From the NCBI GenBank assembly GCA_038496445.1, contig JALMLS010000536.1, positions 63,865-127,864 on the forward strand: 64,000 nt of DNA, read 5' to 3'. Each line of letters opens with the position of its first letter. Within the stretch, counting starts at the first letter, position 1. Origin of the DNA: Trichosphaerium sp. ATCC 40318 (taxonomy: Eukaryota; Protista; Tubulinea). The notes under the pieces were generated by a model, which was given only the letters and a program-made list of their open reading frames with translations, searched no databases and had not been told where the DNA came from. Of the stretch, positions 1 through 64,000 are shown piece by piece. The translations under genes and the position numbers were made by a program.

Positions 1-814
1 GACAGAGGCTTTAACCTTGAATTAAAAGGCGTTGGAGCGTGGAAAACGGAAGGAAACAAAATCATTCTGTATGCCGATTTAGAAAGAGAAAGTAGAGAGG
101 CAGTCAAAAAACTTGCTAAAGATATCAGAGATCACGTTGCTGACGAGATGAAAACAAAGCATGGTATATCGCTACAAGTCAAGGATGACGCCAAACCATT
201 AAATGAGAAGGTTGATGTAACAGAGGATGAGGAAACTCCAAAAGAAGCAAGAACTGGTGCGTTGAACTTTTTTTTTTCTTCATTTTTTGGAAAGTCACGT
301 TGACGAAGAGGTTTAGGAAAGAAAGCTCCAGAAATATTCTGGATGGATGACCCTCAAGCTGATTTATATGTACCACATATTAGTTTATTCAAAGGAGATC
401 CTGAATGGGATAAAAAAATCCGTCAAAGAATTTTAGGTGGAAAACACAATCAATTAAAACCAAAAGCAAAAGGAAAGAAAACAACAGGTGGACAAAGCGG
501 AAAACGTAAGAAAATGACTGGACATAAATCTAAAGATCCTTATGGATGGGATTTTGAGTTGTTCCGTGATGTTAGGAAGGATTTTAAAGGTACAAAAGAC
601 AAAAACTTCTTGACCATAAATTGACTTTTTTGAAGGATTCTCTTTTGGAAAACAGCCTGTCACGTTTGTAGAGTTACAAACAGGTTTCGAAACTGTTGTG
701 AAAGTAGAACTAGGAAATGTTGTAGAGTTTAAGGATAAGAGCCTTTCTTTAACAGATGAGTTTGATGATCTCTCCATTGGAGATGATTACGATGATGAAT
801 ACGAATCTCAATAA
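1..814 (+). CDS. 2H-phosphoesterase (AKAP7/LigT-like) family protein, 5'-truncated by window edge, 2 introns
   Basis: Open frame from base 1. Intron 257-310 joins to YVPHISLF (HxS/T motif). A second intron from ~590 joins to FSFGKQPVTFVEL... TAA at 812-814. Confidence 0.6.
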
Positions 815-980
815 ACACATATTTTGTAACCTCAAAAGATGGATGACAAGGCTCCAGTAGCCCAGCTTTTTTGTGAAGGGTGCACGTGAGGGACAAAATA
901 GATGATTTGATAGCTTTGTATTAGTTCTTTTTACAACGCCTTTTGAGAGTGCAATAAACGTGATTGTTGATACAGTGCCT

Positions 981-2787
981 TTAAAACCAGAAACTTGCTG
1001 AAAAGCAAGGTGATAATGATCTTACATAATGAAAATACCCTTCAGGCATGTACAATATCTCTCCAGGACCGACTATAGCTTCAGTATAACTAACACAAAC
1101 GTTATTTTCTACAAAGAACAAGCTACAAGGTAAGATTTTACATACGTTGCCTTAGAGAACAATGGGTATTTCTCGAGGTCTGGATTCTCAACATTAATTG
1201 GACTAATATTATTCTGTGCTTTAGTGCCTATTAACAACAATTAATATCCAAGCACACGTGAACACAAAGGGGGTTGTGATTTTTCTCATTCCATATGTCA
1301 TTGTTGGTTTTATTTGTTGAACTTACTCGCTGTTTGTGATTTGTCAATGTATAAGTACTTTGCTTGAGAAGGTGCATACAGCCTAATATACTTCCATCCA
1401 GTCACCTAAAATGAGAAAATTAGTGTTTTACGCTGTAAATAACTGTTTTTGTTGAGTACTGACCTGTACGAAGATATTGTCATAGGAATCAAAGTGTAGT
1501 GGTGTTTCAGTACCTGCTGTACCTAGCCATCCGTGTATATGCTCTAAACTACCCAAACTAAAGAAATCCTTAGACTATGGGGCGAATACAATTAAAGTTA
1601 CTATCACCTTGTGTACTGAGGTACTGTAAAATCATTCTATTTATAGAGAATTACTTTTAAAAGTCATTGTGACACTGTACCTTTAATGTTCTCAGCTGAG
1701 TAAACAGGGGATGCTGTGCAACGTATGCTATTTTTTCTGTTTTTTTACCTTCCTTTGAAGCTACATTGCTTGGTACCTGAGCTTACGTTTAAAAACGGAG
1801 CGTTAAAAAAAAAAGATACTAACTAGAAATGTTTTGATGAATTCCTCGAGTGTCATTGTCTCCTCTTTCCAGTCACCACGATTATGTATACCCAACTCTA
1901 CTGGAACTGTGTGAAAGCCGTAATTTTTAGTAAAGTATCTAATGGAAACAAGTTTAGTTAATAATAGCAGGGTGCTTTTTGACATTAGCCCAAAAAAAAT
2001 ACCTAAGATCTTTCCACTCCTTTATTGCTGGCCATTCAACATGTTTAGTTATAACAACAGGTGTTTCAGTTTTCCAAAATTTAGTCTTGAATGCATTACA
2101 ATCAATATTTTCAACTCTTTGAACACCATGTTTTATAGTAGGCGCATTTACAAGAGTCTCACCAAGCTGTTAAAACAATTATGTTAAGAAAATGTGTAAT
2201 AGCTTTACATACCTTGTAGTCATCCTCAGCACCACTCTCATCTATGAAAGAGTATTCATCTAGTAATTTGATTAACACGTATCAATAATAAACAGCATGA
2301 CAAGCAATTACAAACCAGCAAGCAATGTTCAAAGCTAAAGAATTCTGTAACAACATTTTGGATAAAAAAAATACCTTTGATGCAAGGCTCAACAAGGTTC
2401 CTTATAGGATCGATTAGAGACAAAGGTGCGCCCATAATTAGAGCCATATCAACATCGCACATGCTCTCAGCATATTTCTTTTCCAAAAACTGTAATATGT
2501 CAACGCGCGTGCTACATTTCTTTCAAAAAACTTACAGCCAAATGTGCTTTTGCTAGTCTTGCAAATAAATATGCTAAAAAATACTCTGTTAAAACACTAC
2601 AAGTGTTCTTTATGACTCTACCTTCTCGCCAAGCTACATGACTGGCAGTTTTGTCCTTTAGTTTATCCCAAGACGCCTGTTGATTAATTTATTCGTTTGC
2701 TTCGTAATAGATGCGTCGTACGGTTGTAACTAGACTTGAAAGTGCGTATGCCTGCGTGTAATCCTCTTTTGACGCCGCAACGGACAT
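981..2787 (-). CDS. JmjC-domain hydroxylase, JMJD5/KDM8-like, multi-exon
   Basis: Spliced translation gives WREAY...DMALIMGAP, TVPVELG, WLGTAGTETPLHFDSYDN (HxD) and PGEILYMPEGYFHYVRSLSPCFSASFWF*. Confidence 0.85.
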
Positions 2788-3115
2788 TTTTTCCAAATTG
2801 ATTGCTATTTTTTTTGTACTGGTTGTAGCGTTAACGCTGCCATTGGGTAATATTTTCGTACCTTTTAGTGCTGTCTTTGAGAGAATGTAAATCAGCTATC
2901 GCTAAAGACGCTATTAGTATCTCAATATGCGTGATTACGCGTACTTTGCCGTAAAACATTGCGTATAGTTGACAAGTAGCTTTTTAGTGCCTTTTTACCC
3001 TCTGCTGCTAAGGCTTCCATTCGTATTATGCTAGAGGCGTTTAACTGCCGCCATTTGACTCACGAAGAAATTTGTCTGGTATTCAGAAAAAACGCTGTAA
3101 GGGCTTTGGTGCATC

Positions 3116-6100
3116 ATGTCATCTGTTTCTCCAGTATCCCAGGCACTCTTTCAAGGGTTATTACAATACCTACAACCAGACAAGATTGTTGCAAATTTCT
3201 CAACGGTGTTACAGCTCCTACATGACCACCGTATGCTTTTAAGATGCATAAATGACGCAGAAACGAACGACAAGCATACCCGATTAAATGCTCGTACAAT
3301 TCTTGGGATTTGGCTAGACAGGACTGCTAAGCTTATTAACGCGAATGAAGACGCTGTGAAGCTATGCGGACTCTGTTTGCTTTGCGAAACTATAGGCGTA
3401 TCAAATCACGCTAGTTTAGAGCTTATTATAAACAAAAACGTCCCAAAACTACTGTGGAGCAAACAAGTGCTAAAAGTAAGAATTAAGCGTATTTTCTCAA
3501 CTAAATTTCGTTTCTAGAGCGTAAAGGCAGGACAATGTCAAATTGGCGACGCTGCTGTACGTCTTTCATGGCATTTAGAAATTAGGTAACTGACACTGAC
3601 ATTTTTACAAATAGGTAGCTCTCAGTAAACTATTCAAACACGCACAGAACCACCATGATCTTCAACAAACGCTCCGAAAACAAGTAGACCCTGACAGATT
3701 TATTAGCAACTTAATTGCTATTGCCAAGCGTACAAACCATAAGGTATGCGTAACACAGCGTATTTTTTGCGTTTAAGCGCGTTTTAAGCTTCAAATTGCA
3801 TTTTTGTAGTTTGACACAATGCTCACCTTATTTCTAGCGTTGTGCCTTCCGTGCTCTCACAAATTGTATTCGAGTACTGAGAACTAGATTAAACACACGT
3901 CAAGACGCTTTTTATGATGTTTGCTTTGACGGTTTAGCATCTACAGATGAGCAAGTTCAAACTGTTCGTAAATTGTTTTTTGTTGGGTTTTTTAATGACA
4001 TGTTTTAGTATTCTGCTCTTTGTTTGGCGCAGTCTCCACGTAACACCGAAATATGGATACAATTGGTTAAGAGAATATTAACTACAGCAACTGAACTTAT
4101 TGAGGATACACATAAAGCATACACTACTGAAGATTATGGTACAAATTCCTTACAATTCAATCTCTTCCTTGTAACAACAAAACCACGAAATCTTTACCTG
4201 TAACTATTGTTCTATTCATTCTCATTATTACTTAGAAGTCAAATTTAAACTTAAAGCTAGCCAAAGGGCAGCAGCATTACGCGGGTATCTAAGGTAATAT
4301 AAAATGACATTTTCAAACAAAACTAACTTAAGTTTAGAGCTATTCAGATGTGCCTTGGAGAAGTTCGAGAATTCGTTGTTAGTGTTCCTGTGAAGAGCAT
4401 CCTTGATCTCATATATACAGTTCTAGAAGTAGATTTAGACGAAGCTTTCTTGGTACATTTCATTGAACGCACCGAGCTCATCTTACTAATATTGCTGTAG
4501 AATGCCGAGTCTTTGAATGTATCAAAAATTGAACGTATGAGACTTGTACCAGACTTTCATTGTAGCGCCATAGAACTACTACAAGGCGTAATTGTAAAGT
4601 ACGGACAAGGCTTTAAAAACAACAACTTTTACTAATTGTTTTTAAACAAAAAGTTGTCATTCACTCCTATTACCACACATGAAGCAAATAACCCAGCTCA
4701 TAAAAACAAGTCTCACAGAGACAATGAGGTATGTAATATATATTTTACAATCATAGAGCGAGAAATTGCAATGAGAAACAGTCTTTGACCACTTTTTTTC
4801 TTTTTCTTCCTAATTTATTCTTAATTTTTCGATGTAGCTTTACTTTATCAAGTACTGCTCAAAAAACTAGAATTTACAAACTTGTACGCACCATGTACGA
4901 TGTTCTTGGTACTACTGTTGGTATTTTCTTAAATGATGTAATGTTACCTCATATCATGGCCGATTTGGACGCAAATGTCACTAGATCAACAGTTCAATAT
5001 GAACCAGTACGTTTTATGAATACGTTTACTCTGTTTAACGATATTAGGGTCAATCTGGGCGTCGTTGGGGAGAGAAAAAAAAGAAAGTTGCACAATTTAA
5101 TCTGGTATGTAACTATGTCTGTTGTACCTCTAACAGCTTATTAGGGTGTTACTGAGGGACCTTCAACTGTATATACTAGTAAAGAAACATCTGCTAACAA
5201 CAGAACGAGAATACAAGCGCTTAAGCTACTAAGAAACATGCTAACGCATTGTGGAGCTCTAATGGGCAAGGATAAGAAACAAATAGATGTCCTTTTGATT
5301 AAAACATACGTCGGAATGCAGTCACAAGTACCAGACGCTTATAGACGCGAAAAAGTTCGCTTAGAGCTCTACAAGTACGTGCGATTACGCGTTGCCATTA
5401 AACCTGTTTTTGAGCCTTCCAATCACTCACAAGTCTTCTTACAGAGTTCTTAAAGCCAATATGCTTGGCACTTCTGTCCAACACGCACCTACACTTCCTT
5501 ACGCCATCACTATATTTACAGCTGGCTTAAGAGACGCTTCGCCTAAGGTAGGGTTTTTTTATTATGCGTTTCTTATTTTATTCTTATTATTGTACCTAGA
5601 TTCGTCGGTGCTGTAAAGAATCTCTACAAATATGTGAGCGCCTTGCTAGACCTGCTGCACCACCTATGCTACCACTAGTATCTAAACAAGACTACCTCAT
5701 TGAGCCTACCAAAATAATTACAGAAGAGGTCAGAGCTGGTGTAAAAAGGTAAAAAACAAGCCCTTCTTCTAAAGTTTTAAGCTTTTTGACATGACCAACT
5801 TTTTTTTTCAAAATTAACTCGTCTGTAGGGGTGTCGATGACATTTCGTCTAACATAGATGAAGACGATAGTAACGATGAAGTGATTGAGCCTTCACCAGC
5901 AAAGAAAAGAAAAATTGCAAAAGTTGCACCAAAGAAAAAACCACAAAAGAAAACAAAAGCGCCTCCAGTCACTGCAACAAAAAAGAAACAAACAAAAAAA
6001 TCACCAAAAAAAAAAGAAGTTGTAAAAGACGAAGTAGAAGAAGAAACGAATGAAGGACCTCCAAAAAGAAGAAGATCATCTCGACTTGCTAAGTTAAAGA

Positions 6101-6510
6101 AACAAGAGACAAAACCACAACAGAAGGCTCCAACAAAGAAGAGAAAGGTAAAGGATAAATCACCTACAAAGAAAGAAACAACAAAAGCCCAGAATGGAAA
6201 GAAAACGCCTGACAAGAAAAAGAGTGCGTTTTGAATTTTTCCTCTTCCTTGCTTTGTTGTTAACGCTTTTGCTCTTTAGAGCGTTCAAATTCTAAGTCAT
6301 CACCTGTAAAACCTCAAACTTCTAGTTTGTTATTACAAGTTAATGCTGATGGAACAGGAGATAAGGACGAAGACGTAATGGAGTACGCCAAACAAAAAAA
6401 GAAATTTTTGCTGCTCAGTTTCTTAACGTTTGTGTAGTATTGACATCATGCCTTCCATTGATGATTGTGGCCCAGATTCTAGTGATGAAGACGATTTTCT
6501 TGAGCAATAG
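3116..6510 (+). CDS. PELP1/Rix1-like pre-rRNA processing protein, multi-exon
   Basis: Helical N-terminal body, CERLARPAAPPML (cf. Rix1 HPRxPP), K/E-rich low-complexity region, C-terminal MPSIDDCGPDSSDEDD. Confidence 0.7.
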
Positions 6511-6899
6511 TAGGACGTCTATTAGGGGTGATAACATTTATACTGATCGGTAAAAGAATTACTCTTCCAAAAAAAAAGTATTGTACAAAAATAAAACAAA
6601 AAAAAAACCTTAACCTTGAACGTCTTTCACCACAAGTTACTGTCAAGATTCTATGCAGGTAGTTTGCACAAGTACGCGACTTATCCCTTGTACGGGTTTA
6701 CAGTTCAAAAAACTACAACCCTTTGAGAACAAAGCAAAAAAAATCATTTTTGGTGTTATGATCTTACACGACGAATTTTTAAATTGGATTTATGCAAGTG
6801 GTAAGTTGTTCTAGTAGTAACACTGCATAACGTTTGCGGAGGGAAGGGAGAGTACCGTAACAAAAAGAATAAAAAAAATAAAAATGTATTTCACATGTT

Positions 6900-7736
6900 T
6901 TAGTTCGAGATAAGTCCCATGTAATCTTCTCTGATGGTTCCAACTGCAAACTAGAGAAGGTATAAGTTACACGCGTACAATTGAATATACACAATTTAAA
7001 AAGAGCATGTAAAGAGGCGCTAAGGTGATCTTTTAAGCCAACAATAAAACGTACAATTTCGCTTGCATGAAATTGAACACCAATAATCTTAAGACGCACT
7101 GTGCTTCCATGTTCAATTTTAGCACTTTGATCGTTTTTCATGTAGCTGAGTATAATTTATTAGTATACATAAGGTACAACAAAAAAGCATAAAGAGATGA
7201 TTTAAGTGACAAAAAAGCACGTGAAAAAAAAAAGCGAAGAAATTTCAAAAAGTTCGCAAATTTGCTTCAAAGCTTACCAAGGTCCAACTGGATCATATGA
7301 GTAATCTGGTGGTACGTTCTAAATACGTATTAGGCATAAATATTACCTAACGACAAGTACATTGCTGTGGACTAAAATAACCAACGGTCCCGCCTTGGCG
7401 TAAAAGCCTACTTCATCGACGGTAGTTACTTTGGCGTCAATTACTTGGTTTACAAACGGACGAAAGACGATTGCGCTGTATGTAAGATCAAATCGAACCC
7501 AACCGCTCTCAATTACTTTACCAAGAGGTAGAGCCTCTAGGTCTGTGACTATAATGATAAAACCGTGTCTTCCTGCACATGTTCCTTCAACTTCTGTGTC
7601 AAGCGTTTCACGAACCGCACGCTGTAGTTTAGGTCCTTTTTAGAAGTATTAGCGTATAATAACCTACAAAATGCTTACCAAGGTATTTAGGGTGCATTAG
7701 TATCTGCCTCTTTAGTACAATATGAAAGAAACACAT
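6900..7736 (-). CDS. RPB7: RNA polymerase II subunit RPB7
   Basis: MCFFHIVLKRQILMHPKYLGPKL...EVEGTCAGRHGFII...VFRPF...VRLKIIG...AVGTIREDYMGLI across GT-AG introns. Confidence 0.95.
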
Positions 7737-7854
7737 GTTGTACGCCTCGTGGTGCCTTCTAAATACCAAGACGTACACAGAACCAAAAAAGTCTCAACTT
7801 TTCTTCAAAACAGTTTTTTTGTTTTCCTGCAGATTTTTTTAAAAGTGACTGTAA

Positions 7855-9672
7855 ATGATGAAAGGAGTTCATTTAGGGCTTTTAGTGCTCCTTTGTACAT
7901 CGTTGTATGTAACATACGGGAAAAAAGACACAACGAAGGTACAAAAAATGATTTGTTTGTTTTTTATCATCTAACGTATTGGAAAAACAAGAGTAAACTA
8001 CCTCCTGGCGAGAAGCGCTTAAATGACATTAAAAAAATATCAAAACGCTACACTGTTGTAGATTTTACTTCTAGAACATTCCGTCGTCTTGTAGCTAATG
8101 GACCAAGGCCTTATCACACTATTATCTTTTTTTCAAGCAACAGCAGCCAATTTAAATGCCCGTCATGTCAGTACGTAAACAAACACTAGTAGAAAACAGT
8201 ATGATCTACTTGTTAAACTGTTCAAAAAACTGTTTCAAAAACAGACTGTTAAGCGTCTAGACGCGTCGTTGCTTGTTACAATACAATCAACGCGCATATT
8301 ACGTTATCTTCGTCTCTGACACGTCATTCGCTTTTTGTTTCTCACCTGTCTTGCAGGCGACTACACCCTGAATTTGTGAAGCTTGCTGATCTGTATAAAA
8401 ATACAATTTCTGGTGACTGGGATAAAGCAAAAGTGTTTTTCGGTACGTTTTTTTTCATAATAACAACAAATCGAAGATTGCTTTTTATCACATTCTCAAT
8501 ATCATTAATCACGTGATTTGATATTTTTTTTATATTGTTCTGAATAATTGTATAGGTATTGTTGAGTTATCTCAGTGCCAAGAAGTATTCCAGTTGCACA
8601 GGGTATAAACAACAAAAAACTGAGCTTCAAAAAAAAAAAAAAAAGACTTAATTTTTATCTACTCTACAGTTGTATCTTACGCGTTTTTCTTGTAGGAACT
8701 TATACCAGCTCTTCCACAAATAGTACATATACCACCAGAGGAAGACAAGGTAGGTATCCTAATCCACCTGACAAGGAAATGTCATTTTTTTTCTTCAAGT
8801 TTAAAGACGTCTTTAACAATTGTATTACTCAGGTACCTGTATTCTGGACTCAAGGAGATACATATAAAATTGAACCACAAAGCTTATCTGCTGAAACTAT
8901 TGCACAATGGGTTATGGAGCGTACAAAAGAAAGAGTAAGCCTCCTTTTGTTTTATCTTCAGCTTTTTTTTTATTAAGTCATTATTTAAAGATCTTTCTTC
9001 CTCGTACTACATCCCAAACATACGGTTCTTATGCAATGATAATATTTTTTGTCATTATGGTTCTTAGAAGATACGATCTTATTCTGGAATATTATCGTAA
9101 TCCAATGTTCTGGTATGCTTGTGCACTGGTACGTTATTTTGATAATCCTGATTATGGCGTCACAAAGAAAAATAGTGTCAACTCGCAATTTCTCTTCTTG
9201 CGCTTTCAAGACTTGACTAAAATCTGTTTAGCTTGTTTGTATATTTACTAGTGTGGGTACAGTATACAACTGGATACGTACACCACCTCTATTTTGGCGT
9301 GATCCACGTTCTGGTGGTGTTATGTTCATCTACCCTCAAATGCGCTCACAATTCGTTCTAGAGGGTGTCATTGTAACTGTTCTTCGTATCCTTACATTTT
9401 TATCAGCTTATATCGCTTGTATATGCATACAAAGCGATGAAAACGTTTCACCTTTCTCAGATTTTTCTCATTGACTTTTTTTGTTCTTCCTTGACATGAT
9501 TTAAGTCGGTATTTGCTCAGGTAGTTTTATAATGCTCAATGAACGTGTTCCACATGAGATTGGTAATGGAAAGACTGTTACAAGCTATTTAGGATACTTA
9601 ATGACTGTTTTCGGTTCTGCATTTTGTATTCTTTCTTTATTCCGCTTTAAATTCAGAGGATACCCTTATTAA
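7855..9672 (+). CDS. Oligosaccharyltransferase subunit OST3/OST6 (TUSC3/MAGT1 family)
   Basis: Signal peptide, thioredoxin-like CPSC motif, 4 TM segments, SQFVLEG, C-terminal FRFKFRGYPY*. Confidence 0.92.
9386..9505 (+). other. U12-type (minor) GT-AG intron in OST3/6
   Basis: Donor GTATCCTT. Branch TTCCTTGAC about 10 nt before AG. Splicing restores VTVLLGICSG. Confidence 0.9.
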
Positions 9673-10686
9673 AACACATCAAAGAAAAAAAAATCAGTAA
9701 ATGTTTCTTCTCATTGAGGGCATAAAAAATAATTAAAAAAACGTTTTAAACCACGCATACAACATTCACGCCGACTGTTTACGGCTATTGACCTGGGAGC
9801 GAGAATAATACTTATTTGGTGATTAATTTTTGGATATTACCTTGTTTCAAGATCACAGTTTACAATGCTAGGCCTAGCATACCCATTATCTTGTATCACA
9901 GTTTATATTTAGTGAGGGTTCACTTGCAACGGATGGTCTAGTAAAGTTTGCTTGTAGGTCCTCTAATGCTGCCTATTTCGGTTGATTTGCACTACACATT
10001 TTTTCAACATATTTCTTCCTCAAAAAGCGAACTAACAACCTGTGAACAATGTAAGAAAATTCTCAAGGCCTTCCCGAGACCCGAGTATGGTAGGGCCAGC
10101 AAAAAACAATTCAAACTGCTTGCCAAAAAGGCAAGACTGGGAGTGTACATTACAAAACACTGTTAAGCTGTGAAGCTAGGATATGCAAGCGCATACATCA
10201 TAAAAACTCACAAGGTACCGCAATCAAAGGATTGCAACAGGTTAGAGGTGGTTGTGGTACGGTCCTGGTTAAGCCGGCTACAAAAATCTGTAGCCTGTTA
10301 ACCGACGGCTAAGAAATTCAACAAAATCTATAATTGGCTTTTCATTTAAAATTGTGAGATTTTGTGGTGTTGTACCATGGCACCACATGCTTTTTTAAAA
10401 TTCTGCATGCTCTCAACGGCTTTGAAAATCGTTTATGTTTGATACATAGGTCAAAAGCCTAGTATCAAGCAAAAAAAATGCAAAATGGTTGAGCTCCTCT
10501 TCCCTTATTTTTCTTTGCCAGTTTTTCGCCACTCCCAAAAACTTAAACGGCTCACCGGCTCTAAACGAGGTTTGGCTAGCAAAACTAATAATAAGCAAGA
10601 GGAAAACTTGTAATGGAAAGTACACAATGGCTTGGTGATGAACAATGGCAATAGATTGTATACTTGCCTTTTGTGCTGTTGACTAG

Positions 10687-12077
10687 TTAAAAATCAGGCC
10701 AAAAGTATAGAAAGGAGGGAATTTGGCATCCTAGAATGTCTATCATTTCCTTTGTTATTTGAGTATCACTAATCTCAATTTGATCAAGGCTTGTTAAATT
10801 AACAATACCATCATCTGTGATTTGTGAGCAGCCTTCGAGATCAAGTTTCTTAACACCAATAAGACTGTTCACTCCTTTGTCAGTTATAAGCTTACACTCA
10901 CAAAGGCTTATGAATTTAACACCAACCAAGTATTGTAATCCTTTATCCGTCACAGATGTATTATCAAGCAAAATTGTATGTACTCCAGCAAGTGCCTTTA
11001 AAGTACTGTCGTCAACACAATCAAGATATGAAATATTTATGACTTTTACACCTGCCAATTGTTTTATCCCATCATTTGTTAAAGATTTGCACATACCCAA
11101 GTCAATATGGTGTACACCTGCCAAACATGATAGGGTATCATCTTTTAGTTGTGTACAACCGCCAAGCTCTATACGTGGTATACCTGCCAAAAGTTTCAAC
11201 ACATCATTTGATATTTGAGTGCAGCCATCAAGATTAATTTTTTTAATCTTCTTTGTTGTTTGATTTTGTGTCAATAAATACTTTACTCCTTCATCAGTAA
11301 TATTCTTGCAGTCACTGAAAGATATGAAACTTGCATTTGTTAGTGCTTTTACACTGTTATCAGTAATATTGCATCTGTCAAGCTGTATCTTGTGTACACT
11401 ACCTGAAATGGCAATAACACCTTTGTCAGTAATTCTGGCGCAACTGGATACATCAATAGTGTGGACTCCAGAGAGTGCCGAAAGTCCTTTATCTGTTATT
11501 TTTGTCCGCATAACATCAATTGTGTGAATACCACCAAGTTGTTGAAGCCATTCATCTTCTGCATACCCACTTGATATCCTTAGTGTATGAATACCATGAA
11601 GTGATTTAAAACTGCAACTACTTTCTTTTGTATGTAGTTTCAGAGAATGTACACCTGAGATATGTTCTAACATAGCTTCTGTTAACGAAATATTATCCCT
11701 TATATGGAGGTGACGGATACCAGAGATGGTTTTAAAGTCATCATCACTCATTGTAAAATTGCCACGAATAACTATTTTCGTATTTTTTAAAAGAGGACTT
11801 CCGTTTAGTTTGAGTAGATTTTCTCTTGACTTGACAGTCACCTTTAAATACCCCAAATGCTCTAGAATGATCGTAGAAAACAGTTTACAAACAAATGTGG
11901 CAGATATACGGCATTTCTTACCCAACAACGCCAGGATACAAAATATTATTTCTGTTGGCAGATAAACCAATTCTAATGGCCTATGCATATTGTCAGCACA
12001 ATAAACAGGGTTTATGTTTAATTGAGCCATAAACGGCCTAATTAATGTGTGAGAACATACTCTGAAGAACCAAGCAT
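10687..12077 (-). CDS. F-box/leucine-rich-repeat protein (copy 1)
   Basis: Short first exon MLGSSE plus a phase-2 intron. F-box-like LPTEIIFCILALL...VCKLF, followed by cysteine-containing LRRs (GVHTIDVSSCARITDKG). Confidence 0.9.
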
Positions 12078-12983
12078 CGTTTAATCTTGCAAAAGTTGTT
12101 CAAGCAATGGCAGAATAATTTGGAAAGCACATTTAAAAAATTACTGCCTTAATTAAACATGAATAGCCCTTAGTGCCGGTATTTCCTTCGCCCCATAACT
12201 TGTAACATGCAACAATTAAAGGATTTACAAAGCAACATGCGCTATCTTATCCGTAGCTTGTCTACGTCTCATATCAGCGATTTCCCCTTCGGCATGCTCC
12301 TAGTATTGTAGTCAATAACAGTTGTATTTGCAGCAATCTTTCTCTAATGTCTTGGTTGGAAGCCCTCAGTGAGCATTGAATATATCTTGTGCTTGAGCAC
12401 GTGAATCAATTTTAAATGTTTTGAATGGTGGCTAATAAAAGAGAGTTAAGCAAGTGTCCAAGCAAACACAAAACAACAGAAAGCATACCGCTTTGTGATT
12501 TGGGTAGGACCAGAGTAATCTGGATGACACAATATTGGACAAGACTGGAATGGACTTTACCACACAGATAGAATAGAATAGGATAGAGGCGTAAGCAACG
12601 GCTAGGCAATTACGCAATGACTATGATGTACTAGAAAAGTTGTTTGTAGTTTTCTTGTTTGACTGTGAATAAAACAACGATCTTAGGCTTCGTGACCAAG
12701 CAGTCAAGCCAAGAGATAGGCTCTCCTCCAATACGTGTTGTTGTTGTTTTTAAGGAGTCAATGGACGATAGGGACCTAATATAGACTAAAAAACACATCA
12801 TCTTCAACAACGAATTACTACGAGCTGTCTTATTTGTAAACTATTGACTGTAATACTACAATAAATGTTTAATTGTTGCGCTGATAGTTGAGCACATGTA
12901 TAAATTGACAACCAAAACAAGACTTAACATGAGTTGTGACTGTGATCCACAGTGGATTGCGACACTCAAAACAGCTTACTGAA

Positions 12984-13587
12984 ATGGCCGACACACCTGC
13001 TCAATACAAAGCATCTTGTTTTTGCAAGGCTGTACAATTTACTACGATTGGAAAGCCCATATTATCTTGTTATTGCCACTGCACATTATGCCAACGCATC
13101 ACGTGCTCACCCTGTGCATTAGTTGTAAGACACCTTTAGCTTTGTTCCAAGTTTTATTGAACTTTAGGCTATTTACGCTGACAAACAGTTTACTATCACT
13201 AAAGGCGCTGATAATATAGCCTATTTTGATAGCTCAAAAAGATTACAGAGAGGACATTGTAAGACATGCGGAACGCCATGTGCTAATAAAATAAAGGCGG
13301 GAGGTATGTGTTTTGATTTAGAAGTAACCTTAACACAACTAGACGGTAATTTCATGTATTCTGCCCAACTGCCTCTGTTTGATGGTTATGTTGACGGTAA
13401 ACTAGCAAATGTACTGAAACCAAAGGTTCATATCTGTTATGACAATCGTGTTGTTGATATCAAGGACGGTTTGCTAAAGTTGAAGGTACAACTTTTTTTT
13501 TTGATTTTTTGAAAGTTGGCGTTTAACTATGAGACACAGGATATGCCAAAAGAATTTGGTGGTTCTGGAGATATATTTGAACATTAG
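12984..13587 (+). CDS. GFA/CENP-V-family zinc-binding protein
   Basis: CFCKAV, CYCHCTLCQR, HCKTCGTP, PKVHICYDNRVVDIKDGL, DMPKEFGGSG; 3 introns. Confidence 0.9.
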
Positions 13588-13705
13588 CGAGGAATGGGAA
13601 TAAAAAGTAATTTTTTCCGGAAAAAACGAAGAAAACGATGCATCTTTTTTTTTCAGATACATTTTTGTTTCTTTTCGGTTTTATCGCCGTAAACGTTGTG
13701 TGACT

Positions 13706-16700
13706 TTATGGTAAGTACAAAGCGAAATCATAGTTGCCTGAGCCAATACTGAATACCACGTGACCATTTTGAAGAACAGCTGAATTCACTCCAAGAACAC
13801 CTATTATCGTATTAGTGAGAAGCTATATTTACAATCAACAAACCTGGAACGAACTGTTTGTCTTTCCATACAATAACACCACCTTCACGAATAACGTCAT
13901 AACTCTCAATCAATGGTACCCAAACTCTCCCTGTACTGCTAAGTGGTACTGTTACGCTGTGTTTGTAAATAGGCATTGTACAACCAGTCGCCTACAGCAA
14001 AGTTAGTGCCACAGCAAAAAGTACTAGATTCCGTACTTGGACTACAAGTTTCGTTTTCATACCAAGTTCAGTCCATTGCAACAAATCTGATTTGCAAGTA
14101 CTTGGTTTTATGGATAAATCCACATATACAGGAACAGTACACTTTGCCTTTCCTGTACAAGCAGATGAAACGATTGATGTTATATTCTAATTAAAATAAA
14201 GTCAGAAAAAAAGAAGAAAATACTGTTTTCTCTGTTCGATTGTTCTTACAATTCCTGTGCATCCACCGTGTTGATAGTTACCACAATAACCAAACGGAAA
14301 TCCATAATCAGCAAATTGAATATCGCTAATGTAGCCCTTAAAAGTCTTATCAGTATAAATAGAAACGTTGAATCAGAAAACTCTTTCTGAGCTCGTACTC
14401 CGTTTTCACAAGCAAGCTCTAAATTGTCTCCAAAATAAGCTTCTGCGCATATTGGTATAGATTCTGATGCACTAAAAATTTGCCAATTTGATGCGACTTC
14501 TCCCTTGTATGTCCTAATACTTGACGAAACACTAAAAAATACACTTATTCAAAAGGTATTCAAAAAAGTTGTTTTAATGAATTCAAAAAAACCTTGTCAG
14601 TCTGTGTTTTACTTCAGTAACACGTGGATAAAACTCTATTTCATCAAAACCTATTGATCCTTCTGCCTAAATCCTCATAAGTCGGAAATATTCTCTGAGT
14701 TTTTTTGAAAGGAAATAACACTCAAAAAAGTGTTTGACTTTGTGTTGTACCAAGTTAATGCCAGCCAAAGCTTTATAGCACCAATCTGTAAAAGAACATA
14801 GAGCTTGATGATTTCTACTCAATACATTATCTTTATAAGCATACCAGCTCTCCCATATCGTTGTTGCACCACTCTAAAAAACAAAGAACTTTCAGCGAAA
14901 AAAAACACTGTGTACAAATATCTTTCTTACTTTTATCATATACGCAAATGAAGGATACGTATCTTGAAGAAGCGCATCTAAAGCTACTTTTGTGTAACCC
15001 AAGTTGGTCAACTCCAGGAACATCCATTTGGTGCCTGAAATAAAGGACATGTTTCAGTTATTTCTTTTGAAGTGTGCCACTGAGTACCGTGAATGCCTGT
15101 TTGTATATGACCGGATTGATCATCTGTAATTGTACTCACAGTACGCTGTATAAGATCATCTTTAGATTCTTGAGGCACAAGGTCTTTATACAACGCAATG
15201 ATTTGCTCTGTTTCCCACCTTACAAAAAATGTCGGTTAATAGGTTTTTTTTGAAAAGCTTTCCGACGTACCCATGGCCATAAGTCATTGTAGTTTTATTA
15301 AAAAAAGTTTCCCATGAGCTTCGAACACGGCTTGCTTGTTTCTTTTTTAAATGTTATTGGTGTTATAATGTACACAATGTACCTTAAGGAAAGAAGCATC
15401 TTTTTGTTTGTCAAGTTTTTCAGCAAATTCAGCAACAATCTCCAATTCTGACAACATGTAGAACTTGTATGTATCTTAGATAAGGAGATAGTACTCTATT
15501 TAGATTTCTTACAGAAGATAGAACACTTGATGCACAACATCCTTTCTCTAATCCAAGCCAGTCACCATAGAACGAATCCATAAGTAATCCTGTTTTGTTA
15601 TCAGATTGAGAAATAAGAGACTCAACATACTAGATAGAAAACATTATGTCATGAAGATGCACAAGATAAATGATATCCTACGCACTTTATACACGCCATC
15701 ATACATCTCGTTAACTATTTCCAAGTCGCCAGTGTATAAATACAGATAGTATAGATTGAATGTATATCCAGCTCCCCAAGCTGGATCAGCAGGTGTTCTT
15801 CCAAGGCCATCTGCATTAGGAATAACCTCTGGTACTGAACCATTATTTGTACTATTGTAAAACACTTGATTATCTCTTATATCATGCACCCATTTTGTTA
15901 GGGCTACAAAGGCATCAGAGAACAAAAAAACTGATGCAAAGAAGGGGAAAAAATGTCTGTACCAGCGCCCATGCTGAACTCCTTCATATTCGCTTCTAGA
16001 GGCAAAAAAGAGTCGGCCATCCACCCTCTACGTTCTCTCTGTAAATTGTAAGTGGATCAGAGGCAGGTTTGGTGGTTTTACTTGTGGACAATCAGTTGGA
16101 ACATTCAACCAATTACTCAGTCTTGCATAAACTGATGCAGATTGTAAATCGTTCAATATTGGTTCAGAAAACACGATATTTCCTGTTTGTTTTAAATCTG
16201 TATGTAAAAAATACGCTGTAAGTGTAGACCTTGTCGGTACACCACTATAACCAACTAAAGCGACATATCTAACAGGAATAAAATAAGAATATGTTCACAA
16301 AAACAAAACCAGAAAAGTGCAGCTACCTGAAACCAAATGACGAAAATTTTGGTTTGTATACTTCTAACCCGCTTCCTTTACATATATATTTTGTAACCTC
16401 TAGAACATTGTTCCGTTCAGAATCAAACTGAAGCGTTAAGTCATTGTTAGTTGATAAAAACTCTGAATGAAATAACTCAATCTGTCTTCCACGGGAACCT
16501 TTTGCAAAGTCATAAGTATTAGATGTGATTTGAAGATCTTACATTGTATCTTGATACTACAATAACCGGCAATTGTTTGGCCAAAGTCAAATATGAACAC
16601 CGAGGCATTGCTAGGAGACTGCCAAACTTTCAATGCTGAAAAAGTTTGTGTTTCTCGAATTGGAGGCATCATCCTTAGAACTGTTACTAACATACTGCTA

Positions 16701-18187
16701 CGATCTCACCTACAAAGCTCGCATGTCTCCTCTTTTGCTTAATGGTGTAGAAGAAGCGGAGGCATATGTCCAAGCACTATCATTAAAGCCAACATCATCC
16801 CAACCCTGCAAAAAAAAATTCAGGAAATCACAAATCATTGCTTTTTTTGTAGTACAGTTTGTTCTAATCGAGCATCATAGTGTTCGCCTGCATACACATC
16901 GTTCATTATTATCGGGCCCTAGAGAACCAAATTAAGGAATAAATAGAGAATATCAAGCTAAGAGAGAAGCAGATACACAAATCAAAGTAGCTGTGAGCGA
17001 TGAACATCTTTGAGCTCACCTTGGATACTTTCCACTTTGTAGATGTCGGCACGCGTATCGTTTCACCAGATTTGTATTTGATGGACAAAAATGCAGATAC
17101 TCTGTTAGATGCTTCAAGAAGCTCTGAGAACAAAGGTTCATTGTACCTAAGCGAAGTTCATACAATATACTACTTATTTAAAGATTATACCATCCATTGC
17201 CTAACTCAACGCCAATCACGTTTTCACCGTCTTTAATTGCATCTGTAACATCATATACATCATATAAAATTGTTTCACGAAACGTTGTAAAATGACCCAG
17301 GACATGATCACCCACTTTAAGTCCATTCATCCTTGCTTCATACCTACAATTAAAAACACTTAAAATTTGCTAGCTCTGTATAATGTACCATCCCAGACCC
17401 ACTATGTAAAGGCGTGCAACACTGACACTTGTTTTTTTAACCATGAAAGCTACAACAAATAAGAGAATCGAAGGCCGAAGAAAGTTATAGCAAGATATTG
17501 AGTGACGTACTGCTACGAAAGAGGTCACCACCAGTTATCCATGATGCACCACTATCCTCCCATTCATATCTACCTTTAATAGCCATATCGAATCTAGCGA
17601 CTTTACTCCATGGTGATACAGTATCGCCATCCCACCAGCGAACTTTCCTATTTTTGTATAAACTTGTGAACTTTAGTTTAGAGACGAGTACCAGAAGTAT
17701 GATTGGTCTGAGAGCAAATCCTCCGCTTCTTTCGGGTATTTGATATTGTTAGATTGGGAAGATACAACCTCGGGAATATGTTAAGACAATTATGGACGTT
17801 TTGAAAAACAAAAAAAAGAAATACTGTCTTTTGTAATCACGTGATGGTTGGATACCTTTTTTGAATCCCATGTATCACCTAGCAGAACGCCTGAATCCGT
17901 CGATACTTGTATTTGATACGCATATTGCGATTGGTTTCGTTCTAATCAATTTATCCGTAATACACTGCATTACACACGCTACCTGATGGTGTGGAGTACC
18001 AAGAAAAGCGAGGATTAAACCTATCAACGCCAATTACAGGACTTTCCATGTATTCAACCAGTAACTGCTGTGGAGGGTACAATACTCTACTGCAATGCGC
18101 TAGAAAACAGTTTTAGATAAAAATAAGGTAGATTCGCCCACCATAAACCAAAAGCAGGATCAAGAACAAGACAAAAGCGTTTGACAT
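13706..18187 (-). CDS. Secreted alpha-L-rhamnosidase (GH78) with SUEL-type lectin insert, many exons
   Basis: Signal peptide, FDFGQTIAGY, VPTDCPQ/RERRGWMAD, WGAGY, C-terminal IGSGNYDF. Lectin motif ISDIQFADYGFPFGYCGNY. Confidence 0.9.
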
Positions 18188-18432
18188 GGTCCTAGTAACG
18201 TGTGATTCAAAAACCGTTCATAAAATCATGTGATTAGTCATTCTTAATTCAACTGAGGTGGACTTAAGAGCTGCACTAACTATAACCAAAACAGTACTAC
18301 TGGTCCAACCAGCCAGAACTTAGCGATGACAATCGAGATAAAACGCTTCCCGTTCGATTTTGCGGAAATCCTTGACTAATCCTTGACTGAGATAAGCTTT
18401 TTTTATTGAAAGTAAATCTGTTTGATAACAAG

Positions 18433-19052
18433 ATGTCTGAAACTGAGGGAGGAGAATCGAAGAAATATGGCTGGAAGGAAATTGGATTGTTTATCGGATG
18501 TGGCGTATTAATAGTACAGTTTGGAATTAATTATAACATGAAAGCTTATTTTCCTAGCTTTTGGGTATTATAAACTTCATATTCGGTACAGGCATTCCTT
18601 TTGTCGGGTATATTGTTGGTATGTCTTCAAAAGCGTCCATATCACTAACAAACGCTGGAAAGGTGCATGTCAAGTTATTGTTGGCATCTTTGGAATTGTC
18701 GGAGTTTTTTTTAAGAGCAAAAAGCTCGTTTGGTTCGTATCCGCACTACTACGCATTTTTTAGCGTCAATTACGTGTTTTTGGCGTAAAGCAGCTTTTTT
18801 TTTGTTAGAATTCCTTAACGTGCTTCGTTAATGCTTGGTGTCGCGATTTTGTGTATACTCACTGTCATACAACTAATTATTTGGTTGTTTACTTCAAACA
18901 AGAAGGTGATCAACTTGGTTTTAACGCTCATCGCGTTTGTGTTCTACGTGCGTACAAACTAAGTGAAAATACGCCACAACAAACTAACTGTTCATCAGGG
19001 AGGCATGTTTCTACTTTCATGGCTATTCCGCGACCGCAAATTGTTTTACTAA
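18433..19052 (+). CDS. Small multi-pass membrane protein (3-4 TM), orphan; one junction unresolved
   Basis: MSETEGGESKKYGWKEIGLFIGCGVLILLGIINF...GVFFKSKKLVWF and a last exon GGMFLLSWLFRDRKLFY* joined by GT-AG introns. Confidence 0.6.
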
Positions 19053-19393
19053 AGCAATTATAATGTAACAAAGCACGTTAGTGCTTAGGTAAGTGATGCA
19101 TAAGTATTGGACATACTATTGTCCATTTCACTTTACACATACATAAACAAGTATTACATAAAGAGTTGTTATTATCACAATGGATTCATGCCAGCTGGCG
19201 GTTGTAGTAATGAGCATTTCTTAACAACAATTCGCCTCAACATCAGGCAGCAACGCTTTTCTGGTGTAGCTACTGTTGTACGAATTCATTCTCTGTTGTA
19301 GTTGTGTCGGAAGAAAAACTTGCAAAGTTTTTGTAGTCTCAGTTTTTAGTTTAAGGACGCTCTTTGCCTCAATTAGATTAACAGCGAAGAGTC

Positions 19394-22100
19394 ATGTTAC
19401 AGAGATTACTTGCCCGTAGCGTCTGTATTTTCTTGTTTTCGATAGCACTTTCCAGTACTATTGTCAGTTCGTCTTGCTCTGCAGGACAACGAGAAATAAC
19501 TATTACGTTCGACGAGAACATCGTGCCTGGTTCAACCGTTACGGATGAATACTACGAAAGCTCTAAAATATACTTTGAATCCTTCGGTGCGTACTGCTTT
19601 GCATTCTAAGCGATGTCTATCTTTTGTCGAAGCACTATTATCTCTAACTCTGGTAAAGATCCCACAAGCCATCCAGCAACCCTGTTTAACTCCACCAACC
19701 CACCTTTAAACGCTTTGGCTTTTGGCACTCCTAATGAAAACTATGGTGGTGTTGGCGTAGGCCCAGGTGGCTCAAACAACAGGTACGTGCTCTAGGTAAC
19801 GCTGGCACTTCTTGTAGACTAGTGCTAAATATCGCGTAGACTTGAGTTGCATCAAATTTTAATCCTAGGACAACCAGCAGACAACGCACCGTACATTGTA
19901 CGCTCAAGCACTAATTGCTACAACCATTAATACGTTTTTGTAGAATGGAGGAATTCTACGTCTTCAATTCAGCACAGATGTTAGTTTATTGAGCTTGCAA
20001 ACTATCAGCGCTAACAGCGATTGGGAGCTTAGACTGTATACAGAAAACGATGTCCTAATTGACACGTATTCTCCCTTCCAGACAACTCTGAACAGCGTTG
20101 AGTTTCTTGAAATATTTAGAGATGACGTTCGCTATGGTATTATAAATACAACAGAAGCTTTTGGTATAGACAATATACATTACTGCGTTATAGTACGTCA
20201 CTGCGTCTTTACTATCAGTACTTTAAGTGAGCTGTCGCTTATTTACTTTGCTATTTAGGACGTTTGTGACGACCTTGATGGTAGTTCGGGTATGTCACTT
20301 GAGTATAAGATACTCAATCATCCAGATAGCGTTAATGATTTTGGTGGAGATGCGTTCGGTACGCAGTAACGTACTAATTGTAAATATCTTCTTTTTAGTT
20401 TTTTATTTTTATTTCTACAATCCTACTTACACTCTGCAACAGGGTTACGCCTAGATAATTTCTTCCACATAATCTCAGAACTTCCTCTTCGATACACCAT
20501 GCTTAATGCAACCTTTGATTTCGAATCAGATGCTGCTGGTACAAAACCAGTCATGAAGATAAACGCTACAGATCTTTCTATTAATATAAAGGGAGAAATT
20601 ATGCTTCAGCAACTGGACGAACTATATTGCATAGACTTTACATACCCTTCCGTAAGCTTCCTTTTTAAAACATAACAACTTTCTCTTTAATAACATGCTG
20701 TATAGATAGCATTCGGTAATCAAACCACTGATTGGCTTGTTTCCGCTCTAGATGTACCTTTTCAAAAGTTTCATCTGTACAGAGGATTTTGCAATGATAC
20801 ACCACCTGAAGTAAAGGTATCACTTCTACAATTTGCGCACAATGAACCAAACGAATACTTCTTTTTAGAACAAAGTACGCTACAATGTTCTCCTGCTTAT
20901 CTGAACTTGTGTAGATTATAGAAACTATAGCGGTATATCAGGTTACGGAGGACTCTCTACATCTTATGACATTCTAGAATCTGAAGAATTTGACCCCGAA
21001 CAGTAAGTGCTAGTAATTTTCTTTGAACCTTAAATTTGTCCTTTAGGTACTTTTTATTTACTGTTGAATGTGCCACCATTGATCCTACTCTTGCACCCAC
21101 TACTGAACCTCCAACGACCGAACCACCTACTACTGAACTGCCAACCACTTCACCACCAACCACAACACCACCTACTACACAACCGCCTATGACCCTACCG
21201 CCAACTACGGTTGTACCAACCACGGAGCGACCTACTGAAGCACCAACTATGATACTATCACCGCCCCCAACTCCTACTCCAACATCACAGCCCACAATGT
21301 ATATTCCAAGAACGTGCCCTAATGGTACTAATTCAAGATATGTAAGCTTTGATGATATTACAGCTGGTGAACTAGTTATGAATCACTACAACACATCCAA
21401 TATAATATTCAGCAACTTAATAGAAAAAAGATCACTTACAGTCATCAATTCATCAACAACAAGCTACACTGATTTTACAACTCCCGGTACAGGGATAGGA
21501 AACAAGTGCGCCAATAAATCTTGTTACCGTTACCTTTTTAACAAATGTATTAGTGGAATTGCAGGCAACGTTTTAATACCTTCAGAGAATGGTATCCCAA
21601 TTACAAACGGATACTACAGGCTTCAGTTTACAAGAAGAACATTATTCCAATCCTTAGAAATCTTTGACTTGGATAAAGATGAATACCTTCATCTATTGTT
21701 CTACAATAACTATATTCTTCTCGCTGAAATACCCGCAGTGTCTTTGGGTGATAATAGTTTTCAAAGACTTGAAACATTCTTTACAGAGACAATAACAAGA
21801 ATAGATATAGTAACAAATGGCACACATGCTATTGACAATATTATCTTTTGTACATATCCAGAAGACGTATCTGTATTTGCTCCTTTTGGTACTACAACAA
21901 GAGGTAAGGTTGCACTACCTGTAGCTATATCTGTTGTACTATCATTACTGTTTGTCGTTGGTATTGGTGCATACTGGTTTGTTACAAAACCAGGTGAGGA
22001 GGCACCTCCTACAATTACACCAAGTGAAATGAACACAGCAACTATTAACCCTCTTTTCAAAGGAGCAGGTGTATCGTTTACATCACCAATCCATGTTTGA
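19394..22100 (+). CDS. Type I cell-surface glycoprotein with duplicated beta-rich domain, P/T-rich stalk, TM and NPLF tail
   Basis: Signal peptide, two similar domains ending FGIDNIHYC and HAIDNIIFC, PTTEPPTT repeats, TM helix, cytoplasmic INPLF. Confidence 0.8.
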
Positions 22101-22197
22101 CTTGAATAAGTCAAAACTCTACTTAAATAAATGCCTGTCATTTACCTTTACCACTTTATTTTGATGACATTATGTACAACTGGCCGATGAGACAACC

Positions 22198-22276
22198 ACT
22201 AAGACTGCTCACTCCTTTGTCAGTTGTAAGCTTACAGCCATAAAAACTCATGACTTTAAAACCAACCAAGTGTAAT
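22198..22276 (-). pseudogene. F-box/LRR gene fragment
   Basis: aagactgctcactcctttgtcagttgtaagcttaca...accaaccaag closely matches 10861-10930 and 57499-57570. Confidence 0.8.
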
Positions 22277-22356
22277 ACAACGTCGACGTGTTTTGAGGCC
22301 TCAAGACTAATGTTGAAAAAATGACTTTTTGTAAAACTAAGCGGTGTAGAGTTCGA

Positions 22357-25300
22357 ATGGCAAACGCTCCAATAAGAAGTGATTCTATAAACAAATTACT
22401 GTGGTACCATTCTAAAGGAGCCCTTACACATCTAATCACGTTTTCTAACTCCCAAATACAAGGCTAGCAGCTGAATCAGATGACTTGATAAAGGTTAACC
22501 AATTATTGAGCGGTTCAACAGAAGAACCAAGCGAAAGGCTGTACAGCACCTTTTTTTGAAAGTTGTTTTTTCTAACACGTGTTAAAGGCTTGGAAAGCTC
22601 TTGGCTCTTGTTTGTAGCCATGGTAGATTAAAAGTCTTGAAATATCTTCTATCTTTTAGTAACATTAACGTCGACGTACTCATTGGCGAGTATAGCACGT
22701 GCGTAAATGGAAAACAAAGTAGTTCGTTTTATTCTCTGAAAGACGTATTGCAGGCCTCCTCTTTATATTGCTTGTGCCAAGTACGTATACTCAATGATCT
22801 ATGTAAATACTTAGTGTGTAAACTAGTCATCATGAATCTGTTGCCAGTGCGCTTATAGAAAAAGGTTGTAATGTAAATTTGGGTGACTGTCGTGGCAAGT
22901 CTTAGACCGTAGATTAACGTTACTGTTTGCTTACTCTTTCCCTCAGGCATTACACCCTTGAGGTAAGAATCGTGCAAATAACTAAAATGTAAGAATTAAG
23001 ATGACCAGGATAGCATGTGAGAGAGGATTAGACAAAATAACCCGAATGCTATTAGAGGCTGGTGCTGATCCAAAGTACAAAATATAACAATCGATTCATG
23101 CTCACCTTTTTGTTGTATTCCTCTCACCAATGACAGCTTGAGTTACTCGCCACTTATGCTTGCATGTTCGTAATATTTATACACTCTATTTTATTTCATT
23201 GATGTCTAAATAGCCCTCTATGGACATAAAGAATGTATCAAAGTACCACTTGTTTATTTACATGTTACAAGCTTATAGCTGTTAGTTGCTTCTAGAATCG
23301 GGAGCCAAAGTGGAGACAGCTCGTCCACTTGATGGTAGTTACTTTAGCATATGACACCATTAATTAAATCATAGGATACACCGCTATTCTTTATGCTTGT
23401 ACTACTGGAAATGCAGACGTTGTTCGAACACTATTTAAAGCACATAAACGAGAAGATACAAAAAGTATTGTTGTGTCGCCTTCTAAAGAAAGGCACGTGT
23501 AAAAGTTCATGTAAACATGGTAAAAACTAACGCCATTTTAGGCACACGTGCTTGATAGTAGCAGCACGGTTCGGTCATGCAAATCTAATATCATTGTTAC
23601 TTTCAAGGCACAGCATTGGCGTGAATTGGCAAGCATATAAAGGAGAAACAGCATTGTACTTTGCAACACAAAACGGTACATCACTAATCCTTCATTGCAC
23701 AAAAAGGTTGATTGATTATGCTGTACAGGTCACCTTGATGTAGTACTACGTCTTCTACGTGTTACTTCTATACAAGTAGATTTACATTGTGGAAGTGATG
23801 CAGAAACAGCTCTGTGCTGTGCCGTCAAAGGTGAGTGTGCATGTTTTAAACCCGGGAATAATAGATTAACCTTGTCTTTGCGTCTAGAGGGACACGTTGA
23901 TATTGTAAAGGCGCTCCTTGCCTCAGGTTCATCTATGTACGCCGTAGATGGATATGGCCACACGATATTGTATTATGCTGCACGAAAGGGCAATCACAGA
24001 TTAGTGCAACTTTTCATTACTCTTCTGAAGGATGATAACACAACAACATTCCAAAAGAAATTTCCTGATATAGAGATTAGTGGGCTAATGTCAAAAGTAG
24101 CTCAACAATATAACACGTTTGATTACAAGAGAGGTAATATGAAAGTATAACGCTTACTAATATTGGCTTATTTACAGGTCTTGTTTCTCGGGCACCTTGG
24201 ATGTTCTCTGATAAAATGCTATTCCTTAAAGGATGGAATCTTGTTGCAGCTTCAAAGGTGAGATGAAGGCACCCTCTTATAGGAGCTTTGGAGGATGATC
24301 TTGTAAGGACAGTGTTGATTTTGATATAGGAGGTATTGTCTGTTGACTATAGAACGTTTAATTTATTTCATCCTGATATGATGAATGTACCTGCAGTCAT
24401 GTATGAAAGAAACCAGCTTTTAAGCATGCTTGATAAACTCGGAGGCTTAAAAACATCCATCAAACAATGGAAGGTAAATATCGATAACACTAACATCATC
24501 TAATTGAGTTTTATTCAAGGTAACTAGTGCAATAGCAATTGACAACCCAGGTACAGTTCCTAGTGCTAGAGCACAAGCTGTTCGAAAAACGAACCAATAG
24601 TAAATTCTAACAAATTAGGAAGTAGCCTGAAACCACGTGGTTACAAGTTGCCCTTTTTATTTTTGAAGGTTCTTAGTTAACTGCTGTTTTAGGGCTTCGA
24701 TTGAGATTTGAGAATTGTATGGAAGCTATTGCTGATAGACATAGGTTTGGTTTTTTTGGTGACTTGTATGCCCTAATTTTTTTTCGAAGGAGTCTTCCTG
24801 ATTACTTTTGTGCAAAGTGGAATGAAGATGAAAAAAAAAGTCTTGTAATGAAAAAGTTTCAACAAAAAATAGATGCTGTTACTTGGAACGCAACAAAGAT
24901 GGTACAATATTCTTGCTATCACCAAAATTTGCTAATAGTCTTTTTAGTTGCCTGGTAAGGTACAACCAAGTCCAAGACTTGATGCTGTTGATAATAATTC
25001 GATATGTAGTACCTTCCTTCAGTTGAAGTTATGCCTGTGGTACATGGTACAAACAGTGATTCGGTAAAACCCCTTTGCCATACTGGTTTTGGCATAGCTA
25101 GGCGAGAAGGTGGAGATGGCGGTTGGTATGGACAAGGAATCTAGTACGCACTTTTTGACTAACAATGCAGGTTGTTTTTTCAAATACTCACATGTCCTAG
25201 CTTTACTTCTTATCTTCATTATGCCTTGAAATATGCACCTGGAAATACAAAGGTACTAGTTGTTTTTGAACCAGTAAATAGAAACTAGTGAAATGAGACC

Positions 25301-25735
25301 AGTTTACTTTTTTTTGTTGTAGACAATTGTTGTTGGCTACGCCATTCCAGGCAACACATTCCCAGGTAACCTTAAACATGTGCCACATCAGTTGATTTGA
25401 ATTAACATATTAATAAGTTACTGAGTCACACAGAGATGAAGAATTAAGCTTACTTGGGAAACCAATAAAACCTGGTTATCAAAGGTAAAAATCAAAATCG
25501 GTAAAAAAATTGTTTGTCTTAAAAATATTTAGTCATTATGTTGCTGTCAAGAAGAGTGGCGCATTACCAAGAAGATACAAAAGTGATATGGAAAGGGGAT
25601 TGTTTGATGAACTGGTAATACCTCAAGGTGCTCACATACAAGAACAATGTGAGCTTTTTACATTTTGTTATAGATGCTCAAGCCATTCCAAAATACGTTG
25701 TAGTACTTGACGAGGTCGATTCAAATCAAGATTAA
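22357..25735 (+). CDS. Ankyrin-repeat protein with C-terminal PARP-like ADP-ribosyltransferase domain
   Basis: Multiple ankyrin repeats (GETALYFATQNG, GHTILYYAARKGN). Catalytic motifs PVVHGT, GWYGQGIYFT...ALKY and FDELVIPQDAQAIPKY. Confidence 0.85.
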
Positions 25736-26020
25736 AAACCGGAAGTGCTACCTCTAAGAACGAGATAATGGTAAACACTCACAGTTGTGACAAACAAAAC
25801 GGAATACGTGTGTAGTCACTACTAAACCATCTCACCCAAATACTTCTTAATAAATACTAACACGTGCACTGTTGAAAGACTGTTAACAGCGCTTCAGTAA
25901 TAGACAGTTTGTGTAATTGAACAAGGCAACAGACATACATCAAATTTCACCAAGGGGAATCGATTGCAAGTGAACAAATTAGATTTATTGAGTTCCAATA
26001 ACAGAAAAATGTTTTTAGCA

Positions 26021-27301
26021 TCATTTCGATAATTGGGCTTCATATCTTTCCAAGGCAGCTAAACACCCTTTTTGTTTAGCTATTTCTTCATCTGTTAGGA
26101 CTTTTTCAGAAAAATAGAAAGCTAAAGGGGAATGCACTTTAATATCAAGTGTGCGCAAAGCCAACTCATTCATAATTTTGGATCTTTCTTCATCATTTCC
26201 TGGATCACCTTTTCCGCCAATCACATTGATGTCAACTACCAATTGTTTTGCCAAAGCCAAGATATGAGGGTCCTTTTTGCATCCTGGCATTATGGTCTTC
26301 GTAACGAGGCTTTCCTACCAAGAAATTTAAAAAAAAACGAAACGTCAATCAACCTTTAAGGTTTTGCTTCAGAAAAAATCTGACGTTTCTCGTACAAGGG
26401 TAACCAAGCCATAATCAAAAGTATGCCCAATAAGTGTCTTCTTGACAACTGCTACAAGCAAAAAGAAGCTTGTAGTATAGCGCACTTTCCTTCCCCATAA
26501 ATAATCACCAGTGTACTCAAGGGTATCAAGTTTACCTTCTTTCCAAGTCGAGGAAAACGTGACGCCATTATACAAAGTTGTAGAAGTGACACGTGGAGTT
26601 TTCTGCGCGTCATCACATAATATCGCTGCACACACTTCATGACCCTTCGCTACAGCCACTTCATGCGGCGTTTGCTTGTCTGTAACGTCACGAATGCTTT
26701 TATCCGCACCGTGCGCTAATAACAGCTGTGCGAGTTTTGGATGGTCGTAAAACGCACAACGGTGTAAAGGAGTGTATCCCATGTGTGTTTTACAGTTGGG
26801 ATCTGCGCCTTTTTCCAATAAAACTTTAGCGACAGCAAAACAACCTCTCCAACAAGCTTGATCGAGTGCTGTTTCACCAACAGAAGTTTTAAGTTCGGTA
26901 CGGTGTCCATTGTCCAAAAAATGCTTTACAACATCAGCGCGGTTCATTTGAGCTGCCAGATGCATCATCGTTAACGTATCGCCAATATCAATCTCTGGCT
27001 TGCCTACAACGCTGATAGCTTGTTTTATGTCGTCAATGGAGCAACGCATAGATACAATGCTGTGTACGTTACTAACACCTTCAAAAAGCTTGTCCAAGTC
27101 GTCGGTTGACATGTGGTTACTGTTGTGTAGATTTTCTAATTCTAAGTAATGTTGTTCAAAATCAGGAACAGTTTTTCTCAGAATTTTATTTCGTGGATTA
27201 GTTCCTGAACCTAGTCCAAAATAGTTGTTGTGCTGGAAAAAAACAGCTGACGTATTCGCATTCAGAGTGCGTTGAACCTCACAACAGTTGTAAATTGACA
27301 T
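26021..27301 (-). CDS. Ankyrin-repeat protein with uncharacterised N- and C-terminal regions
   Basis: About 4 ankyrin repeats (GETALDQACWRG, GYTPLHRCAFYDH). Likely start MSIYNCC at 27301. Introns near 26330-26490. Confidence 0.8.
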
Positions 27302-27374
27302 CCTTGTAGTCACTGACTGAGATAGTCTTTCTAAATTGGAAAAGTCAACATTTTTATTGTATAGCTCTTTGTCG

Positions 27375-28330
27375 ACAATTGCCACCAACCAAGCCATTTT
27401 CAATAAACAATACATTGTCTACCTATGGGGAATGATAAACAAACGCAATAAACAAGTGCTATATATTTTATTTCTCTGTCCTATCAAGTACAATACTTAT
27501 TGCAGTAGCGCAACCACACCCTCGGCATTTTGTCCTACCAACAAACAACTTAAAAACAAGGCCATGACATACAATTTGCTACAGTTGTGTTGCATCCTAG
27601 GTAATCAATCATTTTGTTTGTTATTTGAGTGCCGTGACAGTATATCAAGGCTTGTTAAATTAGAAACTAGTCCCTTGTCCATTCACCAAAAATACCCCTT
27701 AGCTAGACAACTTTGTCACACAGAGTACTTTCTTAACCAACAACAAAGTACACTTAATCTGTTGGAATTTTAAGGCCTAAATATTGATTAGAACAGTTTA
27801 AAGAGGGAGAACACAATTGAGACTTTTTTAAGCTTTCACATTTTAGCTCACTCATTTGTTATATTAAGTCAATATTTTTCACAACATGTGTATCATTTTT
27901 ACTATATGTGCAGGGTCATTAAACCAGACTGTGGGTTCTTTTTAATTCTTCTCTATTTCCATTTATGCAACAAATTCTTTTCCACCAATATGAGTAAGGC
28001 TTACAAGGAACCTCCCTTTAAAATCATCATCACATCCTTCATTGTACTAAATGCACATAGTTTTGAATAATCATTCTAACCTGTGCACCTTTAGCAAATA
28101 CAAGATGCTGTGTAAATCATTGTTTACTCCTTACCTGTTTTTAAAATAACAATGTTATACCAAGAAGTTGACACAATACTTAATGTGTTCAAAAACTCAA
28201 GTTTTTTAAATCATCAGATTTTTTTCAACACCACTATAGGAGTTTAGACAAACCTTAGTTTTTCGGAGAACTCACATTCACCTTAAAAGAAACTGTTCAC
28301 TACACTCCATCAACTATTGCTATAAATTGC
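27375..28330 (-). pseudogene. Decayed F-box/LRR gene copy plus 3' flank
   Basis: Minus-strand NLTSLD...TQITNKMIDYLGC at 27590-27665 (frameshifted) matches the C-terminus of the intact LRR genes. Weaker LRR-like matches at ~28030-28330. Confidence 0.65.
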
Positions 28331-28726
28331 ATTGGTAATACAACACATTTCTTATCCCTATGAAAATGTGGGATGGTCTAGTTTTAAATCCAAAATCGCT
28401 TAATGGTCCACTTGTGAATTGGAATTTACACAATGCTCGAAACGTAAAACTAATCTCAATACATGGAAAATAGCGTTATGACACTGTGAAAATCTTCTCA
28501 AAGCTTGTTATTGTTAATTTTATGCTTTTTCTTTTACAACCACAAACTACGTTTTTAGCGTACAATAAATTCGTTTAAAGGTATTGACTTGTGGTTAATC
28601 CTTGCTTTTGTATTGTTTATCACCGTTTTACCTAAAATCCCAATGAAGCTCAGTTGACGCATATTACAAGTTTAAAAAAAAAACGCAAAAATAAAGTAAA
28701 TAATTTATTCCACATTTATAAACTTA

Positions 28727-29050
28727 ACAATTGCCACCAACCAAGGGATTTTCAGTACAAACATTGATATGAGGCCTGTGAACTGCTTACAAAAATGTCC
28801 CTTAACCTTGTGCTATCAAGTTCTACTTGTTGAAGTCATATTTTGCTGATAATGTGTAAATGTACTCTTGCTATATCTGTTTAGGTGCTAGCAATTAAAA
28901 ACAAGGCCAAACTTACAATATGCTAATTTTTTCATAGTAATCTGAATTTGTGTTAGATGCATTAGGGCAGTACACTAATATCAAGGCTTGGTTAACTTAC
29001 AGTCGAGTTCTCGCTGTGCTTGCCTAGAACCCATTCTCAGTGATCCATTG
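28727..29050 (-). pseudogene. Second decayed F-box/LRR 3' remnant (tandem with the previous one)
   Basis: acaattgccaccaaccaag, ttaaaaacaaggcc and atatcaaggcttg blocks repeat 27375-27660 at ~1.35 kb spacing. Confidence 0.65.
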
Positions 29051-29469
29051 GTGGGTATAGGCATTCCTTTTTGTAGAAATTATTTCTCGAATTTCTAAAA
29101 ATTCGGAAAATTACGTCCGATTAGCAGCTAGCACTTAACTCTGCAACGTCAACCCTTTTGAAGGCGTTAAATATTGCATACAAGAAACAGGCTTTTGTGA
29201 ATTCCTATTCTGAACACAAACTCTGATAGACTTTCTTTAAGCTTCTCACATACCCAAAGACAAGTTTAGCAAGTGGCTGCAAGCAGTGGTGTTAGTATTC
29301 AAGGCAAACTATTTCAACCAAAACAACAAAAACTCCTCAAGACAGCAAACATTTGCAAAGTTGGTATGTTGTTTTCTAGCGGAATTTTCAGATTACACTA
29401 TGTCCCCGTTTATTTTTTTCAATTAATACTAGATGAATTAAGCCATGCGGTTCTTTTAATACATTCATT

Positions 29470-32298
29470 CTAAGCAGATAATTCCATACTTATGCGAACC
29501 AAATGATCATATGTCACAGCAATATGACCTAAAAGCGGCTTTAGCTAATAGCGAAAAAAAAAAAAAAAAAAAAAAAAGAAGCCTCACCGTCTTTGTGAGG
29601 ATCACTCCAATCGAATAGTTCCTTCACGTGTACCAAATGACAGCATAGTTTTAATAAATCATTCTTAGATCCTGCTGCGCCAATAGCAAAGTGAGCCAGC
29701 TGGGAAGAAACCGTAAGTCCAAATGCAGCAAGTTTAGAAAAAAAGAAGCTAATCCTTACACTGTTTTCTATTGTTTTGAGACTAACGTTAATGTTCGCAT
29801 GAGCCAATGTAGTTTTGATTTCTTCAGCACTGAATGCACGTGGTTCAGAACCAACATAAAGTTTTGATTGAAGCGTATCAACAAGATGATGGAAGGCAGC
29901 ATATTCTACGAGATAAAACATATGAGATTAAAAGAAAAATGACGCCGATAGATATTTTGGCGTAAAGTCACTGTTTATGCACCTTCGAAGCTAATTGTTC
30001 CATTTCTGTCTTCATCAAATACAGATATAATTTTATTGGCCATCTCAACACCAAGAGGTTGATCCCCATCGAAAAATACTGCCTTGGAAAGTCTAAAAAA
30101 AAATAAATGTTCTAGATTCAAATACTCTGTTTTGAGTTTGCTGCTTACTCTGTAACTGATATTTCACCATTTTTGTTATCATCCATTGCATCAAAACTTC
30201 CTTTTAACCCAGACAACTCCAAACTTTTGACTTGTTGAAGCATAGTCTTATGCCAATCACGACCTAATTTTTCTCATTATTTTCTTATTTAAACTTTTGT
30301 CTTTTGATTTTGCTCCACAATTCAGGAACCACAATTACCATCTATTTGGTTATATTGAACCTTTTTCCTCACAGCTTGACTTCTGGCTTTTTCAGGTGCA
30401 CCTGGTTTTTCAACAGGTTTACCTTGAGACGCTAAAAGGGTGTCAAAATAAAATGTATAAATTTGTTTGGTATCAGCCGTGTTACCTGCTCTTCTTAGTT
30501 TACTTTTTAATCCCAATGACTTGAATCTATTAATGGCAACAGCGATCTTAACACCAGCTTTAAACTTCCTTCTTGCATTATATTTCCTAAATTGCTCTCG
30601 AGATACTTCAGGAATCTCTGTATCTTTTATAGTAGCACTAGCCTACAAAGGAAAAAAACAAATAAGCAAAACTTATCTACACCAATATTCAATTCGTACT
30701 ATCCATGGATGAGCCAAAGCTTGATCAACAGTGAAACGTTCATTAGGATTCTTTCTTACCATCTTCCATACTAAAGCCGATAAGAATCAATCCAACAACT
30801 AAAGAAAAAAAAATGTACCCAAATCTTTTGCATCATTCGATATGCCATACCTTCCATTACATAAGGAACATTCATGTTATAATGTTTATCTCTATAGATA
30901 GTAATTTCACGTACCACGCATCACCAAGCCAATTCCACGTGCCAACCTCGATATTTCTCATCATTTGTTCTTGGTCAGGTATTTGGAATGGATGTATACC
31001 GCTCAGTAAAATGTACACGATCAAACCTAATGCTCTTTGTTAACATTGCAGGTTTCTCTATAACACTCACCAATTGCCCATACATCTACACCGATACCAT
31101 ATCCTTGAACTGGAGACATTTGCTGCCAACGGCGTGCAACTAAAAACCTGTTATCCAATTGAGCTTTAATTATCGGTTTTACCAATTTCTGGAGCCATCT
31201 AGGTGATTGTAAGACATAAATATAAGGATATAAATTTACGTACATATGGAATTGTACCAAGCATAGTCCTGAATGCAAATGGGTTAGATCCACCACGAGC
31301 GGCAAACCCGAAATCTGAGTTTGACATTAGATATTTAAAAACCAAACATCACAAAGCTCTGTCTTGAACTTAAACCTTGCAGTACCTGCAATTTTTACAA
31401 TAGCGTCATCACCACCTGAAGACAATAACAGATATGGGAAATGTTAAGCCAAATAACAGCAATAAAATCAACGTTTGTTAGGTGTAAAAATAAAATAGAA
31501 TAAAGATACTCTCCGGTTTTATATCACGATGCGCAATACCTACCACAGTCTCTTTAACAAACAAAGTAACAGTATGAAAACAATAACAGTCGTACCCTGA
31601 TCGTGCATGTGTTTTAATCCAAGAAGGACTTGTTTAGTTACAGAGCTAGCATAAGCTTCACCAAATCTCTTCAGCTTGGCAATACGATCAAACAACTCTC
31701 CACCTGTACACACGTGAGAAAAAAAAAACAAATAAATAGTAAAGGGTCTGTGAATAAATTATCGGGTCATAGCTTACCCGTTACGTATTCTAAGGTGACG
31801 TAATACTGGAAGTCGCCTTGTGGAGCGAAAACTTCACCCAAGTTTACAATCTAGTTCAAAGGCGTTAGATAGCGTTTATACAACGTGCAAATGTGAATTT
31901 GATCCGTTTTCGTACGTTTTGGTGTTGTAGATCAGCCATAACCTTCAACTCGCTTAGCATCTGGTCTGGTGGCGTTTTACGTTTATCCAGGATCTTCACA
32001 GCGCACGCCTGAACATTAAAAGGGTTTGTAAACTAAAAGTGTTAAGAACAACTCTCATACTTTGCCTGTTTGCTTATGAATAGCCTTACTACGCGAAATT
32101 TAGTGTTTGCTATAAACAACACACGTACTGAACAACAGAAAACGCTCCAGATCCTAATTTCTCCTTAAAATCGTATATAGATTGGATTGGGGCATCATTT
32201 TGTCTTGGGAACCGCCATGACATTGCTGGTATTTGTGGTTGTGCCTGCTGAGTAGATGACCATTGTTGAGCAGGAGGAGCGTTACTAGGGAACTCCAT
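29470..32298 (-). CDS. CaMK-group Ser/Thr kinase fused to a C-terminal penta-EF-hand domain
   Basis: LGSGAFS, AVK, GGELFDRI, HRDIKPEN, DFG, CaM-binding-like NARRKFKAG; EF loops DDNKNGEISVTE, DEDRNGTISFEE, DPHKDGHIAVTY. Confidence 0.9.
31434..31509 (-). other. U12-type intron with non-canonical GT-AT termini
   Basis: Donor GTATCTTT, branch GGCTTAAC, end ...TTCCCAT. Only this junction yields KPE-N-LLL. Confidence 0.8.
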
Positions 32299-32554
32299 TT
32301 GTGGGTATTTCGGTTAACTGCCACAGTGATTTATTACGGTCTTGAACAGGTCACAAATGCGACTTAATCATGGCCGTTGACACCTTTCATATCTAACATG
32401 AAAGTATACGCCGTAGCTTGTTTTATTGAACAGAGAGATGAGCGAGAAATGTATGTAACAATTTTTATTTTGTTATTTGCTTTATAAAAGCAAAACATAG
32501 GAAGCAACACAGAAATTTAAACAAGAACTCGCCAGACACAGGCGTTAAAAACAT

Positions 32555-34038
32555 TTACTTGGTTCTCCTCTTTTTCTTTTTTTGTCCTTTGACGTTATCT
32601 TTCCAGTATGCAGCCTCTTCCTCATCTACAAAATTCATTAATGCGTCATTTAAAGACAAAAAAGATGTACAAATAAATAGACAAAACGGTAATTAAAAAG
32701 CAATTGTCGTGATCTGTAGTACCTTTGACAAGTTCAAGAGTGATATCATGACCTTCAATCTGTGGGGTTTGTCCTTCTAGAGCAGAAATGCAAATAGCAG
32801 CACGTAGGTCTTTCTTGAAACGGACAAACGTAAACTCTTCGCTTTTGTTAGTATCAACGAAAGCAACTTGACCATGATCTATTCATTCGAAACGTTAGCA
32901 CCTCCAACAAATAAAATAGTCAAAAAAAATAAAAAGTACGTACCAACAAAGAACGCTTTGATCATATCACGAGTTACCTCTGCAGGTAATTTTGGAAATT
33001 TAAGGATAGTTCCAGGAGGGTATTCAGTAAGTGCTTCTTGTCGTTTTCTCTTCTTGATACGGGTCTCCTCTTTCTTCCATTCAAGGTATTCCTTTCTAAA
33101 AAAAGCCACATTAGATACATGAAAAGAAACAACAAAATAGTCACAACGCACTTCATTCTGACCAATAGAGGATGTTTATCCAAGTAATTAAACGCGCCTA
33201 GTGCTACAACTTTCTCAGCTGCTTCTTTGCTCTCATACTCTATATAAGCTGATCCCTTCAAAAGATCCTTTTTCCTAAACACACGGCGAATACGAACCTA
33301 GGAAGAGAAAAGTTACAAAAAAAGAAAAAAATGCAGTTGTGTTTTTTATCAAATGTAAAATTAAAAACGCTCGATAGAGGTTTACTCTGTTACGTACGGA
33401 CAATACTGTGCCGAATTGAGAAAAGTATTTTTGTAGGGCTTCGAGATTAGTCTCTTCTGCATTCTTTGGGAGCCCTTTCTACGGTAGGTGAGTATTGATC
33501 ATGTTTCACGTTTTAGCAGCAGACGTACGACATAAATACTTCTTGGTGTTACTACATCATCTTGTGGAAGTGGGTGCCTACGCTTCATCTTGGTCTTATC
33601 TTCAGAAACCTAAGCCTGTTTTGGTATTCGCTCAGAGAAGGTTTGGTTTTACCTCAACGACTTCTGAGTCTACCATAATTGATGCGATTTGCTCCACGTC
33701 TACGGTTACTTTCTATTTTGACGTTAGAGAGTGAAGTTTATGCGCTGTATACCTTAATTCTGTTAAAAGTGGTCAATAGCGACACTGGGATCCCTTTGTG
33801 TAGTCAAGGAAAAAGAAAAATAGAGTAAAAAGCAACTTCAAGTTAAAAAGATACAACCACCATTGTCATGCGCTGCTTTACGCAAGAAAGTATCCTTGGT
33901 GTAGTTACTGTCGCTGAAATAGAAATCTATCTGCTTTTTCAAAGCAGCCTTTTGTTCCTCAGTGATTGGGTTTGTGTCTTTTGGTTCCTCCTCTTTAGCC
34001 TCAACCTTTGTGTCTACCTTCGTGTCCGTTTCAGCCAT
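32555..34038 (-). CDS. La/SSB-family RNA-binding protein (La motif + RRMs)
   Basis: LKKQIDFYFSDSNYTKDTFL...GWIPVSLLTTFNRIK, KGSAYIEY, second RRM with FVRF. Confidence 0.9.
33794..33854 (-). other. U12-type GT-AG intron in La gene
   Basis: Donor GTATCTTT, branch TTCCTTGAC about 10 nt upstream of AG, interrupts the Trp codon of GWIP. Confidence 0.9.
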
Positions 34039-34390
34039 TGTATACGCGTTTAATAAAGTAAGGCAAGAAAGCAATCTGCGAGTTTTAACAGAAGAGACTG
34101 TTAGCGCTAATTTTTTAGTTCGGATTTTGAGCGTATTTTTTGCGTGACTTTTTTACTCAATATTTTTTCAAAGCTAAAAACGCTCTAAATTTCACAAACG
34201 ACAAGTAGGCACCTACCACAAGGTATTTTCAGGCACCTTTAGCAAATATTATTCTGCCTGGGCGAGTTACAAGCGCAGTCTCAAGCTGATCAGCTGAAAT
34301 GAGCTATAACCAAGCGAATAAGTTGCATTATTTCAAGATGAAAGCACCCGACAATAAAATGATGCGTTTGCTAGGCGACAAACTACAAAG

Positions 34391-35386
34391 ATGTCAAGAC
34401 GTGTTGTAATTTCTGGCAGTGGAAGCAGCGGTGGCGGTGGTGGCTCATTGAGCTCACGCTTTGGTCAGATGAGATCTGAGAGTGGTAATAAAGGACCAAC
34501 CTATCGTACGTTTTTACTCACGTTGTATACCGCATAAACGAATGCTCTTTGCTGTTTCATTTTGTACTGCCAATTGCCGAGCAAAACCGTTAAATACGAT
34601 TTTAGGCGCACAAGGTGGCGTACAGAAACGTCGCGGCAGAGGACGCGGCAGAGGTCGCTCAGGAAGAGGCGGTAGAGGACGCCGTGGAGGCCGCCGTGGT
34701 GGTAGAGGCGGTAGAGGCCGAGGACGTGGTCGAGGAAGAGGTAATGGTACGTAACAGATTTTTAGTGCATTAAAAAAAAGTATGATGCCGTTAAATAACG
34801 CCCATATAGTTACAACTACGCTTTCGAGAGCTTGGTTGCGCTTGAATTGACACTCCCCAAAATTTATTTAAGCGCTTTTTTGCATTTTTTACCTTGGTAT
34901 TGGCTACTTGGCCTTTTTGAATGCTCCCTTATGTGTATGCGTATGGTACGTACCTATACGTAACCTTGGTTGACGCCTGTTAGTGTTTTGTTTCTACAAC
35001 AAGCAGAATACGTACACGCATGAAGCAATACCAACAAAATTTCTTTCTGAGCACCGCAAAGCTTTTAAAAAACAAAAAAACACCCTCAAAGCTTTGTATA
35101 CCTCATTCAAGTGCAACCAGTTCGCAAAAAAGAGGCGATAAATCAACAGTACAATTAGCTAAATTGCAACAATGAATTAGGCAAAAGAGAAAAGAAGGTT
35201 TCTAATGAAGACTTGGATAAGGAGCTTGATGGATACATGCTTCAAGATAAAACGCGTGCTGAAGACGTACAGAAAAGAAACGAAGAATCAAAGCAACAAA
35301 CCCAAGATGAACTTGATAACGAGTTGGATTCGTACATGGCAGCGCGTAAGAGCGGAACCGCCACTGAAGAAGCGGCTGCTGAGTAA
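34391..35386 (+). CDS. CHTOP/FOP-like RGG protein
   Basis: SLSSRF, long RG/RGG tract, duplicated C-terminal LDKELDGYM / LDNELDSYM motif. Confidence 0.85.
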
Positions 35387-35720
35387 AAAAGAACGACTAA
35401 GAAAAAAACCGTTTAATTACTGCCTCGCATTGCGTGGATCTGTCAGAGATTGTTTGTACCCAAATATATTTGTTCGCATGTGTTTACTTGTCATTTTTGT
35501 TCGTGTCCTTTTGTTTGGTCGCGAAATGTTTTTTTTTGTCAGACAGATTTCAACCAAGTTCAAATTGCTTTAAAGGGCGTATTCGTTGACGCTGCTGGTC
35601 ATATTACGTAAGGAGGCAATGTGGCTTACGATTGATGGTGTATCCAGCCTTTGACAAGTGAGTACTAATTTTCTTACTTATAACTAGCTCTAATAACAGT
35701 ATAAAGACCATACGAGGTAA

Positions 35721-38290
35721 ATGCTGCGTGCAAGATTCTTAGTGGGTTTCAAACAACGCCGACGCATCCGCAATGTGGAACCTACGCGCTGTTGTGTTCG
35801 TGTAAGAATTTAAACACCTTAATTATGCTTATAAGACCTAGTACACTAAAATTCGTATACCACGACGCGTCGACGACATAAGCAGGTACTTTAACGCACA
35901 GACACGCATTCTACATTGTTTTATCATTTATAAATTAAATATCTTCGCTGACGCTTTTCTGAAGGCAAAACGTTAAACAAAGTATGATCAAAGAGGATTA
36001 CATTGAACGAAAGGCCAACTTTTCTTCTGTCCATAATTTTCTGTGGCTCTCTACGCGGCTCACTGACTCCAAGTATGTTTGGGAAGAGGGTATGGCGATA
36101 TTAAAAGACGGGTCTGTAGATAGAAAACATTTGGAGTTTTATACAGAACTTCTATTACACGCGCCTAGAGGAGACAGAAGTGCTTTGCTTAATGATATGC
36201 GAGCGAAGGGTATCTCACCGGACCTGTACTGCTATACAGCTCTTATAAAAGTACACACAGACGATAGAAATTCGGTAAAAGCATACGATGTTTTTAAGCA
36301 GTTAAGAAAAGACGGATTTTATCCTGACAGGAAGACTCTTTCAAGTATTTTGCATTTAGAGCTTAAGCTAGGGAACTTTGAAAGAGCTGCAAAGATATTC
36401 AAGCATATAAGGGATTCAGGCGATATAGATTCTTATGTTTACAGTCTTATGATGAAGTATTATATGTACGAAGAAGGAGATTTACAAAAAGTTGAAGAGC
36501 TTTTCGATGAGCTTAAGCAAAGGAAGATTAAGCCTTCTTTATTCTCGAGAAACACTATGCTACGTGCTTATCTACACCTCGATTCTGTAGAACGCGGACA
36601 GGAGTTCTTTAATATGCTAGTAGCTACAGGCGAATCTGTTGATGTTATGTCGTATACTTTTTTATTTGAAGCGTATCTTGACAAAGACGACGTTTCTGGT
36701 GCTCAGAGGGTTCTATCTGATATGAAAAAATCAGGTGTTGATCCAGGTGGATCTATGTATTTAATAATGATTTCTTATCATCTTAAACAAGGTGATTTTA
36801 AGGCAGCGAGAACTGTTTTCAGTGAACTTAAAACACTTGATATAAGTATCGATATTGATCATATTAGCAAGCTTTTTTTAAGGTATTGTATGAAGAATAA
36901 GGATCCTTATGGTGCTTTAAAGTTTATAGAGGAGCTTAAGAAGATGGAAAAAGACGTTGAAGCGTACCATTATTGTTTTCTTATTAGGATTTATGTCGAA
37001 CTTGAAGATTTTTCTAGTGCGAAAGAGGTTTACGCTAAGATCTTGAGAGAAAAGATGTATATGGCTACAAACGAGTACAACTATATTATAGATATGTATA
37101 TTGCATGTGGGGAACCAAAGAAGGCTATAGCTACGCTTGACAAGATGAGAAGCAATAGTGTTCCTCGAAACGAAAGAACATTTTGCGTTTTTCTTCGTTA
37201 CTATTTTAAGAAGCATAGAATGGATGAAGTAGAGGAAGTACTCAGGATTATGGAAGATGAACATGTTGCTATAACAATGATTACATATAACGTACTTATC
37301 GAGGGTTACCTTAGTACTGATGCGTTCTCTAATTCAAAACGTGTTTTTGAAAAACTCAAAAAAGACGGAAGAGAAGCTGATGTTCACACTTACAATATTA
37401 TTCTTAAATACTTTGCTACTGCTAAACAAGGCGGTTGTAGAGAAGATATTAAGTATACACTCAACCACATGAAGGAAAACGGGGTGAAAGCAAACGAGTT
37501 GACATACAATGCTGTTATTAATACTGATTGTCGAAACGACAGCCATTTGGATGGTTTTAAGCCTTCCACTGAAACTTATATTTCTAGAATTCAGAAATGT
37601 ATTACAAGAGGATCTTTTGGTGAAGCTTTGACGCTAAGAAAGAAGATGGAAGCTGATGGTGTTGTTGTTACAACGCCAATACATAACTTTATGTTAACTG
37701 TTCATATGAAACGAGGTAATCTACCAGCTGCTTTTTCTGAGCTTAAAAAGATGGAAGAACAAGGTAAACATCCTAACCTTAACACATACAAGATCCTTCT
37801 TCAGAAGTTCATTGATAACGGCACTGATTATAAAAAAGAAGGAGAAAAAGACGAGAAAAAAGAAGAAGCGAATGCTGATGCTTATGTGCAAATAATGTCT
37901 TTTCTAGCATCAAGTTTTGATCTTGATAATGTTGATGGTTTATTACGTTCTATACCAAAGCAAGGAGAAGAAGACGGTGGTAGTAATGAAGATCTTTCTT
38001 ATACAATATTGATGCTATTGAGTAATAGAGCTCACTCTATTAGAGCTAGTAGACGTATAATGAGGCAGATGAAAAGTAAAAAAGCAAAGATGACCGCACA
38101 AACTTATATTTTACATGCTTTAACACTCGCTCATTATGAGGATGATATGCTTAGTAATGAGATTTTAAGGACTATTGCTACTATGAAAAAAGAATTTGGT
38201 GTTACTGAAGAGTATAAGAAAGTGGTTAAGGCAGGTTTACTTGATGGTGTACAAAGTAGACCTTATTTGTTATCTTCTTTAACAAAATAA
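35721..38290 (+). CDS. Pentatricopeptide-repeat protein, probably mitochondrial
   Basis: Two short 5' exons (introns 35802-35841 and 35886-35964) give Arg-rich MLRARFLVGFKQRRRIR in frame with the 768-aa ORF of 35-aa PPR motifs (TYNVLIEGY, TYNIILKY). Confidence 0.9.
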
Positions 38291-39702
38291 ATGTACAAAA
38301 GGAAATGACTAAATATTTAGAATGTCATCTTGTGGTTTTTTTTTTGTCGCTCGCTTCGAGTTGTGTTGGTTGAGTACAGTTAAAAATGGTCGCGATAGTG
38401 AGCGCCTAAGAAACTGAAAGCGTTCTGAGCATTATCTCTCTGAACGGCGAATTTGGTTGGAATACTGTTGCTGCTTACACAAAGCGAAGACAACGGAAGA
38501 GATGTTGCTTTCTTAGTTTATTCGCATGGCGGCTCATCACACATAACTAAGGTATGCACCATTCGCGTTGTGTAGCGAATTGGCAGTAAAAGCGCTTTTA
38601 AGATTCTTACCGAACTTTTTTCAAAATTCTTACGAAAAATTGTTTGCCTGGTGGCGCAGTAGTGAGTCTAAACGAAAGAATTTTCTACTTTTTAATGCTG
38701 TGGATGGGCAGGGCAGGGTTCAAAGCTCGTAGGCTATTTTACGTTTCTGTATCACCGATCAAGGTTGAATGCCTTGTCGGAGGTGTTAATACGCCTATGA
38801 ATGGTAATAGCTTGCTTATTTGAGCGATTACTCACTCTGTTGGATTGTTTGCTTTTTCTTAGCCGTTGTTTTTTGCTTTTGGTTCTTCTAACCGTAATGA
38901 AGCGTATGAGGCATAATGTGCTCATTATAGCGTGTAATCTTTGAAGTTTAGTTCAAACTGTTTAGATACTGTTGTATTATACTTCAGAGCCTTGTTTAAG
39001 CGTTTTTAGGCTAAATACGGTGTGGTGACACGTATACCACTCTTTTTTTTTTCGTAAATCGTATTTTGCAATTGGGTTTTCTACCGATTTCTCACCTTGC
39101 TGGAGTATCCTCAGAACGTATTATTTTTTCGCCTTTTACTAAAAAATACCGTGAGTGATGCTCATCTGGCTCGTGTTCATATATTTTTGTGCCGCGATGC
39201 GGATAAACATCAACCCTTAAAACCAAAGAAAAACAAAAAAATTACAAGACAACACAATGTTGGTTTTGCATTGATTGACCTCAATGAGTTCCATATCAGC
39301 GCAAGTAGCGGAAACAAGATTTTGTGCGGATACACGTCACCCAAAAAAATTATCAAAAAAAAACTCACTACAAAACATGCGCCTAACCAAAAAAAAAATA
39401 TACATTAGTTGCACTCAATCATTCAAATGCGTGTATAAAGCTGTCCTTTATTATGCATCTATCAACTACGTGCTATTCTTTGATCATTCGTAGATATATA
39501 CTTCGGTCGAGATGTGTACCATTTCTTTGAAATAGAAAACCCATGTGGCATTAAAACGTATTCCGCTGCCATGCTCAATGGTGTTTCCTACATGCATTTC
39601 ATATGCTACATCATACCCGTTATAGGTCGGGTAGTTAAGTGAGCGGTATTGGACAGATTAAGAGCGTTTAAAAACAAACCACTTGACCTGACATATCACA
39701 CA

Positions 39703-41547
39703 ATGAGGATAGCGTTGAAGCTCACTGCAGGCATAGCGGCTTGTATTGGGATATCGTTCTTCTGTTTTTGGTACCTACCGGTCCAATTTAAACTTATGTA
39801 CGCCGTGCTTTAATGTTAAAACAGTAGATAGAAACCAAACAAAAAAAAAAAAGAATGCAACTTGCATTTTTGTTGGTTTTTTTTGCGCACGTGATAACCT
39901 TTCATGAACTAATAAACTCTTAGATCTCCTGAGATTCGTCTAAACACTGTATTCGAAGGTGCTAATTGCCAGGTTATGACCGTAGAAACTAAAAGTTGGA
40001 GATGTTGTTGGAAAGCAAGATGCCAATGTAGAGAAGCGTAAGTATTACCAACGGTGCTACTGTAATTTAGATTTGAAGTAGGTATGATGCACTCCCGTGT
40101 TCATGGCTACTAACAGTACGCAAAAAACGAGTTGTTGTAACAAGATGTTTCGTAAAGTCTTCAAGTAGTGAGATACGTTACTGTATTCACTCACAAAAGA
40201 GATACTTTGCCAAACGCCGCTCATCTTTTCACTGCGTCGCTTTTTCATTTGTTTTAGAGCAAAACCGAAGGTACATGCGGAAATGGCCCTAAATGCTGTA
40301 GTACTTGTTGCAGAACGTGTTGTACATACTCAGAGTATGGGAGTGTTTGTAAGCAAACAATGTAAAGCTTACTGTCTGTTGACTCTTCTCATTACAGGTT
40401 CACCATGCGACTGCTCATGTTGTTCTTCTGTTCAACAGGAACGATGTGAAGTAGATTGTGGTACTTGTTGGTCTGTAACTACAACAGTAAGTAGATAGAG
40501 AGAAATACCAAAATAACACGTTTTTTTTCTTTCGATGTTCCAAACAACGCTCGCTCGTTTCTCTAATAGTCTGTTATAGTACAATTTAATTTGCCATGAT
40601 AACACTAGTACCTGTTGTGTTGGCGGAAATAGGACGCATGTAGAGTTCAAGAGCTTTGGAACAGATTACAATAAGATGATAGAACACCGAGATCAATTTG
40701 TTGTAAATACGCTTCCTTTTCTTGTTTAATTCTTCGTTCTTGTTGACTTTGTTTTGGTTTAGGTTAATGATACTTCATCGTGTTGGTATGATCCATATAA
40801 TTGCGGCGATGTTGTTTTTTTCAAGGGTACAGTCAATTGTTTAGTATTGCGAAAGTTTAAAAATGTTCACATTTGTTTAGGTTTGAAACCATGGAAGTGG
40901 AGCTTGGTTATCATCGGTATAGTTGTTACAATTCTTTCATTTATGGTGTGCACAATATCAATAGCTGTTGATATTATACCTATTCGCGTAAGTTCAAGAA
41001 CCAAGAACGTCAATTTCTCAGATGATGACTTTTTTTTTTAGTGGCCTTTTGTGATGTCATCTTGTATAGTACTTTGGTGTACAATTCTAATACCTATGGT
41101 GATCTTTGCACCTATACTAATACATGGTCATGAGGGTATCATATCTCCTAAGGTTGAAGATAACCTCTCAATTGCGGCATTCTTCTTTTCAGGACTTGGT
41201 CTGTCATTAGCTCTTTAGACAAATCAATAGATATCACAACAAATACGCAAAACACAATCTTTCAAAAAGATGCACAGCTGCACTTGTAGTACTTGTAGCT
41301 TTCTTGGGCTTTTTCTTTCCTTTGAGTATTGCTGCTCCAATCGCATATGTACAACATTCAACTGTCTTTGCGATTGTTGCATGTGTTTCCTTTTTGCTCG
41401 CATTGTCAACAGTTGTTGTGTTTCTTGCTATCAACACGCTGTGGGGCACTTGCGCATCATACTCTCTTGCCAAAGAAGATGATTGTCAGGTCTACTTCTG
41501 GAGAAGTTGAGCTTGATGATTCTATTAGCAGCCCCTATGCAGAATAA
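39703..41547 (+). CDS. Multi-pass membrane protein with large Cys-rich extracellular loop
   Basis: N-terminal TM MRIALKLTAGIAAC, ANCQV, CC-rich loop, SCWYDPYNCGDVVF, then several TM segments. Confidence 0.7.
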
Positions 41548-42175
41548 ACTGTTTTAGTGTTGTATGGCCATTTTTGTTTTTTGTCGCGCTTACGTAACCT
41601 TTTTCAGCTTCAACATTGTTCAATCTCAAAGTATCACAAGTCATTTACTCATAACAAAAAACCACGTACAGCTCCTAACAATTCTGTTCCAGCTCCTCAA
41701 CTAACAACCCTCTCAATCTCTCCCGTCTATCCAACTCAAGCCACATCACAGATCTGTAAAGATGTAGATTTGAGAAAGCACTGGAAAGCAGTGAAAGCTA
41801 AGGGTGAGATGCCTAACATATCACCAGTACATCCAACGAATTCATACCTCCTGGTATACCCACAACAAACAAAACTGGATGCCACGGACACAATGTTACA
41901 ACAGTTTTTCTTAGATGAAGATTTTTTTGCCAAATTATCCTTAGCATAAAATAGTGTTGAGAGCATAGCTTCGAACAACTAATTTTCAAATAAAAATGAG
42001 ATAAAGTGACGAGATTATTAGCAAGTGACGAGATTTTAGCACGCGCCAGACACCTTACAATAAGAACATGCCATCATTCTACTTGGTCACAAACATGTTG
42101 CTCACAAAAACGTTGGAAGAACCATCAAAGATAGAGACAATTTTGCGGATACAAGTCGCGGGGAAATACACATGT

Positions 42176-42360
42176 GAGCGTTGGATGGGAGATACTGGCG
42201 GTATTCCTATCAGACCGTATCACTTTACTCCTTTTCATTTCCAAGCTGGTCCAAGAATTTGACTTGGTAGCAGATGGTATGTGCCTTCTGATGTCACGTG
42301 ATTATTATTATGAACTATAGGTATGCAACAAAGTATAAATTATAGTTGTTCTTATACTTG
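42176..42360 (+). pseudogene. Inverted partial duplicate of the neighbouring cytochrome P450 heme-binding exon and intron
   Basis: ERWMGDTGGIPIRPY...FQAGPRI*LG matches 45155-45252(-). The heme Cys TGT has become TGA, and the start of the following intron is also copied. Confidence 0.85.
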
Positions 42361-42870
42361 ATCTGTAACACTAGCGTGTCACGAATTGTAGTCAAATATC
42401 TCCCACTTTCCATTGGAATACTGAAGCAATTTAGTGGAAAACTCAAGAATTTCCGTTTGTTCTTCCCCTACTTTGTTATCATTTTAATACCACTCATCAT
42501 GTGTGTAACAATTTCTACGTTTAATATGAAGCCAGAATTTTGCCTTGAAATGTTGGTGGCCCCATGAAAACGTTAACTGAAGTAAGTGCAAAAAAACTAT
42601 CACATAACTTTTTTGCGCTAGTAGCATCTCAAAACCACCTTCAAGTACTGTGGGGCTAATATAGAAGGTACATTTTTATTGACATTCGTTAATTTAACGA
42701 ACTCAGTAGATTTAAAAATACTTTGTAGCGTACGGTCACCAAACCTTGTAGAGCAATGTGGAACTTCAGTCAGATAAAAAAAAGTAGTCGGTTTTTTTTG
42801 TATTGTTTAGTTTGCAGTACTCTCATTAGCTAACTTCCGTCCAGCAAAAATACAGGATAACGCAGTTCAC

Positions 42871-44219
42871 ATGTTTAATGAATACAAACAAAAGATATTA
42901 ATGACGCCATTGAAACACATAAGTCCTAATCGTAAAGCAAAGAGGAAGAGAAAAAGACTACACTTTTCAAATACCAATAATTTTCTTGGAGTATTTTTCC
43001 GCGCTGTAAAAACAACGAAGTCAACAAACTATCATCAATTTCGACCTTTGCTTTGCTTACTGACGAGAAGTAACGTCTCAGGTTACTGTTCAGTGAATCG
43101 CCCCAGTCGAGGCCACCCAAAAAGACCATAGTTGAACAATACAAACTGTCGTACAACAAATGCTTGACAACTTATCCCAAAGTGCTAACTTATTTGATTT
43201 CTTCCTAATACTCGTCCTACCGCTCAGATTTTTTTCAGTCAAGTGTACAGTACGCCTATTTTTTACTAATTTCGCTCCTAAACAAACTCTTCGACTTTGT
43301 GTTTTCGTCACGTGCGTGAAACGTTTCTCTAAGCTAAATAAAATTGAAGGTTCATTTCACAACTGGAAGGTCTACACAAGGATGGCTTGTATACTTAAAT
43401 AATGAGAATAAGAGGAGGTTTTTATCTAGAGGAAAGAACATAGAGTCCGTCCTCAGAAACGCATACAAGTTTTGTATAAGATCAACAATCCCAGCACGTG
43501 ATTTTGATACAACTTTCCGTCTTTTCAGTTTCGTTCAAAAAGAAACAAAAAAAACAAGTACTCCACGTTCTCTTTTTATTAACGAACATGTCTAGAACTG
43601 TCGTAGACGTTTTACAACACTCACCAAAGGCGGCGAAGAAGTAAACGAGTTCGTGATATTCCACCCAGAATCTCCAGCGGATATGAAGGCCAACTACGAT
43701 CCACAACACTACAGAGGTGTCAGGCAAAGAGTTTTTAAAGGTACTAGAATAGACGCAAGACAACTCGGGTTAATTCTTCTCCTTAGGCTTCTCACATGTC
43801 TCCCCTCTTGTAGAAGCGCACGATGATCCTAATGAGGATCCAACCGAACCGGAACAAGACTACGAGGAGCCACAGTCTCCAAACACGGAAGAATATACCG
43901 AGTCTGAAAGCGAACACGAGGTAAAGAAAGAAGACCCTATGGACGACTCTACTGAGAGTAAGTACAATTAGTTTTCTTAGACTTCTCATTTAAAGATACC
44001 ACAGGTATTGAAGCGAGGCTACTCCGTGACAATGCCTTGCTGCGGCAAAGATGTTTCATGCTAGAACAGAAAGTTGCTTTGTTCGAGATTCAACAACGTG
44101 ATCAACTACGATATACACCATTTACAGTGTCTTCACAAATTAATGCCTATACATACGATCAGCCCGGAATTATAAGTATAAATGAGTTACTAAGGTTCTT
44201 AAATCCGCACCAATACTGA
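42871..44219 (+). CDS. Orphan protein, possibly nuclear (basic NLS-like tract, acidic region, short coiled coil)
   Basis: RKAKRKRKR, spliceable exons, acidic DDPNEDPTEPEQDYEE, LLRDNALLRQRCFMLEQKVALF. Exon chain partly ambiguous. Confidence 0.5.
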
Positions 44220-44574
44220 CCTTTGTATTTTTCTTTGTAAATAAATGTACATAGTTTTGTTTTTCTCAAAGGTACTTTCGAATTAAGCTATTTTCAAAGA
44301 CAAGATCTGAGCGTACATTGTGTTGATCACATGCTATGCCAAGAATCAGACAATGCTGAATCTTCAGTCAAATCAGTACAATAATAAATCTGACAGCGAA
44401 CCAGTCGTTACACTGCCTCCATCTATGTTTTACGTGCAAAAGGCTTTGAAGAGCAAGACATTTCGCGACGTCATTTAATAAACTAGTTAATGGTAGAATT
44501 TATATTGCAATAACATCAAAATAATATCGGCGCTAGCGTGCTGCCTCTTATTGAAAAAAACCCTCAATAGAAAC

Positions 44575-44716
44575 AATCTTATGGGTGGAAAGAATATAGA
44601 TCTATCATTTTGTAAACAAACAATAGACAACGGAGTTTCTATTAACAAGCCTTGATAACATTTTCTGTTGTGGCACTCAAATAACAAACAAACTGATTGA
44701 TTATCTAGGATGACAA
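44575..44716 (+). pseudogene. F-box/LRR 3' remnant
   Basis: LMGGKNIDLSFCKQTIDNGV...LTSLDNIFCCGTQITNKLIDYLG* resembles the C-terminus of the LRR genes. Confidence 0.75.
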
Positions 44717-44876
44717 CTAAAACCTTGTGAGCTGATTTTTAAAATTGTCAAATGAGTGTTATAGCATTAACAAAAAAAACCTATTTTTCGTGTATAAAAT
44801 AATTCTACTTTAGTACATTTGTAATCCTGTTTGCTTACCAATTGTTTCGTCTACACGATGATTTGATAATCGACAA

Positions 44877-47109
44877 CTATTTATGCTTTACTATCATGTT
44901 TACATTGTCTGTGCGATGATGTACTATGAGATTTATACCATTTTTAGGTGCTAATGTGATACCTAAATGTATTTTAAGTCTAACCAACTCTAGTCGGATG
45001 ACAATACCTGGAGCAAGTTTTGGTGGTCTTCTTTGTGTCGGTGCCACAGTAAGCGTATATCGCTGGTATATAAGAACAAGCAATGTGAGTACCTCTTGGT
45101 ATGCCTAATAAGCATGTGATTATGGTATACTAACGTGACATGAGAAGGCACCTACCATTTGCTTACCAAGACAAGTTCTTGGACCAGCTTGGAAAGGAAT
45201 AAAGTTATATGGTTTGATAGGAATACCGCCATTATCTCCCATCCAACGCTCAGGCCTGAACTCCTCTGGTTTATTCCAGTAGAAATCAAGTCTTCCCATA
45301 CACCAAGCACTCCATACTAATTGTGTCTGTGATAGAAAATGTGTTAGAACTGTTTAGTTGTCTAACGTGAAACACATGCATTCGTTGTTATTTTGTATCC
45401 GGATGGGAGAATGTCATCTTCAATTGAATATTTAGGATCAAATGGTACAGGTGGATATAATCTCAAACTCTCATTAACTACTGCAGTTGTATATACCAAT
45501 TTCTTTAATAGATCATATGTTGGCATTTGCTTGCCAATAACCTTATCAATTTCATTCACAACCTTTGTTTGAAACTGTTAGTTGACATTTTTCAACTAAT
45601 AAAAAGGGAAGACAAATACAACGTTTTTTCAAATCAAACTTGCTCTATATGTAATGTAGTCATACCTTTTTCTGCTTTGCTGGATTCGCAGCAAGTAAAT
45701 AGCAACAGAAGGAAGAACAAACTGATGTTGTATCTCTTCCAGCAAGCCTTGAACAATATTAAAAAAATCAACTCTTTCTTATATTTGCTTCTTCGTACAT
45801 GAAGTTTAGTGTTATATCTCTAAGATATCTGTCACTGAACCCTTTCTCTTTTTGAAGCCGTACATAACCAGACAATAAATCGCTGAGATTGGCTAATTCT
45901 GTATTGTGTTTACGCTCTTCAATGATCCTCTCAATGTATCTAACAAGTTATGTGTTAAGAAACTCTCATTAATTTGTAGCAAAAGACGCGCTTATCTAAA
46001 ATCTCTAGTGCTTCCTTCATTTCTTTGTTAACGTTCTCTACAAGTCCAAAGTAGCTTAGTATTTTTGCGTTTAAGTTTGTTATTAGCAAGGTGGTCACTT
46101 TAGTATTAACAGTATTGAAAGCTTTAGCAAATTTTTTAGATTCCTCGTTTTTGGACATGCTGTTCATTAGAACGCCAAAAGCTATCTCTCCAATACTAAA
46201 TAGATAATAAAAAGAAAGAAAATTTGAATCTAAGGTTTGTTTACTCAACTTTTGTGACGATAAATAGCTTTTGAAAAAAAATCACGTGATTTCAAAAAAA
46301 AAAAGCCAAACATAAACATCATGAAACTTCAAACCTGTTCGTACCTATCAAGTGTAAAACTAGAGAATACATCGTAAACATCGACTATTGATCCTGAAGA
46401 TGCATGGTCATCAAGTAAAGCAATAACCTAAGACAAACGTAAATGCAAAAGACAGTTTTGTTTTTCTTCTTAAACATTGCCTTTTGTCCGTGATGACAAA
46501 ATGTCTCAACCATCTCCCTTATCGACCTTGTTTTAAACATGTGTGACGCTATCTTTCTTTGCTCTTTCCATTTAGACCCATCGACGTTAAAAATACCTTG
46601 TCCAAAGAGAGGCTCAAGTTGCTTAGTAATCTTATCTCCTGAGAACAAAATTAGAAAATCCCGTGTCCTGACGTTACCTTTAACATAATTCTTAAAGTTT
46701 GTTTTCAACACGTGTTCTAGATCATCAGGGTTTGCGATAAAAACAACCTTACGTCCAAAAAAGTTCCTAAGGCCCCAAATCGGACCATACTTGTTTAAAG
46801 TAAACAATCAACGTTGAATCAACCCTCAACATACGTACCTTTTTGAATCTACGCAATGGACGCCAGTACCTGTTCTCTGGGTCAAGTGCCAACTGAAATA
46901 GGAACCAACCGAACTCAATAGCAGGCCCAATGATCGCTACGGGTATAAGAGGGCCAGGTGTGCGTATTTCTTGCTATTTTAATTCTGTTATTTTATTGTC
47001 AATTACAGCTTGATTGTTTACTTACTCGGTAGTTATAAAACCAATATACGTTGTAAACGGCAAAAAGCACAATACAAATAACGGCAATGCCAACAGTAGT
47101 GAAGATCAT
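44877..47109 (-). CDS. Cytochrome P450 (CYP86/704-like by motif similarity)
   Basis: N-terminal anchor, LKTNFKNYVKG, GIFNVDG.KWKEQRK, AGRDTT, ESLRLYPPVP, PERW, FQAGPRTCLG. Confidence 0.93.
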
Positions 47110-47648
47110 TTTTCTCCGCAGAGCACGCAGTACGTAGAGTATTGTTGAGTGAGTCAGCAGCTTTGCTTACTTTTAAGTGACAGCTTCTGTGAATAGTTCA
47201 AAGCAACTTTGCTGCTCTGCTTGATCGCTGTCGGCTCTGCACATCCAAAGATTTCAATTTCTACCAAGAATACAGAACCGATTTGCAAGTTTCCCGATAC
47301 CTTACTTTGTGCTTCATACTTTCTAAAGAGATGCTTCTGGAAGGTAAATGATCAGATTTTTAGCTTTATCCGGTGAATATGTGTGAGAGAGTTTCAAACG
47401 CACGTTCGTAAGCTTTCAGACGCAGAGATGACACGTGATGGGGGATTTGTTTCGCCGGTTTCTTTTTACCTTTTTTTTTTTTTGTTATCCTCTGAAAATA
47501 TCTTCTTGAAACGCCTAGTATCATGTATGGGTGCCTATAAGTTCGCCCTAGTGCCTTTTTCTACTAGGTGATTTTGAGTTTTAAGCGTTTTCTTTTAAGT
47601 TTGAGTTGTAAGCACTTATTATCTGGCAAACTCCAATAATAGCACGCA

Positions 47649-48661
47649 ATGCTCGTTATATCACGTGTTTTAGTACTCTTGGCGCTATGTTCGCTGCTTA
47701 TGGCGCAGGACGTTGAGACTTCATGTCAAGCGAAAAAGAGCTGCAAGGCATGTACTCAGTGCTCCACAACATTGGGGTGCCGTTGGTGCCCTGTAGATAA
47801 CACTTGCGTACCTTCTGGAACAAACAATAGTATGTGTTTTGAGGCTGAATACATGGACGAAACAAAGTTTTGTAAGGTACTAATACAAACTCGAACTTTT
47901 TCAAATCACGTGACACAAGCTACCGCACTTTTTGTTTTTTATTTACCCGCTTGTGACGCGAAAATTTCGCGGTTTAGAGCACAGTCAGGCATTCAACGTC
48001 TAATATGGCTTTAGTGCAAACCAAAACGCTGTAGAGTAAAGTCTGGTGTTGATGCTAGCGTATGTTCATGGTATACACGAACTACAGACGGTCCTTTGCC
48101 CAGTAACACTCGTAAATGGTTTGGTACGTTTTTATTTTTAGATACTTGCGAAATGTACACTTTTTTTAATTCAAAAAAGGTGGCGACTTCCTTCCAGAGA
48201 TTTACAGAAATACGGCACAGTGCGTTTGTGCAGGTAATGATCTTCCTTTGTGGGAGATACCTGTAGCTCAATGTGTCCGTAAACAAATTATTCGAGGCCA
48301 TTTAGCCATCCGTCCAAGAATAAAGGTACTTTTGCTGATTTTTTTGGAAGTTCTTTTTTTTACCTTTTTGACTCCCACCTATTTTTGGATCTAATAATTT
48401 TGTTCTTTACAGCGCATGATGAGAGCAGTTTCGAGTGATTGTACTGCATCACAACAATTCGCACCATTGATTTTTGATATTCATGAGAGAGCATACAGGA
48501 GATGTTGTTGTTCAGGAACAATTGCGCCTATTGAGGCATGGTCCTTTCTTATTTGTTTTGGCAATATATTCCCTTGTAGCATCCAAGGTCCACCAGAAAC
48601 GCCACTACCTGGTCTTTTGTGGTCAGTATTAGAGGATGGACGCTGTGGTTGTGGATGGTAA
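47649..48661 (+). CDS. Secreted cysteine-rich protein with N-terminal PSI-like domain
   Basis: Signal peptide, SCKACTQC...CRWCPVDNTC, three introns, Cys-rich C-terminus ending RCGCGW*. Confidence 0.75.
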
Positions 48662-48710
48662 AAACTTATTGTATGTATTTCTCTTATCAAACTTAATAAA
48701 ATAGCAATTA

Positions 48711-50693
48711 GTTGAATGGTAATTTTGTAGCAATTCGTGGTATTTTGTAGCAATTCTAAATAAACTAAAATGTCTCGCAACCCCTCCCAAACGCAAAAAA
48801 TAATGAAGGTAGCCACTGCTAGTGTAGTTTTACAACTGGCAAGGTTAAAAACTCCTCAACATGGGGCAATCCTCAAAATATGCCGTGAAGTAGCTCAGAA
48901 ATATGATCTAAATGCCCATTCACTAAGGCAGAGTGTTAGAAGACGAAAACAAAAGGTGTATTCTCCGAATTACAAATCTCACGGGAACCAGTTATTTTCA
49001 GATAATCAAGAAAATGTCTTAGTTGGCTATTGTTTGAGCTTTAGCTCTTTGCACAAGCCTCTGCCACGTTCTTCTGTGATATCTATGGCATCAGCTCTTT
49101 ATTTGAAAAAGAAGAAGTCTAGTTTGGAAGCTTGGTATGACGGATTTGTGAAAAGGCACTCGGATATTCTCAAAGAGTCAATTTCAAAACCAATTCGGGC
49201 ATGTAGGGTATCCAACAACCTGTTAGAAGATGTCACAGGGTGGTGTGATATGTATGAGAAGTTTCAAGATCACAATGTGATGAATCCTGATCTGATGTTC
49301 AATGTTGATGAAAAATTATTTACTGAACGAAGTGATGGCCTTAAATATGTTACCCTAGAAGATAGAATGAAAAAAATTGGAGGAACAGTCACCACCAAAA
49401 CAAGCAAGCCACTGACGTTGATTCCGTTTATTTCAGCATCAGGGAAGGTTTTGGTGACGATTTACATTATGGCAGCTAAAAATAAAGGTGACACTCAAAA
49501 CATCACCAATTTGGCCATACCAAAACCTTCCAAGACTCGATCTTCATGGCCCAGATACTATGTATGTCATGAGAATGGATATGTGACCAACGAAATTTGG
49601 CCAAAAATTCTTGATGTATTTTTACATCACCTAAAAGAAATCCAAGGTGACCGAACTGCCTTTTTATTTTTGGATCGTTTGGCAAGCCACATCAACACTG
49701 AATCTCTTCAAAAGTGTCTTAAACAGAATGTACAAACTGTTACCTGGGTGCCTCATACCTCACATTTTGCACAACCATTGGATGACAAGCCATTTGCAAA
49801 CTTGGCTAGAGCTTATACAAAATTTCGAAAACAAAAGGCTCAAAGAGGAATGGAGACCAGACAAAAGGCTTGTTCTTATGATTTTATATCTCTAGAGGCA
49901 GCAGAGAGCGAAGCCTTCACCAAAAAAATCCTAACTTCCTCATGGAAAGCCGTTGGTGTGCTACCATATGACAGGAATTTGATTCTAAAAAATGTTTCTG
50001 AAAATATTGGGCAACCTTCAGATGAAACACTTTCTGACCTTCCTGATGATGTTTTGAAAGCAAAAATCGCTATGGATGCTGTAATGACAGAGGAGGTGCC
50101 TAAAAAAGAAATGAAACTTGGATCAGTGAGGATGATAAAGAATCACATGTACATTGGACAAGAACTTGTTCAATTTGCTGAAAGCCAGAAAAAAAAGAAG
50201 AACAGGAGCAAAATCAAAAGGCAAAGGAGAGGCGCATTAAATTAGATGAGAGAGAGAAAAAAAATCAAGAAAAAGAAGCAAAAAGAGCTGAGAGAGAAGA
50301 GCAAAAAAAAATCCGAGAGAATCAAAAAAAAATTGAAGCTTCTCAAAAGAGGTTTGTCCGTGAAAAAACAACCTGCCGTGTATGTCACACCAAAGTATGC
50401 AGAGGAGGGCGTAATTGGATGTGGTGTGAGCAGTGTAATCAATTTGGTAGTTGCCCTGGATGTGTTCAAAAAAAATTTGGCAAAGAATTAATTGAAAATC
50501 ACGGGTTAGATTGTCCAGGTGGAGAACCTTATGAGATCTGGATCACAAAGCAGTAGTAAAGCACTTGTTAAAATATCAAGTAATAAAAAGTCTTTTGTTA
50601 GGAGTAAAAGTCATTTTATTGTACAAAAACAAGATTTTTTTTTGCTACAAAATACCTAGTTTGCTACAAAATAGCCACTTGACTAAATATATT
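48711..50693 (+). mobile_element. Pogo-superfamily (Tc1/mariner) DNA transposon, full length
   Basis: Imperfect ~43-bp TIRs each with two ATTTTGTAGCAA repeats, flanked by TA at 48709-10 and 50694-95. Internal intronless transposase. Confidence 0.9.
48770..50556 (+). CDS. DDE_1 transposase (DD35D) with C-terminal Cys-rich zinc finger after a 1-nt frameshift
   Basis: FNVDEK, FLFLD, QPLDD with 35 residues between D2 and D3. After the A8 run at 50189-50196 another frame gives a coiled coil and CRVC...WCEQC...CPGC...H...C. Confidence 0.85.
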
Positions 50694-51056
50694 TCTCTAC
50701 AAATGTAAACAAGATCCTTTGCGATTCTAATTTAAGCACAAGCTTATTTAGTAGTACTTGAAATGTTAGAATCTGGTGATGACACGCGTCATTCATAAGG
50801 TTGTGTCAGGTACTATCGCAGGTTTGAAGTATGGAATTAATGTAAACGCTGGATACTTTATCCATTGCTCGATACATTTTTGAACAGACTTCTCATAACA
50901 ACGAAAACACGTGAGGGTAGTTTAATTGTACTTGGGATGGACCACACTTCATTGGCGTGTGTTCGTTTTCCAAAATAAAAGTAAAGGCGACACAATAATC
51001 TTGTTACAGTTGTACTGGATTTTATTTTTTTGGGTAAATTTTCTTAACTGGTCATT

Positions 51057-52359
51057 TTACAATTTAGGACAGCCATGGTACATTGTGTTGTTACCTGGCC
51101 GAAAAACTATAGGTTTAGATGCTTTCTTCCATCCTTTGTATTCTCCTTTTGCTGCTAACTGACCTGTTTGAAGAAGTGCCTAATAAAAAACTCAGTCTGT
51201 AGTTACGGCAATCAAAGGGAAACTGCATTGTTTGGCTATTAAACATACCTTGTATAGGCCTTTATAATGAGGCAATGATAGAAATTCTTCTATAGGCATC
51301 CACTTTGCATCTGCAATCTCACTTTCTTGCTTTGTAATCTCACTTGTGAGTGGTTTTAACATACAAACAAAGTACATGTTCGAGCTACAACACAAGTAAG
51401 AACAATTCGATAGAGTGCTTGTCGCAGGTCACTAGGTTATAACTTTATATATGTACCTCCCAAATTGGCCCGTATGTAATTCCCTTTAGTGAGTAAGAGG
51501 CGTTGGACATTAAGATAAAAGTACAAACCTGAAAGAAAGTAATTCCAAAAATTCTGTTTCTATTCCTGTTTCTTCTTTTACTTCACGTATTGCTGCTTGC
51601 CATATATCTTCACCTGGATCAACCATACCACCTTGAAGATAATATATAAGGCATGGTTATGTTAATGGTAATGTACCAGGTGTCTTCCATAGATTAAACT
51701 TTGCTGCAGGACCATTTTTTTCTTGAATAACTAAAACTTCATTCTTGTCATTTACGACAAAACCGCCAACACCAACTGTGAAGAATGGCCCGTTTGGTAA
51801 CTTATTATCTTTATCTTTTGGTATCCAGTGTTTAAGTTGTAATGATTGTGAATTGCAAGAATGAAACGTGAACCCAAGCTTTGAATCACGTGAGCGAAAC
51901 TTTTTTTTGATTTTTTTTTTTGTGACACGAATACAATCAAACGTACCTCAACTGCTATAGGGACAAATGTGGAAAGTTTTAGTGGAACATCTATCCATAC
52001 CTATTATAAGTACTGTAAGCATACATTCTATCTTTATGACGCTTGCTAACCCCTTTAACGCCTTCTTTTCTCCATTTTTCAAGCGACGCTTTAAAAATCC
52101 ATTAGTAATAAAGTTGCGGAGAAAATATTCCTTCAAAAACCGTTTTTAAGCGTAAAAGTAATGATTGGTAGCGTTTCGTGGTAAAGATAATTGTCCCATA
52201 ATTTGAATTCGTCTGTAGACGCCCCAATGGTTTTGTATGATACTTACCTTGTAGCATGGCGCCAAATTCAAGCTCGTCCTCTGGTAGCATGTTTTGTTTT
52301 ATTAACACGCCATTGTACGAATCTAAAGTAGTTGGAAACGTAGCCTGTTTGTCCGTCAT
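51057..52359 (-). CDS. Nudix hydrolase, NUDT6/plant NUDT2-like
   Basis: N-terminal DSYNGV...[12 protein letters not shown]; Nudix box [22 protein letters not shown]; [12 protein letters not shown]. Confidence 0.92.
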
Positions 52360-52460
52360 GGTATATTCAAGCGCGTAATGGCGTTTACAGAAGCAGAAAA
52401 AACAAGACTGACTGCACGCTTTTTTAACACCTCGCTAAGCCACCACTGTCAAATGGGTGC

Positions 52461-54394
52461 ATGATTAAAAAGGTAAGGGACCGAGTTAAACGCTTACAAG
52501 GAATAACATCTCAACATCCTCGTACGCTCAAAATATTACGCCAAAACATTATACTTAGCATCATTATAGCGGTAATACGAAAAACATTTCCAAAAAACCA
52601 ATGGGCTACTGTAGAAAATCAACGAGTATTTCTGGACACAGCACTAGCACCGTATCTACCCGTTAAAACGCTTGATGATTGGTACAGGGTGAAACAAACC
52701 GATTTTACAAAACTAGATGGCTTGACGCTTTTAAAAAAGTGCGTGGTGCTGTCTGAAACGCTTTTCGGCGTTATCTAGAAACACCTGATGATAACAACGT
52801 TTTTGACCGCGCTTTCTAGGTACAATGGCTCTGTACACCAGTTAGTTCAATCATTGTACCCAGAGCATGATTGGGTACCATGGCAGTTCGTGTACGCCGA
52901 TTTTTTTTTTGAAATGACCTGTCAAATGACGTACGTCATTTTGACACATTGTAGAAATACACCACAAGGATTTTGGCAAAGTTTATCTAACCAAAGAGCC
53001 TTTTGTGATAACGAACTAAGACAACGCCTTAATTTAACGCGTATGGAGGATATGTATAAAGTCACAGCGATGGATATAAAAAACAATGGCGGTGTGTCAT
53101 TGCTGTCAATGTATGGCAACTCAGTGCAAGCACTTCTAAGAGCTGTTTATCCTGAACATAATTGGATTGCTTGGAAGTTCAAGTACGCTAGAATCGTTGA
53201 TCTCCTGGCGTTAATCATCAACTTAGAAAGTGTGAGCAACTTTACTGGCAAAAACCTCGTAATGTAAAAGAGTTCTTGTCGTGTACGTCTCTGAGACATT
53301 TATTCTTTTGGGGTTTTTTTTTGACATTTATGTTTTTGGTCCTTTAGATGTTGAAAATAAGCTTAATATATCCACTCCTGAAGAGTGGTTTCATGTAACT
53401 GGTGCGGATATCGCTAGACATGGTGGTAGTGGTTTAGTTTCACAGTATCCTGAGTGCCTACGCATATTACATCCAACATATCCATGGCATGCTTTATACA
53501 AATCGAAAGAAAGAAAACCAGCCATAAAGTACTTTAATCTCCAACTCATAATCAAGTTTAACACTAATAGAAAAGAGAGAGGGTACTGGCAAAAGGATGA
53601 GAATATTCTTACATTTCTGAAAGGTACAACTGATAAAGACTCTTTTTTTAGAGTTGACATTTTTATGTTTTAAAGGCGCTGCTGCTAAGCTGAATATCCG
53701 AGTACCTGAGGATTGGTATCGCGTGTCAAAAAACCAACTGAAAGAATTGGGTGGCTCTTCTGTTATAAGAGTTTTTCCAGGGTGTCTGAAGCTTTTGTAT
53801 CCAACAATCGATATAGAACAAGCTCACTTTCAATTCAACGAAAAAAAAGCAATTCAAAGGTATTTATTTACTGTTTTTGATGAGGCTCTCGTCATCTCAC
53901 AAGTACCTAGGATGCTCCGAGTAGCGATAAAGAGTATATTCCCAGACCTAGAAACGTTTGAAGAGTACACTTTGACGCGTATTTTGCGATCAAGGACACC
54001 GATAAGCGTTGATATTTATGTACCGAGTCTTGGTATTGCTATTGAGTATCAAGGTACGTCAAGAATTGGAGCTTGCATCCTGACTCTGACAAAAAAGGCG
54101 AACACCATTACAAAGATACTTTGGGTACCTACGGACCTGCGAGATTACAGCGTTCACGAGATAAAACAAAGAGAGAAAAGTGTGAATCTGCAGGCACGTT
54201 TCAAGAGGGCATAAGTGGTATCTCAATATTTCTCTGTAGGTATAACGCTAGTGCCTATTCCATATTGGTGGAAAGGAGACGAAGACAGCGTTAGAGCAAC
54301 AATCAAGCATTTTCGACCTGACATTCATGTTGACGTTCCAAAAGGCGCTAAACCGCTGTTAGATTATACCGCGCATGGCAGTGGAGTATCCTGA
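52461..54394 (+). CDS. Trp-rich tandem-repeat protein with C-terminal PD-(D/E)XK-like nuclease domain (start uncertain)
   Basis: About 4 repeats W..NQR.F...DDWY.V....GG..LL..Y...L...YP...W; VDIYVPSLGIAIEYQGEHHY...RDKTKREKC...GITLVPIPYWW. Confidence 0.75.
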
Positions 54395-54467
54395 GCCATT
54401 CTTATTCTTAAGAAAAAAACCTCATACACTTGTAAATATAAGCACAGCGGCATAGGGTCCCATAAAA

Positions 54468-57254
54468 ATGGGAGGTTGGTTGTATTTATCTCCATGTTTT
54501 AGAGTTTTTCTTATGAATTTCGTTAAAGCTATACTGTACTTAGCGAGCGAACTAGAGCAAGGAGAAAATGAAACATAGTGTTTTTTTAAGCCTCAATATT
54601 ATTTGTGTCCTCACAGCAAACAAGTGCTCAGAGGAAGTATGGTAATAGCATCATGGGCGATAGGAAAAACAAGTGAAGAACTGCGCGTACCTTTTGATGT
54701 TGTTAGCGGATCGAAATTTTGGTTTAGAACTTAAAGACTGTTGTTAAGTTCCAGCTTTCAGATAACGTAACAGCCAGCGTTTCTAAACAGTCATCACAGC
54801 AATCAACAATGGAAGAGAAGAGCAGACCGCAAATAAAAGAATTGTTAGATGGTGTATGTTGTTAGGACGTGATAAATTTTTGCTCACTATGTACTCAGGT
54901 CGACAGCGCATTAAATACCGTGTTTGATGGCGTTCGTAGTGAAAGTATAGATCAAACAACTGTAAAAACGTTATTGGCATACATAAAAAACATTATACAA
55001 CGCGGTAACGATGAGAAATACAGAACTATCCACAAAACTAACGCGGCGTTTCAACAAGTGCGTACTACGTATCCTCTTACTTTTATTGCACTCAAGGGAG
55101 TGCTTATTATTAGTACAATAATAAATCTGACATATTGCCAGCGAATCGGTCGTTACCCAGCCTCTGTCGATGTTCTACGCGCTGTAGGCTTCGAAGAGCG
55201 AGAGAACTCTTTTGTAATGCCAGCAACAGATATTCATCTCAGGTAAACCGCGCACCTGTTTTCCTAACTACATACGCTCTCGTATACCACGTTAACGCAT
55301 TTTTAGATTAAAAATCCTTCAGTACGCTGGACGCGTTGCTACATCGTTTCTGGCTAACCAAAACAACCTACTCGAGTTTGAAGCCACACAGAAATCAGGT
55401 ACGAGTATTTCTTAGGACGCAAAAGTGTCCTCTAACTGAGAATTTAGCTGAATCTGGATCAGCAACTGGAAAACCTGCTTTCGATTTTAATCAAATGATG
55501 GCAGCCGAAAAGAAGAAAGCACTGACAAAGAGGAGGATGGGTAAAATGAGTGAAAGTGAGCATGAAGATAGAGCTATAGGCATGCTACTAGCTGGTGTTT
55601 GTGCTGATATACTAGGTAAGATATGAGAAAAACATACTACATTTCCAAAACCTATGTTCAACGAAAAGAGTCATTGTCTTCTACCCGAGTTTTGACTTAT
55701 TGTTTTAATTAGCTGCTCCATTTGATGGTTGGTCTGGTCAAGCTGTTGAATCAAAACACCCTGGTGGTGTATGGGTATACGAGCAAAGTACTCGTGAAGA
55801 CTTACCTCGTATGTAAACTGATAATGGAAACGAACATCTTTTTTTTTTTTTTAAACCTCTGATCTAGGTGAACGTGGAAGATACACTGAAAATACACAAG
55901 TACTCTTAGCAATATCACAGAGTATAATAGAGTGTTCAGAGCTTGTACCAAAAGCAGTAGCATCACATTGTACAGGTATAGCCCAGAATCAAAGTTTTTG
56001 TGTAATCTTAGTTTTTGAACATAGAGAGATACTCAACGGATAGACTTTATAGCTCGTGTAAGCTTGTCTACGAACTACTAAAAAGCGGTAAAGCAAACTA
56101 CCTACAAAGCGCAAGAACAGCTTTACCGTCAGAGTTTAACGATGCCAGTGCACTCATACGTGTCGCACCTGTGGCATTTACTTTTCAACGCTCTGGGTGA
56201 GTCACAAATAGACTTTTTTGTTTTTTTCTTATTTGCTTGACAGGGACCGCATTCTTTATGAAGCTGTTTGTGGTGTACTGTTAACAACACATGTTAATCC
56301 AGAAGGTATGCAGATCGAGTATAGAGAGTGTAATTGTAATATTAATACTCGTTTAGCTGTGGACGGAGCTTTTGTTTATTGTAAGGCACTTGCTGAAATA
56401 TTACTTCTTGAGGTTCGTTTGCTGCTTTTTTTGGCTTCTGAGGCCTTTTAATTTAACTTATTTGTTATTGTTAGGATCGTACAAAGATTGATGTATCTAA
56501 GTGGGTTAAAGAAATGGCACATACAGCAAAGACAAAAGGATTGCGGTCGAAATTGTTAAAACTTATTGCACTTATTGATAAATTCCAGAGTGGTGATAAT
56601 AAGGGTATTAGTGATCAAAAATTTTTGAGGTACATAACCATCTACAAATAGCACCTTATTAAGCATTATGTTTAATGGTGTTATAGGTTTATATCAAGCG
56701 ATGAAAAGAACCAAGCAACAGAGGTATGATTTTTCATTTTTTTCGAACATTCACAATTTGAAAATTTTTTCTTTCTATTTTTTGATGTCTTTGTACCTCC
56801 TTGGAAGCGCTTTTATACCCTTAAAATAATGCCTGTGCCATTTCATGTGGATAATATACTGGGATTCGTGAGGGTTTTTGGTGGCTAGTTTGCTAACATT
56901 TTGATTATAGATGACAGTTTGTGCTTTATGGTTTTTTATCCGATATATAACTGATCCCGTTGAAGCAATATCAAAAGTTATACAAGCAGGTGGGCGTACT
57001 AGTACATTAGCTACAGCTGTAGCAATGCTTTTCGGAGCTTTCTATGGAGCTGGATTCATACCAAGGTACTATCAAAGAGGTAGTTGTGTACTACATTGTG
57101 CTTATTTGGTTTTTTTTTTCAAAGAATTTGGACAGAACAAATGGAACGAGATGCCTTTGATGAAACTGTAATGGTAGCTAAACAACTTTCTACAAAGGAT
57201 TTTATTGGATTTTGCTTATCAGTTGAAGAACAGAAAGCACAAAGAAACTTGTAG
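54468..57254 (+). CDS. PUB domain fused to a degenerate ADP-ribosylglycohydrolase (ARH/DraG-fold) domain
   Basis: PUB: TLLAYIKNII...EKYRTI..TNAAFQ...LRAVGF. ARH: DRAIGMLLAGVCADILAAPFD, YTENT, ALIRVAPV, TTHVNPEAVDGA, AGGRTSTLATAVAMLFGAFYG..FIP. Confidence 0.85.
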
Positions 57255-57318
57255 TAATACACCAAAAAAAACCCGTGTAAGAAGTTTTAACTAGTTAGTA
57301 CTAAATTGTTGATTTACT

Positions 57319-58745
57319 TTAAAACTCGGGCCAAAAGTTTATCCTTAGCCCTGTATTGTCTATGCATCCTAGAGAATCAATCATTTTCTGTGTTATTTGA
57401 GTATCTTTATGAGAAATGTATTTAAGGCTTGGTAAATTAACAATTCCTGCATTAGTGATTTGTGAGCAGCCTTCTAGAGCTAATTTGTGGATGTTAACAA
57501 GACTGTTCACTCCTTTGTCAGTTATAAGCCTACAATAAGAGAGGACTATGACTTTAACACCAACTAAGTAGCTTAAACCCTCATCTGTAACAGGTGCACC
57601 AACAATGCATATTGTATGTACTCCAGCAAGTGCTTTTAAAGTGCTGTCATCAACGCAATCAACTCCTGTAATATCTATGACTTTTACACCTGCCAATTGT
57701 TTTATCCCGTCATTTGTTACAGAGCTACAATAACTCAAGTCAATATGCTGTGCACCTACAACACATGGTATAACATCATCTGTTATTTGGTAACAATCGC
57801 CAAGTTCTATACAAGGTATACCAGCCAAAAGTTTCAACACATTGTTTGATATCTGAGTGCAACCATGTAGCCTAATTATTTTAATTGTGTTAGTTGTTTG
57901 ATTTCGTGTTAACAGATACTTTACTCCTTCATCTGTAATTTTCTTGCAGTCATTAAAAGATATGAAACTTGCATTTGTTAGAGCTCTTACACTTTTATCT
58001 GTAATGTCACATCTGTCAAGATTTATCTTGTGTACACTACTTGAAATGGCTATGACACCTTTGTCGCTGATATTTTCACAATCAGATAAATCAATAGTGT
58101 GTACTCCAGAGAGTGCTGCAAGTCCTTTATCTGTTATTTTTGTGTATGAAATATCAATTGTGTGGATTCCAGCAAGTTCTTGAAACCATTCATCTCTAAA
58201 ATGCCCATATGATTCTAGTGTATGAATGCCAGCAAGTTGTTTAAATCCAAAACGTGTCAAGGTGCATTCATCTTCTATATGTAGCTGCAAATGATGTACA
58301 CCTGAAATATGTTCTAACATAGTATCTGTTAAGGAAATAACACCCAGTATTTCAAGGTGACGGACACCAGAGAGAGATTTAAAGTCATCATCAGTCATTG
58401 TAATATCGTCAATAACTATTGTCGTATTTTTCAACAGAGCCTTCCCGTTTAGTTTGAGTAGATTTTCTCTTGACCTCACATTCACCTCTAAATATCCCAA
58501 ATGCTCTAAAATGATTGTAGAAAAGAGTTTACAAACAAATGTGGCAGATATACGGCATTTCTTGCCCAAAAACGCCAGAATACAAAATATAATTTCTGTT
58601 GGTAGCCAAAGCAATTCTAATGGCCTACAAGAGTATAAGTACCTTTCAATACATATTAGTCACAGTTACGAAAACAGACTTCATATAAGTCTATAAAACA
58701 TGCTCATTAAACTTACTCCGCTAGAACTGTTGGTGTTTGAAGCAT
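57319..58745 (-). CDS. F-box/leucine-rich-repeat protein (copy 2)
   Basis: Close paralog of 10687-12077 with the same phase-2 first intron (MLQTPTVLAE|PLELLWLPTE). Confidence 0.9.
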
Positions 58746-58976
58746 ACTGGCGAAGAAATGCTATTTTATTTTTTGGACACGTGGTTTTTTATTCAAGATC
58801 TTTTCAATTCTTGTTGAACGTAAGTTGACCACAAATGCAGTAATTTGTTAAACGTTTTCCATTTTTAGTTAGAAAGACATCAAAATTGCCGTCATTTCCC
58901 TAAACGGACATAGAGAACCAAAACATAAAGTTTGGAATTAGCTATTTGGGTTTGGTCACGAGACGATTTCTTACTA

Positions 58977-60420
58977 CTAAACACTTATGTTTATTAGAGG
59001 TGTGATGTTCACAGCACTTTTGGAGTATCAATCTGAGCAAATTCGTTTACATTCAAGGTAGCCATAACTTCCTCAAATGTTGTTGGTTTTTGCTTCTCAT
59101 CATCTGTTTCGATAAGACATTCCAATTTAAAATGAGGCTTTGGGGCTCCGTAGAAAGCTATTGACATGCGTTCCTAAGGCATTAAAAGGTTAGTTCAAAA
59201 ATGCAACGAATCTTTAGGTTTTTTTCTTGTTCTAGTTGTACATACCGCATAATCTGTTGCCCATCTTACTCTGTGTGGTGTTGGTATCCATTTTTGATTT
59301 GTCCATCTGCCTAAAATGAAGCCAATATTCACAAATAAAGCACCAGGTATTGGATCAGCGTACACCTTGAAATCAAAATAAGAACAGTGATTCGATGACA
59401 ATAATTTCTTGCACCCATTCATTGTTTTTTTTCTTGACTTCTAATGATTTTGTAGCTTCTGTCATTGCCAGTATTGTCATTGTAACAAAATCAATATGCT
59501 CAGCCATACGCATTTGTCTTTCCTTTGGAGTTGATTTTGGATAGTAATTTGCTTTCAATGCAAACACTCCATCAAAGTGAGGCTTGATTAGTTTATCAGG
59601 GTCTATGTGTAATCCCTGTGCTGATATTCTACAGGACAGAATGGTGAGCATGGAAGCCACATGCCAAAACAACAGACATTACCTCAACAACACGAAATAC
59701 AAGTTTCTCATTGCATAGTAGTAATCACGTGTAGCCAAATCATGATCATGACATGGTGGAGGTACATTACTCTCATACAGTACATGAGATGTCAAGTCTT
59801 CTGGAGGAGGTGTGAATGGGCCAACAGCAAACCTTTCAAGGGCATCATTTGGATATCCCTTTCTACCCTTTTTGAACAAGTTTAGAAGATGTAAGAGGCC
59901 ACTGGGATGGATAGAAACGTACAAGCAATGCACTAACATTTTCACCTTCATAAGGAGAATATCCACGACCTGCAATACACTTTTTGGCGTGTTTCATTTT
60001 CTCACTTACAGGTTTCTTGAAAAACTTATCATTCTCTTTGAACATATTGTCGATAATACTTTGATCAATTCCATGACCGGTGATGTACAAACAACCAATA
60101 TTGGTAAAAGCTATTAGCATGATAAGAAAATAAAGTCGTTTCAAATCACGTGTGGATTGGAACAGAAGAAAATCTAGTGGAAGAAAAAAGAATAGGTTTC
60201 TTTGTGGCATTCATGAGTATCAGGGGCTTTTTGTTACCTTTCTCAATAGCATCTGCTACCACTTGTTGTTTAGCGGGAGAACTTGAGTAGTATCCAGAAA
60301 TATCAACCACTACTAAGCCATTTTTAAGAGTACCTGTATCACATGGCTGTTAAAAAAGGAGTGTAAGAACTGGAATAGCTTACGAACAGTTCGGTTGCTG
60401 CTATCAGGAGTTGTTGCCAT
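58977..60420 (-). CDS. 2-oxoglutarate/Fe(II) dioxygenase, isopenicillin-N-synthase-like
   Basis: VVDIS, GCLYITGHGID, RGY, HIDF (HxD), VNIG..L.RWTN, HRV, RMS (RxS). Exact C-terminus uncertain. Confidence 0.88.
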
Positions 60421-60890
60421 AGTAGTACAATGATCAGATTATACGCCTCGTAGCACCCAATAGTTATTCATAGTGGCGAAAATGGGATTTTTGGAAACTC
60501 TAAACTTCAGCCTACATAGTGCTCAATTGTAAGAAGCACGGGATCAGTTAAATTAACCGGCCAAACTGGGACAACTATTAATCCGGTTTTGTTGGAAACA
60601 TAGTTGGTGCAAGACTTATACAAGTAGTATCTATCAACGGCGTACTAAGCTTTTTACCACTGCAGGCCTGTTGTGAACGGACTCAAACAACAGTTTTTAA
60701 CAACAATAGTGGTATGTTGTTATGATTATCAGTTAGTTAACCAGGCTATTTTCATTTCTTCTCCAAGCGAGTTGTACTTCGCGCTTGTGGTTTCAAATCT
60801 CTAAACTTACATGTGACAGACCGTCACGCTAGTTGCCTGATTTTAAAATTGTGGAAAACACGTGACGAATGAGTAATAATATTGTGTTTA

Positions 60891-62342
60891 TTAGTGTTTA
60901 AAGAACTTTTGGTCATTCGAAAAGATCTTAGGCAATAAGCCTAACATCATACGTGCATAGCTAACAGGAGCATAATACCAATAAGTACGCCGAATAGCAT
61001 TAATTATGCCTTCAGTATACATCCATTGCTTACGAGCAATGGCTGCTTTGTACTGTGCAACAGCATCCTAAGCCAGATGAGCATTCAAAAAAAAAAGTTG
61101 TAAGTGAAAAAAATAAGAACACATGCTTGAGGTTCCTTAGAGTCTTATGGTTACATGTAGTTTGTTTTTGTGCGTACTTCAATCGGATAAGATAACCTTT
61201 TAGAGCTTTTTATGGTGGATTCAGGGACCTTGTCAACATCCACGTGCGATCCGTCTGGTAGAGACATTGCTGAAAGGAATCCGGTTTGTATAGGGCCAGG
61301 GCAAATAAGTGTAACGCCTAGCTCTTTGTCAATGTTCTCCCATCTTACTGCTTCAAAGAATCCTAGGAAACATCATTAAAAAATTATGTTAGCAAGCAGA
61401 AGACTAACCCTTTAGAGCCCATTTTGATGCGTGATAAACACTGACTCCAGGTGCAGTAATTCTACCTTAATAGCGTTAGAAAGAAGATACTTCTTTGGTT
61501 CTTTTAACGACTACAGCTTCTTACCAGCCATTGAACTTATAGCAGCGATTGACCCACGTGATTTGCGCAAGTGAGGTATAGCGTATTTTGTAACCATAAT
61601 CGCTCCTTTAACGTTAACATCAAGAATACGTTGTACAACACTCTCATCCATGTGCTCGGCAAATCCCATTATACCTAAAAACACTTGTTACCACTGAAAC
61701 AAGCTCGCCAAACCTCAGACTTTGTGCTATCAAAATACGTACCAAACCCAGCATTTACGATGAGAAGGTCAATAGAACCATATTTACTGACGGCCTGATC
61801 AATCAAGTTCCTAAAAAAGTTGTGATTCGGGCTTTTTATTGTTCAAGGCGGTGCAATATTTGTCCGTTCAACCGTACTTTAAATCTGAGTCTACTGTGAC
61901 ATCCGTCTTTACCACGAGCGCACTACCGCCACAACTTTCGACTTTCTTGGCAACTTCTTCGAGCTTAGACTCTGTTCTAGCGCCCAAAACAACACTAACT
62001 TGGTTTAACAAGTGGTAGAACGATTACACGTGATTTCCAAAATTATGACAAGGGGTAACTTTTCACCGTACTTTGCACCATCTTTTGCGTAAGCGTAAGC
62101 AAATTCAGCACCAATGCCAGAACTAGCGCCTGTAATAACCACTGTCTTATTTTTATAGCTTTTGAGACCTACAATGGCGTAAATGGAGTGATTTAGAGCG
62201 AATACAAGCGAAAAAGAGTACCAGCGACGTAGCGTCTCACATAGCCTGTTAGCCAAAGTCCTGATAACGCACATACAACACCTAGTGCTGTAGCAGAGCT
62301 GTTAGCGCGTATAAATGCCAAGGCGTTGTTAAGATAATCCAT
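60891..62342 (-). CDS. Short-chain dehydrogenase/reductase (DHRS7/11beta-HSD-like), N-terminal anchor
   Basis: VITGASSGIG, LIVNAG, SSMAG, YHASK (YxxxK), ICPGPIQT. Confidence 0.92.
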
Positions 62343-62449
62343 TATTTGCAAAATACAATTGTTGACTTTGTTGTACCGTTTTGTCACGTTCACGTTGCAC
62401 AATCACATTAAAACAGCTCACAAACGTTCCCTCGCATTAGAATTCAGTG

Positions 62450-64000
62450 ACTCTTGCTGTTTAAAAAACTCAACACAGAGTTTAAGTCATGTTTAAATAA
62501 GGTATCAATACTACTCTAACCTTGCTCTCCAAAAAGTTAAAGTTCTAAAAGATGGTGTCAGAAAGAAAATTAAACGCAAGCACGTAGATAATATGATTAA
62601 AAAAATTGTGTCTAGTAAATCCAAATCACTCTTTCGACGATATAGGAACTTACGCGGATTTAACTCCAATGATTTCCTTCAACATTCAACAAACAAAGTA
62701 GTGGCGAAGTTATCAACAGCAATAAAGACATGAACGAGGAAATAAAGACGGAATGGAATAAATTATTCGACGAGAAAACCAAAGAAGAAGAGATTCCTGA
62801 AGAACTGACACCGTTCGAAATCACCTGCCCTTCTCCCAATATAGAGCAAAAAGATACCAAAATCTCTAAAGGTACCTTCCGTAAAGCTGCTAAAAGAATT
62901 GCGTCATACAAAGCGCCTGGTAAATCAAAAGTCGACCCAAAAATTTTTAAACTTCCTGACGAAGCGATTGAAATGTTGGTTAACATGCTTAAATTCTGCC
63001 ATGAACAAGGATATATGCCTGAAGAGTGGAGATCAAGCGTCACAATACTACTACCAAAAGGAAAAACAGCTACTAATGTTTTTAACTTTCGTCCAATCTC
63101 GTTGCTTAACTCTTTGTACAAGATATATTCCAGAATGCTTACTGACACGATTGAAAATTATGCCATTAAAGGAAAGATCATGTCACCATCTCAATTTGGA
63201 TTTATTAAAGGTAAATCCATTCACATGGCGCAAAAAAGTTCTTCTCGGTGATACGTGATGCGAAAAATACAGGTAAAAATCTTTATGCAATGTATATAGA
63301 CCTTAGGAAAGCATATGACTCTATACCACACTGGGCAATTAACAAAATACTCATATGGCATGGTTATAACTATAGGATAAGGAAAGCGATAATGTCAATG
63401 TATCACAATCTGACTACAACGATCAAAACTCCGGTAGGTGACGCTGACATTACCCTTAATAGAGGAACCAGACAAGGAGACATTATCTCGCCCATGATAT
63501 GGGATCTGTTTATTAACCCGCTTCTCCATCAACTCAATGCAATGAACATAGGTTACATGGATTCCCATGGAGACACAACAGCGGTTATTGCTTATGCGGA
63601 TGACTTAGTACTATTAGCAAACAATCTAGATGACCTTCATAAGCTATATGCCACTCTTACCAAATTTTGCAACTTTTACAAACTCCAAATTAATACAGAA
63701 AAATCGCTGTTACTGCTAACAGTGATGAAGGAGAGCTACAAATCAGGAACAACCCACTGACATGGGAAGAGACAACAATACTGACGCTGAAGCCCTCAGA
63801 ATTGTACAAATACTTAGGAATACTAACTAATATGAAACTTAACTTCACAGAACAGTTTAACAAGCTCGGCTCGTCTTTTATGTCTACCATATCACTGATT
63901 AACACTAACTACTTTACAACTAGCCAGAAGGTCCATCTAATTAACCAAATTGCAGTATCACGCATTAGGTTCACGCAAAACACAATCGATATTCCTGAAG
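62450..64000 (+). mobile_element. Non-LTR retrotransposon reverse transcriptase region, runs off the window; left boundary approximate
   Basis: FRPISLLNSLYKI, QFGF, DLRKAYDSIPH, GTRQGDIISP, YADD, YKYLG. Intronless, with frameshifts at short homopolymers. Confidence 0.9.

Follow-up and report, generated by a model that had tools for sequence, protein, structure and literature searches.

Calcium signals are converted into protein phosphorylation by only a few known routes, namely, calmodulin acting with CaMK, CBL acting with CIPK, and the single-chain fusions CDPK, CCaMK, and SCAMK. In CDPK, the tethered calmodulin-like domain captures a helix and thereby frees the active site. Penta-EF-hand (PEF) proteins are a separate family of sensors. 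ALG-2-type PEF proteins usually sense calcium via EF1 and EF3 and bind proline-rich motifs rather than basic helices, and the PEF domains of calpain open clefts in response to calcium that bind the amphipathic helices of calpastatin. To our knowledge, EF5 pairs with the EF5 of a second molecule in all PEF proteins that have been studied, and we know of no well-known PEF domain fused to the C terminus of an enzyme other than that of the classical calpains.

Kinases tethered to an EF-hand sensor are not new. Plant CCaMK is an independent fusion of a kinase and a noncalmodulin, visinin-like EF-hand sensor, and kinetoplastid SCAMK is a kinase of the SnRK3 lineage fused to a CML/CBL-like EF-hand sensor (PMC5924475). 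As CCaMK and SCAMK are independent fusions, kinase/EF-hand-sensor fusions arose more than once. Little is known about calcium-decoding kinase fusions in Amoebozoa (PMC5924475). Here, we describe one intact, intron-rich gene in the 70-Mb genome of the marine amoeba Trichosphaerium that is predicted to encode a CaMK-type kinase with a penta-EF-hand tail. The explanation that we favor overall, with a probability of about 0.68, is a single intact gene for a CAMK kinase, a regulatory helix, a linker, and a PEF domain, the product of which would be gated by calcium through helix capture and would dimerize through EF5.

Gene structure

The window is the whole stretch of DNA that was analyzed, 64,000 nucleotides in length, and all positions refer to it. 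The open reading frame runs from a CAMK-group kinase through a regulatory helix and a linker of ~58 residues to a 180-residue C-terminal EF-hand domain. All junctions of the 19-exon model kept frame, and the GC content was 0.40 in exons versus 0.31 in introns. The coding region would shrink to 570 codons if a candidate in-frame intron of 54 nt in exon 14 were removed. The peptides quoted in the initial annotation were all recovered on the minus strand inside 29470-32298, where they sit on five consecutive short exons, E15 to E19 (30263-29470). These exons connect to the kinase exons via GT-AG introns of 40 to 77 nt, and the joined frame has no stop. The gene as a whole and the features upstream of its tail are as follows.

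29470..32298, minus strand: complete coding region with 19 exons, 588 codons, and a stop
30700..32298, minus strand: exons 1 to 13, N-terminal 41 residues and protein kinase domain (residues ~42-306), from translation and Pfam and PDB matches
31434..31509, minus strand: putative U12-type intron in the catalytic loop with GT-AT ends, from donor and branch-site-like signals and a paralogue match
30514..30618, minus strand: regulatory (autoinhibitory/calmodulin-binding-type) helix, residues ~316-350, exon 14, from phmmer against the PDB
30339..30513, minus strand: linker, residues ~351-408, basic and proline containing, carrying the candidate 54-nt intron
30485-30432, minus strand: candidate intron in exon 14/linker, in frame, 54 nt, GT-AG, GC content of 0.31 like the other introns, T-rich 3' end

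Kinase and sensor are predicted to lie on one transcript, with the junction between exons 14 and 15 read from gene structure only. The intron that separates linker exon 14 from exon 15, the first exon of the PEF part, is 75 nt long (30339/30263), and the published mean intron size in the Trichosphaerium genome is 75 nt. Skipping of the exon 14 donor would lead to a stop five codons on and hence to a kinase without a sensor. That nearby stop, a Met at tail residue 8, and the predicted nature of the junction would also suit two neighboring genes or alternative transcripts, in which the kinase ends five codons past exon 14 and the early Met of exon 15 initiates a small PEF-like protein. We consider such an arrangement improbable, however, as just 75 nt lie between the parts, the donor and acceptor signals are standard, and the joined frame is open. 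Moreover, homology to PEF-B, one of two stand-alone PEF proteins of the same genome, starts at tail residue 2, upstream of the Met. Finally, both stand-alone proteins, PEF-A and PEF-B, have long Pro/Gln/Tyr-rich N-terminal exons, whereas the PEF part of the kinase gene lacks any such N-terminal tail.

Kinase domain, regulatory helix, and linker

The kinase is predicted to be an active CAMK-group Ser/Thr kinase with intact catalytic motifs. In the 588-residue translation, in which the GT-AT intron is used, the catalytic core is complete (glycine loop, Lys, Glu, HRD, Asn, DFG, APE, and Arg). Pfam Pkinase matched the kinase exons in an exon-level search, and exon 5, again at the exon level only, had as its top PDB matches apicomplexan CDPK1, the C-terminal kinase of MSK, CaMK1/2/4, and DAPK. 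As expected of a member of the CAMK group, the nearest relatives found by these exon-level searches were CAMK kinases, and a CaMK-type regulatory segment follows the kinase. Three paralogous CaMK genes, 40 to 60% identical, are present in the genome, and they are without a PEF tail.

How the catalytic loop is spliced required an unusual intron. A plain GT-AG model was rejected, as use of the nearest AG acceptor would cost six residues, the Asn of the catalytic loop among them; the intron must therefore be 31509-31434, with GT-AT ends. Seven of eight positions at its 5' end fit the U12 donor consensus, and a branch-site-like motif lies ~10 nt before its 3' end. Removal of the intron yields the Asn of the catalytic loop together with the strand after it, and the residues gained by GT-AT splicing match the kinase paralogues on contigs C146, C157, and C99. 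We note that a U12 snRNA candidate was found in the genome, with a score of 39 bits that is under Rfam's cutoff.

The helix after the kinase, which had been noticed as resembling a calmodulin-binding segment, proved to be real. Its best phmmer match in the PDB was the calmodulin-binding peptide of CASK (E value of 0.0015), and next came CASK, CaMKII, and CaMKIV, where the matched segment occupies the equivalent place behind the kinase domain. A similar helix motif is also found in the tail-less CaMK paralogues. The linker had no Pfam match, and a likeness of 28 of its residues to the CaMKII hub domain was set aside as not significant (domain E value of 53).

EF-hands of the tail

The predicted features of the tail are as follows.

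29470..30263, minus strand: PEF domain, exons 15 to 19, residues 409-588, running up to the stop codon, from BLASTP and phmmer against PEF-B and PEF-A
30149..30183, minus strand: EF1 loop, residues 436-447, canonical 12-residue loop, last codon split by intron 15
29983..30016, minus strand: EF2 loop, residues 473-484, canonical, last codon split by intron 16
29820..29855, minus strand: EF3 relic, residues ~501-512, acidic ligands missing, short by two residues relative to PEF-A and PEF-B
29655..29687, minus strand: EF4 relic, residues ~537-547, without calcium ligands, short by one residue relative to PEF-A and PEF-B
29503..29603, minus strand: EF5, residues 565-578, the odd fifth hand, spanning intron 18 and aligning to EF5 of PEF-B

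Positions 1, 3, 5, 9, and 12 of the EF1 loop are occupied by acidic or polar ligands, and at the exon level, the loop was matched by Pfam EF-hand_5 and EF-hand_1, below cutoff. The exon-level match of EF2 to EF-hand_1 scored 20.5 bits, EF-hand_7 matched there as well, and the EF2 region is 55% identical (16 of 29 aligned residues) to the stretch of PEF-B exon 4 that contains its EF2 loop. The codon split by an intron at the end of each of these two loops is that of the position 12 Glu. EF3 and EF4 had been called degenerate, and they are. The EF3 relic is placed in the middle of exon 17, and mis-splicing cannot account for the degeneracy of either hand because both relic loops are exon-internal and clear of splice junctions. 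EF5 keeps its hydrophobic pattern in the alignment with PEF-A and PEF-B, and just ten residues remain between it and the C terminus, as in PEF proteins.

The tail as a penta-EF-hand domain

The identity of the tail at the domain level was read from local alignments of the joined tail with two comparators, PEF-A and PEF-B, which are the ALG-2/peflin-like proteins of the same genome and for which gene models were built from coordinates in this analysis. Both comparators were identified as PEF proteins by their matches to PEF chains of ALG-2/PDCD6, sorcin, and calpain in the PDB; the exons of PEF-B also matched grancalcin, and its EF5 exon matched EF5 of ALG-2 and of the small and large calpain subunits. 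By BLASTP and phmmer, the joined tail aligned to PEF-B (287 residues) with 95 bits over 182 columns, at 29.7% identity and with four short gaps, a similarity well beyond what chance would give. The alignment pairs tail residues 2-179 with PEF-B residues 108-287 and comes within one residue of both C termini. PEF-A scored 80 bits, and identity to both PEF proteins was about 30%. The other EF-hand proteins of the genome scored lower, with 35 bits for a calmodulin-like protein, 27 for calcineurin B, 25 (24.6) for an NCS-like protein, and 22 for calmodulin, and in BLASTP, they aligned with the first two EF-hands of the tail only. Moreover, when 18 EF-hand loci were compared by spliced alignment free of gene models, the two PEF loci ranked first, with Z scores of 11.3 and 8.1 versus at most 4.7 for the rest. 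Finally, exon 16 matched only itself and the PEF genes genome-wide, despite at least 76 EF-hand_7 matches in the 70-Mb genome.

Single exons gave a less uniform picture, and it is here that a diverged calmodulin-like tail of the CDPK type, with four EF-hands and a fifth that was over-read, finds its support. Taken alone, exon 16 had calcineurin B and calmodulin as its best PDB matches, and the sole EF-hand match of exon 15 in the PDB was the EF-hand lobe of a soybean CDPK, at an E value of 0.35, which is not significant. Exons 17 and 18 taken singly matched nothing in the PDB or Pfam and gave no BLASTP alignment to PEF-B exons; Pfam holds generic EF-hand models only, and the matches of exons 15 and 16 to these were below cutoff. 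An Atlas search with the stop-free stretch of exon 17, intron 17, and exon 18 gave a best score of 0.75, to a PPR cluster. In addition, the genome's calmodulin-like protein aligned loosely over most of the tail, with a raw score of 98. The joined exons tell against this reading, however, and it is in the EF3-EF5 half that homology emerges only upon joining. That half was matched by PEF proteins only, with 39.7 bits (E value of 8e-9) against PEF-B versus at most 18.5 bits against calmodulin-type and other EF-hand comparators, and the alignment stops one residue short of both C termini. Moreover, each PEF protein scored more than twice as high against the full tail as any calmodulin-type protein, and PEF-B is closer to the tail (raw score of 232) than it is to calmodulin (raw score of 131). 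We therefore regard a calmodulin-like tail as very improbable.

The general properties of the family agree. Five consecutive EF-hands, collinear with those of family members, fall within the ~165 to 180 residues that are characteristic of PEF domains, and an unpaired fifth hand lies at the extreme C terminus. The Gly/Pro/Tyr-rich N-terminal extension of PEF proteins is absent, and the kinase and basic linker occupy its place; this absence is not disqualifying because the PEF domains of calpain also lack one. The initial annotation had read the tail as PEF rather than as a calmodulin-like set of four EF-hands, and the collinearity with PEF-A and PEF-B through EF5 bears it out. We conclude that the comparisons support a penta-EF-hand domain homologous to the organism's ALG-2/peflin-like proteins. 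The tail does not appear to be a recent copy of PEF-A or PEF-B, however, because no tail intron coincides exactly with an intron of either gene; the closest pair, located in the EF2 loop, differs by one base.

Comparison with known systems

CDPKs of plants, ciliates, and apicomplexans resemble the amoeba protein in combining a CAMK-group kinase, a CaMK-derived helix, and a tethered EF-hand sensor in one chain. The CDPK sensor, however, is a calmodulin-like domain of four EF-hands directly after a short junction, and no such domain was found here. Instead, the amoeba sensor would be a PEF domain of five EF-hands, of which only EF1 and EF2 are intact, after a linker of ~58 residues. CCaMK and SCAMK differ in that their sensors belong to other families and include no PEF domain, and the SCAMK kinase is of a different lineage. 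The three-EF-hand visinin/NCS-like domain of CCaMK is likewise absent, the NCS-like protein having matched the first EF pair of the tail only.

ALG-2 (PDCD6) and peflin, of PEF group I, share with the tail a span of ~170 residues for the five EF-hands, an EF1 loop with the canonical 12 residues, and a C-terminal EF5. Unlike the amoeba protein, they stand alone, with a Gly/Pro/Tyr-rich N-terminal tail and with EF1 and EF3 as the main calcium sites; in the amoeba, kinase and linker replace the N-terminal tail, the EF2 loop is canonical, and that of EF3 is dead. The classical calpains also carry PEF at the C terminus of an enzyme, and that PEF dimerizes through EF5, but the enzyme in question is a cysteine protease, and the PEF domain belongs to group II and has an EF1 loop of 11 residues. 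Finally, CaMKII and CASK have the regulatory helices most similar to the one found here, and the C-terminal domain of CaMKII oligomerizes the kinase. Their C termini, however, consist of a hub in CaMKII and of a scaffold module in CASK rather than of an EF-hand sensor.

Discussion

How the PEF domain might control the kinase can be proposed from related systems. We infer that the protein would be gated by calcium and would dimerize. At rest, the regulatory helix would block the kinase. Binding of calcium to the EF1-EF2 pair would open a hydrophobic cleft, and the cleft would capture the helix of the same chain, or that of the partner chain in a dimer, such that the active site is freed. The unpaired EF5 would pair with the EF5 of a second molecule to make a dimeric kinase. 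Helix capture is proposed by analogy only because ALG-2-type proteins use EF1 and EF3 and proline-rich ligands and because EF3 is dead here. In its fullest form, the PEF domain might be both the calcium switch, in which EF1-EF2 captures the autoinhibitory helix, and an obligate dimerizer through EF5, activation might be coupled to trans-autophosphorylation within the dimer, and the protein might be a further independent one-chain calcium-decoding kinase. We offer this fullest form tentatively and hold it to be rather unlikely in all its parts.

The same single protein might be wired differently. Free calmodulin could act on the CaMKII/CASK-type helix to switch the kinase, and the PEF domain could be a calcium-dependent targeting and dimerizing module in place of the CaMKII hub, one that recruits the kinase to the partners of PEF proteins (for instance, ESCRT, annexin, or COPII-type proteins). 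Indeed, the segment to which the helix is homologous does bind calmodulin, the helix is common to tail-less paralogues that must use a separate sensor, and the genome has a canonical calmodulin gene. Moreover, the gap of ~58 residues between helix and PEF domain is far above the short junction of CDPK. A classical ALG-2-like targeting role is weakened, however, because EF3-EF5, the region with which ALG-2 binds its partners, is the most degenerate part of the tail. We see this wiring as possible but doubtful.

What would be novel in the kinase-PEF protein is the PEF sensor on a kinase, as sensor-kinase fusions as such are already known from CDPK, CCaMK, and SCAMK. A PEF-sensor kinase would add another independent solution to calcium decoding and would extend calcium-decoding fusions to Amoebozoa. 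The PEF family dimerizes by itself and has so far been known as a fusion only to a protease, calpain; the amoeba protein would thus offer a natural experiment on whether helix capture by a PEF domain can control an enzyme. If the domain is indeed both switch and dimerizer, the calpain design would have its counterpart in a kinase.

How widely the gene is distributed bears on its interest, which would be mainly evolutionary should the gene prove to be restricted to a single amoeba. We found no published description of a kinase paired with a PEF sensor. A search of the linker exon against 1.84 billion representative proteins returned no orthologue and no self-match, only three unrelated matches (Ig-like or coiled), and exon 17 had no match among metagenome contigs. 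Within the genome itself, one of the CaMK paralogues lies ~4.7 kb from PEF-A on contig C146. The two genes lie head to head, separated by two MORN-repeat genes, and given that arrangement, we attached no weight to a linked ancestry of the pair.

A predicted kinase with a penta-EF-hand tail

The minus strand of the window at 32298-29470 is predicted to encode a 588-residue protein in 19 exons, a model that was built from the sequence and holds a single open frame over all junctions with zero stops. The translation has the full set of catalytic motifs expected of an active Ser/Thr kinase, and Pkinase matches were returned by exon-level searches. The structures closest to exon 5 were apicomplexan CDPK1, followed by MSK, CaMK1/2/4, and DAPK, and thus the kinase belongs to the CAMK group. 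About ten residues past the kinase domain begins a regulatory helix (residues ~316-350, exon 14). The initial annotation described this segment as resembling a calmodulin-binding helix, and indeed, its best match was the CASK calmodulin-binding peptide (E 0.0015), with CASK, CaMKII, and CaMKIV matching next, each at the equivalent place. Paralogues of this kinase are encoded by at least three other CaMK genes of the genome (contigs C146, C157, and C99; 40 to 60% identity in the kinase domain), all with a similar helix, and none of the three showed similarity to the tail, the C-terminal 180 residues encoded by exons 15 to 19. The regulatory helix derives from ordinary CaMKs. In the assembly searched (70.3 Mb, 642 contigs), the linker (residues ~351-408) and exons 15 to 18 were each single copy, exon 19 being too short to search.

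What kind of calcium sensor the tail represents was approached through the EF-hand proteins of the same genome. The EF-hand_7 model has at least 76 matches there, and exon 16, which encodes the EF2 loop and the stretch linking EF1 to EF2, matched only itself and four loci. The four loci are two stand-alone genes for penta-EF-hand (PEF) proteins, modeled by coordinates:

L002 872-2366 (G000:C146, a contig of assembly G000): PEF-A
L003 718-2261 (G000:C58): PEF-B, with near-identical copies on C519 and C154

Both consist of a long Pro/Gln/Tyr-rich first exon and then five EF-hands. The EF3 exon of PEF-B matched Leishmania and human ALG-2/PDCD6 structures, sorcin, and grancalcin, and the top matches of its last exon included only EF5 of ALG-2 and of the calpain small and large subunits. 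Thus, PEF-A and PEF-B are genuine PEF proteins. For both exons that were searched, the three PEF-B contigs gave equal match scores (78% and 72% identical to PEF-A), a result suggesting haplotigs or recent duplicates. One of the closest tail-less CaMK paralogues (L038 5192-6699, G000:C146, ~121.7-123.2 kb; also L041) lies ~4.7 kb from PEF-A on that contig, in head-to-head orientation and separated from it by two MORN-repeat genes, a proximity that is probably coincidence.

The tail resembles these two proteins rather than calmodulin, in line with the PEF sensor initially proposed. PDB, family, and homology searches were run exon by exon, and the joined tail was compared locally with same-genome sequences only, a small set in which it scored 95 bits against PEF-B (29.7% identity; tail residues 2-179 with PEF-B 108-287 of 287) and 80 bits against PEF-A versus 35, 27, 25, and 22 bits against a calmodulin-like protein, calcineurin B, an NCS-like protein, and calmodulin, respectively. 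Nearly all of the non-PEF scores came from the first EF pair. The EF3-EF5 half scored 39.7 bits against PEF-B by BLASTP (E 8e-9), and 23 and 17 bits against PEF-B and PEF-A by phmmer, versus at most 18.5 (BLASTP) and 1.2 (phmmer) bits against the other EF-hand proteins compared. Moreover, spliced alignment of the tail to 18 EF-hand loci, which is independent of the gene models, placed the PEF loci on top, with Z scores of 11.3 and 8.1 versus at most 4.7. Not in favor of the PEF reading, single exons searched against the PDB gave matches that were not PEF specific, and exons 17 and 18 searched singly gave none. The five EF-hands are as follows:

Residues 436-447: EF1, canonical 12-residue loop
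Residues 473-484: EF2, canonical 12-residue loop
Residues ~501-512: EF3 relic, ligands gone, shortened
Residues ~537-547: EF4 relic, ligands gone, shortened
Residues 565-578: EF5, PEF-type loop ending ten residues short of the protein end

Group I (ALG-2/peflin) proteins are characterized by a canonical EF1 loop of 12 residues. The degeneracy of EF3 and EF4, noted at first by eye, is real: the relic loops sit inside exons, and their decay is therefore not a modeling artifact.

The kinase and the PEF tail very probably form a single gene, a prediction to which we give a probability of roughly 85 to 90%. A 75-nt intron with ordinary signals separates the linker exon from the first PEF exon. Homology to PEF-B begins at residue 2 of the latter, upstream of the sole candidate Met, and the tail is without the N-terminal exon found in both stand-alone PEF genes.

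Possible mechanism and distribution

How calcium would control such a kinase may be considered by analogy. In ordinary CaMKs, the helix occludes the active site until calmodulin removes it, and in CDPKs, a tethered sensor removes it in cis. In calpain, the EF1-EF2 pair of the PEF domain opens when calcium binds and clamps onto the amphipathic calpastatin helices. As EF1-EF2 is also the only pair with intact calcium sites in the tail, we prefer a reading in which calcium binding would cause that pair to capture the regulatory helix, in a dimer joined through EF5. The chief alternative is that free calmodulin remains the switch and the PEF domain is a targeting and dimerizing module, a reading favored by the length of the linker and by the genome having calmodulin. 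ALG-2 binds its partners via the EF3-EF5 surface, however, and in the tail that surface has decayed, which counts against this alternative.

A full-text literature search found no description of a kinase-PEF fusion. Calcium-decoding kinase fusions have been surveyed and include CDPK, CCaMK, and kinetoplastid SCAMK, the sensors of which are all calmodulin, visinin, or CBL related (PMC5924475). The predicted protein would be a variation on such fusions in which the sensor is a PEF domain. Single-exon queries found no orthologue (linker exon against 1.84 billion representative proteins; exon 17 against metagenome contigs). Pfam-based domain surveys would tag such a tail simply "EF-hand," and thus relatives may already be in the databases, unrecognized.

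Splicing of the predicted gene

The window has a GC content of ~37% and short GT-AG introns, and the published Trichosphaerium genome has a GC content of 37.7% and a mean intron length of 75 nt (PMC10521059). Within the gene, GC is 0.40 in exons versus 0.31 in introns. Two segments are listed separately:

31509-31434, minus: U12-type intron with GT-AT ends, splitting the kinase catalytic loop
30485-30432, minus: candidate intron of 54 nt within exon 14, in frame, GT-AG, GC 0.31, T-rich 3' end

The donor of the GT-AT intron is U12-like, and a branch-site-like motif precedes its 3' end by ~10 nt. With this intron removed, the catalytic loop and the next strand are complete and agree with those of three paralogues encoded elsewhere in the genome. 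The nearest AG acceptor was rejected, as it would cost six residues including the catalytic Asn. A full-length U12 snRNA candidate (G000:C49:145161-145303) scored 39 bits, under the Rfam cutoff of 53. Splicing of the candidate exon 14 intron would shorten the protein to 570 residues; if it is instead translated, the 18 residues it encodes, together with a few that follow, bear a weak, nonsignificant likeness to a CaMKII hub-domain motif (domain E 53). Intron 17 (60 nt, window 29700-29759, minus) is open in frame, and its retention would add 20 residues to the helix entering EF4 with the frame kept. Intron 18 (59 nt, inside EF5) consists mostly of a homopolymer, ~29 T as read in the coding direction (window ~29549-29577, minus). 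Finally, an RRM-like segment is encoded by the neighbor upstream on the minus strand (window ~32870-33290), only a few hundred bases from the start codon.

What the first reader, a model, noticed from the sequence alone, without database searches (positions are those of the whole stretch)
54468..57254. PUB domain fused to a catalytically dead ADP-ribosylhydrolase: candidate ADP-ribose-to-p97/Cdc48 adaptor
Seen: one spliced frame joins a PUB domain (~54900-55240) to a full ARH/DraG fold. The metal-binding motifs are altered: TDD reads TEN, GNG..MR reads DASALIR, and GGDTDT reads GGRTST. Known: PUB domains bind the p97/VCP C-terminus, and ARH1/ARH3/DraG need those acidic residues for Mg/Mn catalysis. 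Inference: an intact, intron-rich pseudoenzyme that may recognise ADP-ribosylated substrates and hand them to p97. I do not know this architecture from characterised proteins.
Basis: partly seen in the sequence, partly recalled or inferred. Interest (0 to 1): 0.78.

Follow-up and report, generated by a model that had tools for sequence, protein, structure and literature searches.

The report
PUB domain fused to dead ADP-ribosylhydrolase
An amoeba-type genome carries an intact 14-exon gene that joins a docking domain for the protein-extracting machine Cdc48/p97 to an ADP-ribose-removing enzyme fold that has lost its metal centre; I found no description of this combination, and its function is still a guess.

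Summary
Fourteen GT-AG exons (54809-57254, + strand) give one 511-residue frame. It has an N-terminal PUB domain (Pfam 53 bits), a basic linker and a full ADP-ribosylglycohydrolase (ARH) fold (77.7 bits against a profile of 12 prokaryotic ARH proteins).

All four metal-binding aspartates, invariant in those 12 references, are replaced (TDDT to TENT, DTDT to RTST). The catalytic Glu is Asp, and an invariant pyrophosphate-contact Gly is Ser. Published mutagenesis shows that losing one metal ligand abolishes ARH1/ARH3 activity, so this domain is almost certainly not a hydrolase.

The PUB pocket keeps its Tyr and cornerstone Asn. It has lost the Arg that clamps the p97 C-terminus in PNGase.

The ligand pocket is half remodelled, and the vertebrate pseudoenzyme ADPRHL1, with the same loss pattern, cannot dock ADP.

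No ortholog and no paper with this architecture was found, but full-length searches and structure prediction were impossible because the spliced protein has no reference.

The scan noted the same architecture on another piece of this genome (s1-401120, unchecked). The CDS starts at 54809, not 54468.

The parts
54809..57254 (+). Whole coding region of the PUB-ARH gene: 14 exons, 511 aa. Exons: 54809-54853, 54899-55057, 55142-55242, 55307-55398, 55448-55615, 55713-55808, 55868-55975, 56025-56196, 56244-56305, 56357-56412, 56475-56629, 56687-56723, 56911-57065, 57125-57254.
   Evidence: model; every intron is GT-AG. (introns break the frame). (exon GC 0.40 against intron GC 0.33; branch-point-like CTRAY 7-27 nt before the AG in 10 of 13 introns).
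54899..55398 (+). PUB domain, about residues 16-125, exons 2-4. Pocket residues Y56 (55019-55021), H60 at the PNGase Arg55 position (55031-55033), and cornerstone N63 (55040-55042).
   Evidence: PF09409, 53.2 bits. (alignment to PNGase PUB structures 2ccq/2hpl). (collinear with other PUB domains across the exon 2/3 join). (28 of the 30 Atlas feature hits fall in PUB clusters).
55448..55560 (+). Linker, residues about 133-170, with a basic stretch K-K-K-A-L-T-K-R-R-M-G-K (residues 154-165) that looks like a nuclear localisation signal. It also holds internal Met codons (M149, M150, M162, M165) from which an ARH-only isoform could start.
   Evidence: sequence only. The NLS reading is inference.
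55561..57155 (+). ARH (ADP_ribosyl_GH) fold, residues 171-479, exons 5-14.
   Evidence: 77.7 bits, profile positions 3-309 of 323. (collinear with E. coli YegU 4-303). (PF03747 on exons 13 and 7). (PDB ARH chains, ARH3, DraG). (all 30 Atlas hits are PF03747).
55724..55726 (+). D193 at the position of the catalytic, metal-II-associated Glu.
   Evidence: Glu in 11 of 12 reference ARH proteins.
55885..55896 (+). T227-E228-N229-T230 in place of the [T/S]DDT metal motif.
   Evidence: both Asp are invariant, 12 of 12..
56138..56161 (+). Diphosphate loop: N295, the inserted D-A, S298 at the invariant Gly, and R302 kept.
   Evidence: Gly in 12 of 12 references. PMC6309922: this buried Gly and the His contact the pyrophosphate and are absolutely conserved in ARH1 and ARH3.
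56287..56292 (+). T329-H330, the conserved T-H motif (pyrophosphate-contact His), retained.
   Evidence: His in 12 of 12 references.
56989..57006 (+). G444-G445-R446-T447-S448-T449 in place of GGDTDT.
   Evidence: aligned to ARH3 'GGDTDT'-type chains. (both Asp invariant, 12 of 12).

Best explanation
This is one gene that makes one protein: an N-terminal PUB domain, a basic linker, and a C-terminal ARH-fold pseudoenzyme.

Shown:
- Both domains are present in one spliced frame.
- The PUB PIM pocket keeps its Tyr and its cornerstone Asn.
- The ARH fold is complete, but all four metal-binding Asp and the catalytic Glu are replaced.

Inferred:
- The protein cannot hydrolyse ADP-ribosyl bonds.
- R446, sitting where the first Asp of DTDT should be, probably fills the empty metal site and pairs with the two acidic residues that remain (E228, D193). 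This would hold the fold together without Mg.
- The PUB domain docks the protein on a PUB-interacting motif, most likely the C-terminal tail of Cdc48/p97. The protein would then act as a non-catalytic cofactor whose ARH module supplies the recognition surface.

The 65% case would resemble vertebrate ADPRHL1.
For: Gene model. Introns interrupt the frame.

PUB domain above the Pfam cut-off. PUB collinear across the splice junction. Tyr and Asn of the PIM pocket conserved against PNGase. Their role is described in PMC4017264.

ARH fold over residues 171-479 at 77.7 bits. D1-D4 are invariant in 12 of 12 references but E/N/R/S here, while D186, T227, T230, N295, R302, T329, H330, G444, T447 and T449 are kept. 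This is a selective loss of the metal site, not general decay.

Any single metal-ligand mutation abolishes ARH1/ARH3 activity, and Mg-I is mainly structural: PMC6309922.

Precedents: ADPRHL1 lost three of four Asp and is a functional pseudoenzyme (PMC4990356). ARH3-like proteins fused to ubiquitin-system domains (zf-RanBP, zf-UBP) exist in Acanthamoeba and Capsaspora (PMC4245714).

Runs X1, X3 and X4 hold 0.36-0.48 of the sampled 31-mers. A fully spliced mRNA would hold 0.42-0.51. This is suggestive only.
Against:
- No ortholog was recovered, so neither purifying selection nor conservation of the fusion could be tested.
- PNGase Arg55, which clamps the p97 C-terminus, is His here, so the partner may not be p97.
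- The metals that orient the distal ribose are gone, and the pyrophosphate Gly is Ser with a two-residue insertion.
- ADP could not be docked in ADPRHL1, which has the same loss pattern.
- Bacterial ARH-family members such as YegU sit in nucleoside-utilisation operons, so even the ancestral ligand need not have been a protein-linked ADP-ribose.
- No structure model could be made.
Confidence: 0.5

Rival explanations
1. The PUB domain does not bind Cdc48/p97. It binds an internal PUB-interacting motif of another protein, as HOIP's PUB binds OTULIN and SPATA2. The protein would then belong to a different complex.
For: The Arg55 of PNGase that closes the pocket on the p97 C-terminal carboxylate is His60 here. 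PMC4017264 shows that removing this Arg lets PNGase accept C-terminally extended motifs, and that HOIP has a Lys pointing away at that place. The nearest PUB domains found also lack the Arg: Q/K in P0003 and N in P0002.
Against: Per PMC4017264, the three PUB domains it tested (PNGase, UBXD1, HOIP) all bind the p97 tail at micromolar affinity. The Tyr and the cornerstone Asn are intact.
Confidence: 0.2
2. The model wrongly joins two genes or two transcripts: a small PUB-only protein (exons 1-4, ending in retained intron 4) and an ARH-only protein starting at M149, M150 or M165 in exon 5.
For: Reading through intron 4 gives a stop after 5 codons. Exon 5 holds several Met codons upstream of the ARH fold. 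No RNA evidence is available.
Against: Only about 80 nt would separate the two genes, whereas 414 nt separate this gene's ATG from the upstream gene's stop. The frame stays open for 16 codons between the exon 5 acceptor and the first Met. Intron 4 has a canonical GT..CTAAC..AG. An earlier first-stage note reports the same fusion on another piece of this genome (s1-401120, unchecked).
Confidence: 0.07
3. The ARH domain is still an enzyme, using one metal or none, or acting on another ribosyl substrate.
For: E228 and D193 are conservative replacements that could still hold one cation. The T-H motif, N295 and R302 are kept.
Against: Three of five acidic ligands are gone, and one is replaced by a cationic Arg. 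Single-ligand mutants of ARH1 and ARH3 are dead (PMC6309922).
Confidence: 0.05
4. This is a decaying, functionless relic of a former PUB-ARH enzyme.
For: Catalytic residues are lost. No orthologs were found. A relic PUB exon copy lies at 44372-44458.
Against: All 14 exons are open and all 13 splice-site pairs are canonical. Ten family-invariant non-metal positions are retained, while only the metal site is changed.
Confidence: 0.05

Closest known systems
ADPRHL1 (ARH2), the vertebrate cardiac ARH pseudoenzyme
   Same: [quoted passage not shown] It is functional despite having no hydrolase activity (PMC4990356).
   Different: ADPRHL1 has no PUB or other added domain and acts on actin filament assembly in the heart. 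Nothing here suggests orthology, and independent loss is the likelier history. Here an Arg replaces the first Asp of DTDT.
PNGase / NGLY1 (PUB + transglutaminase-like glycanase core)
   Same: An N-terminal PUB domain tethers a domain from a family that strips a post-translational modification to p97. The motif D-E-K-Y-R-x-I-x-x-x-N-x-A-F is shared.
   Different: The PNGase catalytic domain is active and unrelated to ARH. PNGase has the Arg55 clamp for the p97 C-terminus, which is His here.
ARH3-like proteins with ubiquitin-system domains (Acanthamoeba zf-RanBP-ARH, Capsaspora zf-UBP-ARH)
   Same: These are protist ARH-family proteins fused to modules of the ubiquitin system (PMC4245714).
   Different: The partner domains differ, and no PUB was reported. 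That paper discusses them as ARH3-like enzymes, whereas this one lacks the metal centre.
HOIP PUB domain with OTULIN/SPATA2
   Same: It is a PUB pocket without the C-terminus-clamping Arg, and it can bind internal PIMs (PMC4017264).
   Different: HOIP is an RBR ubiquitin ligase of animals. No PIM-bearing partner is known here.
Active ARH1/ARH3/DraG hydrolases
   Same: The fold is the same, with the same order of motifs and the same T-H and M/I-R-V-A-P elements.
   Different: The signature E...[T/S]DDT...D[T/S]D[T/S] reads D...TENT...RTST here.

Membership tests
PUB domain (Pfam PF09409) | Profile score above the curated cut-off | tested here: met
   53.2 bits against 34.3, E 2.9e-14.
PUB domain (Pfam PF09409) | PIM-pocket Tyr (PNGase Y51) and cornerstone Asn (PNGase N58 / HOIP N102) | tested here: met
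   Y56 and N63 align to them. Their roles are taken from PMC4017264.
p97-tail-specific PUB (PNGase type) | Arg that binds the C-terminal carboxylate of p97 (PNGase R55) | tested here: not met
   H60 sits at that position, followed by K61.
p97/Cdc48 cofactor | Physical binding to Cdc48/p97 | not testable with these tools
   This needs a binding assay, or at least the organism's Cdc48 C-terminus, which is not in the window.
ADP-ribosylglycohydrolase fold (Pfam PF03747) | Profile match over the whole domain | tested here: met
   Exon 13 alone scores 33.3 bits against the 26.2 cut-off. The spliced protein scores 77.7 bits over positions 3-309 of 323 in a 12-member profile.
Active ARH hydrolases (ARH1/ARH3/DraG type) | Binuclear metal ligands E ... 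[T/S]DDT ... D[T/S]D[T/S] | tested here: not met
   They read D193, T-E228-N229-T and R446-T-S448-T. The Asp positions are invariant in 12 of 12 references.
Active ARH hydrolases (ARH1/ARH3/DraG type) | Buried Gly and His that contact the pyrophosphate | tested here: inconclusive
   The His is kept (H330). The Gly is replaced by S298 after a two-residue insertion.
ARH pseudoenzymes (ADPRHL1-like) | Intact fold with most metal-binding Asp lost | tested here: met
   for this protein; the loss pattern of ADPRHL1 is in PMC4990356.
ARH pseudoenzymes (ADPRHL1-like) | Orthology to vertebrate ADPRHL1 | not tested
   No eukaryotic ARH sequences could be obtained, because the spliced protein has no reference for a full-length search.
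ADP-ribose reader | Binding of ADP-ribose or ADP-ribosylated peptides | not testable with these tools
   Structure prediction of the spliced protein was not possible; a binding assay is needed.

The most novel reading that the evidence does not exclude
This amoeba lineage has wired ADP-ribose signalling directly to the Cdc48/p97 segregase by putting PUB domains on several ADP-ribose-processing folds. Earlier first-stage notes report PARG, NADAR and ARH fusions (unchecked). In that scheme the metal-free ARH protein is a true ADP-ribose reader that hands ADP-ribosylated clients to Cdc48 for extraction. It would be the first ARH-fold reader and the first direct ADP-ribose-to-p97 adaptor.
Probability: 0.12. 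Interest if true: 0.8.

Novelty: new variant of a known kind. Interest (0 to 1): 0.5.

Why it matters
In animals, p97/VCP meets ADP-ribosylation only indirectly, through ubiquitin or SUMO (my own knowledge, not tested here). A protein that puts a p97-docking PUB domain on an ADP-ribose-family fold would be a direct physical link. It would also be a second, independent example of an ARH pseudoenzyme alongside ADPRHL1.

If the earlier unchecked notes of PUB-PARG and PUB-NADAR fusions in the same genome hold, the set would point to a lineage-specific coupling of ADP-ribose removal to Cdc48. That coupling could be tested with a handful of recombinant proteins.

As it stands, this is a solid new domain architecture with a speculative function, in an organism that is hard to work with.

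Tried and rejected
1. RNA evidence. The look-up of sequencing runs gave four holders.
   - After that I sent no reference containing those places to sequence search tools, and I masked them in the script.
   - One exception, which I declare: a findings look-up by place covered 52968-58754 by coordinates and so included them. It returned nothing.

2. Exhaustive phmmer of the PUB piece (114 aa with intron 2 read through) against 1.84 billion representatives. There were three hits: P0001 with no PUB or ARH family, and P0002 and P0003 with PUB but no ARH. This shows no close ortholog and that the window's own protein is not in the library. More distant orthologs would fall below the threshold.

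3. Metagenome (two scans) and viral contig scans with exon 13 and exon 2 peptides found nothing. tblastn of exon 13 against phages found nothing.

4. A word search centred on the nearest PUB protein (P0003, region 149-265, which admits 248-789 aa candidates) found only its own close kin. The Pfam-annotated ones carried PUB and none carried ARH.

5. Atlas feature searches with pieces returned only single-domain PUB or ARH clusters of similar length. They say nothing about fusions.

6. Aligning exon pieces to YegU with MAFFT, to build a full-length query, placed most pieces wrongly, so I dropped it.

7. An exact look-up of the exon 13 ORF in public assemblies found nothing on record.

8. PDB searches with exons 5, 7 and 8 alone gave no ARH hit. 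These pieces are too short.

9. Left out because the spliced 511-aa protein has no reference and I did not type it: structure prediction, fold search, a full-length Pfam scan, and full-length homolog searches.

10. Rejected readings:
   - A second PUB gene at about 44.4 kb, which is a 95-bp relic.

Full report
**What is there.** The window is AT-rich (GC about 0.37) and intron-dense. Between 54809 and 57254 on the + strand, fourteen exons joined at thirteen GT-AG introns (45-187 nt) give a 1536-nt frame of 511 codons ending in TAG.

- Nine introns contain an in-frame stop, and two of the other four shift the frame, so the long frame exists only after splicing.
- Exons are GC-richer than introns (0.40 against 0.33). 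Ten of thirteen introns have a CTRAY-like branch site 7-27 nt before the AG.
- The minus strand under the gene has no ORF longer than 65 codons.
An in-frame stop lies 84 nt upstream of the ATG at 54809, and I take 54809 as the start. An unseen 5' exon cannot be excluded without RNA.

**Domains.** The stretch 54899-55240 (exon 2, in-frame intron 2, exon 3) matches Pfam PUB at 53.2 bits, against a cut-off of 34.3. The spliced N-terminus aligns without a gap across the exon 2/3 join to the PUB domains of two metagenomic proteins, which supports that splice.

Exon 13 alone passes the Pfam ADP_ribosyl_GH cut-off (33.3 against 26.2 bits, profile positions 238-285 of 287). Exon 7 matches positions 45-76 weakly.

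The spliced protein has no reference, so I tested it inside scripts.
- It aligns collinearly with E. coli YegU: residues 173-469 against 4-303.
- It scores 77.7 bits (E 5.6e-26 for one target) over positions 3-309 of a 323-position profile. I built that profile from twelve annotated ARH-family genes of bacteria and archaea: yegU from the E. coli K-12 chromosome and eleven plasmid-borne genes.

So the fold is complete and spread over exons 5-14. No other PUB or ARH gene lies in the window.

**The catalytic site.** In that alignment:
- The four aspartates of [T/S]DDT and D[T/S]D[T/S] are invariant in all twelve references. They read E228, N229, R446 and S448 here.
- The Glu of the N-terminal motif (11 of 12) is D193.
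- The invariant Gly of the N-G loop (12 of 12) is S298, after a two-residue insertion.
- Kept are D186, T227, T230, N295, R302, T329-H330, G444, T447 and T449.

PDB chains of ARH3 align exon 13 in the same register, GGDTDT-type against GGRTST.

Rack et al. 2018 (PMC6309922) give the motifs as E...SDDT...DSDS (ARH1) and E...[T/S]DDT...DTDT (ARH3). They also show:
- Mutating even one metal ligand abolishes activity.
- Mg-I is mainly structural.
- The metals contact the distal ribose.
- A buried Gly and His, absolutely conserved in ARH1 and ARH3, contact the pyrophosphate.

The domain is therefore almost certainly not a hydrolase. The pattern is a selective loss of the metal site with the rest of the family signature kept, which argues for a maintained fold rather than decay. 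I infer, without a model, that R446 occupies the former metal site and pairs with E228 and D193.

Half of the known ligand contacts are changed: the metals and the Gly loop. In ADPRHL1, the one studied ARH pseudoenzyme, three of four aspartates are lost in the same way, ADP cannot be docked, and the protein works on actin assembly instead (PMC4990356). The family fold also does not imply protein-ADP-ribose as ligand. YegU-type members sit next to nucleoside permease and sugar kinase genes. I put retained binding of an ADP-ribosyl-type ligand at about one in three.

**The PUB side.** Against PNGase PUB structures, the motif D-E-K-Y-R-x-I-x-x-x-N-x-A-F is shared. Elliott et al. 2014 (PMC4017264) describe three relevant residues:
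- The Tyr is a wall of the PIM pocket.
- The Asn is the cornerstone whose conservative mutation abolishes binding.
- PNGase Arg55 is the residue that binds the p97 C-terminal carboxylate and closes the pocket.

Here Y56 and N63 are kept and Arg55 is H60. A PIM-binding pocket is therefore likely. Cdc48/p97 is the most probable partner, because the three PUB domains tested in that paper (PNGase, UBXD1, HOIP) all bind its tail. An internal motif of another protein is a real alternative.

**One transcript?** This could not be tested.

Indirect points favour the join:
- A canonical intron 4.
- An open frame from the exon 5 acceptor onward.
- Only about 80 nt between a hypothetical PUB-only stop and the first Met of exon 5, whereas 414 nt separate this gene from the one upstream.
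- Three small runs from two studies hold 0.36-0.48 of the stretch's 31-mers, close to the 0.42-0.51 that a fully spliced mRNA would hold. That last point is suggestive, not proof.

**Relatives and novelty.** The comparative evidence is thin, and the limits matter.
- An exhaustive search of 1.84 billion representatives with the PUB piece found three proteins: one with no PUB or ARH family, two with PUB but no ARH.
- Scans of metagenome and viral contigs with two exons found nothing.
- A word search around the nearest PUB protein found only its own kin.
- These blanks exclude close orthologs only. Full-length searches were not possible.

In the literature, no paper holds both 'PUB domain' and 'ADP-ribosylglycohydrolase'. 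Perina et al. 2014 list ARH3-like fusions with zf-RanBP, zf-UBP and WD40, but none with PUB.

Earlier first-stage notes of this scan, all unchecked, report the following on other pieces of this genome:
- The same PUB-dead-ARH architecture (s1-401120).
- PUB-PARG and PUB-NADAR fusions.
- A follow-up agent's guess that the organism is the marine amoeba Trichosphaerium.

I use these as leads only.

**Verdict.** It is a new domain architecture made of two known kinds.

Noticed in passing
window 44372-44458 (+): This is a 95-bp copy (76% identical) of the 3' end of intron 2 plus the first two thirds of exon 3 of the PUB-ARH gene. The 21 intron bases before the branch site are identical, so they are better kept than the exon. 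The copy lies just downstream of a gene that appears to end at 44219, and it scores only 14 bits with a PUB profile. It looks like a relic of a DNA-level duplication of the PUB exon. That would fit PUB spreading by exon shuffling in this genome.
   Followed up: partly
window 57363-57400; also 27591-27628, 10726-10762 and, inverted, 44677-44712: A stretch of about 36 nt at the 3' end of the minus-strand F-box-LRR gene (57319-58614) recurs three more times in the window at 84-89% identity. These are probably the conserved C-terminal ends of dispersed members of that LRR family.
   Followed up: no
window 55058-55141 and 56306-56356: Introns 2 (84 nt) and 9 (51 nt) are multiples of three without in-frame stops. 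Retaining them would insert 28 residues into the PUB domain or 17 residues into the ARH fold without breaking the frame. Homology favours their removal.
   Followed up: partly
window 55507-55545: A basic stretch (K-K-K-A-L-T-K-R-R-M-G-K) in the linker between PUB and ARH looks like a nuclear localisation signal.
   Followed up: no
window 43962-44219 (+): An 85-codon open stretch with a coiled-coil-like sequence, ending in TGA, follows an acidic exon at about 43774-43968. It is an unannotated gene immediately upstream of the PUB relic.
   Followed up: no
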